Of a DNA stretch of 64,000 bases, positions 1 through 64,000 are shown in pieces (the stretch's first letter is position 1; each line of letters starts with the position of its first letter). This DNA comes from Mobula birostris (lineage: Eukaryota): assembly GCF_030028105.1 (NCBI RefSeq), contig NC_092378.1, forward strand, positions 99,561,731-99,625,730, in the 5' to 3' direction. A program made the position numbers and the translations under genes. The notes under the pieces were generated by a model. That model searched no databases. It was not told the DNA's origin and saw only the letters and a list, made by a program, of their open reading frames with translations.

Positions 1-242
1 TAAATAAATAACTAACAGATGGGGCACAAAGGGGAGGTGGGGCACTAGCGGAAGTTTGAGAAGTCAATGCTCATGCCATCAGGCTGGAGGCTACCCAGAC
101 GGAATACAAGGTGTCATTTCTCCAACCTGAGTGTGGCTTCATCTTGACAGTAGAGGAGGCCGTGGACAGACACATCAGAATGGGAATGGTTCGTGGTATT
201 CCGTCTGGGTAGCCTCCAGCCTGGTGGCATGAACATTGACTT
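1..242. mobile_element. Penelope-like element (PLE) 3' region with internal inversion; left part of an element split by a CR1 insertion
   Basis: 1-188 matches the - strand PLE GIY-YIG C-terminus/3' UTR seen at 47150-47330 (EATLRLE). 198-242 is an inverted copy of ~62-106 and resumes at 2859 (attgactt|ctcaaacttcc). Confidence 0.8.
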
Positions 243-2855
243 AGACTGTAAGACCATAAGACAAAGGAGCAGAAGTTGGCCATTCAGCCCATCGAGTCTG
301 CTCCGCCATTTTATTATGAGCTGATCCATTCTCCCATTTAGTCCCAATCCCCCACCTTCTCACCATAACCTTTGATGCCCTGGCTACTCAGATACCTATC
401 AATCTCTGCCTGAAATACACCCAATGACTTGGCTTCCACTGCTGCCCGTGGCAGGAAATTCCATAGATTCACCACCCTCTGGCTAAAAAGATTTCTTCGC
501 ATTTCTGTTCTGAATGGGCACCCTTCATTCCTTAAGTCATGCCCTCTCATACTAGACTCCCCCATCATGGGAAACAACTTTGCCACATTCACTCTGTCCA
601 TGCCTTTCAACATTCGAAATGTTTCTATGAGGTCTTCCCTCATTCTTCTAAACTCCAAGGAATACAGTCCTAGAGCGGACAAACATTCCTCATATGTTAA
701 CCCTCTCATTCCTGGGATCATTCTAGTGAATCTTCTCTGTACGCTTTCCAATGTCAGCACATCCTTTCTTAAATAAGGAGACCAAAACTGCCCACAGTAC
801 TCCAAGTGAGGTCTTACCAGTGCCTTATAGAGTCTCAACATCACATCCCTGCTCCTATACTCTATTCCTCTAGAAATGAATGCCAACATTGCACTCGCCT
901 TCTTCACCACCGACTCAACCTGGAGGTTAACCTTAAGGGTATCCTGTACGAGGACTCCCAAGTCCCGTTGTAACTCAGAACTTTGAATTCTTTCCCCATT
1001 TAAATAATAGTCTGCCCGTTTATTTTTTCTGCCATAGTGCATAACCATACACTTTCCAACATTGTATTTCATTTGCCACTTCTTTGCCCATTCTTCCAAT
1101 CTATCCAAGTCTCTCTGCAGACTCTCCGTTTCCTCAGCACTACCAGCCTCTCCACCTATCTTCGTATCGTCAGCAAACTTAGCCACAAAGCCATCTATTC
1201 CATAATCTAAATTGTTGATGTACAATGTAAAAAGAAGCAGCCCCAACACGGTTACCTGTGGAACACCACTGGTAACCGGCAGCCAACCAGAAGAGGATCC
1301 CTTTATTTCCACTCTCTGTTTCCTGCCAATCAGCCAACACTCTATCCATGTATGTAACTTTCTCATAATTCCATGGGCTCTTATCTTGTTAAGTAGCCTC
1401 ATGTGTGACACCTTGTCAAAGGCCTTCTGAAAATCCAAATATACAACATCCACTGCATCTCCCTTGTCTAGCCTACTTGTAATTTCCTCAAAAAATTGTA
1501 ATAGGTTTATCAGGCAGGATTTTCCTTTGAGGAATCCATGCTGAGTTCTGCCTGTCTTGTCATATGCCTCCAGGTACTCTGTAACCTCATCCTTGACAAT
1601 CGACTCCAACAACTTCCCAACCACGGATGTCAAGCTAACAGGTCTATAATTTCCTTTTTGCTTCCTTGCCCCCTTCTTAAATAGCGGAGTGACATTCGCA
1701 ACCTTCCAGTCCTCCGGAACCATGCCAGAATCTATTGACTTTTGAAAGATCATCGCTAATGCCTCTGCAATCTCCACAGCTACTTCCTTCAGAACATGAG
1801 GGTGCATTCCATCTGGTCCGGGAGATTTATCTACCTTTAGACTATTCAGCTTCCTGAGTACTTTCTCTGTCGTAATTGTGACTGCGCACACTTCTCTTCC
1901 CTGCCACCCTTGGGTGTCTGGTATACTGCTGATGTCTTCCTCAGTGAAGACTGATGCAAAATACTCGTTCAGTTCCTCCGCCATCTCCATTACAATTTCT
2001 CCAGCATCATTTTCTATCGGTCCTGTATCTACTCTCACCTGTCTTTTACTCTTTATATACTTGAAAAAGCTTTTAGTATCCTCTTTGATATTATTTGCTA
2101 GCTTCCTTTCATAGTTAATCTTTTCCCTCTTAATGACCTTCTTAGTTTCCTTTTGTAAGCTTTTAAAAACTTCCCAATCCTCTGTCTTCCCACTAATTTT
2201 TGCTTCCTTGTACACCCTCTCCTTTGCTTTAACTTTGGCTTTGACTTCTCTTGTCAACCACAGTTGCATCCTTTTTCCATTCGAAAATTTCTTCTTTTTT
2301 GGAATATACCTGTCTTGCACCTTCCTCACTTCTCGCATAAACTCCAGCCACTGCTGCTCTGCCGTCTTTCCTTCCAATGTCCCTTTCCAGTCAACTTTGG
2401 CCAGTTCCTCTCTCATGCCACTGTAATTTCTTTTACTCCACTGAAATACCGACACATCAGATTTCGGCTTCTCTTTTTCAAATTTCACAGTGAACTCAAT
2501 CATGTTATGATCACTGCCTCCTAAGGGTTCCTTCACCTCAATCTCTCTAATCACCTCCGGTTCATCACACAATACCCGATCCAGTACAGCCGATCTCCTA
2601 GCGGGCTCAACAACAAGCTGTTCTAAAAAGCCATCTCGCAGACATTCTACAAATTCTCTCTCTTGAGATCTAGTGCTGACCTGATTTTCCCAATCCACTC
2701 GCATGTTAAAATCCCCCACAATTATCATAACACTGCCCTTCCTACAAGCCTTTTCTATTTCCTGTTGTAATTTGTAGTCCACATCACTGCAGCTGTTTGG
2801 AGGCCTATAATAACTGCCATCAGGGTCCTTTTACCCCTCCGATTTCTTAGCTCAA
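243..2855 (-). mobile_element. CR1-clade LINE, 5'-truncated
   Basis: Contains the 814-aa ORF. The 3' UTR has a short tandem tail (+ strand agactgtaagaccataag) at the left end. A possible 4-bp junction duplication actt lies at 239-242 and 2855-2858. Confidence 0.93.
338..2782 (-). CDS. CR1 ORF2 remnant: C-terminal half of APE endonuclease plus reverse transcriptase (uninterrupted, N-terminally truncated)
   Basis: EN motifs GDFN and GSDH; RT motifs KSPGPDG, NYRPVSLTS, QHGF, YLDFQKAFDKV, SGVPQ and FADD; CR1-type C-terminus (LVRPHLEYC...RGHDL...VVNLWN). Confidence 0.92.
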   Translation of the reverse strand: MDYKLQQEIEKACRKGSVMIIVGDFNMRVDWENQVSTRSQEREFVECLRDGFLEQLVVEPARRSAVLDRVLCDEPEVIREIEVKEPLGGSDHNMIEFTVKFEKEKPKSDVSVFQWSKRNYSGMREELAKVDWKGTLEGKTAEQQWLEFMREVRKVQDRYIPKKKKFSNGKRMQLWLTREVKAKVKAKERVYKEAKISGKTEDWEVFKSLQKETKKVIKREKINYERKLANNIKEDTKSFFKYIKSKRQVRVDTGPIENDAGEIVMEMAEELNEYFASVFTEEDISSIPDTQGWQGREVCAVTITTEKVLRKLNSLKVDKSPGPDGMHPHVLKEVAVEIAEALAMIFQKSIDSGMVPEDWKVANVTPLFKKGARKQKGNYRPVSLTSVVGKLLESIVKDEVTEYLEAYDKTGRTQHGFLKGKSCLINLLQFFEEITSRLDKGDAVDVVYLDFQKAFDKVSHMRLLNKIRAHGIMRKLHTWIECWLIGRKQRVEIKGSSSGWLPVTSGVPQVTVLGLLLFTLYINNLDYGIDGFVAKFADDTKIGGEAGSAEETESLQRDLDRLEEWAKKWQMKYNVGKCMVMHYGRKNKRADYYLNGERIQSSELQRDLGVLVQDTLKVNLQVESVVKKASAMLAFISRGIEYRSRDVMLRLYKALVRPHLEYCGQFWSPYLRKDVLTLESVQRRFTRMIPGMRGLTYEECLSALGLYSLEFRRMREDLIETFRMLKGMDRVNVAKLFPMMGESSMRGHDLRNEGCPFRTEMRRNLFSQRVVNLWNFLPRAAVEAKSLGVFQAEIDRYLSSQGIKGYGEKVGDWD

Positions 2856-2858
2856 CTT

Positions 2859-3310
2859 CTCAAACTTCCACTAGTGCCCCAGCTCCCCCTCATGCCCCAT
2901 CTGTTATTTATTTATTTATACACACACTTTCTTTTTTTCTCTCTCCTTTTTCTCCCTCTGTCCCTCTCACTATACCCCTTGTCCATCCTCTGAGCTTCCC
3001 CCCTCTCCCTTTTCTTTCTCCCCAGGCCTTCTGTCCCATGATCCTCTCATATCCCTTTTGCCAATCAACTGTCCAGCTCTTGGCTCCATCCCTCTTTCTC
3101 CTGTCTTCTCCTATCATTTCGGATCTCCCCCTCCCCGTCCCACTTTCAAATCTCTTACTAGCTCTTCTTTCAGTTAGTCCTGACAAAGGGTCTCGGCCCA
3201 AAGCGTGGACTGTACCTCTTCCTAGAGATGCTGCCTCGCCTGCTGCGTTCACCAGCAACTTTGATGTGTGTTGCTTGAAATTCCAGCATCTGCAGATTTC
3301 CTCGTGTTTG
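2859..3310 (+). mobile_element. PLE pseudo-LTR/3' terminus with degraded hammerhead motif
   Basis: Near-identical to PLE termini at 49480-49680 and 50407-50655. Hammerhead-like gtcctgacaaagggtctcggcccaaagcgtggac at ~3177-3210 has core mutations. Confidence 0.85.
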
Positions 3311-3384
3311 CTCCCTTTAGTGCATCGCTTTTTGTGTGTTTTTCAATTCTTGCTCGCCGGCTAAAGATAACGCGATGTACATAC

Positions 3385-3622
3385 AGAAATAAGAGAAAAT
3401 CAGCAGATGCTGGAAATTCGAGCAACACACACAAAATGTTGGAGGAACTCAGCTGGCCAGGCAGCATCTATGGTAAAGGATCTAGTTGACGTTTCGGGCC
3501 GAGATCCTTCATCAGCACTGGCAGATTCTGATGAGGCCTCTCGGCCCGAAACGTCGGCTATACTCGTTCCCATAGATGTAGACTGGCCTGCTGTGTTCTT
3601 CAAGCATCTTGTGTGGGTTGCG
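3385..3622. mobile_element. Palindromic mini-element made of two inverted PLE termini, each with a hammerhead core
   Basis: Arms gcaacacacacaaaatgttggaggaactcagc...catctatgg and ccatagatg...ttcttcaagcatcttgtgtgggttgc. Cores at 3488-3515 (-) and 3528-3555 (+). Confidence 0.8.
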
Positions 3623-6600
3623 ATGTACATACAAGCTCACTGAGGTCACCAGAACTGCAACATCTCATTATTGCGTCTTTACCTACCAGTCAGGTATGAA
3701 CTGTGCCTGAATTGAGAGAATACTTGGAATCAGCATAAATTATATCAGACCGAATCTCTCTTTTTTGTGCAAGTGAAATCGATCCCCAAAATGTACAACT
3801 AAAACGAGTGAGAAGATAAATTCCATGGTGCTGAACGTGGCGGAGTGGAATTGCCGCTCGGATAGCTTATCCCCTGTTAGCGGAGAGTAACGCAGGATAT
3901 ATTTGGCAAACGAGGTCTTGCTTTCAGCGACAGCTTGTTTAACAAAGTGACATTTTTAAAAGAGAGTGGTTATGTTATTATTTCTACGTAAACATGTTAA
4001 AGGTGTGACAGATAAAAGATATGTTTTAAATACCTGTATCCAAACTAGAACAAGTCTCGTAGGAATTGTTGGCTTACTTTTGACCCCCTAAAAACACATT
4101 AACTGTGCTCTCACAGATACCTCAAGCTTTTAAGGTGTATAAGAAAACTGAGGCGCTGTTAGCCTTTCTGGCTTCGATAGGCGACCCCCTCCGCGCACGC
4201 GCATCCTGATTTGAACAGTAGGGGCATAGTAATAACACACCGGGAATGGGTACCATCAACATTAGCGTCTCTGGGTGGGCGGAATATCAAGTCTTGGTCG
4301 AATATATAATGAACACCTTATGGTCATATAATCCGTGGGTATTTTGTTGACAGTGCTAATATTAATGCAAAGGCTAAGTGTGGTCTTACAAAATGTTATA
4401 TCAAATTTCTTCTACTTCTGGTCGTCTATATGAAGTGTCAGTTGTTTTACTCTCCGCCACCCGCTGAGCATTTCAGCATCATTTTTGTTCAGGATTTCCA
4501 GAGCCGGTGGTACTTTGCTCGTATTTACAGAAAGTTGTGTTTGAGATTTATGCAAAAATCCAAGCCCCGTCGCTTTTCACAAGGAAGTCTAGTTACATAA
4601 TTTAAATGAACTATTCCTTCCTGCTGAAAAATGTACGACAGAAGAATTCAGTGAGATGTCCTTAATCCTTTACAAATCTACGCCACAGCTTATCCCTGGA
4701 CAGCAGGCGCATGGTTCAACGCTATATCTCCTTTAAACAAAAGTGACATTCCATTTGACAGGAATACCACGTAATTCTACAAAGATCCAGAATAGGTGGA
4801 AGGGCCGAACGGTCTCGATCGTAAATCGTGGACACGAAGAGCTGACAGTTTTCTCTGTGGCTGGTTCAATTTAAAATTTTGAAGCTTCCTGCTTCAGTTA
4901 AATTCTATGCTCCCAATCAATAATCTTTCAGTGTTGTTTGTTAACAATAATTTGTCCGTCCCGTTTGTCTGAACCTTACTACAGTCATCGCTATCATATG
5001 AATGCATGAGACCTACGGTCGCTCGTTTATTTAAGCGCGTTAGGAGAACATTAGGTGTTTCTGCTGGATTCGGGAATCGGTTTTAACTACAACGCGCCAG
5101 CTACGTGTACAGTTTACCGTGTCTCCGAAAGGAGGTATTTATCAGAGATCAGTCAACACGGGGAGGTGGGGGAATGCAGGGAGAACAAAAGATACCGTGG
5201 GATTTAGTGACATGCAAGAATGACAACCTTTCAAAAATATCTGAGCTGACAGTGAGAGACTTCACCCGCTCGGTAATGCAAGATGATCTTTGAGAGAATA
5301 GACTCGCCTGTTTTGTTTAGGGCGGACTAAATTACATAATTTAAACTTCAACTGTGTATCAGTTTATAGATATTAATGCAAACCATATCTAAATTTGTAA
5401 CATCTTTGGAATAGTTTCGCTTTCAATTAAGTGGGAAAAGTGCTAGATGGACGCCGAGATTGATCTAAGTCGGTTACCATGGCCACTTCTAAAGTTACGA
5501 ACGAAAACGTCGGAACATCTGGAAATTTAGAGAACGACACAAGTGAACCGGCCCCTTCGTATGCGCTCTAGCTAATTTCATCTGAACACACTCGCATCAA
5601 AATGATTAGTGGACAGAAATTAGTCATATCGGACCCCCGACCGGTAGGCGAGATTATTAATTATTACGACAAATATCAAAACATTCAGTAACTATGTGTG
5701 AGAATGTCGCAGGTCGCTCGGCCAAAGAGGCTTTGCAATTAATTATCTGAATTCTGACCACTCTGAAAATTCTGAACTCAAGACCGAATAATGGAGATAA
5801 ATAGCATAAACATATGCTTACATAAATAACTTAATAAAAACTATGCACTTGGAACAAAATAAAGACAATGGAAACAAATGGAATGATGAATATTTGTTAA
5901 TCCGTCTGCATATCGTGCAGTTTTATCCCCCTACACAGAAACTTGAGAAAATCCATTTATTGAGTCTCTCTCCCACCTCAAAGCCTATTTTAAATCGAAA
6001 AATGGGTAAATTTATCTGTAATTGGCCTGTACAAAACTTAAGACAGGGTAAAATAGCGTTCACCGTCCATGTTTATAATTTCATAAACATTAAAATCGTC
6101 TAATAATTGTATATTCTCGGAGTTTTTGTATTAATAACTAGGCTGCTCTAATAACATCTCAATTCTTATACCAGGAAATATGATGCATCTGTAAAAACGT
6201 CAATATTTGTGAATAAACAATGTATTGCTGACAAAAAGAGTTTTATTTCGTGTCTTTCGTTCGACAAAACGTCCTTTTCTGAAGCTATTTCAGTAAAAAA
6301 AATGAGTATTATTTGATTATAGTGGACAGACATCGATATCTGAAATAGTCCAAACTGATCACCTCGAGGACCAGAATAGAATTGATGGAACATACTGCGA
6401 GGGGCATGGACTTGAAGATGCTTAGAGTCTCGAACACTTAATGCAAAATATAGTGTTTCAATAATTGGGTATCATTCAAAGCGAAATTGCCCGCAACTCA
6501 TTATTAGGAGCTCTGGAGTCCTTATAGCTAAGCATCCCGATTTATCGGAGAGTCCTTCACCAGAGGTCCGCATTCAATAACTACAAACTCATAGTTAGGA

Positions 6601-9600
6601 AACAACGAATATTGCATCTGCAACTTAGCTAGTTATTTTAGAGAAATTCGCACCTGTTTACAAATGCCTGGATAAAAACGAAATTAATGCATACCGCAGT
6701 AGGTTAGGAGAAATCGTATTCCATTCAAAAGACGAAATGAAATCTCACAACTTCTCTGATTTTTGTACATTTTTCTCCTCTAAAGAGAGAAGTTAAACTT
6801 TTAACACACGCGTAATACTTTTTAAAGCAACAAGGTAGAGAAGTGTTTGCACTGGGTCTGTAACATGGAGCCTGTAGTTAATCTATCAAAGCTTCTTGGC
6901 GGATATAATTCCCATAGCAACTTGAAGCAAAGACCGACAGAGAGCCATTTCGTTGTTTTCACCAGGGTCGTTTGTTTATTTCCAAAATGCAAAAAACAAT
7001 AAATGTTAATACTATTTTTTCACTTCCAGAAGTACAAAGTGCGTGTCTATCAGTGACTGCTAATTACTATAATCATACTATTAAGAACATAAGCAATTTT
7101 AACGTAAGTTGTATATTAACGTAAGTTGGACATCAATTGTATATAGTATTCGATTGATTTATATTGTTATCTACTTTTCAATATCAAGTATACGACGATA
7201 AAAACCTGGTTATATGTAGCAGGAGTCGGGGAATATTTTCCTTAAAGAGGTTTGCCCTGGGCTGCTGTTACTCAGTGTACAGTGAGGATCAGATGATATG
7301 CAGTCTGTGCGCTCTGATACAGTATTCTGCGTGCTGGGCAGAAGAAACGCAAATATTCCGACTGAAATCTAATTAGGATAATAAAATCGCATTAGTTTCT
7401 ATTAATTCATAACTGGATGCTTATCGTTAATTTGTATAAGACAGTACAAACTCTAATCTGCAAAAAGTACAAAACAGAACGTTTGTATAATTCCTTTCGA
7501 CTCTGGGTATGTACTTTCCTATTAATTGACTCGAGGTCTTTAGCACTGACATCACCGTCTGCCGGGCACAAAGGTATAACTAAGATGAATATGAAGGTCA
7601 AAACGTACCACAGGCCTCTGCAGGCGTTCCAGTACGGTACCGCCGAAGCACTCACACCGTGTGACCAGGAAACTCGAGTGTTGATAATTGACTCTAGTGC
7701 GGAAACATAGATCTGAGTTTGTTGACAAGATCGTTAATCAAACCAGAGTAAGTTATCACTACACCGTTAAACCAGAAAGTCAATCAAAAGAAAATGCTGA
7801 AACATCAGCCACTCACAGCTGAACACTGAAGAAAGCAAGGAATGTTCGAGTCGCTTCTGGGTGCTCAGGCCCACTCAATCCTCAATTAAAAGCTGACTCC
7901 TAATTCACTGTCATGAACCCTCACGACTTTATGATAAACTGCCTCAGACTCATCCCAGACCATTTAAGAACACTTGGATCGTTTGTTTTGCCTGGATTTC
8001 CTTATATATCCCACAGTCTGACCTAGCTGGAAAATTGAACGAGCTTCACCCCACAACCCAGCGGCAGCGACACAGCACCGCTCCTGTTTATCCTGATGTT
8101 TTGATTCATCGAGTCTCCCCTATTCCCATCTTGTGGAAACATTAATAATCAAACCAGGTTATAAATGGAAAGTTAAGACAATGACTTTTGCACTTCAGTT
8201 GTCTTCCGTAATTGATCCGGTTTCTCTTAAATAAAACCTGACTGAATGCATTCAGTATCAATCCGGATCAAACCTCATCTCGGCAGAAAGCTTGCGTGTT
8301 CGAGCGAAAATCCCTAAAGCGGTGTTAATTTGGTTAATAATTCAATTCGGGAGAAGCGGCACATTGTCCGCATCTTTCAGCAATCAGACAGTCCACGGAT
8401 TCCAGCAGCTTGATACGTCTTTGATACAAAAGTTTATATCGACTTTGCAAGTTTTTCCTAAGCACAATACTGGAGACAAGCAGGCGCTCTTAGAATGCAT
8501 TAGGCACTAGTCATGAAGATTAATTAAACTCGATTAAAAAGGAGCCGGACAGGAATCGATCACCAACTGATTGTTATTTTCAGCACTGAACAAAGTCGTT
8601 TGCTAAATCCAATGGACGGTTATGTTTTCTTCTTTTTGATCGATCGTCTTTTAAAGGACTTCTTACGTCAAAACTCCTTCCATATACCGTCAGACCCAAT
8701 CTGAGGTAACGAGAGTGACAGTAATTGTTGATGATTTTAATAATAAAATTACACATTAATTTGGTCCATATATTTTCAGAAGCATGTTTATAGAGCGATG
8801 CATTATGCATAAGATTTGCATTAAAATGTTTAACATTGACATTAACATTATAAATTGCACTATTAAATGGTTTCGTTTATATGCTTGTAAAACGCTCAGC
8901 AATTAATAACGTTCAAGCTACCCCCGAGGTCCCCTATTTAAAATAAACAACGCACGATTTCTAGATGACATATCGTACACTCTCACTCCATTCTACAGCA
9001 AAAAGAATAAAAAATAACACATTGTTGGTATTCCAGGAAAGTAGCGTAAAATAACGAAAGAATTCAAACACCACGCCCCCGAATGTAAGTTTTAGTCGAA
9101 TTACTGGACAAATGTTTAGGGAGTGATCCATATAAATTGTATGATCTCCCCGCTTGTTTAGGCTTATGGTCAAAGTCTGCAGAAGACATTAATTTGCAGC
9201 GTTCATACATGCATAACATTTCTGATTGTAACATCTATTGGCGATATGGCAAGAGACAGAGTATAGAAGGGTCGGAAATGAAAAGTAAACTATAGTGGGA
9301 ATCAATTGACATCAACTCTTCGGAAATTAACTTGTAATAACACAAATAGAAGCGTCTTGATAAACATCAAGCTTCAAAACATACTAATCTAGCAGAACAT
9401 TTTGATACTAACTTCATAAAGGCTCCAGTCTAGAAAACAGTCCAAATATTGAAACATTTACATGATATCCGAATTATAACTGAAAACCAAAAAAAAGCCT
9501 GCTACATTCACAATGGAGAGCGTTAGTAATTTTGTAACAGATTACTGAATCACTAAACTACATGGTGTAGGTCAATAAATATATTACAATCAGAGATTGG

Positions 9601-9811
9601 TTATAACGAAGTCTCACGCTTTGGGCAGTACAGTACTGTACTGTGTTCAGTAAACGCGTGGAAGCAAGATATAACGATACAATGGTTACACACCGAGACA
9701 ACTCTCCCAACTGGTAACACCAATAACAACACAAAGGATCCTTGTTTACCCCGGGTAAAGCATTTAATGCACGTTTAAACGCTGCAGTGAACCATAAAAC
9801 AGAGGGGGTGA

Positions 9812-9951
9812 NNNNNNNNNNNNNNNNNNNNNNNNNNNNNNNNNNNNNNNNNNNNNNNNNNNNNNNNNNNNNNNNNNNNNNNNNNNNNNNNNNNNNNNNN
9901 NNNNNNNNNNNNNNNNNNNNNNNNNNNNNNNNNNNNNNNNNNNNNNNNNNN
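9812..9951. other. Assembly gap or masked run (140 N)
   Basis: Run of n, flanked by gggggtga and agaggg; possibly a GA-rich simple repeat. Confidence 0.98.
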
Positions 9952-10558
9952 AGAGGGCTTATGATGCGTGCAAGTTACTTACCATGTAAAGAAGAAACAA
10001 TCGACATGCCGGAAAGTTAGTAACAGTTAACTTTGAGACTTCGTTTAATCTTTTTAAAGATGAAATATCTACTTTAGCAAGCAGGTCCCAATTGTTCAGT
10101 TCACACATATAATGATAATTCTTCGTTCATTTCTGTTATGTCGGATTTATAAAAGACGCCTTTCTGTGTGCTCACTCGCTTTAAAGTTTGGCCAACTGGG
10201 AGACAAGAGAAACTAAGCGAGCCGCATAGTGTGGAAAATGTATACTGCAATTTAACGTTTTTTAAAGCATACATGCCTCGGAACATAAATATTCATATAT
10301 CTTTTAAGCCTGCTAAACCACTGAGATTTCAGCCAATTTTAGCATGGTTTCTGTTCAGAGAAAAATAAGAGTTAACCGTGGTATATATACACTGAAATGC
10401 TTTGTGAATCGACAAGGGGAAATTGTTGTTCATCTTGCCAGAATATTCCTGGTGATCAGCCGTTTAATATTTAAATAGTTAAAAAAAAATTTCGGAGCGT
10501 TGCAACTTAAAAAAAACGGATCGCCCCTTTGAGTGATTCCCTCCTCTTTAACAAGAGG

Positions 10559-10597
10559 AGCCAATCAAGTCGTCAGAGACGCACACGGACCAATGAG
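10559..10597 (+). promoter_or_regulatory. Tandem CCAAT boxes of the putative sox8 proximal promoter
   Basis: agCCAATca (CCAAT 10561-10565) and gaCCAATga (10590-10594) fit the NF-Y consensus and lie ~360-390 bp upstream of the ATG. Confidence 0.55.
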
Positions 10598-10950
10598 AGA
10601 GACGCAGCCCGAGACTGATATACCAGCCGTAAACAAACTTCTGACAAAAGTTTCTTTTCCAAGTTTTCCTAAGCAGCCGTCCGGCGTGTATCGAAGGCGA
10701 TTTGACAGTGTAGTTTTGTGTCTCCATGGCCGCCGCCCGCTGGTTCCCTGTTCAACGTATCTCTTCCCAGTGATACTTTATTTAATTCCCCATCCCGAAA
10801 CACGTGGCCTTAATATAGGAATTCCGAGTTCAGAAACGAGCACTATCTTGAACTTCTGATTTCCCATTATTTGGAAACTTGCATTGCTTTTGAGTTTCTT
10901 GCAATTTCAATGCACCCTTGGCGTCTGCGGTGAACCGGTTTGCCAAGTCG

Positions 10951-11372
10951 ATGCTGAACATGACGGAGGAACACGGGCAGGGGGCGGCCAATGCGGGCTG
11001 CAGCCCGGCCTGCAGCGGCTCCGACAGTGAGTCGGTGGGATCGCCGGGGTCGGTGTCCGAGGGCGAGCCTCAGCCGGAGGACTGCAGCCGCTCGCTGCCC
11101 GCTGCCGTCGCCAGCAAGAAGTTGGGCTGCGAAGAAGACGAGCGTTTCCCAGCCTGCATACGAGAGGCGGTCAGTCAAGTGTTGAAGGGCTACGACTGGA
11201 CTCTGGTGCCCATGCCCGTGAGGATAAACGGCACTTCCAAAAACAAGCCCCACGTTAAGAGACCCATGAACGCCTTCATGGTGTGGGCTCAGGCTGCCCG
11301 GCGCAAACTGGCGGACCAGTACCCGCATCTTCACAACGCGGAGCTCAGCAAAACTCTGGGCAAACTCTGGCG
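10951..11372 (+). CDS. sox8: SoxE transcription factor Sox8, coding exon 1 (dimerisation domain and N-terminal HMG box)
   Basis: ATG 10951, MLNMTEE...[26 protein letters not shown]...[42 protein letters not shown](R). Donor cg|gtaagg at the conserved SoxE intron position (phase 2). Confidence 0.95.
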
Positions 11373-11545
11373 GTAAGGATGGCCTGTCGGCTCGTATCTG
11401 GTTTCATCGTAATCAAATTACCAGCGGTAGCGGACCGGTTTGAACTTTCCACTGCCAGTGTTTCCGCGGCATCGGGGCGACCTGAACGCGAGTCAGCACA
11501 AATGGAGGAGCAGCGCCCTTTAGCTGTGGCCGTTCTATCTGCTGT

Positions 11546-11666
11546 AGGAACTCAGCAGCATCTGTGGGACGAAAGGAATTGTCGGTATTTCGTATCGAAG
11601 GAGTTTCGACCCGAGGCACCAACGATTCCTTTCTCGCCACAGATGCTGCTCGCCCGCTGAGTTCCT
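11546..11666. mobile_element. Degenerate palindromic PLE-terminus mini-element in sox8 intron 1
   Basis: Arms ggaactcagcagcatctgtgg..gaaaggaattgtcggt and accaacgattcctttc..ccacagatgctgc..gctgagttcct resemble the 3385-3622 element. Confidence 0.7.
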
Positions 11667-12074
11667 CCACCAGATTGTTGCTCGAAATTGCGGTATTTCC
11701 ATACGCACCTTCCCCACTCTGAATTACCCGGCAACCAACATACCCCCACCCACCACCACCACGGGGTCATCGAAGTGGTAGTCCTTCGCGAGGGGAAACT
11801 GCCCCGGCCGTATTGTAGCACTGATAGACTAAAGGAGATTTTTATAGGCGATCCTCTCCACAGGGACACTCTGCCGAGGGTATGAGTAATTTGTCGGCGT
11901 ACCCCGCACCTTAGGCTAAACCTCCCTTGGTTTCATGACATTGCCCTGATTTCATCCAACTCCTCCGTGTTCATTCCCGCGTTGGCAGTTTTGGTGATTG
12001 CGTCGATCTTGGATGGGCAGTGAGAACGCTTCCGTTTATGGGGTTAGTTAGTCATTCTTCCGCCAATACCTCCC

Positions 12075-12180
12075 AGACCTATAGATGCCGTCTGACCCGC
12101 TGAGTTCGCCCGGCATTTTGTGTGGCGTGGTGTGGTGTGTTGCTCTAGATTTCCAGCATCTGCGGTCACTCTCGTGTGTA
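12075..12180 (+). mobile_element. Single PLE-terminus fragment in sox8 intron 1
   Basis: atagatgccgtctgacccgctgagttc...gcattttgtgtg...ttccagcatctgcgg matches the PLE 3' end. Confidence 0.7.
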
Positions 12181-12575
12181 GGTTGAGCAGGTTCAGCTGA
12201 CGAGACTCTGCCCGCAGAGGGAACGCGGCTGCTGTCCGAACAAGGGAAATGGGCGGAGAGCAGAAGCGGAACCCACTGCCTTTCACTCTCAACGCGACTG
12301 CAAGGGAAAAAGTAGAATTTGTCAAGAGATACAATTGCTTGTCTTTTCATTATCAGAATTGAGTGGCGCAGATAAGACCCCGCTGGTGATCTAGGGAGGA
12401 GGGATTAATCTGTTTCCAGATTTTGTGTCCAAAACCGTTGATTTGTCCAGTATTAGACGAGGTGACGGGGAGACTCAAGGTGAATTTGGATTTTGTTCAG
12501 TAAAACATTTCAAAGGGGTATTAAGTACTGGAAGGGAATACTAGGAAAAGGGCGGGGTATCGGGATAGTTCAGCG

Positions 12576-12730
12576 TGCTGGAGGAACTCTGCAGGTTGAG
12601 CAGCACCTGTGAGCAGTCCTGAAGTCGGGTTTCGATCGACAGTTTCTTTCCTCTCACAGATGCTGCTCGACCTATTGAGTTCCTTCAGCAGGTTGTTCGT
12701 TGCTCCCGAATCCAGCATCGGCAGTCTCTT
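12576..12730. mobile_element. Degenerate palindromic PLE-terminus mini-element in sox8 intron 1
   Basis: Inverted arms tgctggaggaactc...gagcagcacctgtgag and ctcacagatgctgctc...gagttccttcagca. Confidence 0.7.
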
Positions 12731-12819
12731 GCGTCGCAGAGATCATCCAAGGTGGTTCGATTAGGGTGGTGAGTCCCCCAGGCTCGCACTGACTCTCTGC
12801 TCGTGTCTCCCTTTGACAG

Positions 12820-13061
12820 CCTGCTGAGCGAAAGTGAAAAGCGTCCCTTCGTGGAAGAGGCCGAGCGCCTGCGGGTACAGCACAAGAAGGACCACCCCGA
12901 TTACAAGTACCAGCCCCGCCGCAGGAAGAGCGTGAAGAACGGGCCGCCCGACTCCGAACAGGGCGCTGAGCAGAGCCAGCTGGCCGTCGGCCAGGTGTAC
13001 AAGGACGGCCTGTCGGCAGGGAGGGGAGTCTCCGACGGCCACCACCCGCCAGAGCACACAG
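12820..13061 (+). CDS. sox8: Sox8 coding exon 2 (C-terminal HMG box)
   Basis: Acceptor ctccctttgacag|c; [37 protein letters not shown]...HPPEHT; donor acag|gtgagg (phase 1). Confidence 0.95.
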
Positions 13062-14362
13062 GTGAGGCGCAGGGCGCTTGTGAGTGGGAAGTCGATGAAG
13101 AGAGCGAGGGTAATACCGCCAGTCTGGGGACAAAGCGGAGTCACCCCGTTCATTCTGTATCAACCGAACCTATAACTAGATTACTGGCGGGACACCATTC
13201 ATTTTGCCCACATACTTGTACTGAAGAACCCCTAGATCTGTCACAATACAACGTAGTCTAAGCTCAGAGATAAAAGTGTCTAATCATCATTCAAGTTGGC
13301 CACAATATCGGGTTGGGTTGAGGAGCCTCTGCCGTTCTGTTTACCACAAAGAGATAATATTTCTTCTCATCCACGTTAAAATAAAATCTCAAAATTTTAC
13401 AGGTACTCGGACGGTCAGTCACATCCGTAAAAAGAGAGACGGAGTTAATGTTTCATGTCGAACACCCTTTTATTTTAATTTTCTAGTGAAAACATTAAAC
13501 TTCCTTCTTTTTCTCATACTGTCACAAGGACACGCTTTCAATTCACGATACATTCGGCCCTTGGGACAAGCTTGGGTCAAAGACAGAGATAATATGGACC
13601 GTCCAATTTATTTAAATGTGTGCACAAAACAGAGCGGTTAATACGGTTTGGATTGTTTTTAGTTGCATTTTAACCACTTCACAGAATTGTTGAAAGTTTT
13701 GAACAGCTGGCAAAGAGCTCTGCTGGGCGATTAGCAGTGTCCAGATTGTCTTCCTAACGGCAGGGGAGGTTAAAAGAGTCAATAATGTGTTTTATAAAAT
13801 GAATACGGTAGTTTCAATTGGCAAGAGAGCCGGGTAACCAGAGGGATGTAGAACAGTGAGAATGATTTTTCCCACTGCTTTCACATTCTGCAACGGCCTA
13901 CCCCAAGAGACAGTGGGAACAGTTTCATCAGCAGGCTAGCGCCCAGGTACCAGTGGACACCACCAGTGACAGCCTCTCAAACACTTCCTCTCTGCTTTGT
14001 CTGGGCAGATGAGTGCTGTTTGGATTAATGTTTTGAATTTATGTTATAACACACGTAGGGAAAGATGTACAATCATACCTACTTTATGTCATGTATATTT
14101 TTAAAGAAATATATAACAAATCAGTTTCAGCACCAAATTTTGAAGGGAATTTCAGAGAGACTGGAAAGGAAAGTTGGTGGAAATGCAGTGTCAGGGTAGA
14201 GATGCAGGATGGAGTGACTGACCAGGACAGGTTCAATGATCAGGGACCTCCCTCTGTTTTGTGTGATTTTAAGAGCTAGCTTCTCTTCCTGTGGCTGTAG
14301 TGTAATTGTTTGCTCTGTTTCTGACTTCTGTAGTAAAGGCCTGTCCTTTTGTTCTTAACCAG

Positions 14363-15087
14363 GCCATGCACAAGGGCCCCCAACACCACCCACCACACCC
14401 AAAACTGACCTTCATGTGGGGAAGCATGAGCTGAAGAGGGAGGGGCGTTCCATAGCGGAGAACGGCCGCCAGAACATTGACTTCAGCAACGTGGACATCA
14501 GCGAGCTGAGCAGTGAGGTCATCAACAACATGGAGACCTTTGACGTCCATGAGTTTGACCAATACCTACCACTGAATGGCCACACGGTGCCCTTCTCCTC
14601 TGACCATAGCCATGGACTGAACACGGCCGGCTCATACAGTGCTTCCTACCTAACCAGCAGCGCAGCCCAGGTCATCTGGAATCATAAGAGCGCCTCATCT
14701 TCATCATCCTCTTCATCAGTCGCCAGTGAACCAAGTCAGCATAGGCCGCACATTAAGACAGAACAGCTGAGCCCAAGCCACTACAATGACCAGCATCATG
14801 GCTCTTCACCTCAAGCTGATTATAGTTCCTACAGTAATCAGGGTTGCAGTCCTGTCAGTGCTACTGCTACTGCCTTTTCTGGCTCCCAGTGTGACTATTC
14901 TGATGTCCAAGGCCCCAATTACTACAACCCTTATTCTGGATACCCATCACCCATCTATCAATATCCTTATTTTCATTCATCTCGCCGTCCTTATGCATCA
15001 TCCCTCCTGAATAGTCTGTCCATTCCTCCAGCCCACAGCCCAACCAACTGGGATCAGCCAGTCTACACAACCCTGACTAGGCCATAG
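14363..15087 (+). CDS. sox8: Sox8 coding exon 3 (K2/TAM and C-terminal transactivation domain)
   Basis: Acceptor ttgttcttaaccag|gc; GHAQGPPTPPTTPKTD...QNIDFSNVDISELSSEVI...FDVHEFDQYLP...IKTEQ...SRRPY...WDQPVYTTLTRP-stop. The spliced CDS is 422+242+725=1389 nt (462 aa). LLSES, NIDFSNVDISELS and the C-terminus favour Sox8 over Sox9 or Sox10. Confidence 0.95.
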
Positions 15088-16300
15088 GAAGTTGTTATTT
15101 CCCAGGATAAATATTAGGTGGGGGGTGGGTTTGGAAAAACGTGATCTCAAGATCCCTTGAGGCTTACCCAGTCTTCCGTGGCGTTATGCACTAATGAAAG
15201 ACTGACCGAGTAGAGCACAGTGCCATTCCAGTTTAAGTGCCTGCTGATCTGAAAATGCCAAATCTGACCAATGACTGCCATCAGTGACATGGTTCTCTGT
15301 AAAAGGAGCACAAAGAATTTGGTCTGTGCTGATTTCCAGCATGAAGATGGAGAAAAATTAAAACCTCTGAAATCCTCTGTGAGGACAAAGTACTTTTGAA
15401 TGAAATAGGTCAGATTCCGTAAATCTTTATTCTTCCCCTGGTTGATTTATTTTCTAATTTCATGAAAAGAAGTGTTGAGGGTATCTACATTTTTGAAACG
15501 TGTTGTTTCTGAAACTTAGTTTTTGAAGTGTGTATTTATCTTATGTATTTTAACTTTTTATTACTTGGAACAATTCAAGCATAAAAAAAGACTTTCTCTT
15601 GTGGGATCAAGAAATTATGTGGAAATGGAAATAGTGTCTTAAAGTAAAATAAATCAGTTGACTTATTTCCCATGGGTTTGGGAGGTAGTATTTTTGATTG
15701 ACATGCCAACTGTTTTCTAAATCAGAGTGAAAACCATATCTTACTAAGTACGTTACATGCTTTGAAATCAAGTCTTTATCACAGTTTCTGGATATAATGG
15801 TAAGTTTTCTAACAAAAGTTTCAGAAGTTTGTTCCTTGGCAACTCAGACTATTGGGGACCACATATTTTAGCCAACAAGCTGTGAATCTTTTAATTCTCC
15901 ACTATAATAAATCTGACCCCATATTAACAAATGCTGTCAATGAATAGTGTAGCCTAATGCCTTCTTTTATTCTCCAATTTCAATTGTATGCTGAGCATAT
16001 AAACTTGTTTTCCATTTAAATGCTAATTTGTGCCTTAATGTTTGCAAGAGTAAAAAGATTTATGTTAATTTTTACTTCTATTTTTGGAAAAAAAATGTTT
16101 GTTTTTGAAAAAAAGATATTCTTGGCAAATTCTTTTTGCAAACTGTTTACTGTATAAAGTTTGAGAAATCAATTGTAACTTAACCATTCTGTTTGTACTA
16201 GTTTTCTGTTAGAGGAATGCAGAATAATTTCTGACTAAGCAATGTTAACTTTTGTACAGATCAAATGTCAAGATTAAAAACAAAGCTTTTTACTGTATTT
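15088..16300 (+). other. sox8: Probable sox8 3' UTR with candidate poly(A) signals
   Basis: AU-rich and repeat-free. AATAAA at 15648-15653 and 15906-15911; ATTAAA at 16273-16278 followed by T/GT-rich sequence. The true end is unknown. Confidence 0.55.
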
Positions 16301-16384
16301 CGGTGCATCTAATTTTAAGAGAAAGAGTTCATGTAGAATTATTTGATAGATTTGTTGAATAATAACTAGTGAAGGCATATTCGT

Positions 16385-16640
16385 ACAACATAGAAACAGT
16401 CCCTTCAGACCACCATGTCCACAATAACCATCAACTACACACTTACACTAATCCTATTTGCAATTTGGTGTGTGAGTTTCTATGCCTTGGTAATAATTCA
16501 TGCCTGTATCTAGATATTTCTTAAATAGTGTGAGAATCACAGACTCCACCACCCCCTCAGCTGCTCCATATTGCCACCACCTTCTCGGTGAAAAAATCTT
16601 CCTCAAATCCTCTCCAAACTTCTTACTCTCACTCTAAACC
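16385..16640 (-). mobile_element. Degenerate CR1 3'-end fragment
   Basis: ccaccaccttctcggtgaaaaaatcttcctc resembles the CR1 C-terminal region at ~470-500; tail-like catagaaacag. Confidence 0.55.
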
Positions 16641-18060
16641 AGGGCCATTAAATTTGGAATGAAGTAGTGAATAATTATCCCAAACATAACTTTCTGGTTC
16701 TACTATGTACACTGGTGGTTAAATATAGGATGTTGTTTTTGTTGGAGCCCCATTGGATCATTTCTAATTTGGCCAGGGTCATGTTGATTTCATAAGGCTA
16801 TAAGAAGGCATTTTCTTAAACAAGAAAATCTTCAGCAATAGTTTGACATAGTTCACTTAATGTTTTTGGTTTTGGAAGAACATGAAAAATGGTCAAACAA
16901 ATTTGTTTGTCTTTGCTTTTGGAAGAAAGACAGGGCTGATATCAACAAAGCACCAATCACGACATTGAGATGCTTCACATTCACTTAAATATCTTTGTGT
17001 TGTAATCACCGAATATTTGTATCTTTTTTAAAGGGGTAGATACTTTTCTCTTCATTAATCTATATTTTTAAAAATATAATAACTTTAGAAATAGTCATAT
17101 TATTCTTTCTGAAATCAGTTCTAGCATCTTTGTTCCATCTTTGTTGGTTGCATCCACTAGACATGGAGCTGATGTATACAAGTAGATTCACACAGTTTGC
17201 TCATTGTGAGTTACAGGCTCACAATATTTTTGTAACAGTTAGTGTTTTACTAGCAAAAGCTTATGGAGAACATGTTAAAGGAACTACATGTGACTGTAAC
17301 ACACGCCAATTTTCAATACATAATCTGAAGAAAGTTAAAAGATTCATGTTTAAAACATCTGTCTCAGGGTGACCCATTTACAGTCCATTTGTTATTTTTG
17401 GTGTAGCTGCTAGTTCAATGTAGGAAATATGGCACTAACTTTTGCACACAGAAATATTCTATAATGAGTGTGATAATAATAAAATGCAATTCTTAATGGT
17501 AGATGAGTATTAAATATTGAGAATTTCCTGCAATTCTTTAGATTTGTACATTGTATATTTTATTTTCAACTGACCACACAGAAAATGCTTCAGTTTTATA
17601 ATTTAAGGAAAATATCTCAGAAATTTGTGGATTTCTATAGATTTCTGCATTCAGTGAATCAAAAAATGTAGCTTTAATTATCACTTATGGTTTCCTTTAT
17701 GATCAACAAACTGAACCTTAATCCTTTAAGCAATCAGGTTTGCCAACAGTTCTCAGACCATCAGTAAAATGGTCTCTGATTAATCTGATTCAACATCCAA
17801 TGCCAAATGTACGAAAGAGTGGTGTTATTTCAACAACGGGCAATGTTGTGAATTGTTAAAAACAATACTTGAATTAAGTATTCATTTCAGAATATTGCTC
17901 TATTTGAAGTTGCATCCAGAATAGAAATAACCAAGTTTTTACCAATAGACTCAAAGTTATTTTGAAATTGATGAAGATATTGTTGAATTTTAAGGATTCA
18001 ATTCAACTAAATAAAGCAGGCATCTACCTTTTCCAGTTATACCCTTCCACTGTTATTATT

Positions 18061-18229
18061 GTGTCAGCTGGTGGTGTGGTGGCATTAGCACTGGACTTTG
18101 AGGCAAATGGTCCTGGGCTTGAATCCGGCCATCTCCTTGCATGTTTTCCATCTGTGCTGGGTCATAAATGCTAAGGAAATGGTTAACATGCCACCTGATG
18201 CGCCACAAGGTGTGAAAAGAAACAACTGT
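18061..18229 (+). mobile_element. Short tRNA-derived SINE with 10-bp TSD
   Basis: A-box-like tggtgtggtgg and B-box-like ggcttgaatcc; direct repeat tgttattatt at 18051-18060 and 18230-18239. Confidence 0.65.
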
Positions 18230-18669
18230 TGTTATTATTAGATCATCTTTCCTTCACAAACTGTGTCTCTTAATCATTCCCTCTCTTCCCAAAAAGCATG
18301 ATCATAAGTCACCTCTGTAAAGTTGCCTCTGCCTATTCAAGATACTTCCTTCATTCTTGTGAATACTCAATTCCAGGTCTACTTTCCTGAAACTCCCTTC
18401 CTGAATCTTTGATTTTTACCTTATTTGCTACACTCCAGCCTCACCATGTCATTATCACTTAAATCATGCCATTGCCATTTTCATTACCCCCTCCTTCCAT
18501 ATTTCTTCTCTATTCCACCTTGACTGGGAATAGTCTGAATTTCTTTGAGACCTATTTGTCTCAACCCCATTGGCACAGATTGTGCAATGGTTTCCCCTGT
18601 GCTCCCATCGCTGCAGTAGACCATGGGACAATTTGTAGCTTCCTTAACATTGTCCTGTCATAGACATGA

Positions 18670-19010
18670 AGAGTATAGAAATGGAGGCTTCAGCTCATCG
18701 AGCCTGCATCAACCATTAACCACCCATTTTACACTAATCCTAAATTAATCTATTTTTATTCTCCCATGTTCTCATCACCTCCCTCTCCCACACTCCATAT
18801 TCTGCCACTCACCTACAGCATTAAGGGAATTTTACAGTTGCTAATTAATTTACAAAACTGCATCCCACGTCTTTGGGAGTAAACTGGAACACCCAGAGGA
18901 AATCTATGTGGCTACAGGGAGAACATGCAAACTCCATATGGACAGCGTCTGAGATCAGGATTGAACCAGTGCCTCCAGCACTGTGAAGCAGCAGCTCTTC
19001 TGTTGCACTC
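18670..19010 (-). mobile_element. V-SINE-like element
   Basis: Reverse-complement V-domain (ggaacacccagaggaaatctatgtggctacagggagaacatgcaaactcc), then B-box (caggattgaacc); CR1-like tail at left. Confidence 0.7.
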
Positions 19011-20334
19011 TATCAGGTGCCTAATACAACCAATCATTGGCCCAGTCACCACTTCTGTCAATTTAACATTACAATAATTGAAACTACCTGATCTGCTTTT
19101 TGCCAGGAGTCTTGAAATCTTGAACTTCTGTAAGGCCCTAATATATTATTAGAAAAAATATGTTTCCCTTAAGTCACGTATGAAGGTAGTGAGCTGGCTG
19201 ACAAGAAAAAAACATGGTTAAAGAGGTAAAATTTAAGGAAATTTTTAAAAGAAGGAGGGAGATCTGGAAAGGTTTTGAGGTGGATTTGTGAAGAGATGAT
19301 CTTGAATGGTGGAGCAATGGAATTTTGGGATGTGGAAGAGACCAGAATTGCAAAAGCTAAGAGATCTCACAGGATTATAGACTTGAAGGAGACCTCATAG
19401 AGAGAGAGGGCTAGCTTTAATGGGACTTGAAAGCCAAAATTATATTTTAAAATGAATGGAAAGAATATTCTCAAACCAACTTGGCATGGCATGCGGTAGA
19501 ACTCCAGTGTGGCATCCAGTAAAATGCCCCAGGGTATCCCATCTGCAACCAATTTCAATGCAGGGACAATGTGAATGTGGTCTCCCAGACTCTCAATACA
19601 TATAAAATTTAACCACTGAGACAGAGACAGTGTGTTACTTAAGCATACTTGTTCTTGTATAATTAGGTTTACCAACCCTCCCAGATTGTCAGGGAGAATT
19701 AAATAGAATCTCCAGGAGTCTGTTGAGAGCATCCCAGGAGATAACATATTGCCAGCATGGGGAGTTTCTTCACAGTCATTTCTCAGACTAAATCAGGCCA
19801 AACAATGCTAGTGTAAACTCTGAACCAGCAATGTTCACAGATTTGAAGGGGATCAAGCTTCCACATCTAAAACACGCAGGAGAGCAGCTGTGCAGATATG
19901 CCTCTTTCAAGATAAATCCACTTTCTACTCTGGAGAGGGGTGACACATGGAGGGGGGGGGGTTAATACTGCAGCAGAGGTTTGTAGATGAGTGACGGGTC
20001 TGTGTGCAAGAGAGAGAAGTGACACTGTCCACTGGCAAAACCTGAAATTATTGTGTGAAGCCAAAGTCTAATTAAAAATGAAGGCTGTGCAGGGAAGTCA
20101 TATACATTTGGGTCCCTCTTCCACAGAAGAGCCCTGCCCATTTGGAACCTCTTCTCTCATGAACCTTTCCCATATTGGGACCCCTTCACACTCAGGAGCC
20201 TTTCATGCACTGAACCCTATGCTTCCCATGAACCCCTCCAAACCTGGCACCATCCCAGCTGGGCCCTGTTTGGAGGTCAGTCATTAATGTGCATTTTACT
20301 CAGAGATATGTTATGTCAGACATAACTTAGATCA

Positions 20335-22170
20335 TAATCCATAAGATCATAAGGCATAGGAGCAGAATTAGGCTATTTGGCCCATTGAGTCTGGTCCACT
20401 ATTTCATCATGGCTGATCTATTTTCCTCTCAACCCCAACGCCTGCCTTCTCCCTGTAACCTTTCATGGCCTGACCAATCAAGAACCTACCAACCTCTGCC
20501 TTAAATACACTCAATGACCTGGACTCCACATCCACCTGGCTAAAGAAACTCCTCCTCAGCTCCATTCTAAATCGATGTCCCTTTATTCTGAGGTTGTGCA
20601 CTCTGGTCTTAGACTCCGTAACCATAGGAAACATCCTCTCCACATCCACTCTATCAAGTCCTTTCAAATTCAATAGATTTCAATGAGATCCCCTCTTATT
20701 CTTCTAAATTCCAGTGAGTACAGGCCCAGAGCCATCAAACGCTCATTATATGACAAGCCTTTCAAACCCGGAATCATTTTTCATGAACCTCTTTTGAACT
20801 CTTTCCAATGTCAGCATATCCTTTCTTAGACAAGGGGCCCAAAACTGCTCACAATACTCTAAGGGAGGCAGTTTTGAGGCCTCACCATGCCTTATAAAGC
20901 CTCAACATTGTTTTTATATTCTAGTCCTCTCGAAATTAATGCTAACATTGCATTGACCTTTATCACCACCAACTCAAACTGTAAGTTAACCTTTAGGGAA
21001 TCCTGCACAAGGACTCTCAAGACCCTTTGTGACTCGGATTTTTAAATTTTCTCTACATTTAGAAAATTGTCTATGCTTTTACTTCTACCAAAGTGCATAA
21101 TCAAACACTACCCAACTCTATATTCCATCTGCCATTTCTTTACCCATTCTCCTAATCTGTCCAAGTCCTTCTGCAGCCTTCTTGCTTCCTCAACACTACC
21201 TGCCCTACCAGCTATCTTTGTATTGTCCGCAAACCTGGCCACAAAGCCATCAATTCTGTCATTCAGATCATCGACATACAATGTAAAAGGAAGTGGTTCC
21301 AACACCAACTCCTGAAGAACACCACTAGTAACTGGAAGTCAATCAGAAATGGCTTCCTTTATTCCCACTCTCTACCTTCTGCCAATTAGTCAATGCTCTG
21401 TCCCTGCTAGTATCTTAACCTGCAATACCATGGGCTCTTGTCTTGATAAACAACCTCAAGTGTGTCACCTTTACAAAGGCCTTCTGAAAATCCAAATATG
21501 CAACATCCACTGATTCTCCTTTGTCTATCCTTCTTGTTATTTTCTCAAAGATTTCCAACAGGTTTATCAGGAAAGATGTTTCCTTAAAACCATTCTGACT
21601 TTGGCCTATTTTATCTTGTGCCACCAAGTACCCCGAAATTTCATTCTTATCAATCAACTTCAATATTTTCTCTACCAATGAGGTCAGCATAACTAGTCTT
21701 TATTTTTTCCTTCTTCTGCATCCCTTCCATCCTGAAAATTGGAGTGACATTTGCAATTTTTCATTCCCCTGGAACCATGCCAGAATCTATTGATTCTTGA
21801 AAGATCAATACTAATGCCCCCACAATCTCTTTGGTTACCTCTTTCAGAACCCTGGGAGGTGGTCCAACTGGTCTGGAAGGATATCCACCTTCAGACCTTT
21901 CAGCTTCTCAAGCACCTTCTCCCTAGTGATAGTATCTGCACTTTCTAATCCCCCCTGACATTCTCAAACTTCTGGATACTGCCAGTGTCTTCTACAGTGA
22001 AGACTGATGCCATTTGTCCACCATTTCATTGTTCCCACTACTGCCTCTCCACGGTCCAAAACCTCCTCTTGCCTTTCTTTATTCTTTATATAAGTGAAAA
22101 AACTTTTGGTATCCTCTTTAATATTATTGGCTTCAAATTTCATCTTTTCCCTCCTTATGGCCTCATTTAA
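20335..22170 (-). mobile_element. Degraded CR1 LINE (RT pseudogene)
   Basis: ORF fragments 20407-20673, 21108-21308 (RFADN), 21415-21690 (YLDFQKAF) and 21964-22188 are collinear with 338-2782 but frameshifted. Confidence 0.9.
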
Positions 22171-22244
22171 TTGAAAACAAGATGTCATGGATGAAACTTC
22201 CCAGAATAGATCCAGACTGTCTATATATAGTTAATATTACCATC

Positions 22245-22515
22245 TCAAGATGTCCAAAGTGTCTTCCAGCCCATGACTTGCAGTCACTTCTGGCGTATTA
22301 CACTTGAGAAATGTGATCACCATTCTGAACTCAGCAAAGTCCAATATGCTAGTCAAACTTGAAGTATTAACTGAGGGATAAATATTGGTCTCAAAATCAA
22401 CAAGAATGCTCTCATTTCTTCTAAGTAGATCCATGAGAAGTTTACATCTGACAGAAAAGGTTGCTTTTCATTTGAAAGATGATGGTGTAGCACTCCTTCT
22501 TTACTACACTGAATT
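22245..22515 (-). mobile_element. Degenerate Deu-domain SINE (SacSINE1/AmnSINE-like); similar remnants at ~17390-17620 and ~55790-55980
   Basis: gagggataaatattgg...gtagcactccttctttactacactga resembles the reverse-complement DeuSINE core as I recall it; not aligned computationally. Confidence 0.45.
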
Positions 22516-23387
22516 ATTAAAACTCAAAATAATATGAGAATGGTAAACTGGTTCTTTAACACCACTAGTATTTACAACTGGCAGAAGACCAAGCAAGTTT
22601 ATTTTATGGGGCGATACATAGTATATACAGAAGTTTACTTTAATGTAATTCAGGCTATTATTTGTTGAAAAGGTTACCATAGTAGCTGTGATTTACTGAA
22701 TTGAGTAAGGCCATGTACAGGCAGAATTGTGCTAATCAATTCAATGAATAGTGAATTTTGATCAAGGTGTCGGTGTGAAAGTGCACCATATTTTTAGCAC
22801 ATGCTTAATTTTTACATTACATTAAATATTGTTGGATATATTTAAAGTTTGCTAAAGAGCTTGACAGTACTGTATATGTAATATAGATACTTTGAACAAA
22901 AATGATGATTGCAATGTATTGAAACTTTGCAACATTAAAATGATACATATTCTGCAATATCATATTCACAAGATTTTACTATATTATTAGAACAAGAAAT
23001 ATTTTCATTCATATAGCAGCTATCCAAAGTTCTTCATAGTTACTGAAATACGTGCATTCACCACTGTTATCTCCTTCCACTGGTGGAATGCTATGTATCA
23101 TTCCCAGCCCAAAACAGAACAAGCTACTACCAGAGTCAAACATTTCTCCTTTCTTTTGTTCCTTCCCAGATAACTAAATAGCCCGTAGGAAACAAGTCTT
23201 CCATTATCATATATTCACTTTATGTTTTTCAGTTACAAAGATTTACATCCTCTCCCCTGTGATAAATTTAAAACAATACTTGTAATTTCCCAAATCTTCT
23301 CCATCTTCAAGACATTTCAAAGGTTGTTAAAGCTGATAAGGTATTTTTCCAAGTTTAGGCTATTTACTAAATGCTTGGATTTGCTAT

Positions 23388-23770
23388 TTCAGAATCAGAA
23401 TCAGAACCAGATTTATTATCACTGGTGTATGTCGTGAACTTCGTTGTTTTGCAGCATCAGTACAATGCAATACATAATAATAACAATAAACTATAAATTA
23501 CAAAAAGAAGTATATATAAAATAAATTAAATAATTAAGGCAAAAAAAGAGAGGAAAATAGTGAGGTAAGGTTTATGGGTTTGTTGACCATTCAGAAATCT
23601 GAAGGCGGAGGGGAAGGAGCTGTTCCTGAACTGCTGAGTGTGTGCCTTCAGGTTCCCGTCCCTCCTCCCTGATGGTAACAGTGAGAAGAGAGTATGGTAT
23701 GGGGTGATGGGGGTCCTTCACAATGGATGACACCTTTTTGAGGTGCCTTTTGATACTGTCCTCGATGCTC
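23388..23770 (-). mobile_element. Rex1/Babar LINE 3' fragment
   Basis: (TCAGAA)n tail at 23389-23406 and C-terminal coding region homologous to 38962-39280. Confidence 0.75.
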
Positions 23771-24809
23771 GCTGCATTACATCTCCCGTTTAAATCAAGT
23801 TTTGAAGTTCATTTGGTTCAGCATGGTACACTACAAAGGGAAGCAACATTTTTACAATCTTCTGAACATATTTTGCAAAAGGACAATTTAATCACATTAA
23901 AGGTTTCCTGTTGAAGGTCTCATTAAAGTAAGGCACTCCATCTAGTGGTGCAACTGGGAACATTATTAAGCCGCAGCAGCTCATGAAATAATACTTCACA
24001 GTAATATGAGCGTCAGTACCTGTGTTGTTTTATGGTGTAATAGCCTCCTTTGCAGCTACAACTTCTGGACCTGATTACTACTTGTCTCCACTATAACCTC
24101 TCACTCTTCATAAACTTAACTTGCTGGCCCTAACTGCTGGCACGCTGATGATTTTCCTTTGACATAAAATATAACCTGCTCCAGCCCTAACATTGTTCAG
24201 TGTGAGGTTCATCCTTCCATTTGGTTCAATTCATTGGTCCATCAATCAATAATTTCTGACGGAAGCTTAAGTCCAGCACGTAAGTGCCATTATGAAGAAA
24301 GCACAGCAGTGCGTCTACTCCCTTAGAAGTTTGCGACAATTTGGCATGACATCTAAACCTTTGACAAACTTCTATAGATTTGTGGTGGACAGTACATTAA
24401 CTGGTTGCATCACAGCCTGGTAGGGAAACACTAATGCCCTTGAACGGAAAATCCTACAAAAAATAGTGGATATGGCCCAGTCCATTATGGGTAAAGACCA
24501 CCCAATCATTGAGCACATCTGTGTAGAGGCACTATTGCAGCAAAGCCGCACCCATCATCAAGGACCCCAACCATCCAGGCCATGCTCTCTTCTCACTGCT
24601 GCCATCAGGAAGAAGATACAGGAACCTCAGGACCCACGCCACCCGGTTCAGGAACAGTTACTACCCCTCCACCATCAGCCCCTTGAACCAGAAGATAAAA
24701 CTTCACTCACCCCATCACTGAACTGTTCCCAAAACCTATGGACTCACTTTCAAGGACTCTTCATCTTATGTTCTCGATATTTATTGCTTATTTATTATTA
24801 TTATTGTAT

Positions 24810-26516
24810 TTTTTCTGAGCTCAAGCTGGTAAAAACCTGAGGTATAGGCATAGCTAATCACGTGTAGTTCTCAATTGCTAGAACTTTTGGACTGTTTTAG
24901 TAGTGTTTATTATTGTGAATTCTGAAGATTTACATAGATATTTCTGTGTAGTCCTAATTGTTGAATGCTTTTCTGTCATGGCTTTGGGATGACACCAGGT
25001 GTAGATATTACTATTGGGATAATGTATACCCTGTACATGTTACATAGTCTTTTAGTTTCCTCTTTTAATTCTGCATATTTCTGGTGTTTTCACTTATTAA
25101 TTTCTGTAGGTTACGAGGGGTGATTGATAAGTTCGTGGCCTAAGGTAGAAGGAGATGAGGAGAAACTTCAAACTTTCTGCATTTTCACTCAAAGAGTTGA
25201 ACTGCACGTGCATGTAACGAGAGCTGTATAACTCATCTCCTTCTATCTCAGGCCATGAACTTATCAATCACCCCTGCTGTGGACCACCTGGAGGTCCAAG
25301 ACACTCTTGTTACATGCACGTGCAGTTCAACTCTTTGAGTGATAATGCAGAAAGTTTGAAGTTAATAACTCATCTCTTTCTACCTTAGGCCACAAAGTTA
25401 TCAATCACCCCTGCTGTGGACCACTTCTACAAAGAAGGGATCCATATGCTCCACCATCGCTGGACTAAGTGTGTACATGTAGGAGGGGGCTATGTTGAAA
25501 AATAAATGTGCTAGGTTTTCTAAAATTGACTCCTTCTACCATAGGCAACAAACTTATCAATCACCCCTCATAAGTGTGTTTGGAATGGTTATATCTGTTT
25601 AGTTGTGCTTGCTTGTTTATCCTGTATTATTATATCCGGGCAGTTATTATGCATTTCTCTGTCTGGAATAATGGATCAGTCGTAAAATGGATCTGACTCG
25701 AAAACTGGACCAGACTTCTATTTATAGTAAGTCATGGTGTCTTTTATGAGTTTGTATTTTAAAACAAGATTTTGGTGAATGATGTTTGCCACTTGATTGT
25801 GCCTGTGTAAGTAATCAGATTGAGTTAAACTGCTACAGGATCCTGTAATGTGTTGGATTGTTTCTCGTTTTCCTTGGCATTTTCTACATTTATCATCTTG
25901 AATTTGTTGCTTTTTGATAATGTATTTTTGATAATTTTTTGTGTAACCACCTGGCCCAGTATTGCCACAAAGAACCCTTTTGTTTCTGGGAAGCGATCTC
26001 AATTTCGAGCCAGGCATTCGATGCTTCCTTGTCGACATCTAGTCTGCTCATATCATGGGTATATCTTCTATGGAGGGTCAGACTTTTTCATTGGTTAACT
26101 CTTTTTTTCTAAAGTGATACGTTCTTCATTTTCCTGGGTTGTACTTTCATTTCAGTTTAGTGATGTGTAGTTCTTTTCAGAATTTGCTTATGCTCATGTG
26201 GAGTGCTGAATCCTGTTTTCATTGATGAAAATATATCCTTAGAAATTTTATCTGACTGTTGTCTTTTTTTTGTCTGTTATTCCTCTTCCTCCTTCTGTTG
26301 TAGGTCGTGTTAATCTAAGTGTGTTCGAGAGTACATATTGTTTTCTAAAATTTGTCATTTCAGTTCTCATTTTTCTTTGTAAATTTTCCAGATCGGTTTC
26401 AGACTAAAATATTATGCCAAAAGAATGCATTAATATAGATGTAGAAGAAATGTTTATTGCTTTTGTTATATTTTTACTATGAGGTTCTGTTTGGCAGATC
26501 TTTTCGAGCCTTGTAG
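24810..26516 (-). mobile_element. Degraded R4-clade (Dong/Rex6-like) restriction-like-endonuclease LINE
   Basis: ORF 25718-26038 carries CRKC...ETIQHITGSC (CCHC knuckle) and YLHRHNQVANIIH. A PDII-type REL motif follows at ~25625-25640, and a terminal NTTKTVQKF-like end at ~24880-24910. Confidence 0.7.
25114..25570 (+). mobile_element. Non-autonomous mariner-derived MITE (Hsmar2/irritans-like termini)
   Basis: TA at 25112-13 and 25571-72; ~40-bp TIR cgaggggtgattgataagttcgtggcctaaggtagaaggag; transposase C-terminal relic FYKEGIHMLHHRWTKCVHVGGGYVEK* at ~25425-25505. Confidence 0.88.
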
Positions 26517-26601
26517 TAATTATTATTACTTAAATTACTAATATTTATTTTTATATTATAATTGTCGGGGTTGGGTGGAGTCTTTCATTGATTCTATTGT
26601 G

Positions 26602-27637
26602 ATGTCATTCCATGACGTGTCCTTCTGTAAAGAATGGGGTTTCTTCCCCTCCGCTATCGATGCTGCCCTACCTACATCTCCTCCATTTCTCATACATTTA
26701 CACTCACTTCATTGTCTGCTGCCATAATAGTGATAGAGATCCCCCCTGTCCTGACCTACCCATCAGCTTTCTCATCCAACACATTATTTTCTGCAACTTC
26801 CACCATCACCAAAGGGATCCTACCACCAGACGTATCCTTACCTTCCCCCCCGCCTCCTGCTTTCCACAAGGAACATTCCCTCTGTCATTCCCTTATCCAT
26901 TCGTGCTTCCTCACTAATCTCCCTCCAGGCATTTATCCCTGCAAGCATCCTACGTGCTACACCTGGCCATACACCTCCTCCCTCACCTCTATTCAGAGCT
27001 CCAAACAGTCCTTCCAGGTGAGGCAACACTTCAACTGCGAATCTGAAGGGGTTGTCTTTTGTGTCTGGTGCTCTGAATGTGGACTCCTATGTTGGTGAAG
27101 CACATTGTAAATTGGGGGACTGCTTTGTTGAGCACCTCTGCGCCATCTGCCACAAGAGGGACATCCCGGTAGCCAAACATTTTAATTCCAATTCCCATTC
27201 CTGTTTTGATGTGTTGATCCATGGCTTCTTGTGCCAAGATGAGGCCACGCTCAGGGTGGAGGAGCAACACCTTATATTTCATCTGGATATTCACCATCCT
27301 GATCATATGAATATCAATTTCTCCTTCTGGTGAAATCCCTTCCCCCTCTTTCTCTATTCCCCACTCTGACCTTTCACTTGCCTATTACTTCCCCTTGGGT
27401 CCCCTTCTCCTTTCCTTTCTCCTATTGTCCACTCTCCTCTCCTATCAGGTTCTTTCTTCTCCAGCCCTTGACCTTTCCCACCCACCTGACTTCAGCTATC
27501 ACCTTCCAGCTAACCTCTTTCCCCTCCCCCACCTTTTTGACATGAAGAAGGGTCTCAGCTAGAAATGTCAACTGCTTACTCTTTCCCATAGATCCTACCT
27601 GACCTGCTTGGTTCCTCCTGCATTTTTTGTGCATTGT
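26602..27637 (+). mobile_element. 5'-truncated Penelope-like element with 14-bp TSD
   Basis: GIY-YIG remnant (FQVRQHFNCESEGVVFCVWCSECG; YVGEAHCKLGDCFVEHL); TSD ttgattctattgtg at 26588-26601 and 27638-27651. Confidence 0.85.
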
Positions 27638-28589
27638 TTGATTCTATTGTGTTTCTTGGATTTACTGTGTATGCCCGCAAGGAAATGAATCTCAGGTCAG
27701 TACATGGTGATACATATGTACTTTGGTAATAAATTTACTTTGAACTTCGAACTGTGAACTTAAAGGTCTCTTCAATGTAGAATCTGCATAAGCTTCTCTC
27801 TGACCCTTTAGTAATTATTTAGTCCCGCATCAGCTCAGCCCCGAGTCTCCATTTTTCTAATACTGACCTAAGGCTCGTGGCCAATGTATGACACAACATC
27901 TGACAGACTTGAGCGACGCTGCTGTTTCCATGGTGTTCTTTACTGAGCCTTAAACGCACAGAAACCTCATCATCATTTCAATGGAGCCAGCTGCCCTGGA
28001 TCCACCAGCTAACATTCAAAGCAAAATTTAAGATACAAAATTGGGTTCTTTGATCATTCTGATCAAGAAAGTGGATACATAACACTATTTTCTTCAAAAT
28101 TATTGAATGGGATATCAAAATTTCCTGGAATTAAATGGAATAAAGACCATTTCATGTCACTGCCGAAAATCTTGGAAAAGTTCTTTGGGTGTCCACAATT
28201 GGATTCCATAGTGATGTCAATTTTCATGCACCACTATTCTCTGAGGCATGGCTAAGGTTCAGTGACATTATTCAAACTGCTCCTTTTTTTTTGCAGTCTA
28301 TTGGTGCTGCTGGTGATGTTGGTGACTGCAATATTTGTCAGTTTTTGATGCCAGCAGTAGCAAGGGTGCAACAGTGTTCTAACACACCAGCTTTGGAGCA
28401 AATGAATTTCTAGGCCAGAGTTTGTAAACATGAACACATACAAAACATTTCTAACCATATCCTAACCAAGTTCAATTCCTCCTTCACCTCTCCCTAACAG
28501 AGCTATAAAGGCTTCTTATTGTGAGAAAACTTTTACAAAATATTCTGCAAAATATTGCTTCCAAAATTTGAAACGTGAGCTGTGCAGTG

Positions 28590-29330
28590 CCATTAGTCAC
28601 TTGCAAAGTACACACCCTGATGGTTTCTTTATTGTTGCTGATGACTTCAACCATGCTAACTTAAAACCAGTCCTGCTTAAATTCTATCAGCATGTTGACT
28701 TTGCTACCAGAGGTGAGAATACATGAGACCTGTTTTATACAATGCTGCTCCTGGTCTCCACATTGGCTCCTTATCTGCATTCCAACTACTGACTAAATGT
28801 GTCAAGCCAGTTCAAAGGGAGCAACCTCAGCATTCCAGGACTGATTTGTAAAAAACGGACGGGAATATGTTCAGAGAGGCGGTTACCTATGGCATCAATT
28901 AACATCGATGAATTGAGGGAAGACCGCAAAGAGGATCATCTTCCGCCATTAGAGATATTTATCAAGGTGCTGCATATGCAGGGCCATTAGCATTGTCAAT
29001 GATCCTTCCCACCCACCCAACAATCTCTTAACCCCTACCATCAGGCCATAGCATTAGGAAAAGAACTGATAAGATGGGAAACAGCTTCTTCATTCAGGCT
29101 TTCAGACTATTGAATTCCCTGCCACCACCCAGGTCTCATCACATATGAAGCGTCAGTAGCGTTATACTGTTTACTTTTGAACTTACATCATATTTGCACC
29201 TTATTAATTGTTCATTTATTTATGTGTTATGTGTGTGAGTTATATGCACCCTGGTCAGGAGGAAAGTTATTTTGGTGGGCGGTGTACATGTATACAGTTG
29301 AATGACAATAAACTGAACTTGAACTTGTAG
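28590..29330 (+). mobile_element. Highly deleted Rex1/Babar-like LINE remnant
   Basis: EN-like DDFNHANLK at ~28640, C-terminal SFFIQAFRLLN at ~29085, tail aataaactgaacttgaactt. Confidence 0.55.
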
Positions 29331-30479
29331 TGCAAACTGCATGAAGAATATGGCCAGAGAGTAAAATGAGAGTATGGTTATGAAGTTGATAATGCAATGA
29401 TGAATATTTAATAATGGGAAGTGGAAAAATAAAATGCACATGCATACTAGTCACATATACAGTGTTTTCCCTTTTTGATTCCAAACTTTGACATTACTTT
29501 TACAGCAGGCACTGTGTGTGGTTGAGAAAAGGGAAAAAGTAGAGGTACCCGGGAAATAGTTCCGCTTTGCTCTGGCAGAGCAAGGCAAAGTTGAAATCCT
29601 GTTCTACACAGGCTAAACAGGCACTGTTCTTTGGGTAAGAAACTGAAGGCTCACTGAAGGGAATGTGCTGAATTTTAATGATTAGTTATTGTGTGCAAAC
29701 AGCCCTTTGTCTTTTGTTTTATCCAGCGCACAATGAAAGAATTAATTGAACAGAAAATGACAGGGCATATAGCTGACAAGTCATTAATGCCTTCTGTATA
29801 GTTGATTGGATACACATGTGGGCAGAATTTCAAATTCAATTTCTCCCTTCCTGCCCCAGTATGGACAGCAGGTTGTGAAGGAAGGTGTGCCAGAACATGG
29901 AAACGCTGTCACAAGCAATGACATTCTTTTATTTTTATTTCTTACTTTTAATCCATAGCTTTATAAGGAAGGAAGTATTTTAATCTTTTGGACTACAATT
30001 ATTTTGTTCCAATTGCTAGCAATTTTTTTTACAAGATTTCTAAGTCTTGTGAAGAAATCCTTGCTTTCAACATACCTAGTTGTTGCTGACAGAAGATTGA
30101 AATCCTGCACCCTATGACAGCAGACCAAGTATAGGCAGTCCTTTATGATTAATGCTGAAACACATCTTAAACACAGTTAGCTTATAGCCATAAAAGTGAG
30201 CAGGGGCTGTCAGGATTTTCAGCAGAGCTTGAGATCACGCAAGTCATTGCTAGTGGTGAGTAGTGTGAGATTTGAACAGTGAGTAGGACCTGTTGGGACT
30301 TCCAGTGGAGCTTGAGATCATTTGGGTTATTAGGCACTTGGTAAGGGCCAATAAAAAGAAGTTAGGTTTAAGCAGAGTGGTCGTAGTATGAGTAGTCAAG
30401 TGTTAGAATGGGGAGCTAAGGCTTTGGTTCAAGAGGCTCTGGTGAGAAGAGACAGAGGCTAAAATAAGCTTCCAGTAAG

Positions 30480-33270
30480 TTTCTTTTGTTCTCATTGCAC
30501 AGTTAGATCAGTGGGAATGACAGTCAGAACAGTGGAGTGCTCCGCTTTAGGTATATGTGAAGACAGGGTCCCTGATGACTACACTTGCAAAAAGTGCATC
30601 CAGCTGTAGCTTCTTATGGATCCTGTTAGTGAATGAGCTAGAGCTGGATGAACTCTGGATCATTCACGAGGCTGACTGGTTGATTGAGAGGAGATACAGG
30701 AGTTTTCCCATACTGTAAAAGAGGTGGATGGGATAGAGTTTGTCAGATGTTTTCAGGGAAGTTTCCTAGATCAATATGTAGAGGTTCCAACTCCAGGAAG
30801 TGTGATACTGAATCTCCTATTAGGTAATAAGACGGGGCAGGTAACAGAAATGCATGTGGGGGAACACATTAGATCTAGTGATCATAATTCTTTTAATTTC
30901 AAGATAATTATTGAGATGGATACAACTGGTTCTTGGGTTGAGATTCTAAATTAGAGGAAAGCCAATTTTGATTTGATTAGGGAGCTTATGATAAAGGAAC
31001 CCTTAGGAGGTAGTGATCAAAATATGATAGGATTCACCCTACAGTTTGAGAGGGAGAAGCTAAAATCAGATGTATTGGTATAACAATGGAATGAAGAGAA
31101 CTACAGAGGCATGAGGGAGGAGCTGGCCAATGTTGATTGGAAGAGGACACCAGCAGGGATAATGGCAGAGCATCAATGGTGGGAGTTTCTGGGAGCAATC
31201 CGGAAGGTGCAGGATAGGTTCATCCCAAAGAAGAAGTGTTCTAAAGAGTGGATGAGTCAACTGTGGCAGATAAGGGGAGTGAAAGACAGCATAAAAGCAA
31301 AAGGGAGAAAATATAATATAGCAAACAAAATAAGCAATTAAAAAGCAATTAGGAAAGAAAAGATGAAATATGAAAGTAATCTAGCCAATGATATAGAAGA
31401 TACCAGAAGGTTTTTTCAAATATATAAAGAATAAAAGGGAAGCAAGAGTGGATATTGGACCACTGGAAATTGATGCTAGACCGATAGACAAAGAAATGGC
31501 GGATGAATTGAGTAAGTATTTTGTATCAGTCTTCACTGTGGAAGACACCAGCAGTATGCTGGAAGTTCAAAAGTGTCAGGGGCAGAAGTGAGTGTAGTTG
31601 CTATTACACTGAGGAGAAGGTACTTGGGAAGCTGAAAGATCTGAAGGTAGATAGGTCACCTGGACCATGTGGACTACACTCCAGGGTTCTGAAAGAGGTA
31701 GCTGAAGAGGTTGTGCAGGCATCAGTAGTGATCTTTCAAGAATCATTAGAATGAATCCAGAGGACTGGAAAATTGCACATGTCACTCCACTCTTTAGGTA
31801 CAGAGGGAGCCAATAGGAAATTACAATATAGGCCAGTTAACCTGACTTCATTGATTGCAAAGAAGCCAGAGTTCATAATTAAGGATGAAGTTCTGGGATA
31901 CTTGGAGACACATGATAAAATAGATTGAAGTCGGCATGGGGAAATTTTGCCTGACAAAGCCATTGGAGTTCTTTGAGAAAGTAACTGGCAGGATAGAAAA
32001 AGGAGAATCAGTGGATGCTGTTTACTTGGATTTTCTGAAGACCTTTTGACAAGGTGCCGCACATGATGCTGCTAGGCAAGATAAGAGCCCATGGTATTAC
32101 AGGAAAGATACTAGCATGGATTGGCTGATTGGCAGAGGAAAAAGTGTGTGCAAATAAAGGGGGCCTTTTCTGGATAGCTTCCAGTAACTAGCAATGTTGG
32201 ACTGAGTCAGCATTGGGACTGTTTCTTTTCATGTTATATGTCAGTGATATGGATGATGGAATTGGTTGCTTGGTGGCTAAGTTTGCGGAAGATAAAAAGA
32301 TAGGTGGAGGAGAAGATAGTGTTGAGGAAGCTGAGAGTCTGCAGAAGGACTTAGACAAATTAGGAGAATGGGCAAAGAAGTGGCAAATGGAATATAGTGT
32401 AGGGAAGTATATTTTCATTCACTTTGGTAGAAGGAGTAGTCATAGTCATAGTCATAGTCATACTTTATTGATCCCGAGGGAAATTGGTTTTCGTTACAGT
32501 TGCACCAACCAAGAATAGAGTACAAATATAGCAATATAAAACCATAAATAATTAAATAGTAATATGTAAATTATGCCAGGAAATAAGTCCAGGACCAGCC
32601 TATTGGCTGAATACAGGCAGAGACTATTTTTTAAACAGGAAGCAAATTCAGAAATCAGAGGTGCAAAGTTGAGTCAGTGGTAAGAAAGGCAAATGTAATG
32701 TTGGTTTTCATCTTGAGGGTCTGAGGATTTATAAGGCTTTAATCAGACCACATATGGAGTATTGTGAGCCCCTTATTTAAGAAAGGATTTGCTGTCATTG
32801 GAAAGGGTCACTGGAATGAAAGGGTTAACATATGAGAACCCTTGATGGTGCTGGGCCTGTACTTGCTGGAGTTTAGAAGAATAAGGGGGAATCTCATTGT
32901 TACATTGAATATTGAAAGGCCTAGATAGAGAGGACATTGAGAAGTTTCCTATAGTGTGGATCTATGACCAGAGGGCACAGCCTCAGAGTAGAAGGGTGAT
33001 CCCTCAAGAACAGAGATGAGAGGAAATTTCTTTGACCAGAGAATGGTGAATCAGTGGAATTCATTGCCACAGATTCATTGCCACAGAAGTTATTGGGTAT
33101 ATTTAAAGCAGAGGTTGATAGGTTCCAGGTTAGTCAGGGTGTCAAAGGGTAAAGGGTTCAGAAGGCAGGAGAATGGGTTTGAAAGGGATAATAAATCAGC
33201 CATGACTCAATGGTGGAATAGACTCAATGGACCGAGTGGCCTAATTCTGCTCCTATGTCTTATGGTCTTA
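30480..33270 (+). mobile_element. Degraded composite CR1 LINE (two subfamilies joined near 30970; small insertion at ~32437-32610)
   Basis: ORF fragments 30724-30954 (SSDHN), 31111-31341, 31521-31754, 32213-32518 (KFAED) and 33016-33273; tail cttatggtcttatg. Confidence 0.88.
32437..32609 (-). mobile_element. Short LINE 3'-end insertion with (GACTAT)n tail inside CR1
   Basis: tagtcatagtcatagtcatagtcatactttatt interrupts CR1 between HFGRR and the following YFLN segment. Confidence 0.6.
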
Positions 33271-33389
33271 TGAAGCCAGAGGTTGTAGATATGGTCCTAA
33301 ATGAATAACTTCCTAGGAGAAGAACATACTTAGGACCTGGAGAATTCCGAGGTAGGGAGGGTGGTGAAACTCTGTAACCATCTCTCATT

Positions 33390-33900
33390 TAAAAAGAGGA
33401 ACTATTGGATGTTTTAGATGGTTTAAAAGTGGATACATCCCAAGGGCCTGATGTGATGTATCCTAGGCTGCTGTAGGATGCAGCTGAGAAGATTGTTGGG
33501 GACCTACAGATATTCTTAAATCTTCACTGGATACAAGTTAGAAGAACAGCAAATGTGGTACCTTTACTTAAGAAAGGCAATAAGACAGTTAACTATATGC
33601 CAGTAAGTATAAAGTCGCTGGTAGGGAACTTTCTGGAGAAACCTCTGGGGAAGAGGATTAACATGCACTTGGAAGGGCATGATTTAATCAAAGAGAAAAT
33701 CCCATCTGACCAATCTGATTGAATTTTATAAAGAGATAGCAAAATATATTGACAAGGGCAGTGCAGTTGCCCTAGTCTATGGGAAATTCAGTAAGCACTC
33801 ATGTGAGACTGGTCCCAAAGGTTAGAGTTCATTAGATTCATGGCATGTTGGCAAATTGGGTCCAAAATTGGTTTGATAATAGGAGACAGAGGGTGTTGTG
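33390..33900 (+). mobile_element. Degraded CR1 RT fragment
   Basis: SQGPDVMYPRLL, VVPLLKKG and NY.PVS motifs recognisable in DNA. Confidence 0.7.
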
Positions 33901-34206
33901 TTTCCTGTGCCTTCATATCTCCTTCTTCATTTTGCAAGTATGTTATTGCTAACCTAATAACCTTATCATTAACTTTCTCTGCATCAACAGTTGGACCTTC
34001 CAGCAAGGTTCCTTAATGAAGGAAGACATGTTCTGTTTATTCTCAAATGCAGTTGTACTGGCATGTATTTAGGTGCCTTCAGTGAAGCACATGTACTTTT
34101 AAAAATAGGTAAATAAAGAGGGTTAGAAATGAATTTTAAACAGACATATGCTGGCATTCTTTTCTGCTTCATTTCTCAGTCTCACTGGTGGAACTATAAA
34201 CATAAT

Positions 34207-34850
34207 TCTGAATCAGAATCAGGTTTAATATCACCAGCATATGTCATGCAATTTGTTGTCTTTGCAGCAACAGTACAATTCAAAACATAATAATATATAA
34301 AAACATAAGTATATATTAAATAGTTAAATTAAATAAATAATGCAAAAATAGAAATAAAAAGGTATTGAGGAAGTGTTCATAGATTCAATGTCTATTCAGA
34401 AATCAGAGGCAGAGGGGAAGAAGCTGTTCCTTAATTGTTGAGTGTGTGCCTTCAGGCTTCTGTACCTCCTTCCTGATGGCAGTAATGAGAACAAGGCATG
34501 ACCTGGGTACTGGGGGTCCTTAATGATGGATGCTGCCTTTTTGAGGCATCACTCCTTGAAGATGTCCTGGATACTACAAAGGCTAGTTCCCATGATGGAG
34601 CTGACTAAGTTTACAACTTTCTGCAGCTTATTTTGATCCTGTGCAGCAGTTCCCACCCCTCATACCAGAAGGTGATGCAGCCATTTAGAATACTCTCCAC
34701 AGTACATCTGTAGAAATTTGCGAGTGATTTTGGTGACATACCAAATTTCCTCAAACTCCTAATGAAGTATAGCCATCATCATGCCTTCTTTATAGCTGTG
34801 TTGGGTCCAGGATAGATCCTTAGAGATATTGACACCCAGGAACTTGAAAT
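34207..34850 (-). mobile_element. Rex1/Babar LINE 3' fragment
   Basis: gaatcagaatcagg tail; homologous to 38750-39280. Confidence 0.8.
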
Positions 34851-35564
34851 TTACTCTGTTTTAACTTACAGTTTGAAACAGGCTCATACTGCATCTATCA
34901 GGTCTAGAGTTTGTGGTTAGAAAATTGTACAGTGTGGAGGTGCAGAGATGAAGATTGGAGACTTGGTTGTCACCTACTCCCTGATCACAGACTACTTCAG
35001 TCATATGGAGTCATCCATAAAAGCCCTCACTTCCTTTGTACTTGCATTAGCTTTTATTTTTTTGTGAGGGTCTTTAGTCTTTCCTTATCTTCCTGGATTC
35101 TTTTTAGATCTACTCTGATATGGAACAAAGGTCATTGAGCTCAAGCTTGCAGGTCAATGCTCAAGATTGCTTCACCTACTGACAGCCTCTTAAAATGTTA
35201 CATTCTTCAATCTTCCTCATTTGCCAAAGAATACAGGCACATTTATTTTTGTGACGGGAATATAAAAGTGGCTGTGAATGCTTCGGCTGAAAACAAACTC
35301 ATTCTTCCTGTTTGGCTTTGTAACTCACTCCCCATTTGACCTCACAGTTTATGTAATCAGACATCATCCTGTGATTTATTTTCTTTAGAATTCTGCTCCT
35401 CTTCATATCAGTATTTAATATTCAGTGAACAGCTCTGTCCGCTGCCCCTTTTCTTGGCGTACTCAAGGGATTTGAGTCTGTAATCCAGACTGACTGGAAC
35501 TCAGACAGAGACCCGAGGATGAACTGAAGCACTGAATGTTCCTAGGTGGATCATATGGACAGAG

Positions 35565-35880
35565 AGTCACAGAGACATACAATGCAGAAACAAGCCCTTT
35601 GGCTCACTTTTCGCACTGAACATCAAGCACCCAATGACACTAATTTTATTTTCTCCACATTCCCATAACTCTCCCCATATTCCATCATTCACCAGTGCAC
35701 CTGGGCCAGTTTGCAGTGGCCAATTAACCCAGCAACCCTCAGTATTTGGGCTATGAGAAGAAACTGGACCACCCAGAGCAAATATTTCTGGTTGCAGGGA
35801 GAGCAAACAACACTGGAGATCAGCATTGAACTCTTGTCTCTGGCATTGAAAGGGAGCTGTCCTACTGTGCCATCCTACAC
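35565..35880 (-). mobile_element. V-SINE-like element
   Basis: Collinear with 18670-19010 and 45715-45990. Confidence 0.6.
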
Positions 35881-35949
35881 AAAAAGCAGCTCTCAGCAAT
35901 ATTTATCTTTGTCAATATGACTCAAACAGATTATCTGGTTACTTCTACA

Positions 35950-37800
35950 TCAGAATCAGAATCAGGTTTAAATATTACTGGAATATTATAGTGTATTTAA
36001 ATTTCAGTAATATTTGAGTAATATTGTAAATATATTGTTTGATCAAGCATTCTTTATTGTTTGCACAATTCATTATGGGTTATATGTAAAAGTACATGAA
36101 TGGCATACATCGTTATACCACCACGTCATATGTGCGCGCCTCACCAAGGAAATGGAAAGTAAAAAAGTAATTAGATCTGCTCCATGCACCCATATTTTTC
36201 ATTCAATTTTTTTTTTGTAATTACAAAGCATAGCACATATGTTGTGAAATCTGTTGTTTTGCAGCAACAGTACAATGCAATACATAACAAAAACTCTAAG
36301 TTACAATAAGAAGTATATACAAAAATTAAAGAGGTAGTGCAGAAAGAGAGGGAACAAAGGTGAGGTAGTGTTCATGGGTTCATTGTCCATTCAGAAACCT
36401 GATGGTGGAGGGGAAGAAGTTGTTCCTGAAACATTGAGTGCGCTTCTCAGGCTCCTGTACCACCTTCTTGATGGAAACATGGAGCAGAGGGCATGTCCTG
36501 GGTGCCTTAACGACGGATGCCACCTTTTTGGGGCATTGTTTTTTAAGGTGTACTCGATGCTGAAGAGGCTTGTGCTCATGATAGAGCTGGTTGAGCTTAC
36601 AACTTTCTGTAGCTTTTTCTAATCCTGTGCAGTGGCCCCACCATACCAAATAGTGATATAATTAGTTAGTATGCTCTCCACGGTACATCTGTAGAAATTT
36701 GCGAGAGTCTTTGCTGACATACCAAGTCTCCTCAGACTCCTGATGAAATATAGCCACTGTCACGCCTTCTTTGTAATGGCATAACTATTTTCTTCTCCGT
36801 GGATTGTCACCTTGTCATGATGGAGAGGCTCGTGTGGTCCTGTGACCCCAAGAGCAATGCCATCTGGAGCTATGCTCCTGGTAGGGTCACCCATGATAGT
36901 GAGGTCAAAAGAGAGGCCCCTGATGAAGGATAATCCAACCAAGACCTCAACGGTGGAACAGGAGGATGAAGTTACTTTGAAATCAACAGCTGTGAAGGCG
37001 GATAAAGGCTGCAACAAATCCATCAGCTCCAATCGTCGTGGTTTCCATGCCATTGGAATCAGTTGGTTGATTTGTGAAGTATCGTGTGCTTCTTGGAGTG
37101 CAACATCAAGTACACGTTAAACAAATACACGCACAGGCGTCTTCACTCTGTACAGAATGAAGACCATCATCCTCAACCTCGAGGGATAGCCATGACGATG
37201 ACTATGTTATACCCAGGATAAGTCTTCAAAGCAGTTGAAGCCCAGGAACTTAAAACTGCTCACTCTTTTCATTGTTGATCCCTCAATGAGGACTGGATTG
37301 TGTTCCCTCAACTTCCCCTTCCTGAAGTCCACAATCAATTCCTTGGTCTTACTGATGCTGAGTGTAAGATTGTTGTTTTAACGCCACTCAACCAGCTGAT
37401 CTATCTCACTCCTGTATACCTCCTTGTCAACATCTGAAATTCTGCCAACAAAGCTTGTTTCATTGGCTGATTTATAGATACCATTTGAACCATGCCGAGC
37501 CATATGGTTGTGAGCATAGAGAGAGTAGAACAGTGGGCTAAGCACGCATCTTTGAGGTGCACCTGGGTTGATTGTCAGTGAGGAAGTGACGTTATTTCCA
37601 ATCCGCATAGACTGTTGTCTCCCATTGAGGAAGTCAAGGGCACAGTTGCAGAGGGAGGTACAGAGGCCCAGGTTTTTGAGCTTGTTGATTAGAATTGAGG
37701 GTGTGATTATGTTGAAGGCGGAATCATTTTCAGTAAACATCAGCCTGGCGTAGAGTCAGGTGATCCAATGCTGAGTGGAGAGCCAGTGAGATTGTATCTA
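35950..37800 (-). mobile_element. Rex1/Babar LINE, 5'-truncated, interrupted by insertions (including 36789-37200)
   Basis: RT fragment 37378-37740 (SAFNIITP...GAPQRCVLSPLFYSLY), C-terminus 36380-36649, (TCAGAA)n tail at 35950. Confidence 0.8.
36789..37200 (+). mobile_element. Bipartite non-autonomous RTE-derived element (RTE 5' UTR plus 3' tail)
   Basis: 5' part gtcaccttgtcatgatggagaggctc...ctatgctcctggtagggtcaccca resembles RTE (Expander/BovB) 5' UTRs; ends gatagccatgacgatg; flanking actat at 36784-36788 and 37201-37205. Confidence 0.6.
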
Positions 37801-37869
37801 TAATGCATCAATATATTCTATAATTACCTGTGAAGTCTCAAAGTACACCTACATCATTACATGCAATGC

Positions 37870-38745
37870 TCAGGTTCATTTCTTGCAAGTGTACTCAATA
37901 AATCCATGATAGAATACTAACCTTAGCAGAATCAATGGAAGACTGCGCCAACTTTGGCATTCAACCAGTGTGCAAAATATACAAACTGTGCAAACACAAA
38001 TATAAGTAAATAACAAATAAATAAACAATAAATATAAAGAACATGAGATGAAGAGTCCTTGAAAGTGAGTTCATAGGTTTTGGGGACATTTCAATGATGA
38101 AGTGAAGTTGAGTGAAATTATCTCCTTTTTTCAAGAGCCAGATGGTTGAGGGGTAGTAACTGTTCCTGAACCTGGTGATGTGAGTCCTGAGGCTCCTGTA
38201 CCTTCTTTCTGATCATAGCAGTGAGAAGAGAGCGTGTCCTGGGTGGTTGGGGTCCCTGATGATGGATGCTGCTTTCCTGTGCCACCGTTTTACGTAGGTT
38301 TTCTCAATGGTAGGGAGGGCTTTATCCGTGATGTACTGGACCATATTCACTACTTTTGTAGGATTTTCTGTTCAAGGGCTTTAGAGTTTCCATACCAGTC
38401 AATATTCTCTCTATCACTCATCACTCATCCAAAGAAGTTCATCAAAGTTTTACATGCCATGGCAAATCTTCTCAAACCCCTAAGGAAGCAGAGGCACTGC
38501 CGTGCTTTATTCCTAATGCCACTTGCGTGCTGGGAGCCCAGGACAGGTCCTCTAAAATAATTACACTGAGGAATTTAAAGTTGCTGATCCTCTCCACCTC
38601 TGATCCTGTGATGAGAACTGGCTTCTGGACTTCTGGTTTCCTCCTCCAGAAGTCAATAATCAGGTCCTTGGTCTTGCTGACATTGAGTGAGAGGTTGTTG
38701 TTAAGGCACCACTCAGCCATATTTTCAGTCTCCCACCTCTATGCT
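37870..38745 (-). mobile_element. Rex1/Babar LINE 3' fragment
   Basis: ORF 38472-38720 WCLNNNLSLNVSKTKDLIIDF...VERISNFKFL. Confidence 0.8.
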
Positions 38746-39284
38746 GATCAGAATCAGGTTTACTATCACGGGCATGTGACGTGAAATTTGCTAACTTAGC
38801 AGCAGCAGTTTAATGTAATACATAATACAGAAAAAAGATAAATGAAATAATAATAATAAATAAATAACTAAACAATTACAGTACATTATATTGAACAGGT
38901 TTTAAAAAGTGCAAAAAACAGAAATACTGTATACTAAAAAAGTGAGGTAGTGTCCAAGGGTTCAATGTCCATTCAGGAATCGGATGGCAGAGGGGCAGAA
39001 GCTGTTCCTGAATCGCTGAGTGTGTGCCTTCAGGCTTCTGTACCTCTTTCCTAATGGTAACAGTGAGAAAAGGACATGCCCTGGGTGCTGGAGGTCCTTA
39101 ATAATGGACACTGCCTTTCTGAGACACCGCTCCCTGAAGATGTCTTGGATACTTTGCAGGCTAGTACCAAAGATGGAGCTGACTAGATTTACAACCCTCT
39201 GCAGTTCCTTTCGGTCCTGTGCAGTAGCCCCTCCATACCAGACACTGATGTAGCCTGTCAGAATGCTGTCCACGGTACATCTAT

Positions 39285-40667
39285 AGAAACATAGAAACGT
39301 AGAAAATAGGTGCAGGAGTAGGCCATTCGGCCCTTCGAGCCTGCACCACCATTTATTATGATCATGGCTGATCATCCAACTCAGAATCCCGCCCCAGCCT
39401 TCCCTCCATACCCCCTGACCCCCGTAGCCACAAGGGCCATATCTAACTCCCTCTTAAATATAGCCAATGAACTGGCCTCAACTGTTTCCTGTGGCAGAGA
39501 ATTCCACAGATTCACCACTCTCTGCGTGAAGAAGTTTTTCCTAATCTCGGTCCTAAAAGGCTTCCCCTTTATCCTCAAACTGTGACCCCTTGTTCTGGAC
39601 TTCCCCAACATCGGGAACAATCTTCCTGCATCTAGCCTGTCCAATCCCTTTAGGATTTTATACGTTTCAATCAGATCCCCCCTCAATCTTCTAAATTCCA
39701 ACGAGTACAAGCCCAGTTCATCCAGTCTTTCTTCATGTGAAAGTCCTGCCATCCCAGGAATCAATCTGGTGAACCTTCTTTGTACTCCCTCTATGGCAAG
39801 GATGTCTTTCCTCAGATTAAGGGACCAAAACTGCACACAATACTCCAGGTGTGGTCTCACCAAGGCCTTGTACAACTGCAGTAGTACCTCCCTGCTCCTG
39901 TACTCGAATCCTCTCACTATAAATGCCAGCATACCATTCGCCTTTTTCACCGCCTGCTGTACCTGCATGCCCACTTTCAATGACTGGTGTATAATGACAC
40001 CCAGGTCTCGTTGCACCTCCCCTTTTCCTAATCGGCCACCATTCAGATAATAATCTGTTTTCCTATTTTTGCCACCAAAGTGGATAACTTCACATTTATC
40101 CACATTAAATTGCACCTGCCATGAATTTGCCCACTCACCCAACCTATCCAAGTCACTCTGCATCCTCTTAGCATCCTCCTCACAGCTAACACTGCCACCC
40201 AGCTTCGTGTCATCCGCAAACTTGGAGATGCTGCATTTAATTCCCTCATCCAAGTCATTAATATACATTGTAAACAACTGGAGTCCCAGCACTGAGCCTT
40301 GCGGTACCCCACTAGTCACCGCCTGCCATTCTGAAAAGGTCCCGTTTATTCCCACTTTTTGCTTCCTGTCTGCCAACCAATTCTCTATCCACATCAATAC
40401 CTTAGCCCCAATACCGTGTGCTTTAAGTTTGCACACTAATCTCCTGTGTGGGACCTTGTCAAAAGCCTTTTGAAAATCCAAATATACCACATCCACTGGT
40501 TCTCCCCTATCCACTCTACTAGTTACATCCTCAAAAAATTCTATGAGATTCGTCAGACATGATTTTCCTTTCACAAATCCATGCTGACTTTGTCCGATGA
40601 TTTCACCGCTTTCCAACTGTGCTGTTATCACATCTTTGATAACTGACTCCAGCAGTTTCCCCACCAT
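39285..40667 (-). mobile_element. Young 5'-truncated CR1 LINE
   Basis: Octamer tail (+ strand atagaaac atagaaac gtagaaa); flanking near-duplication catctatagaa (39278-39288) and catctatggaa (40665-40675). Confidence 0.93.
39381..40667 (-). CDS. CR1 ORF2 C-terminal RT portion, open frame of 428 aa (truncated)
   Basis: QHGF, YLDFQKAFDKVPH, SGVPQGSVLG, FADD and LVRPHLEYC with no stops. Confidence 0.88.
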   Translation of the reverse strand: MVGKLLESVIKDVITAQLESGEIIGQSQHGFVKGKSCLTNLIEFFEDVTSRVDRGEPVDVVYLDFQKAFDKVPHRRLVCKLKAHGIGAKVLMWIENWLADRKQKVGINGTFSEWQAVTSGVPQGSVLGLQLFTMYINDLDEGIKCSISKFADDTKLGGSVSCEEDAKRMQSDLDRLGEWANSWQVQFNVDKCEVIHFGGKNRKTDYYLNGGRLGKGEVQRDLGVIIHQSLKVGMQVQQAVKKANGMLAFIVRGFEYRSREVLLQLYKALVRPHLEYCVQFWSLNLRKDILAIEGVQRRFTRLIPGMAGLSHEERLDELGLYSLEFRRLRGDLIETYKILKGLDRLDAGRLFPMLGKSRTRGHSLRIKGKPFRTEIRKNFFTQRVVNLWNSLPQETVEASSLAIFKRELDMALVATGVRGYGGKAGAGF

Positions 40668-41069
40668 CTATGGAAGGTATCACCTTTGATTCGGCCCGCA
40701 GCAGTGACATTGTCAGTAAACTTAAATATGGCACTGGAGCTGTGGTTAACCACATAGTCATAAGTGTAGAATGAGTAGAGCAGGGGGCTAAGCACACAGC
40801 TTTGTGGTGCACCTGTGCTGATGGAGACTGTGGAGGAGATGTTGTTGCCAATCCGAACTGGATTGGCAACAACATCCAGCTATCTGTCCAGATTCAAAAG
40901 TTTTTAATTGGCTGCAAAGCACTATGAGGTCAGGAACTGTGCTATATAGTGTTGTCTTTCCTCACAGACATTGGGACAAAATGTTATTGAGATCCCACAT
41001 GTGATTATGCTGAAATAATATTTTCTATGTGGAAATAAACTCGGGGCCAAAGCAGAGGAGAGTGCTTGC

Positions 41070-41490
41070 GGTAAAAGGATGAGACATTGGGAACGCTCAA
41101 CAGCATTGGCAGCGTCTGTGGAAGGGGCAAACGGGGTCAATGGTTCAGATCGGCGTGACCAGTTACAAGTGTGAGAAAGTGAAATATTTCATTGGGACAG
41201 CGAAGGCGATGGGGATGGGGAGAGAAGGTGGTGCAGGAGGGAGGGAGATTTAGTCACAGAGGTTGGCAGAGAGGGGTAAAAGATGTGAGAGAGGATGAGA
41301 GGGGGTTTAGTAATGGGGAGGAGGGTGGGCAGCATTGGGTGAAGATAGGAGGGGGTGTGAATGAGAGTGTGGGGAGGAGGGATGATAACAGACTGACCTG
41401 AGGCAGGAAAGGTGACTGGAGTGGAGGAGAGGGAGGGTGGTGTTGGGAAATAATAGGAGGCTGAGAGACAGCCAATGAGGAACGTAAGTG
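41070..41490 (-). mobile_element. Degenerate PLE-like 3' terminus (purine-rich)
   Basis: ggaacgctcaacagcattggcagcgtctgtgg followed by a GA-rich tract, as in other PLE termini. Confidence 0.4.
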
Positions 41491-41959
41491 AATACTTGGG
41501 TGAAAACTCGTCCATGCTGTATTTTTCAGTTAATGAGCTTACTCAGAGTCAGGGATTGGTGTAGCATAACAACAGGACTTTTTACCCACTGCACCCAGGC
41601 CAACCATCTCTATGTGTACTGCGTTAATTACACACGCCTTCATGCCTTTCTTGTTCAGTCCCTGTCCAGCTGCCCCTTAAATGACCACCAGCTTCACTGG
41701 CAGTGTATTTCAGATACTAACTACTACTAATGTGGAACACATACCCTTCAGATCCTCTTTAAACCCTCCCACCCTCTCACTGCAAATATACTCTGGTTAT
41801 CTACTTTATTTATGGCTTTCACTTCTTTACATTCCTCTATCATGTCACCTCCACAACTACCCTCTGCTTCCTACCACCAAGCCAATTTATATCTGCTTGG
41901 CTAGCAACCCCTGTTCCCATGTGTTCTCACCTTCCAGACCAGCCAACCATGTGAGGTCT

Positions 41960-42950
41960 TGCTAAAGTCCAGGTGGACAACACCTACTGGCATGCCCTCA
42001 CCAATCTCCATCTCTTCAAAAACCCAGATGAATTTCTGAGATCTGATTCCTCAAACACAAAGCCATGTCAACTGCCCATATTCAGTCCTTAAATTTCCAA
42101 AGGCAAGTAAATTTTGCCCCTCAGAATCACTTCCAATAATTTCCCCACCACTGAAATAAGGCTTGCTGGCCTTGGGTTATCCCTGCTGACCTTTTTAACT
42201 AAAGACACAAATTAGCTATTCTCCAGTCTTCCAATACCTCACTTGTAGCTAACAACATTACAAAATCTCTACCAAACTCTTCCTTTGTTTTCTCATATCA
42301 TCCTACACACACTTGGTCAGGTCATGGGTATTCATGCATTTCTGGTCGTTCAACACTTCCTCCTTTGTAATGTTGATAAAGGAGTATCACTGATCTTCCC
42401 TTTCCCCACCATCTCACACCAATCTCATTAACTTCCTAGTCCTTCTCCATGGTGAAAACAGGGAAGAACTATTCATTTGAGACCTCACCCATTTCCTAAG
42501 GCTTCACACATACAGTAGATTACCACTTCGATCCTTTAGGGGGCCTACCTACCCTTTTACTCTTTTACTCTTAAAATACTTAATAGAATCCTTTTGGGGT
42601 TTCTTTCATTTGATCTGCCTGGGATATCTTGTAGTGTTTTCTTCTCACGTCCCTTATAACCTTCAAAGGATTTGCCTGATAATGGATGTCTATACTTGAC
42701 ATATGCCTCTATTTTTATTCTAACCAGGCCCTCAATATCTCTTGTCAACCAAGATTCTCAAATCTCACCAGGAACACTCTGACAGGAACATACTAGCCCT
42801 AAACTCTTACCTCATTTTTAAAAGTCTCTCACTTGCCAAATATCCCTTTAGCTGCAAATAGTCTTTCCTGATCAACTTCTGAGAATTGCTGTCTAATACT
42901 ATCGAAATTGGACTTGCTCTGACTTAACACCTCAAATAGTGGACCAATCT
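41960..42950 (-). mobile_element. Old degraded CR1 fragment
   Basis: Residual RT-region motifs, e.g. ccccaccactgaaataaggcttgctggcc (antisense of RPASLISVVG). Confidence 0.6.
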
Positions 42951-44149
42951 TTGTCTCAAGGTGTTTCCCCACTGACACTTCAGATGTAATTGTCAGGAAC
43001 ACTTGACTTCTCCCAGATCCCCTATATTTTACAGAAGGATACCAGGGTTACCAGAGATGTGCTCAGGAGAAGCAATAAAAAAGCTTTCTCAGAACACTCC
43101 TCTCTTTGGGAAAGCTGTGGGGGCATCAGGTGAGGAGCAGGGTGGCAGCTGCCTCTGGGCCACCCTTCACCATAGTGACATTTCAGCCCACAGTATGGAA
43201 GAGACCCGACCCTGAAAAGAAATAGGCAGATGATCCAAAGCTTGATCACCTGGAGGAAGACAGAGAAATGGAGAGCCATGGGGGTCAGGGAGGAAATTCC
43301 AGAGCAGAGGATCTTTGCAGATGAAGATACATGACCAATGACCTATGGGATGACTGGAACAAGTTTAAATAACAAAACCAAGCTGAACTGGCTATTGTAA
43401 ATTACCCTGGTGTAATTGAGTGGTAAGTTGATCAGTACATATGGGATTGATCTGTGAGCCAGCATTCACTTGATGGGATGAACATCCTCCTTCTGTGTCA
43501 TAAAGAAATATGAGAAATGTGAAATGAGAGAAATGAGGAATGAGGAGTAAAAATCATTGCCAAAACCCAGGGGACGTGTGAATCCACAATTCATCTTTAT
43601 CAGTTGGAATGCTCACCTGTACTAAACTAAGTGATGCAACATCTGGACACATTAGTTCATTTAGATTCGGTGACCTCATACTGTTTCAGATCAGGAAATT
43701 TCATTGTGAATTTATGTTGTGTCATCTCCAATGAAATCCTACTGGGTAGGTTGAACCGAGACTACAAAGTCCATCTGTACTGTCACAGCAGGGTGATGCA
43801 GATGGTATCTTCTCCAATTCCCACCTCCATACCCCAGCCTCCTGCTCACTAAACCCTTCCCCAAACTATCATGGTTTTCTCTGAGAGGCAGCCACATTAA
43901 GTCCAGCATGATTTGTAAACCAATCAACTTAATATTTCTCTACCATTAAGCTCAGTTATAGCACTTGGTACTGAATCGCAAAGTTATGGATTAAATTGTA
44001 CTCCAGTGACTATTCTGATCACAGAATCTATGCTGTCCATTAAGTGCTTCACTATATTGATAGATGATCCATCTCCCTTCCTCTTGTGTTCCCTATTGTT
44101 AACCCAAGCCAGCCTTCAGCCAATATAATTCATTTCATGTGCTATTAAG

Positions 44150-45390
44150 AAAGCACCATGAGCAATGGATAGAACAAGTCCCACGGAAGCAGAAAACATC
44201 CCAGATATGTGAATGAAGATCAGTGCTCCAGAACTAGTTGTATCTCCAGCCAAGCTGTCCTGGTTGGTTACAACATTCAGGTCTACCTGGTCATGAGGAA
44301 AATATCTCAGGAGCACCCATTCACAAAAAAAGCAGGACAAATCCAGTCTGTTTAATCACTACCCAAATAATCTACTCCCTATCATCAGCAAAGTGATGGA
44401 GGGTGTCATTGACAGTACTAACAATTGGCACTTACCCATCAATACCCTATTCACTAATGCTCAGCTGGGTTTCACCAAGCCGATTCTCATCACTGCCTCA
44501 GATGAGACATGAACCAAGATTTCCAGAGGTGAGGTCAGAGCCTTTGTCTTTGACACCATGGCAACATTTAGCCAGTTGTGGCATCAAGGAGTCTTGGTAA
44601 AACTGAAGAGGAAAACACTCAAATAGTTGGAGTCATACTTTCTCTAAATAAAGGTGACTATAGACTTCGGTGATCGATCATGCCAGGACGTCATTGTGAA
44701 AGTACCTTGACCCAAGCATCTTCAGCTGCTTCATCATAAGATCAGAAGTATGCTGATGATTGTACAATGTTCAATTTGTAGTTCCCTGGCAAATAAAGCA
44801 GCCCATGCTTGTGTTGAACAAAATATTCAATTTGCAATGATATTTATTATATAATATTCATGCCAATGAAGTGCCAGACAATGGGCCAGAGAGTCTAATC
44901 CTATCCATGTCATTCAATGACATTACCGCCACCAAGACCTCAATATCCTAGTTGTCACCATTAATCAGAAATGTAATTGGTTTAGCTAAGTGAATGCTGC
45001 TGTTATAAGCGTGGTCGGAGCTGGATTTCCACAGACTACATAGTATAAATCAGAAGCATGATGGAATACAGTACTCTCCACTTGTCTGGATGAGTACAGA
45101 CAAATCTTGACAAACTTATCATAATTGAGGACAAAGCAGCCCCCTTGACTGGCACTTCATCCACTGCTTTAAATCATCCCTTTACAACCTAGCTCCAGGC
45201 TGTACAACCTATAAAGTACATTTCAGTACTCACCTAGCCTCTGCCAATAGCACCTCACAAACACTTAGCTCCATAACCAACAGGGACAAGACCAAAAGTT
45301 GCATTGAAATATTAACAACTGCAGAAACCTCCAAAGTCATGTTTTGATTTGGAAGTGTATTACTCTCCTTTCACTGTCGCTGAGCCTGAA
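44150..45390 (+). mobile_element. Old degraded CR1/L2-group LINE; similar remnant at ~56060-56520 (-)
   Basis: Remnants of SLLPIISKVMEG, (F)SCFI and YADD-like motifs with many indels. Confidence 0.5.
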
Positions 45391-45714
45391 TCCTTGGTCA
45401 GATAGCTATTTGTTATGAACTGCTGGTTGCAAGATTTTACTTCCCTAGGGATTGGTATCCACATATTGAAGATTTTTCCTTAACTTGCCTGACACTTGAA
45501 ATTTTATTGTAAGAGTTCAAATGAAATGTCTATATTCTTTGGCATTGTGATACAATCTTTGAGCATTCCCAAACTAAGCTTTTGTCACTTGACTACTTTC
45601 CATGTGTCTTTTGCTCTCTTTGTAAGACCTAGGTGATCATGGTTCTTTTGTTTCCATGCTCTCGTGATGTTTAGCCTACCTTCAGTTTAGCCTATGCTTA
45701 GCCTATGGTTTTAG

Positions 45715-46655
45715 AGCCATAGAGTGGTACAGCACAAAAATAAGCCCTCTGGGTCGCTGAGTCCACTCTGACCATTAAGCACCCAATTTCACGCTAATCC
45801 TATCCGAACCCATTTTATTCCTCACACATTCCCATTATTCACCTTTCCCCTCCCATTCCTGATTCTACCACTTACCCAGAAACTTGAGGCAATCTTACAC
45901 AGTCTAATTAGCCCACCTGCCCACATTTTATTAGGATGTGGAAGAAAGCAGGAGCATCTGGGAGAAACCCTTGCAACGGCAGAATGTGCAAACTCTACAG
46001 TCATCACTGGATAACGGGATCAAACTCTACAGTCATCACTGGATAACGGGATCAAACTCTACAGTCATTACTGGACAACGGGATCAAACTCTACAGTCAT
46101 CACTGGATAACAGGATCAAACTCTACAGTCATCACTGAACAACGGGATCACACTCTACTGTCATCATTGGATAACAGGATCAAACTCCACAGTCATCACT
46201 GGATAACAGGATCAAACTCTACAGTCGTCACTGGATAACGGGATCAAACTCTAAAGTCATCACTGGATAACAGGATCAAACTCTACAGTTGTCACTGGAT
46301 AATGGGATCAAACTCTACAGTCGTCACTGGATCACAGGATCAACCTCTACAGTCATCATCGGACAACAGGTTCAAACTCTACAGTCATCACTGGACAACA
46401 GGATCAAACTCTACAGTCATCACTGGATAACGGGATCAAACTCCACAGTCATCACTGGACAACGGAATCAAACTCTACAGTCATCACTGGACAACAGGAT
46501 CAAACTCTACAGTCATCACTGGATAACAGAATCAAACTCTACAGTCATCATTGGACAACAGGATCAAACTCTACAGTCATCACTGGACAACAGGATCACA
46601 CCCAGGTCACCGGAGCAGTGAGGAGCAACACAAGCAGCCCCACCGCTGTGCTGTC
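45715..46655 (-). mobile_element. V-SINE-like element with internal minisatellite
   Basis: V-domain reverse complement at 45930-45995; tRNA head (caggatcacacccaggtc...) at 46590-46655. Confidence 0.75.
45989..46596. repeat. Minisatellite, 19 x 32 bp (caaactctacagtcatcactggataacaggat)
   Basis: Unit starts at 45989, 46021, 46053 ... 46501, 46565, an exact 32-bp phase with substitutions only. Confidence 0.95.
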
Positions 46656-46837
46656 CTTATGGTTCAGCACTTATTGACAGAGATGGAGGAAGCCCCATGC
46701 CCCATGCCTAAGAATGAAAGGCTCAACTTTCTAATTTCTCAAATACAAGGAAATCTGCACATGCTGGAATTTCAAGCAACACGCACAAAAATTGCTGGTG
46801 AATGCAGCAGACCAGGCTGCATCTATAGGAAGAGGTA

Positions 46838-46878
46838 CAGTTGACGTTTCGGGCCGAGATCCTTCGTCAGGACTAACT
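46838..46878 (-). ncRNA. Minimal type-I hammerhead ribozyme motif (PLE pLTR)
   Basis: - strand tagtc CTGACGA aggatctcggccc GAAA c GTC aactg. Confidence 0.6.
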
Positions 46879-49584
46879 GAAGGAAGAGTTAGTAAGAGAT
46901 TTGAAAGTGGGAGGGGGAGGGGGAGATCCAAAATGATAGGAGAAGACAGGAGGGGGAAGGATGGAGCCAAGAGCCGGAAAGTTGATTGGCAAAAGGGATA
47001 TGAGGCTGGAGAAGGGAGAGGATCATGAGACGGGAGGCTGAGGGAGAAAGAAAGGAGAAGGTGGGGAGCCCAGAGGATGGGCAAGGAGTTAAAGTGAGAG
47101 GGACAGAGGGAGAAAAAAGAGAGAGAGAAAAAAATGGAAAGAAAAAAAAAATAAATAAATAACGGATGGGGTACGAGGGGGAGGTGGGGCCTAGCAGAAG
47201 TTTGAGAAGTCAATATTCATGCCATCAGGTTGGAGGCTACCCAGACAGTATTGTTCCTCCAACCTGAGTGTGGCTTCACCTTTACAGTAGAGGAGGCCGT
47301 GGATAGACATATCAGAATGGGAATAGGATGTGGAATTAAAATGTGTGGCCACTGGGAGATCTTGCTTTCTCTGGCGGACAGAGCGTAGGTGTTCAGCAAA
47401 GCAGTCTCCCAGTCTGCATCGGGTCTCGGCAATGTATAGAAGGCCACATCGGGAGCACCAGACGCAGTATATCACCCCAGCCAACTCACAGGTGAAGTGT
47501 CGCCTCACCTGGAAGGACTGCCTGGGGCCCTGAATGGTGGTGAGGGAGGAAGTGTAAGGGCATGTGTAGCACTTGTTCTGCTTACAAGGGTGTGCCGGGA
47601 GGGAGATCGGTGAAAAGGGATGGGGGGGGACGAATGGACGGGGAGCTGTGTAGGGAGCGATCCCTGCGGAAAGCAGAAAGAGGGGTGGAGGGAAAGATAT
47701 GCTTAGTGGTGGAATCCCATTGGAGGTGGCGGAAGTTACGCAGTATTATATGTTGGCCCCGGCGGCTGGTGGGGTGGTAGGTGAGGACAAGGGGAACCGT
47801 ATCCCTAGTGAGGTGGCGGGAGGATCGGGTGAGAGCAGATGTGCGTGAAATGGGGAGACGCGTTTGAGAGCAGAGTTGATGGTGGAGGATGGGAAGCCCT
47901 TTTCTTTAAAAAAGGAGGACATCGCCTTCGTCCTGGAATGAAAAGCCTCATCCTGAGAGCAGATGTGGCGGAGACGGAGGAATTGTGAGAAGAGGATGGC
48001 ATTTTTACAAGAGACAGGGTGAGAAGAGGAATAGTTCAGGTAGCTGTGAGAATCCGTAGGCTTATAGTAGACATCAGTAGATGAGCTGTCTCCAGAGATA
48101 GAGACAGAAAGATCAAGAAAGGGGAGGGATGTGTCGGAAATGGACCAGGTAAACTTGAGGGCAGGGTGAAAGTTGGAGGCAAAGTTAATGAAGTCAGTGT
48201 GCTCAGCATGCGTGCAGGAAGCAGCGCCAATGCAGTCGTCGATGTAGCGAAGGAAAAGTGGGGATAGATACCAGTATAGGCTTGGAACATGGATTGTTCC
48301 ACAAAACCAACAAAATAGCAGGCATAACTGGACCCATACGGGTGCCCATAGCTACACCTTTAGTTTGGAGGAAGTGGGAGGAGCCAAAGGAGAAATTATT
48401 CAGAGTATGGACTAATTCCGCTAGATGGAGGAGAATGGTGGTAGAGGAGAACTGGTTGGGTCTGGAATCCAAAAAGAAGCAGAAAGCTTTGAGACCTTTC
48501 TGGTGGGGGATGGAGGTATATAGGGACTGGACATCCATGGTGAAAATAAAGCGGTGGGGGCCAGGGAACTTAAAATCATCGAAAAAATTCAGAACGTGAG
48601 AAGTGTCACGAACATAGGTGGGAAGGGATTGAACAAGGTGGGATAAAACAATGTCGAGGTATGCAGAAGTGAGTTCGGTGGGGCAGGAGCAAGCTGAGAC
48701 AATGAGTCTACCTGGACAGGCAGGTTTGTGGGTCTTGGGTAGGAGGTAGAAACAGGAAGTGCGGGGTGTGGGAACTATAAGGTTGGTAGCAGTGGATGGG
48801 AGATCCCTTGAGCTGATAAAGTTGGTGATGGTGTGGGAGACAATGGCCTGGTGCTCCTTATTGGGGTCATGATCGAGGAGGTATCCGCGAGTTGTCGCTG
48901 TGCCTCGGCAACGTAGAGGTCAGTATGCCAGACTACAACAGCACCCCCCTTATCAGCGAGTTTTATAGTAAGGTTAGGATTAGTGCAGAGGGAGTGGAGA
49001 GCACAGTGTTCGGAAGGAGTGAGGTTGGAATGGGAACAAGATGCGGTTGATGTCCCCTCGGCAGTTAGCGATAAAGAGATCCAGAGCAGGCAGAAGACCA
49101 GAGCGGGGTGTCCATGAAGAAGAGGAGGGTTGAAGACGGGAGAAGGGGTCATCGGTGGGATGGAAGAGTCCTTGCCGAAGAAGTAGGCTCGGAGACGGAG
49201 ATGGCGGAAGAAGAGTTCCGCATCGTGGCGAACACGGAACTCGCTGAGGTGTGGGCGAAGCGGGACAAAGGTGAGGCCCTTACTGAGGACAGAGCGCTCT
49301 GCCTCAGACAGTTGAATGTCGGAGGGGATGGTAAAGACCCGGCATGGATGAGAGCTGGGATCAGAGGGGGGAGGGGGGAGGCTGGGGGTGTCAATGGAGA
49401 GGGGAGGGTTGGGGTGAGAGGAAGAAGGAGCCTCTGAGGGCCCAGGAGTAGATGATGGGATGTGAGGGAGACAGAAGACTTTCCAGCTCTTAGTTCCATC
49501 CCTCCCCCTCCTGTCTTCTCTTATCATTTTGGATCTCCCCCTCCCCCTCCCACTTTCAAATCTCTTACTATCTCTTCTTTCAGT

Positions 49585-49622
49585 TAGTCCTGACGAAGGG
49601 TCTCAGCCCGAAACATCGACTG
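49585..49622 (+). ncRNA. Minimal hammerhead ribozyme motif (PLE inverted pLTR)
   Basis: tagtc CTGACGA agggtctcagccc GAAA c ATC gactg; stem I agtc/gact. Confidence 0.55.
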
Positions 49623-49953
49623 TACCTCTTCCTAGAGATGCTGCCTGGCCTGCTGCGTTCACCAGCATTTTTTGCGTGTGTTTCTAATTTCTCAACAGCT
49701 CTCAAATGGGAGGTTAGAGAAGAAAATGTGGGAGCCCTGGCTGAGATACTTGCATCATTGTTAGCCATGGGTGAGGTGCTGGTAGACTATAGGATGGCAA
49801 ATGCTGTGCGTTTATTTAAGAGGAGCAGCAAAAAAAAACCTGGGAACTATTGGCCCGAAAGCCTAACATTTGTATTAGGTCAGGTACTGGAGAGGCTTCT
49901 GAGGGATAAGAAACAAGTACGGTACATCTGGAAAGACGGGTTGATTAGGAGTA

Positions 49954-50655
49954 ACACACATCAAAGTTGCTGGTGAACGCAGCAGGCCAGGCAGCATCTC
50001 TAGGAAGAGGTGCAGTCAACGTTTCAGGCCGAGACCCTTCGTCAGGACTAACTGAAGGAAGAGTGAGTAAGGGATTTGAAAGTGGGAGGGGGAGGGGGAG
50101 ATCCAAAATGATAGGAGAAGACAGGAGGGGGAGGGATGGAGCCAAGAGCTGGACAGGTGATTGTCAAAAGGGAGATGAGAGGATCATGGGACAGGAGGCC
50201 CAGGGAGAAAGAAAAGGGGGAGGGGGGGAAAGCCCAGAGGATGGGCAAGGGGTATAGTCAGAGGGACAGAGGGAGAAAAAGGAGAGAGAGAGAGAGAGAG
50301 AGAGAAAAAGAATGTATGCATATAAATAAATAAATAACGGATGGGGTATGAGGGGGAGGTGGGGCATTAGCGGAAGTTTGAGAAGTCAATGTTCATGCCA
50401 TCAGGTTGCCAATCACCTGTCCAGCTCTTGGCTCCATCCCTCCCCCTCCTGTCTTCTCCTATCATTTCGGATCTCCCCCTCCCCCTCCCACTTTCAAATC
50501 TCTGACTAACTCTTCTTTCAGTTAGTCCTGACGAAGGGTCTCGGCCCGAAACGTCAACTGTACCTCTTCCTAGAGATGCTGCCTGGTCTGCTGCGTTCAC
50601 CAGCAACTTTTATGTCTGTTGCTTGAAATTCCAGCTTCTGCAGATTTCCTCATGT
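49954..50655. mobile_element. Palindromic PLE-derived element (two inverted pLTRs) with 13-bp TSD
   Basis: Left arm - strand 49954-50405, right arm + strand 50407-50655; hammerhead cores at ~50014-50050 (-) and 50523-50560 (+); TSD ttgattaggagta at 49941-49953 and 50656-50668. Confidence 0.88.
50523..50560 (+). ncRNA. Minimal hammerhead ribozyme motif
   Basis: tagtc CTGACGA a gggt ctcg gccc GAAA c GTC aactg. Confidence 0.6.
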
Positions 50656-51036
50656 TTGATTAGGAGTAGTCAGCTTGTCTTTGTGCTTAGAAGACCAAGA
50701 AAGATGATGAAGGCAGGAGGGTAGACTTAAGTAAGGACTTCAGTAAAGCTTTTGATAAAGTTCTACAGGGCAGGCTTCATTGGAAGGTTAGCTCTGCAAG
50801 AGATTCAGGGAGATCTAGCTAATTGTATACACAATTGGCTTGATGGTAGAAAGCAGATGGTAAGGAGAGAACGTTGTTTCTCTGGCTGGAGGTCGGTGGC
50901 TGGTGGTGTGCCCCAGAAGTCAGTGTTGGCCCTTTGTTGTTTGTCATCTATATCAACAATTGGGATAGTAATGCACAAGGCATGGTTAGTGAATTTGCAG
51001 ATGACATTAAAATAGGTGGTGCAGTGGACAATGAAG

Positions 51037-51936
51037 TGTCATAAAGGCGCATTGGGAGCAGATCCAAATGCAAGACACAGACACTGAAGTACTAGGAACA
51101 GATCAAGGTTTATCAAGAAAGCAAGGGGAGTCAAGAGGAAACGATGCTGGACATGGGCACAGGCCCTGGACAAGACAAGGACACTGGGCCTGGGCTAGGA
51201 CTAAGACTAGGAACGCGGGACCAGGACAAGGAGCTAGGAACTAGGAGCCTGGGCTAGGACTCTGAGCGAGAGACTGGACAGGGACCCGGAACCTGGGTCT
51301 TGACTCGGGCTCAGACCCTGGATCTTGGCAAGGACAAGACGTGGCTACAGGACTGGACGTGGAACTCCTGCACAGGACGAGGCACACGGACAGGACAAGA
51401 ACACAAAGCCTTGACTTGGACAGGACGAGGTTCTTGGACTTGGCTTGGACTAGACGAGGGAACAGGACGAGGGAACTCCTGAGCTGGGCGAGGAATCTCC
51501 TGGGCTGGGCGAGGAACTCCAGCACAGGACACGGCTGTAGGACAAGGTTTGGCTTGGTTCTTGGACTAGGCTTTATTAGGCTCTTGGGTAGGGAGCCGGG
51601 ACTCCTTCTTGGTGCGCAGGGCCGGGACCCTCCTCGGACACAGAGCCGGGACCCTTTCTAGGACGCAGGGCTGGGATGACTGCTGAGGATACTTGCCGAG
51701 GTGACTGCCGAGGTAAACTGCCGAGTAACTGTCGGGGATTTGGATGGGGAGGGGAAGGAAACAGTCCAGCTGGGAATCCTTGGTTTGCAGAGGTATTTAT
51801 GTGCCAGCCTAAAACGAGAATCAGGTGCCTCAAATAAGGCATCCAATGGAACAAGCGGAAACAGGAAAACCCAGAATAAGGATCGGTGAACTGGACTGTG
51901 AACCGGAATGTGGATTTCACGGACTGGACCATGACA
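51037..51936 (-). repeat. 3' LTR (900 bp)
   Basis: tgtcat...atgaca termini; preceded on the - strand by the G-rich PPT (51941-51967); collinear with 52114-53414. Confidence 0.88.
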
Positions 51937-52113
51937 GTAACCCGCCCCCGCGCCCCCCCCCCCCCCCATGGGACCCTCCTGATGACTGAACCGGGTCTCC
52001 AGGACTAAGGACGACATAGGCGGGTGGGAGGTATTCAACAGGAGGGAACCTAGGATGTCGAGAGTTAAATGACAGTGCCTGTGTTGCTGGCTCCATGTAT
52101 GATTGGGCTGTTC

Positions 52114-53414
52114 TGTCATACCATGGATGTTGATGGTGGATGCAAGACACAGACACTGAAGTACATGTTTGTACTTGGAACAGGACAAGGTTTATCAAGA
52201 AAGCAAGGGGAGTCAGGAAGAAATGACGCTGGACATGGACACAGGCCCTGGATGAGATAAGGACACCAGGCCTGGGTGAGGACTAAGACTAGGAAAGTGG
52301 GACCAGGACAAGGAACTAGGAACTAGGAGCCTGGGCTAGGACTCTGAGCCAGCAACTGTACAGGGACTCGGATCTGGGGTTTGACTTGGGCTCGGACCCC
52401 GGATCTAGGCGAGGACAAGATGTGTCTACAGGACTGTACGTGGAACTCCTGCACAGGACAAGTCACATGGACAGGATGAGAACACAAAGCCTTGACTTGG
52501 ACAGGATGAGGTTCTTGGACTGGGCTTAGACAAGACGAAGTTCTAGGACTTGGCTTGGACAAAACGAGGTTCTAGAATGTGGCTTGGACAAGACGAGGTT
52601 CTAGGATGTGGCTTGGACAAGATGAATTTCTTGAACGTGGCTTGGACTAGACAAGGTTCTAGGACGTGGCTTGGACAAGATGAGTTTCTTGAACGTGGCT
52701 TGGACAAGATGAGGTTCTTGGATGTGGCTTGGACAAGATGAGTTTCTTGAACGTGGCTTGGACAAGATGAGGTTCTTGGATGTGGCTTGGACAAGGTGGG
52801 GTTCTTGAACGTGGCTTGGACAAGATGAGGTTCTTGGATGTGGCTTGAACTAGACGAGGTTCTTGGACGTGGCTTGGACAAGATGAGGGACTCCTGGACT
52901 AGACAAGAGAATCCCGGACAGGACAAGAGAATCCAGCACAGGACGAGGGAACTCCAGCACAGGACGAGGAGTCTCCAGCACAGGGCTGGGCGAGGAACTC
53001 CTGGGCTGGGCGAGAAAATCCAGCACAGGACGTGGCTCTAGGACAAGGTTTGGCTCGGTTCTTGGACTCGGCTTGATTAGGCTCTTGGGTAGGGAGCTGG
53101 GACTCCTACTTGGAAGTGCAGGGCCGGGACCCTCCTAGGACGCAGGGCCGGGAACCTTTCTAGGGCGCAGGGCCAGGATGACTGCTGAGGATACTTGCCG
53201 AGGTGAACTGCCGAGGTAACTGTCAGGGATTCAGATGGAGAGGGGAAGGGAACAGCCCAGCTGGGAATCCTTGGTTTGCAGAGGTATTTATGTGTCAGTC
53301 CAAAACGAGAATTAAAGCACTCAATAGAACAAGGGAAAACAGGAAAACCCGGAATAAGGATCAATGAACCGGACCGTGAACCGGAATGCAGATTTCACGG
53401 ACCAGACCATGACA
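52114..53414 (-). repeat. 5' LTR (1301 bp)
   Basis: tgtcat...atgaca termini; TATA-like ATAAATA on the - strand at 53291-53285; longer than the 3' LTR because of a tandem expansion. Confidence 0.88.
52490..52890. repeat. 29-bp tandem array within the 5' LTR (gtggcttggacaagatgaggttcttggat), about 13-14 units
   Basis: Unit starts at e.g. 52695 and 52724; only ~2 units at the equivalent place in the 3' LTR (~51412-51460). Confidence 0.88.
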
Positions 53415-54579
53415 GGAAGAAGGTTATCAAAGACAACAGGGAGATTGTGATCAGCTGAATTGGTGGGGCAAGGGATAGCAAATGGAGTTTAATTTGGATA
53501 AATGCGAGGTGCTGCATTTTGGAAAGTCAAATCCCAGTAGGACTACACTGTGAATGCCAGGGCAAGAAGTGTTATAGAACAGAGGGACCTTGGAGTACAA
53601 GTACTTGATTCACTGAAAGTGGAGTCACAGGTAGAATAGATGAAGGCTTTTTTCGCACTGGTCTTCATAAGTCAGAACATTGAGTTTAAAAGTTGGGAGG
53701 TCATAGTGTGGCTGTATAGGGTGCTGGTGAAACCGCACTTGGAGTATGGTGTTCAGCTTTAGTCACTCTGCTATAGAATATATGTTATTAAACTAGAAAG
53801 AGTGTGGAAAAGGTTTACAAGGATGCTGCCAGGTCTTGTTTTCCTGGGACTGAGGTTTAGGACAAGTCAGTACTTTATTCCTAGGAAGATAGAAGACTGA
53901 GAGATTATCTTTTAGTGATATATAAAATTATGTGGGAATAGACAAGGTGAATGCACTCAATCTTTTTCCCTGAGTTGGCGAATCAAGACTACAGAGCACA
54001 GGTTTGTGATGAGAGTGGAAAGATTTAAGAGTAACATGAGGGGCAATCTTTTTATACAAAGGTTGATATTCATGTGGCGTCTACAGCTAGCAGAAGTGGT
54101 TCATACAATGACAAGTTTTAAAAGACAGTGGACAGTTACCTGGATTGGAAAGGTGTAAAAGATTATAGGCCAAACTCTGGCAAATAGGACTAGATTGTAG
54201 GGGGCATCTTGGTCAGAATAGCCCAGTTGGGCCAAAGGGCATGTTTCCATACTGTACATCTCTGTAACTTTATGATTCTATGACTATGTCTCTAAAATGA
54301 ACTTTTCATATGTTCTGTTAGTGTTGAAGCAAAGAGACCAATATATTAGTTTCCTCATATGTACTCCTGTAGAGTTTAAAGCCCAAGGGCACCAACTGTT
54401 CTCTTAACTACTTCCAATATCTGGTGAACTTGCATCAAACTTAAATGGATTTGTACCCACAATAGCTGATTGCTTCTGTTATCAGATGGATTTGGCATGC
54501 TTTCAACCTGCCTGGTAATTGGTGTATGAGGTGATTGCCAATGGGATGAGTGGCTGGCCATTGAAACAGTGAAAGAAGA

Positions 54580-55562
54580 AGACATCCACACTCTCCCCAT
54601 CTTCTCATTGCCTTAACAGTGATAGACTTCCTCTTGTCCTTACCTACCATCTCAACAGCCTCCGCACCCAAAACATTATCCTCTGCAACTTCCGCCATCC
54701 TACCGCTAAACGTATTTTTACCTCTCTCACCACCCCCCACCATTTTCCGTAGGGATAGCTCCCTCTGCGATTCCCTCACCCATTTTTCCCTCCCCACTAA
54801 TCTCCCTCGCGGCACTTATCCCTGCAAGCAGCTTAAGTGCCACACCTGCCCATGCACCTCCTCCCTCAGCTCCATTCAGGGCTCCAGGCAGTCCTTCCAG
54901 GTGAGGCAACACTTAACTCGTGAACCTGCTGGGGTCATCTATTGTGTCCAGTGCTCCTGATGTGGCTTCCTCTACATTGGTGAGACTCATCGCAACTTGG
55001 GGGACTGCTTCATCGAGCACCTCAGCACTGTCTGCCACCCCAGTGGGACTTCCATGTGGCCCAACATTTTAATTCCGATCCCCATTCCCATTCTGACATG
55101 TCAATCCATGGTCTCGTCTTGTGCCAAGACGAGGCCACCCTCAGAGTGAAGGAGTAACGCATTATATTCCATCTGGGTAGCCTCCAACCTGATGGTACGA
55201 ATATCAATTTCCCCTCTCCCCTTCTATTCCCCTCCCTGACCTTTTACCTACCTATATCTTCCCCTGGGTTCTCTCCTCCTTCCCTTTCTCCTATGGTCCA
55301 GTTTATTAGGATTCCTTCTTCTAAAGCTCTTGACCTTTCCCACCCACCTGGCTTCACCTATCACCTTCCAGCTAGCCTCCTTTTATTCCCCACACCTTTT
55401 TATTTTGTCATCTTGTCCCTTCCTTCTCAATACTGAAGAAGGGCCACGTTGGAAATGTTGACTGTCTATTCTTTTCCATAGATGCTGCCTGGCCTGCTGA
55501 GATCCCCCAGCATTTTGTGTGTGTTGCTCTGGATTTCCAGCATCTACAGGCTTTCTCGTGTT
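54580..55562 (+). mobile_element. 5'-truncated Penelope-like element
   Basis: GIY-YIG remnant FQVRQHLTREPAGVIYCVQCS; pLTR with degraded hammerhead (ctgaagaagggccacgttggaaatgttgactg). Confidence 0.85.
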
Positions 55563-57126
55563 TATGAGGAAAGATGTGGCTTTGGCTTTCAATTGACAAA
55601 TGTGGGTGAAAGTCAACAGTGCCAAAGAACAGCAAGGCCTTCCATGAATTTGTTTCTGCGGTGTACACTATTTTTATGTAACAGTGACAATTTGATGACT
55701 TTGTAACATTGGTAGTCAGCAATGAGATAACTGAGAATATAACTGTGCTAGAATGTGCTTTATAGAAACACAGATTACAGTTTATATAGGACCTTTCATG
55801 ATTTAAGTTGCTCCAGAATGCTTCTCAGCTAATAAAATTATGCCTTTGAATGTTGTTGCATAATGTGGAGAACTTCGCACCCACAAACATCAGTGTGATA
55901 ATAAGAAGATAATTGTTTTTTTTCTTCAGCTGAGAGATACGTATTGACCTGGAATCTATGGTTATGACAGCACAACTTTTCATAAGTGTTTAAGCTATGC
56001 TATGTTCTCTGCTTCCTTATGTGCTAGCCATGAACCTGTCTTTCACTGGCTTTAGTATTATCTTGTTTTTGTGGGGGTGAGGGGAGGTCTGGCCATCACT
56101 GGCAGAGTCAGCATTTATTTTCCATCCTTGAATGTTCTTCAGAAATGGATGGTGAGCTGCCTTCTTGAACCATTGCAGCCCATCTGGTAAATCCTTCAGC
56201 ATTCCCAGTATATAGCCCCCATGACAATGAGAAAATATGGTTCCAGTGTGTGGCTTGGCCTACCCCTGTCCTTCTCGGTGATGTAGGTCATGTGTTTGGA
56301 AGGTGCTTTCTGAGTAGCCCAGACACAGAACTGCAGTGCATTGTGTACTAGTACACACTTGCAGATATGGTTCCCCAGTGGGAGAGAGAATAGATGCTTT
56401 GAGTGGTGAATGGTGTGCCGGACAGGCTTTATCCTGAATGGTACTGAGGCTCTTGAGAGCTGTAGAGGCAGCACTCCTCCAGGAAAGTGGAAAACATTCC
56501 CCCATGTTTCTGATTTGTGCCTTGTAGATGGTGGAAGGAGGTGAGTAACTTACTGCAGGATCCCAGCCTAGCTGTAGTCTCTCTTGAGTAGAACCATATT
56601 AAGCAGCCCCATAAATGATGTGGGTCTAGACACTCTATTGCAGGGAAAGATACTTTTTTATGTGCTAGCCATGGAATTTTATCTGAAACTGAACTGTACA
56701 CCCTGTACACTTGCATGAAGTTTTCCTGATTCTCTTTCCATGAGCCATTCACACGTATCGTCTGTTGGTTACATGTAGTGACATCATCTGCTGATGAAGG
56801 GTGTATGACTTTCCTCAAAGGGTATCCGAACACTGAAGAAGCACAGGGTCCTCAAGCACTGGAGCATTTTAAGTGCCGGGTTGGGGCTTGCTCTTGTGTT
56901 AGTTGAGGTATTTCTAATTTGCAGTTCTGGGTATAAAGAGATTCAGGCAAGTTTCTTTCCATAGAATTGTAACTTATTGGAAGTTTTACTTGTTGGAAGG
57001 TTTAAACGTAATTAAAGCACCAAAACCATAAGATTGGATATGAAAGAAATCCTTCCATCCTTAATCACACATGTTAGATCTGTACCAGTCTGTCCTGGTC
57101 TCATTCCACTTCTCTTTACTCCTGAG

Positions 57127-57770
57127 TAACACACACAAAATGCTGGAGGAACTCAGCAGATTAGGTAGCATCTACGGAGAGGAAGTTTCAGACTGAGACC
57201 TTCATCGGGACGGGAAAGAAGGGGGGAAGAGGCCAGAATAAGAAAGTGGGTGGGGGAGAGGAAGGAATATGAGCTAGAAGGTGATAGGTGAAACCAGGTG
57301 AGGGGGGGAGGTAGGTGGGTGGGGGAGGGTGATGAAGTGAGAAGCTGGGAGGTGATAGGTGGAAAAGGTAAAGGGCTGAAGAAGAAACGGGGAATGGAAA
57401 AGGAGAGAGGGGGTTGGGGTGAGGGGAGAAATTACTGGAAGATGGAGAAATCAGTGTTCATGCTGTCAGATTGGAGGCTACCCAAATGGAACACAGGATG
57501 TTCTGGAGGGAGCACAAGTGCTCGACAAAGTAATTCCCCCAATCTACATCAGGTCTCACCATAGAGGAGGCTGCACCATGATCACCGGATACAGTAGATG
57601 ATCCTGACAGACTTGCAGGTGAAGTGTTGCCTCACCTGAAAGGACTGCTTGGGTCTTTGGATGGTGAAAAGGGAGGAGCTGAATGGCCAGGTGTAACACT
57701 TGTTCTGCTTGCAGGGATAAGTGCCAAGAGGGAGATTGGTGAGGAGGGACAAATGGACAAGGGAATGAGG
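57127..57770 (-). mobile_element. Truncated Penelope-like element 3' part
   Basis: acacacacaaaatgctggaggaactcagc terminus; gaagtgttgcctcacctg matches the GIY-YIG region. Confidence 0.8.
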
Positions 57771-60700
57771 GGAACCAATGTCCTGGCTGAGAGTTTTGCT
57801 GGTGCGACTTAGGAAAGTTTAAACTAGTTTGGCAGGGGGATGGGACCCAGAGCACCAGATAAGAAAGTGGAGGGACTGCGAGGAAGGTAGATGTCAGGGT
57901 CAGTAAAAACAGACAGGAGTAGGATAATAAATATGATGGGACAGATAGTTTGAAGTGTGTGAATATTTTAATGCTGGGCATATTATGGGTAAAGGTAATG
58001 AACTTGGTGAACTTGGAACATGGATCAGCACATGGAACTACAATGTTGTGGCCATTACAGAGGCTTGGTCGAGAGAATGACAGGAATGGGTGCTTAGTGT
58101 CCCAGGGGTTCGATGTTTTAGAAAAGATCAAGAAGGAGGTAAAGGGAGGGAATGTGTTGGAATTCTAATCAGGGACAATATCACAGCTGCGCATAGAGGG
58201 GACATAATGGAGGGCTTGTCCGCTAAGCCTCTATAGGTAGAACTCAAAAATGGGAAGGATGTACTCACTCTGACGGGATTGTACAACAGACCCTTCCAGT
58301 AGCTACCGGGACATTGCAGAACAGATATGCAGGCAGATAATGGAAAAGTGTGAAAGCAACAGGGTTGTTGTCATGGGGGACTTCAACTTCTCTCATATAA
58401 ACTGGGACCTTCTTACTGCAAGTGATTTAGATGGACAACACACACAAAATGCTGGAGGAACTCAGCAGGTCAAGCAGCATTAGGTGTATCCAGCAGGGTT
58501 TCTTAAATCAGTATATAGGTAGTCCAACAAGATGATGGCAATTTTGTGATAATCATGGGGGATTTTAATATGCAGGTAGATTGGGAAAATCAGGTTGGTA
58601 CTGGATCCCAAGAGAATGTCTATGAGATGGCCTTTTAGAGCAGCTTGTGATTGAGCCCACTAGGGGAAAGGCAATTCTGGATTGGGTGTTATGAACCAGA
58701 TTTGATTAGGGAGATTAAGATAAAGGAACCTTCAGGAAGCAGTGATGATAATATGATAGAATTCACCCTGCAGTTTGAGAGGGAGAAGCTAAAGACAGAT
58801 GCATTAGTATTACAGTGGAGTAAAGGGATTTACAGAGGCATGAGAGAGGAGCTGGCCAAAGTTGATTGGAAGAGGACACTAGCAGGGATGACGGCAGAAC
58901 AGTAATGACTGGAGTTTCTGGAGTCAATTCAGAAGTTGCAAGATAGAAACAACTCAAAGATAGTGAAGTTTTCTAAAGGGAGGATGAGACAACTATGGGT
59001 GGCAAGAGAAGTCAAAAACAGCATAAAAGCAAAAGTGAGGGCAAATAATATAGCAAAAATTATTTTGTAGTTAGAAAATTGGGAAGGTTTTAAAAACCAA
59101 CACAAGGCAAATAAAAAAAAACATAACGAGCAAAAAGACGAAATATGGTCAGCAAGCTAAAAGTATCAAAGAGGATACCAATTTTTTTTTCAGAAATATA
59201 AAGAGTAAAAGAAAGGTGAACCCCAATGCGAGCAGACTTTAGATGACTCTCCTAATGGTTTATACTGCTCTTCTCATCAACACAGTAATATTGCTAACGT
59301 AAGCACCCCTGGTCTAAATGTTTACTGTTTTTTTTTCTTTTTTTGGAAAATGGAGAATTAACACAAGTAAAGGAAAAGATTTGGGAAGGGGAAAAATGAT
59401 AAAATTAAGTAAATAAGTACATAGGGATTGAATAATTATGTTTGGGTGTAGGAGCAAAAATGAACAAGTTAGGATATAAACACCTACAATGGTAGTTACA
59501 CAGGCTTACATACAATATTTTGGACCAGAAAGAAATGGTCCAGAAGAGATATATGGAAATTATTATTAATCCACTATTATACTATTTTTCTTAACAGCTA
59601 ATATCATTACTTAGCCTAATAGAGTAGAATTTCAACTGCACATAATTATCTATTTAAGTGTCTAATTTCTTTTTATATCATCTCAATATGTACTTAGGAA
59701 TGTATAAATAATTATAGATTTATACATATATTAAAAAAAAGGGAAAAGGTTATACGTGTGAAAAAATTTCATGATACTTGTGAATTCCTTATCCAAATAA
59801 AAATTAAAAACTTAAAAAAAAAGAAAGGTGAGATTTGATATTGGACCGCTGGAAAATGACGCTGAAATGGAAAAATGGGGGACAAAGAAATGATGGAGTA
59901 AGTATTTCATTTCAGTTTCCACTGTGGAAGACACTAGCAGTATGCCAGAAATTCAAGAGTGTCAGAGCAAGAAGTAACTGTAGTTGCTATTACTAAGTAG
60001 GTGGTGTTTGGGAAACGGAAAGGTCTGAAGGTAGATAGGTCACCTGGACCAGATGTACTATACCCCAGGGTTCTGAAAGAGGTAGCTGAAGAAATTGTGG
60101 AGACATTAGTAATGATCTTTCAAGAATCACTAGATTATGGAATGGTTCCAGTGGACCGAAAAATTGCAAATGTCACTCCACTCTTTAAGAAGGGAGGGAG
60201 GCAGATGAAAGGAAATTATAGGTCAGTTAACATGGCTTGAGTGGTTGGGAAAATTGTTGGAGTCCATTATTAAGGAAGAGGTTTCGGGGTACTTGGAGTC
60301 ACATGACAACGCAGGCCAAAGTCAGCATGGTTTCTTTGAGGGAAAATCTTGCCTGACACATCTGTTGGAACTCTTTTGAGGAAATAACAAGCAGGGTAGA
60401 CAAAGGAGAGTCAGTGGATGTTGTGTATTTGGATTTTAAGAAGGCCTTTGACAAGGTGCTGCACAAGAGGCTGCTTAACAGGATAAGAGCCTGTGATATT
60501 ACAGGAAGTAAACTAACATGGATAGAAGATTGGCTGACTGGCAGAATGTTAAGAGTGGGAATAAAGGGGGCCTTTTTTGGTTGGCTGCCACTGACAAGTG
60601 GTTTTCGGCAGGGGCCAGTAATGCGACTGCTTCTTTTCATGTTATATGTCAATGATTTGGATGACAGAATTGATGGTTTTGTGGCCAAGTTTGCAGATGA

Positions 60701-60970
60701 TACAAAGATTGGCGGAGGAATTGGTAGTGTTGAGGATGCAGGGAGTCTGCAGAAGAACTGTACAAATTGGGAGAAGGGGCACCAAGATGTGGCAGATGCA
60801 ATATAGTGTAGGGAAGTGTTTTGTCATGCACTTTGGTAGGAGGAATAAAGGCATAAACTATTTTCTAAACAGGGTGCAAACTCAAACATCAATGGTGCAA
60901 ATGGACTTGGGAGTCCTTGTGCAGGTTTTCCCAAAGGTCGGCTAACATGTTGAGTCAGTGGTAAAGACTG
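57771..60970 (+). mobile_element. Degraded composite CR1 LINE(s) with insertions
   Basis: ORF1 end/EN remnants 57771-58530 (VMGDFN); second CR1 58540-60970 with ORFs 58651-58905, 60001-60240 (SPGPD) and 60414-60806 (YLDFKKAFDKV, FADD). Confidence 0.88.
59220..59818 (+). mobile_element. AT-rich poly(A) retro-insertion (L1/Tx1-type 3' end or retrocopied 3' UTR) with 13-bp TSD
   Basis: AATAAA 59796-59801, A-rich tail, TSD aaaagaaaggtga at 59207-59219 and 59819-59831. Confidence 0.75.
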
Positions 60971-61024
60971 CAGAACTATTGGTGAGAATCAAGAAGGTAT
61001 GGACAGGGGAGGTGGAGGAGCGCT

Positions 61025-61848
61025 TATTTGAATTCATTTAAATCTTACATCCATCCCACAATGTGAGGGAGTAAAGATCTTTGCCACCAGTATTACTGCG
61101 GTCTTTAGTCTCTGTCTATATGCCAGGAGTAGAAGTACAGCCAGGTGATTGGACTTTCCAAAGTGCAGGCATGAGGTGGCACATTAAACGCTCTTCAAGG
61201 GGGTATAACAGTGAAGTGTGTTGGCTCCTCTGGTTCCACGGGTGATATGTTGCTGATATCAAGCTGGCTTGGATGAAATCCCCTGCAATGAGTTTGCGGC
61301 ACTGTTTGCCAGATGGAAGCAGCTGAAACAATTTATGGTGGGGGTGACTGGTGTCCCGGATGATCTTCCAGGGCTTCTTTATACGCTTGCTGCTGTAAAT
61401 GTCCTCAATGGAGGGAAGTTCGTGTCCACAGATATGCTGGGCTGTCCGTACCACTCTCTGTGATGCCCAGTGATCACGGTTGATGCAGTTCCCATACCAG
61501 GGACAGTGATACAGCCAGTCAGGATGCTCTCAATGGGGCACCTGTAGAAGGCCTTGAGGGTTTGGGGGCTCACATCAAACTTCTTCAGTCGCCTGAGGTG
61601 GAAGAGATGCTGTTGTGCTTTTTTTGCCACACCGCCTGTGTGTACAGTCCGGGTGAGATCAGTGGTGATGTGTATACAGCGGAACTTAAAACTACTCACC
61701 CTCTCAACTGCAGTTCCATTGATGATGATTGGGCAACCCTGTCTCTGTTCCTCCTGTAGTCCACAATCAGCTCTTGTTTTTTGGACATTGAGGGAGAGGT
61801 TGTTATCTTGGCAGCACTGTGTCAGGGTGTCAGCCTCTCCTCTGTAGG
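61025..61848 (-). mobile_element. Rex1/Babar LINE 3' fragment
   Basis: ORFs 61379-61882 (CQDNNLSLNVQKT...KKAQQHLFHLRRLKKF...FYRCPIESILTGCI) and 61116-61454. Confidence 0.85.
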
Positions 61849-62840
61849 TTATAGGACTACTTTGAGTTGGTAGACTGGACAATATTCAGGGATTCGTTTT
61901 TGAATCTGGATGAATACGCCACAGTTGTTACTGACTTCATCAAGACCTCTGTGGATGAGTGTGTGCCTTTGAGAACATACTGGACATACCCAAACCAAAA
62001 GCCATGGATGAACCAGGAGATTTGTTGTCTACTGAGGGCTAGATCTGTGGCATTCAAGACTGCTGATCCAAAACTATACAAGAAGTCCAGCTATGACCTA
62101 TGGAAGGCTATTTTAAGAGAATTAAAACAATTCCAATTGAGGTTAGAGATGGAATTGGATAAACATCAGCTCAGGGAGGGTATGCAGGCCATTACTTCCT
62201 ACAAGGCTAAATCTAACATCATACATGGCTGTGATGGCTTCACTCCCAGATGAGCTCAACACGTTTTATGTATGCTTTGAAAGGGATTATAAAACTACAC
62301 GTGTGAATCCCTGCAGCATCTGGTGACTCCATGATCTCTATCTCAAACCGACTCAGAATATCTTTTAAGAGGGTGAACCCTTGCGAGGGTCAGGGCCTTA
62401 ATGGTGTAACTGGCAGGGCTTTGAAATCCTGTGTTAACCAACTGGTGGGAGGGTTCAGTCTTTCTTTGCTGCAGTCAGAGTTTCTCACCTGCTTCAAAAG
62501 GGTGAATCATACCAGTGCTTAGGAGGAGCAAGGTGAGCAGCCTCAACAACAGTCACCTACTCACACCTACTGTGATGGTGCTTTGAGAGGTTGGTCATGG
62601 CCAGAGTGAATGCTCCAGTCCATATCAAGGGATCAGCAGTGGAAAGGGTGAGCAGTTTCAAGTTCCTAGGTGTCAATATTTCTGAAGATCTATCCTGGGC
62701 CCAACATATTGTTGCATTTACAGAGAAGGCATGGCAATGGGTGTATTTCATTTGGAGTTTTAGGAGACTTGAGGACGCTTGCAAATTTCTGCAGTTGTAC
62801 CATGGAGAGCATTCTAACTGGTTGCATCACCATCTGGAGG
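61849..62840 (+). mobile_element. Rex1/Babar LINE internal fragment (deleted)
   Basis: DWTIFRDSF...DEYATVVTDFIK...YPNQKPWMN, then VERVSSFKFLGVNISEDLSW. Confidence 0.8.
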
Positions 62841-63271
62841 ACTCTAACCATTCTTATACTGGCCTCATGGTGATTAACCTTTCAGTGTTAATCTGTTTGC
62901 TTATGGCATTTACAGGTTAAGTAAGGATCATGCTGCAACTAGTTATTCATCAAAAATCAGAAGATCTTTGGAATTTTCCAGTGGCTTATACAAGGAAAAT
63001 TTGCTGGTTCACAGAGCAGGTCCCATGGAATTCGGTTCACAGAATCCTATTCCAAGCAGTAGTGCTCCTACAGAGAGTGAAATTTGAGATTTCAGTGAGC
63101 AGAGAGTTCTCTGAGATACCATTGTCAGGTATTTACTTATTTTTTGTGATTGTTTAGTGAGTATTACAGATCTTTTCCCTCCTACTAGGGTAATAATGAA
63201 CTCAGAAAAATTACTTCAACTAATTTCTTTATTCACTTTTGGGATCTGCATATCACTAACAAAGTTCAAAG

Positions 63272-63512
63272 TACGGCATGGTAGCGTAGTGGTCAGCACA
63301 ACGCTTTACAGTACCAGCGACCCGGGTTCAATTCCCGCCACTACCTGTAAGGAGTTTGTACGATCTCTCCACATTGGTGTGGGTTTCCTCTGAAAGCTCT
63401 GTTTTCCTCCTACAGTCCAGAGACGCACTGGTTGGCAGGTTAATTGGCCATTGTAAATTCTCCCGTGATTAGGTTAATTGGTCATTGTAAATTGTCCCGT
63501 GATAAGGCCAAG
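63272..63512 (+). mobile_element. V-SINE-like tRNA-derived SINE
   Basis: A box tagcgtagtgg, B box ggttcaattcc, V-domain ggagtttgtacgatctctcc...gtgggtttcctc; internal ~32-bp duplication near 63438-63505. Confidence 0.8.
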
Positions 63513-63514
63513 AT

Positions 63515-64000
63515 TAATTGAATCGAATTGACTTTATTTTTTACATCCTTCACATCATGAGGAGTAAAAGTCTTTACGTTATGTCTCCATCTGAATGTGC
63601 AATGTGCCAGTTATAGTAATTTATAATAAATAGTATGTACAACAAGACAGTCAATATAGCATAGAAATACAATTGTATCAACGTGAATTAATTAGTCTGA
63701 TGGCCTGATGGAAGAAGCTGTCCCAGAGCCTGTTGATTCTGGCTTTAATGTTGCGGTACCATTTCCCGGATGGTAGCAGCTGGAACAGTTTGTGTTTGGG
63801 GTGACTTAGGTCCCAATGATCCTTTGGGCCCTTTTTATGCACCTGTCTCTGTAAGTGTCCTGAATAGTGGGAAGTTCGCAGAGAGCGCTGGGCTGTCCGC
63901 ACTGAGTTCTGCGACTGAGAGAGGTACAGTTCCCATACCAGGCAGTGATGCAGCCAGTCAGGATGCTCTCAATTGTGCCCCTGCAGAATGTCCTTAGGAT
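63515..64000 (-). mobile_element. Rex1/Babar LINE 3' fragment (runs off window)
   Basis: ORF 63678-63902 SHPKHKLFQLLPSGKWYR...SFFHQAIRLIN. Confidence 0.82.

Follow-up and report, generated by a model that had tools for sequence, protein, structure and literature searches.

How can a retroelement that keeps only 177 nt between its long terminal repeats (LTRs), and whose primer-binding site (PBS) lacks the TGG of a tRNA-type site, have been copied and moved? The question is raised by an element on the minus strand of the window (here, the whole 64,000-nt stretch of Mobula birostris DNA that was analysed), where it occupies positions 51037-53414 (2378 nt). Its features, together with the flanking target-site duplication (TSD), are the following.

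51032..51036, plus strand: left copy of the TSD, 5 bp
51037..51936, minus strand: 3' LTR, 900 nt
about 51771-51760, minus strand: 3' LTR counterpart of the primer site
52113-51937, minus strand: interior between the LTRs, 177 nt
51941..51967, minus strand: G-rich polypurine tract (PPT), separated from the 3' LTR by 4 nt (51940-51937)
51968..52012, minus strand: putative remnant of the chromodomain end, just 5' of the PPT (significant in sister copies L048 and L041)
52013..52045, minus strand: putative remnant of the integrase SH3-chromodomain linker (28/34 identical to L104)
52043..52096, minus strand: putative chromovirus gag remnant, first ~18 codons (by alignment, significant in sister copies L048 and L041)
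52102..52113, minus strand: PBS, complementary to the element's own LTR site, without TGG
52146..52158, minus strand: U5 arm of a predicted U5-leader stem (shuffle-tested pairing)
52114..53414, minus strand: 5' LTR, 1301 nt, beginning TGT and ending ACA (coordinates checked)
53250..53261, minus strand: predicted RNA 5' end and self-primer, with a predicted +1 at 53261
53285..53291, minus strand: TATA-like motif ATAAATA, read from the sequence
53415..53419, plus strand: right copy of the TSD, with one mismatch

A first-pass annotation had described two LTRs around only 177 bp, and all its coordinates for them were confirmed, as were its 5-bp TSD (4/5 match), the start of ATAAATA at 53291 and the exact reverse complementarity between the 10 nt after the 5' LTR and positions 53259-53250, a match that is unique within both LTRs. 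The PPT, which it had placed directly against the 3' LTR, is set off by the 4 nt listed above, a gap also found in coding chromoviruses of the same genome. Its 'complete signal set' was an overstatement: the 5' LTR of the window copy is missing part of the U5 stem arm, the proximal part adjoining 52146..52158 being deleted. The two LTRs are identical at 760 of 869 aligned bases (87.5%), and their length difference comes mostly from a 29-nt tandem repeat expanded inside the 5' LTR at 52491-52888. The insertion interrupts a decayed LINE reverse-transcriptase-like sequence, which we take to be CR1-like, and the way it is spaced against the window's other LINE frames would fit a 5-bp duplication. 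Elsewhere in the window lie long LINE reverse-transcriptase-like open frames (338-2830, minus strand, 830 aa; 39381-40667, minus strand, 428 aa), a 32-nt minisatellite of 19 copies (45989-46598) and, about 36 kb from the element and with no evident link to it, the three coding exons of a Sox8 gene (10894-15087), the last of which reaches 88% identity with SOX8 of shark and electric ray and 73% with that of chimaera; this gene assigns the host to the sharks and rays.

A DNA search of the 4.0-Gb genome returned 1429 first-look candidates, and all 40 that were scored span LTR, interior and LTR; two junction patterns gave 104 and 97 exact matches, with 0 and 2 for their controls. We collected 141 loci, among which 117 have distinct junctions (a few of them segmental or tandem duplicates), and in 110 of these 117 sampled copies the 3' LTR begins 149-191 nt after the PBS. 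The 5-bp TSD is perfect in 21 and matches at four of five positions in 8 of the 37 complete non-tandem copies, as compared with 0 and 2 of 111 shifted controls, and the 21 perfect TSDs comprise 20 different 5-mers in copies on many contigs. Since 29 of the 37 carry a TSD of their own, the short form itself transposed; the multiple two-LTR copies with a common short interior and separate TSDs that the first-pass annotation had proposed to look for do exist. It is hardly credible that the structure arose by a one-off deletion after insertion or spread by segmental duplication only, a reading that the separate TSDs refute for the family and that the same interior in nearly all copies also contradicts, although tandem arrays are present and one cluster on contig C24, with 27 of the 97 pattern matches, does look segmentally duplicated. 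This cluster lies in one large, recently duplicated region (G000:C24:54.0-67.3 Mb; L214-L224), and its 11 sampled copies have common flanks, two being identical over 4019 nt; the idea that it represents a young burst was rejected on account of those flanks. The arrays consist of mini elements with single common LTRs and up to four interiors in a row (L226 at G000:C23:44.99 Mb, L227, L232, L228-L231).

The two LTRs of a copy share 84-93% identity (median 89.5%, n=42), so that the sampled activity is old, and the family, which we estimate roughly at several hundred copies in total, looks long inactive. Across 42 copies the LTRs measure about 0.5-1.5 kb; R+U5 is rich in repeats and, at about 0.7-1.2 kb in most copies, very long. 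As a separate observation on the LTR ends, 113 of 117 copies have neither AATAAA nor ATTAAA in the 130 nt that end the 5' LTR.

Judged by its alignments, the interior consists of three pieces left over from a sushi-like chromovirus: a gag start, an integrase linker and a chromodomain tail with the PPT. At least five families of coding chromoviruses are present in the genome, and three separate stretches of one of them (L104/L110, with matches to gag/DUF4939, reverse transcriptase, RNase H, integrase, SH3_Tf2-1 and chromodomain) align with the mini interior, namely the PBS followed by ~18 gag codons, the linker that precedes the chromodomain, and the end of the chromodomain together with the PPT. 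For the window copy compared with L104, only the linker exceeds the shuffle maximum (score 38 versus 31), the gag-start piece lying below it; in sister copies L048 and L041 the 5' piece scores 41-57 against shuffle maxima of 33-35 and the 3' piece 44-65 against 32-37. These sister-copy pieces are about 70% identical to the coding family, which makes L104/L110 a relative of the parent and not necessarily the helper. The element itself has no Pol, and its probable placement among chromoviruses comes through its interior relatives, which are nearest to fish Gypsy proteins; related coding elements match fish Gypsy integrases at about 52-70%. A mini subfamily represented by three further loci (L265, L266, L119) is more divergent: its PBS is a different variant and its interior is nearer to the coding family, and the three-piece junction is the same.

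The first-pass annotation had also called for an autonomous sushi-like partner. Its ancestry part stands, as the interior derives from sushi-like chromoviruses of this genome, but a coding element with this LTR was not found: none with the mini LTR or PBS occurred among 30 SH3_Tf2-1 loci or the first 20 longer stretches, with 150 of 5968 SH3 candidates scored, so that the absence of a helper is not established. Pattern searches for such a coding element gave 1, 0 and 3 matches, and all those inspected were short forms. An LTR-like match in L097 (G000:C5:74.42 Mb) was rejected as a coding element's own LTR, since it is a nested insertion: an LTR that resembles that of the second mini subfamily interrupts a copy of a coding chromovirus in its chromodomain tail.

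The pairing between PBS and LTR bears directly on priming. In the window copy the primer-PBS duplex has a z of -4.9 relative to shuffles, and z falls below -2 in 80 of 88 copies, compared with 2 of 88 for a U3-versus-leader control. In 127 of the 131 LTR heads measured, the primer site follows the TATA-like motif at 29-31 nt, a spacing that puts the predicted start at 53261; the LTR match of the first-pass annotation holds, whereas its start does not, as the family-wide duplex is 11-12 bp long and begins at G 53261 and not at 53259. From 175 aligned LTR heads, 172 were read and 147 with a TATA-like motif kept (25 dropped), and PBS type agrees with LTR-site type in 140 of these 147 (2 discordant, 5 unclassified). 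The two mini PBS types differ at three paired positions, as illustrated by GAACAGTCCAGC with GCTGGACTGTTC in L053 and GAACGAACCAGC with GCTGGTTCGTCT in L124. The covariation between PBS and LTR site that had been put forward as a check was therefore found, although on the tree it is, within the family, essentially one evolutionary event, so that its Fisher value is not a probability. Comparison among the five coding families extends it: PBS nucleotides 2-12 pair at 9-11 of 11 positions with the family's own LTR site (seven of nine copies pair at all 11), as compared with 4-8 pairs when the PBS of either of the two families that differ most is set against the other's site or that of a further family; families A and C have the same PBS, which leaves about five independent contrasts. 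Complementarity and covariation together support the Tf1-type self-priming reading of the first-pass annotation.

Could the family instead be primed by a host RNA, such as a tRNA fragment or another small RNA, with the LTR match a relic or serving dimerisation or packaging? The PBS matches tRNA 3' ends at best at 5-6 of 12 positions in a comparison spanning two isotypes (Lys and Gly, 11 distinct genes), a breadth that leaves this reading some room, and the best internal tRNA match reaches 9/12. Against it, none of 117 copies has a TGG among the 8 nt that follow the LTR (a count partly built in, as most copies were chosen by PBS pattern), six different PBS sequences each follow their own LTR site, that site sits at the expected start distance, and the element contains no tRNA- or 5S-like sequence; an Rfam search of the element gave one sub-threshold chance match. 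A further point in favour of host RNA is that PBS/LTR-site mismatches persist in two subfamilies, for primer copying should tend to erase them and their persistence counts against self-priming. About half of Tf1 cDNA has a copy of the PBS at its 3' end, according to a passage in PMC11042837, so the PBS should tend to be corrected. Taken together, we regard host-RNA priming as very improbable.

The mismatches are most evident in the window's own subfamily. A C-A mismatch at the primer site is present in 30 of its 34 LTR heads, and the perfect 10-mer of the window copy depends on a G found in 1 of the 34 heads of its PBS subfamily, a single transition of a kind expected at this divergence. Between the window's 3' LTR primer site and its PBS there are one mismatch and one G-U pair, and base 11 of the PBS is changed as well; a different subfamily keeps a G-U pair in 23 of 24 PBS matches. 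The paired base occurs in 11 of the window clade's 34 copies, in association with a second restored base (Fisher p 0.016), a pattern partly linked to LTR subtype and to be read against 9 of 181 comparable columns that vary as much. One might suppose that most subfamilies self-prime and that the mismatched subfamily of the window borrowed a primer or strong-stop DNA from a co-packaged, better-matched RNA. Copies with the C-A mismatch do have TSDs, the link between PBS state and LTR subtype is a partial one, as template switching would give, and some copies carry dissimilar 5' and 3' LTRs. A co-packaged primer with the same LTR site would, however, leave the mismatch in place, and 10 of 11 pairs may suffice without borrowing, so that we think borrowing very improbable.

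A second predicted stem, which joins U5 to the gag-derived leader (leader arm at 52085-52073, inside the gag remnant), has z below -2 in 82 of 88 copies, compared with 2 of 88 in the control, and is formed by different letters in each coding family. This predicted stem has its counterpart in one of the two flanking duplexes known from Tf1, and the gag codons were probably retained because they supply one of its arms. For the third Tf1 duplex, which involves sequence upstream of the PBS, two candidate pairings reached z below -2 in 5/88 and 1/88 copies, in a test that could miss a short helix. A global fold of the window leader did not form the primer duplex, the method being unable to represent the pseudoknot involved.

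With a mobile family of chromovirus origin, and complementarity that covaries at the expected place, the window element is very probably an old copy of a multi-copy, non-coding LTR family derived from sushi-like chromoviruses, likely self-primed by the first 11 bases of its RNA and likely mobilised by the proteins of coding chromoviruses. By analogy with Tf1, RNA polymerase II would start about 30 nt after the TATA-like motif, at 53261, and the RNA 5' end would fold back onto the PBS, displayed in a loop closed by the U5-leader stem. Helper RNase H would then cut after base 11, the resulting 11-base piece would prime minus-strand DNA and the PPT the plus strand, and integrase would insert the cDNA with a 5-bp duplication, the helper proteins presumably coming in trans from coding chromoviruses of the same genome. 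A bolder joint reading, which we offer tentatively and think somewhat unlikely, is that this vertebrate mini element keeps only the self-priming RNA fold (primer, PBS and gag-codon stem) and is copied by helpers whose own primer sequence differs, which would mean structure-based and not sequence-based recognition; the scattered restoration of PBS-primer pairing would then be a fossil footprint of a PBS recopied from the self-primer and, if so, the first genomic trace of the self-priming reaction in a vertebrate.

What do these findings add? Self-priming has been demonstrated in fission yeast and is only inferred for vertebrate sushi-like elements: passages in PMC6317226 and PMC4600332 describe it for the Tf1/sushi group of yeast and vertebrates, and the latter calls it 'implicated' for vertebrate elements. 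The case for vertebrates is strengthened by compensatory changes that extend over about six PBS types within a single elasmobranch genome, and a 177-nt interior that could still transpose points to minimal cis signals. A full-text literature search found no self-priming non-autonomous LTR family in cartilaginous fish, though Repbase/Dfam, supplements or subscription papers may have one. As self-priming and mini LTR elements are both known, this is a well-supported example of a known mechanism and not a new one. LTR finders based on tRNA will miss such families. No host function is indicated, and the sampled copies are old.

The first-pass annotation had called the element TRIM/LARD-like. LARDs have long, kilobase-scale non-coding interiors, whereas the interior here is 177 nt, and this half of the label falls away. 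Closest in mechanism are Tf1/Tf2 of Schizosaccharomyces pombe and the Tf1/sushi chromoviruses (Ty3/Gypsy; V-clade Sushi-ichi, Amn), with which the mini element has in common a PBS that directly follows the LTR-terminal CA and can pair with 11 nt of the LTR where the RNA is predicted to begin (the Tf1 primer is given as 11 bases in a passage of PMC7175516), a PBS-adjacent stem with U5, chromovirus ancestry, a 5-bp TSD and tandem copies with one common LTR (as in a section of PMC11042837). It differs from this group in having no coding capacity and a very long, repeat-rich R+U5, in showing two of the three duplexes set out for Tf1 and its group in part of bioRxiv 10.1101/2022.12.06.519325, and in the mismatches that persist in subfamilies. 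In organisation it is nearest to TRIMs, in which a short interior without coding capacity likewise lies between two LTRs, contains PBS and PPT and transposes in that form, and which also form tandem LTR-interior arrays and depend on helpers; vertebrate examples listed by Kojima 2024 (a passage of PMC10886601) include LTR-11_DR of zebrafish and LTR1/2_LCh of coelacanth. TRIMs are, however, below 1000 bp in total with repeats of 100-250 bp in the definition excerpted from PMC6934838, against 2378 nt and LTRs of 0.5-1.5 kb here, and their PBS is complementary to a tRNA, whereas that of the mini element is self-complementary, although bivalve TRIMs without a tRNA PBS are also mentioned in that source. 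The interior is, moreover, recognisably derived from gag and integrase, and, unlike Helenus, Ajax and Cassandra (TRIMp3), the mini LTR has no tRNA- or 5S-derived sequence. The elongated non-autonomous LTR derivatives of sugar beet, as portrayed in part of PMC13570524, are similar in being non-coding and longer than a TRIM, with fragmented coding remnants and modular LTR variation, but have tRNA-derived PBS motifs. As far as its letters can tell, the element is one that would work like Tf1 and is organised like a TRIM, while lying outside the TRIM definition in its size and in its PBS, which is not of the tRNA type.
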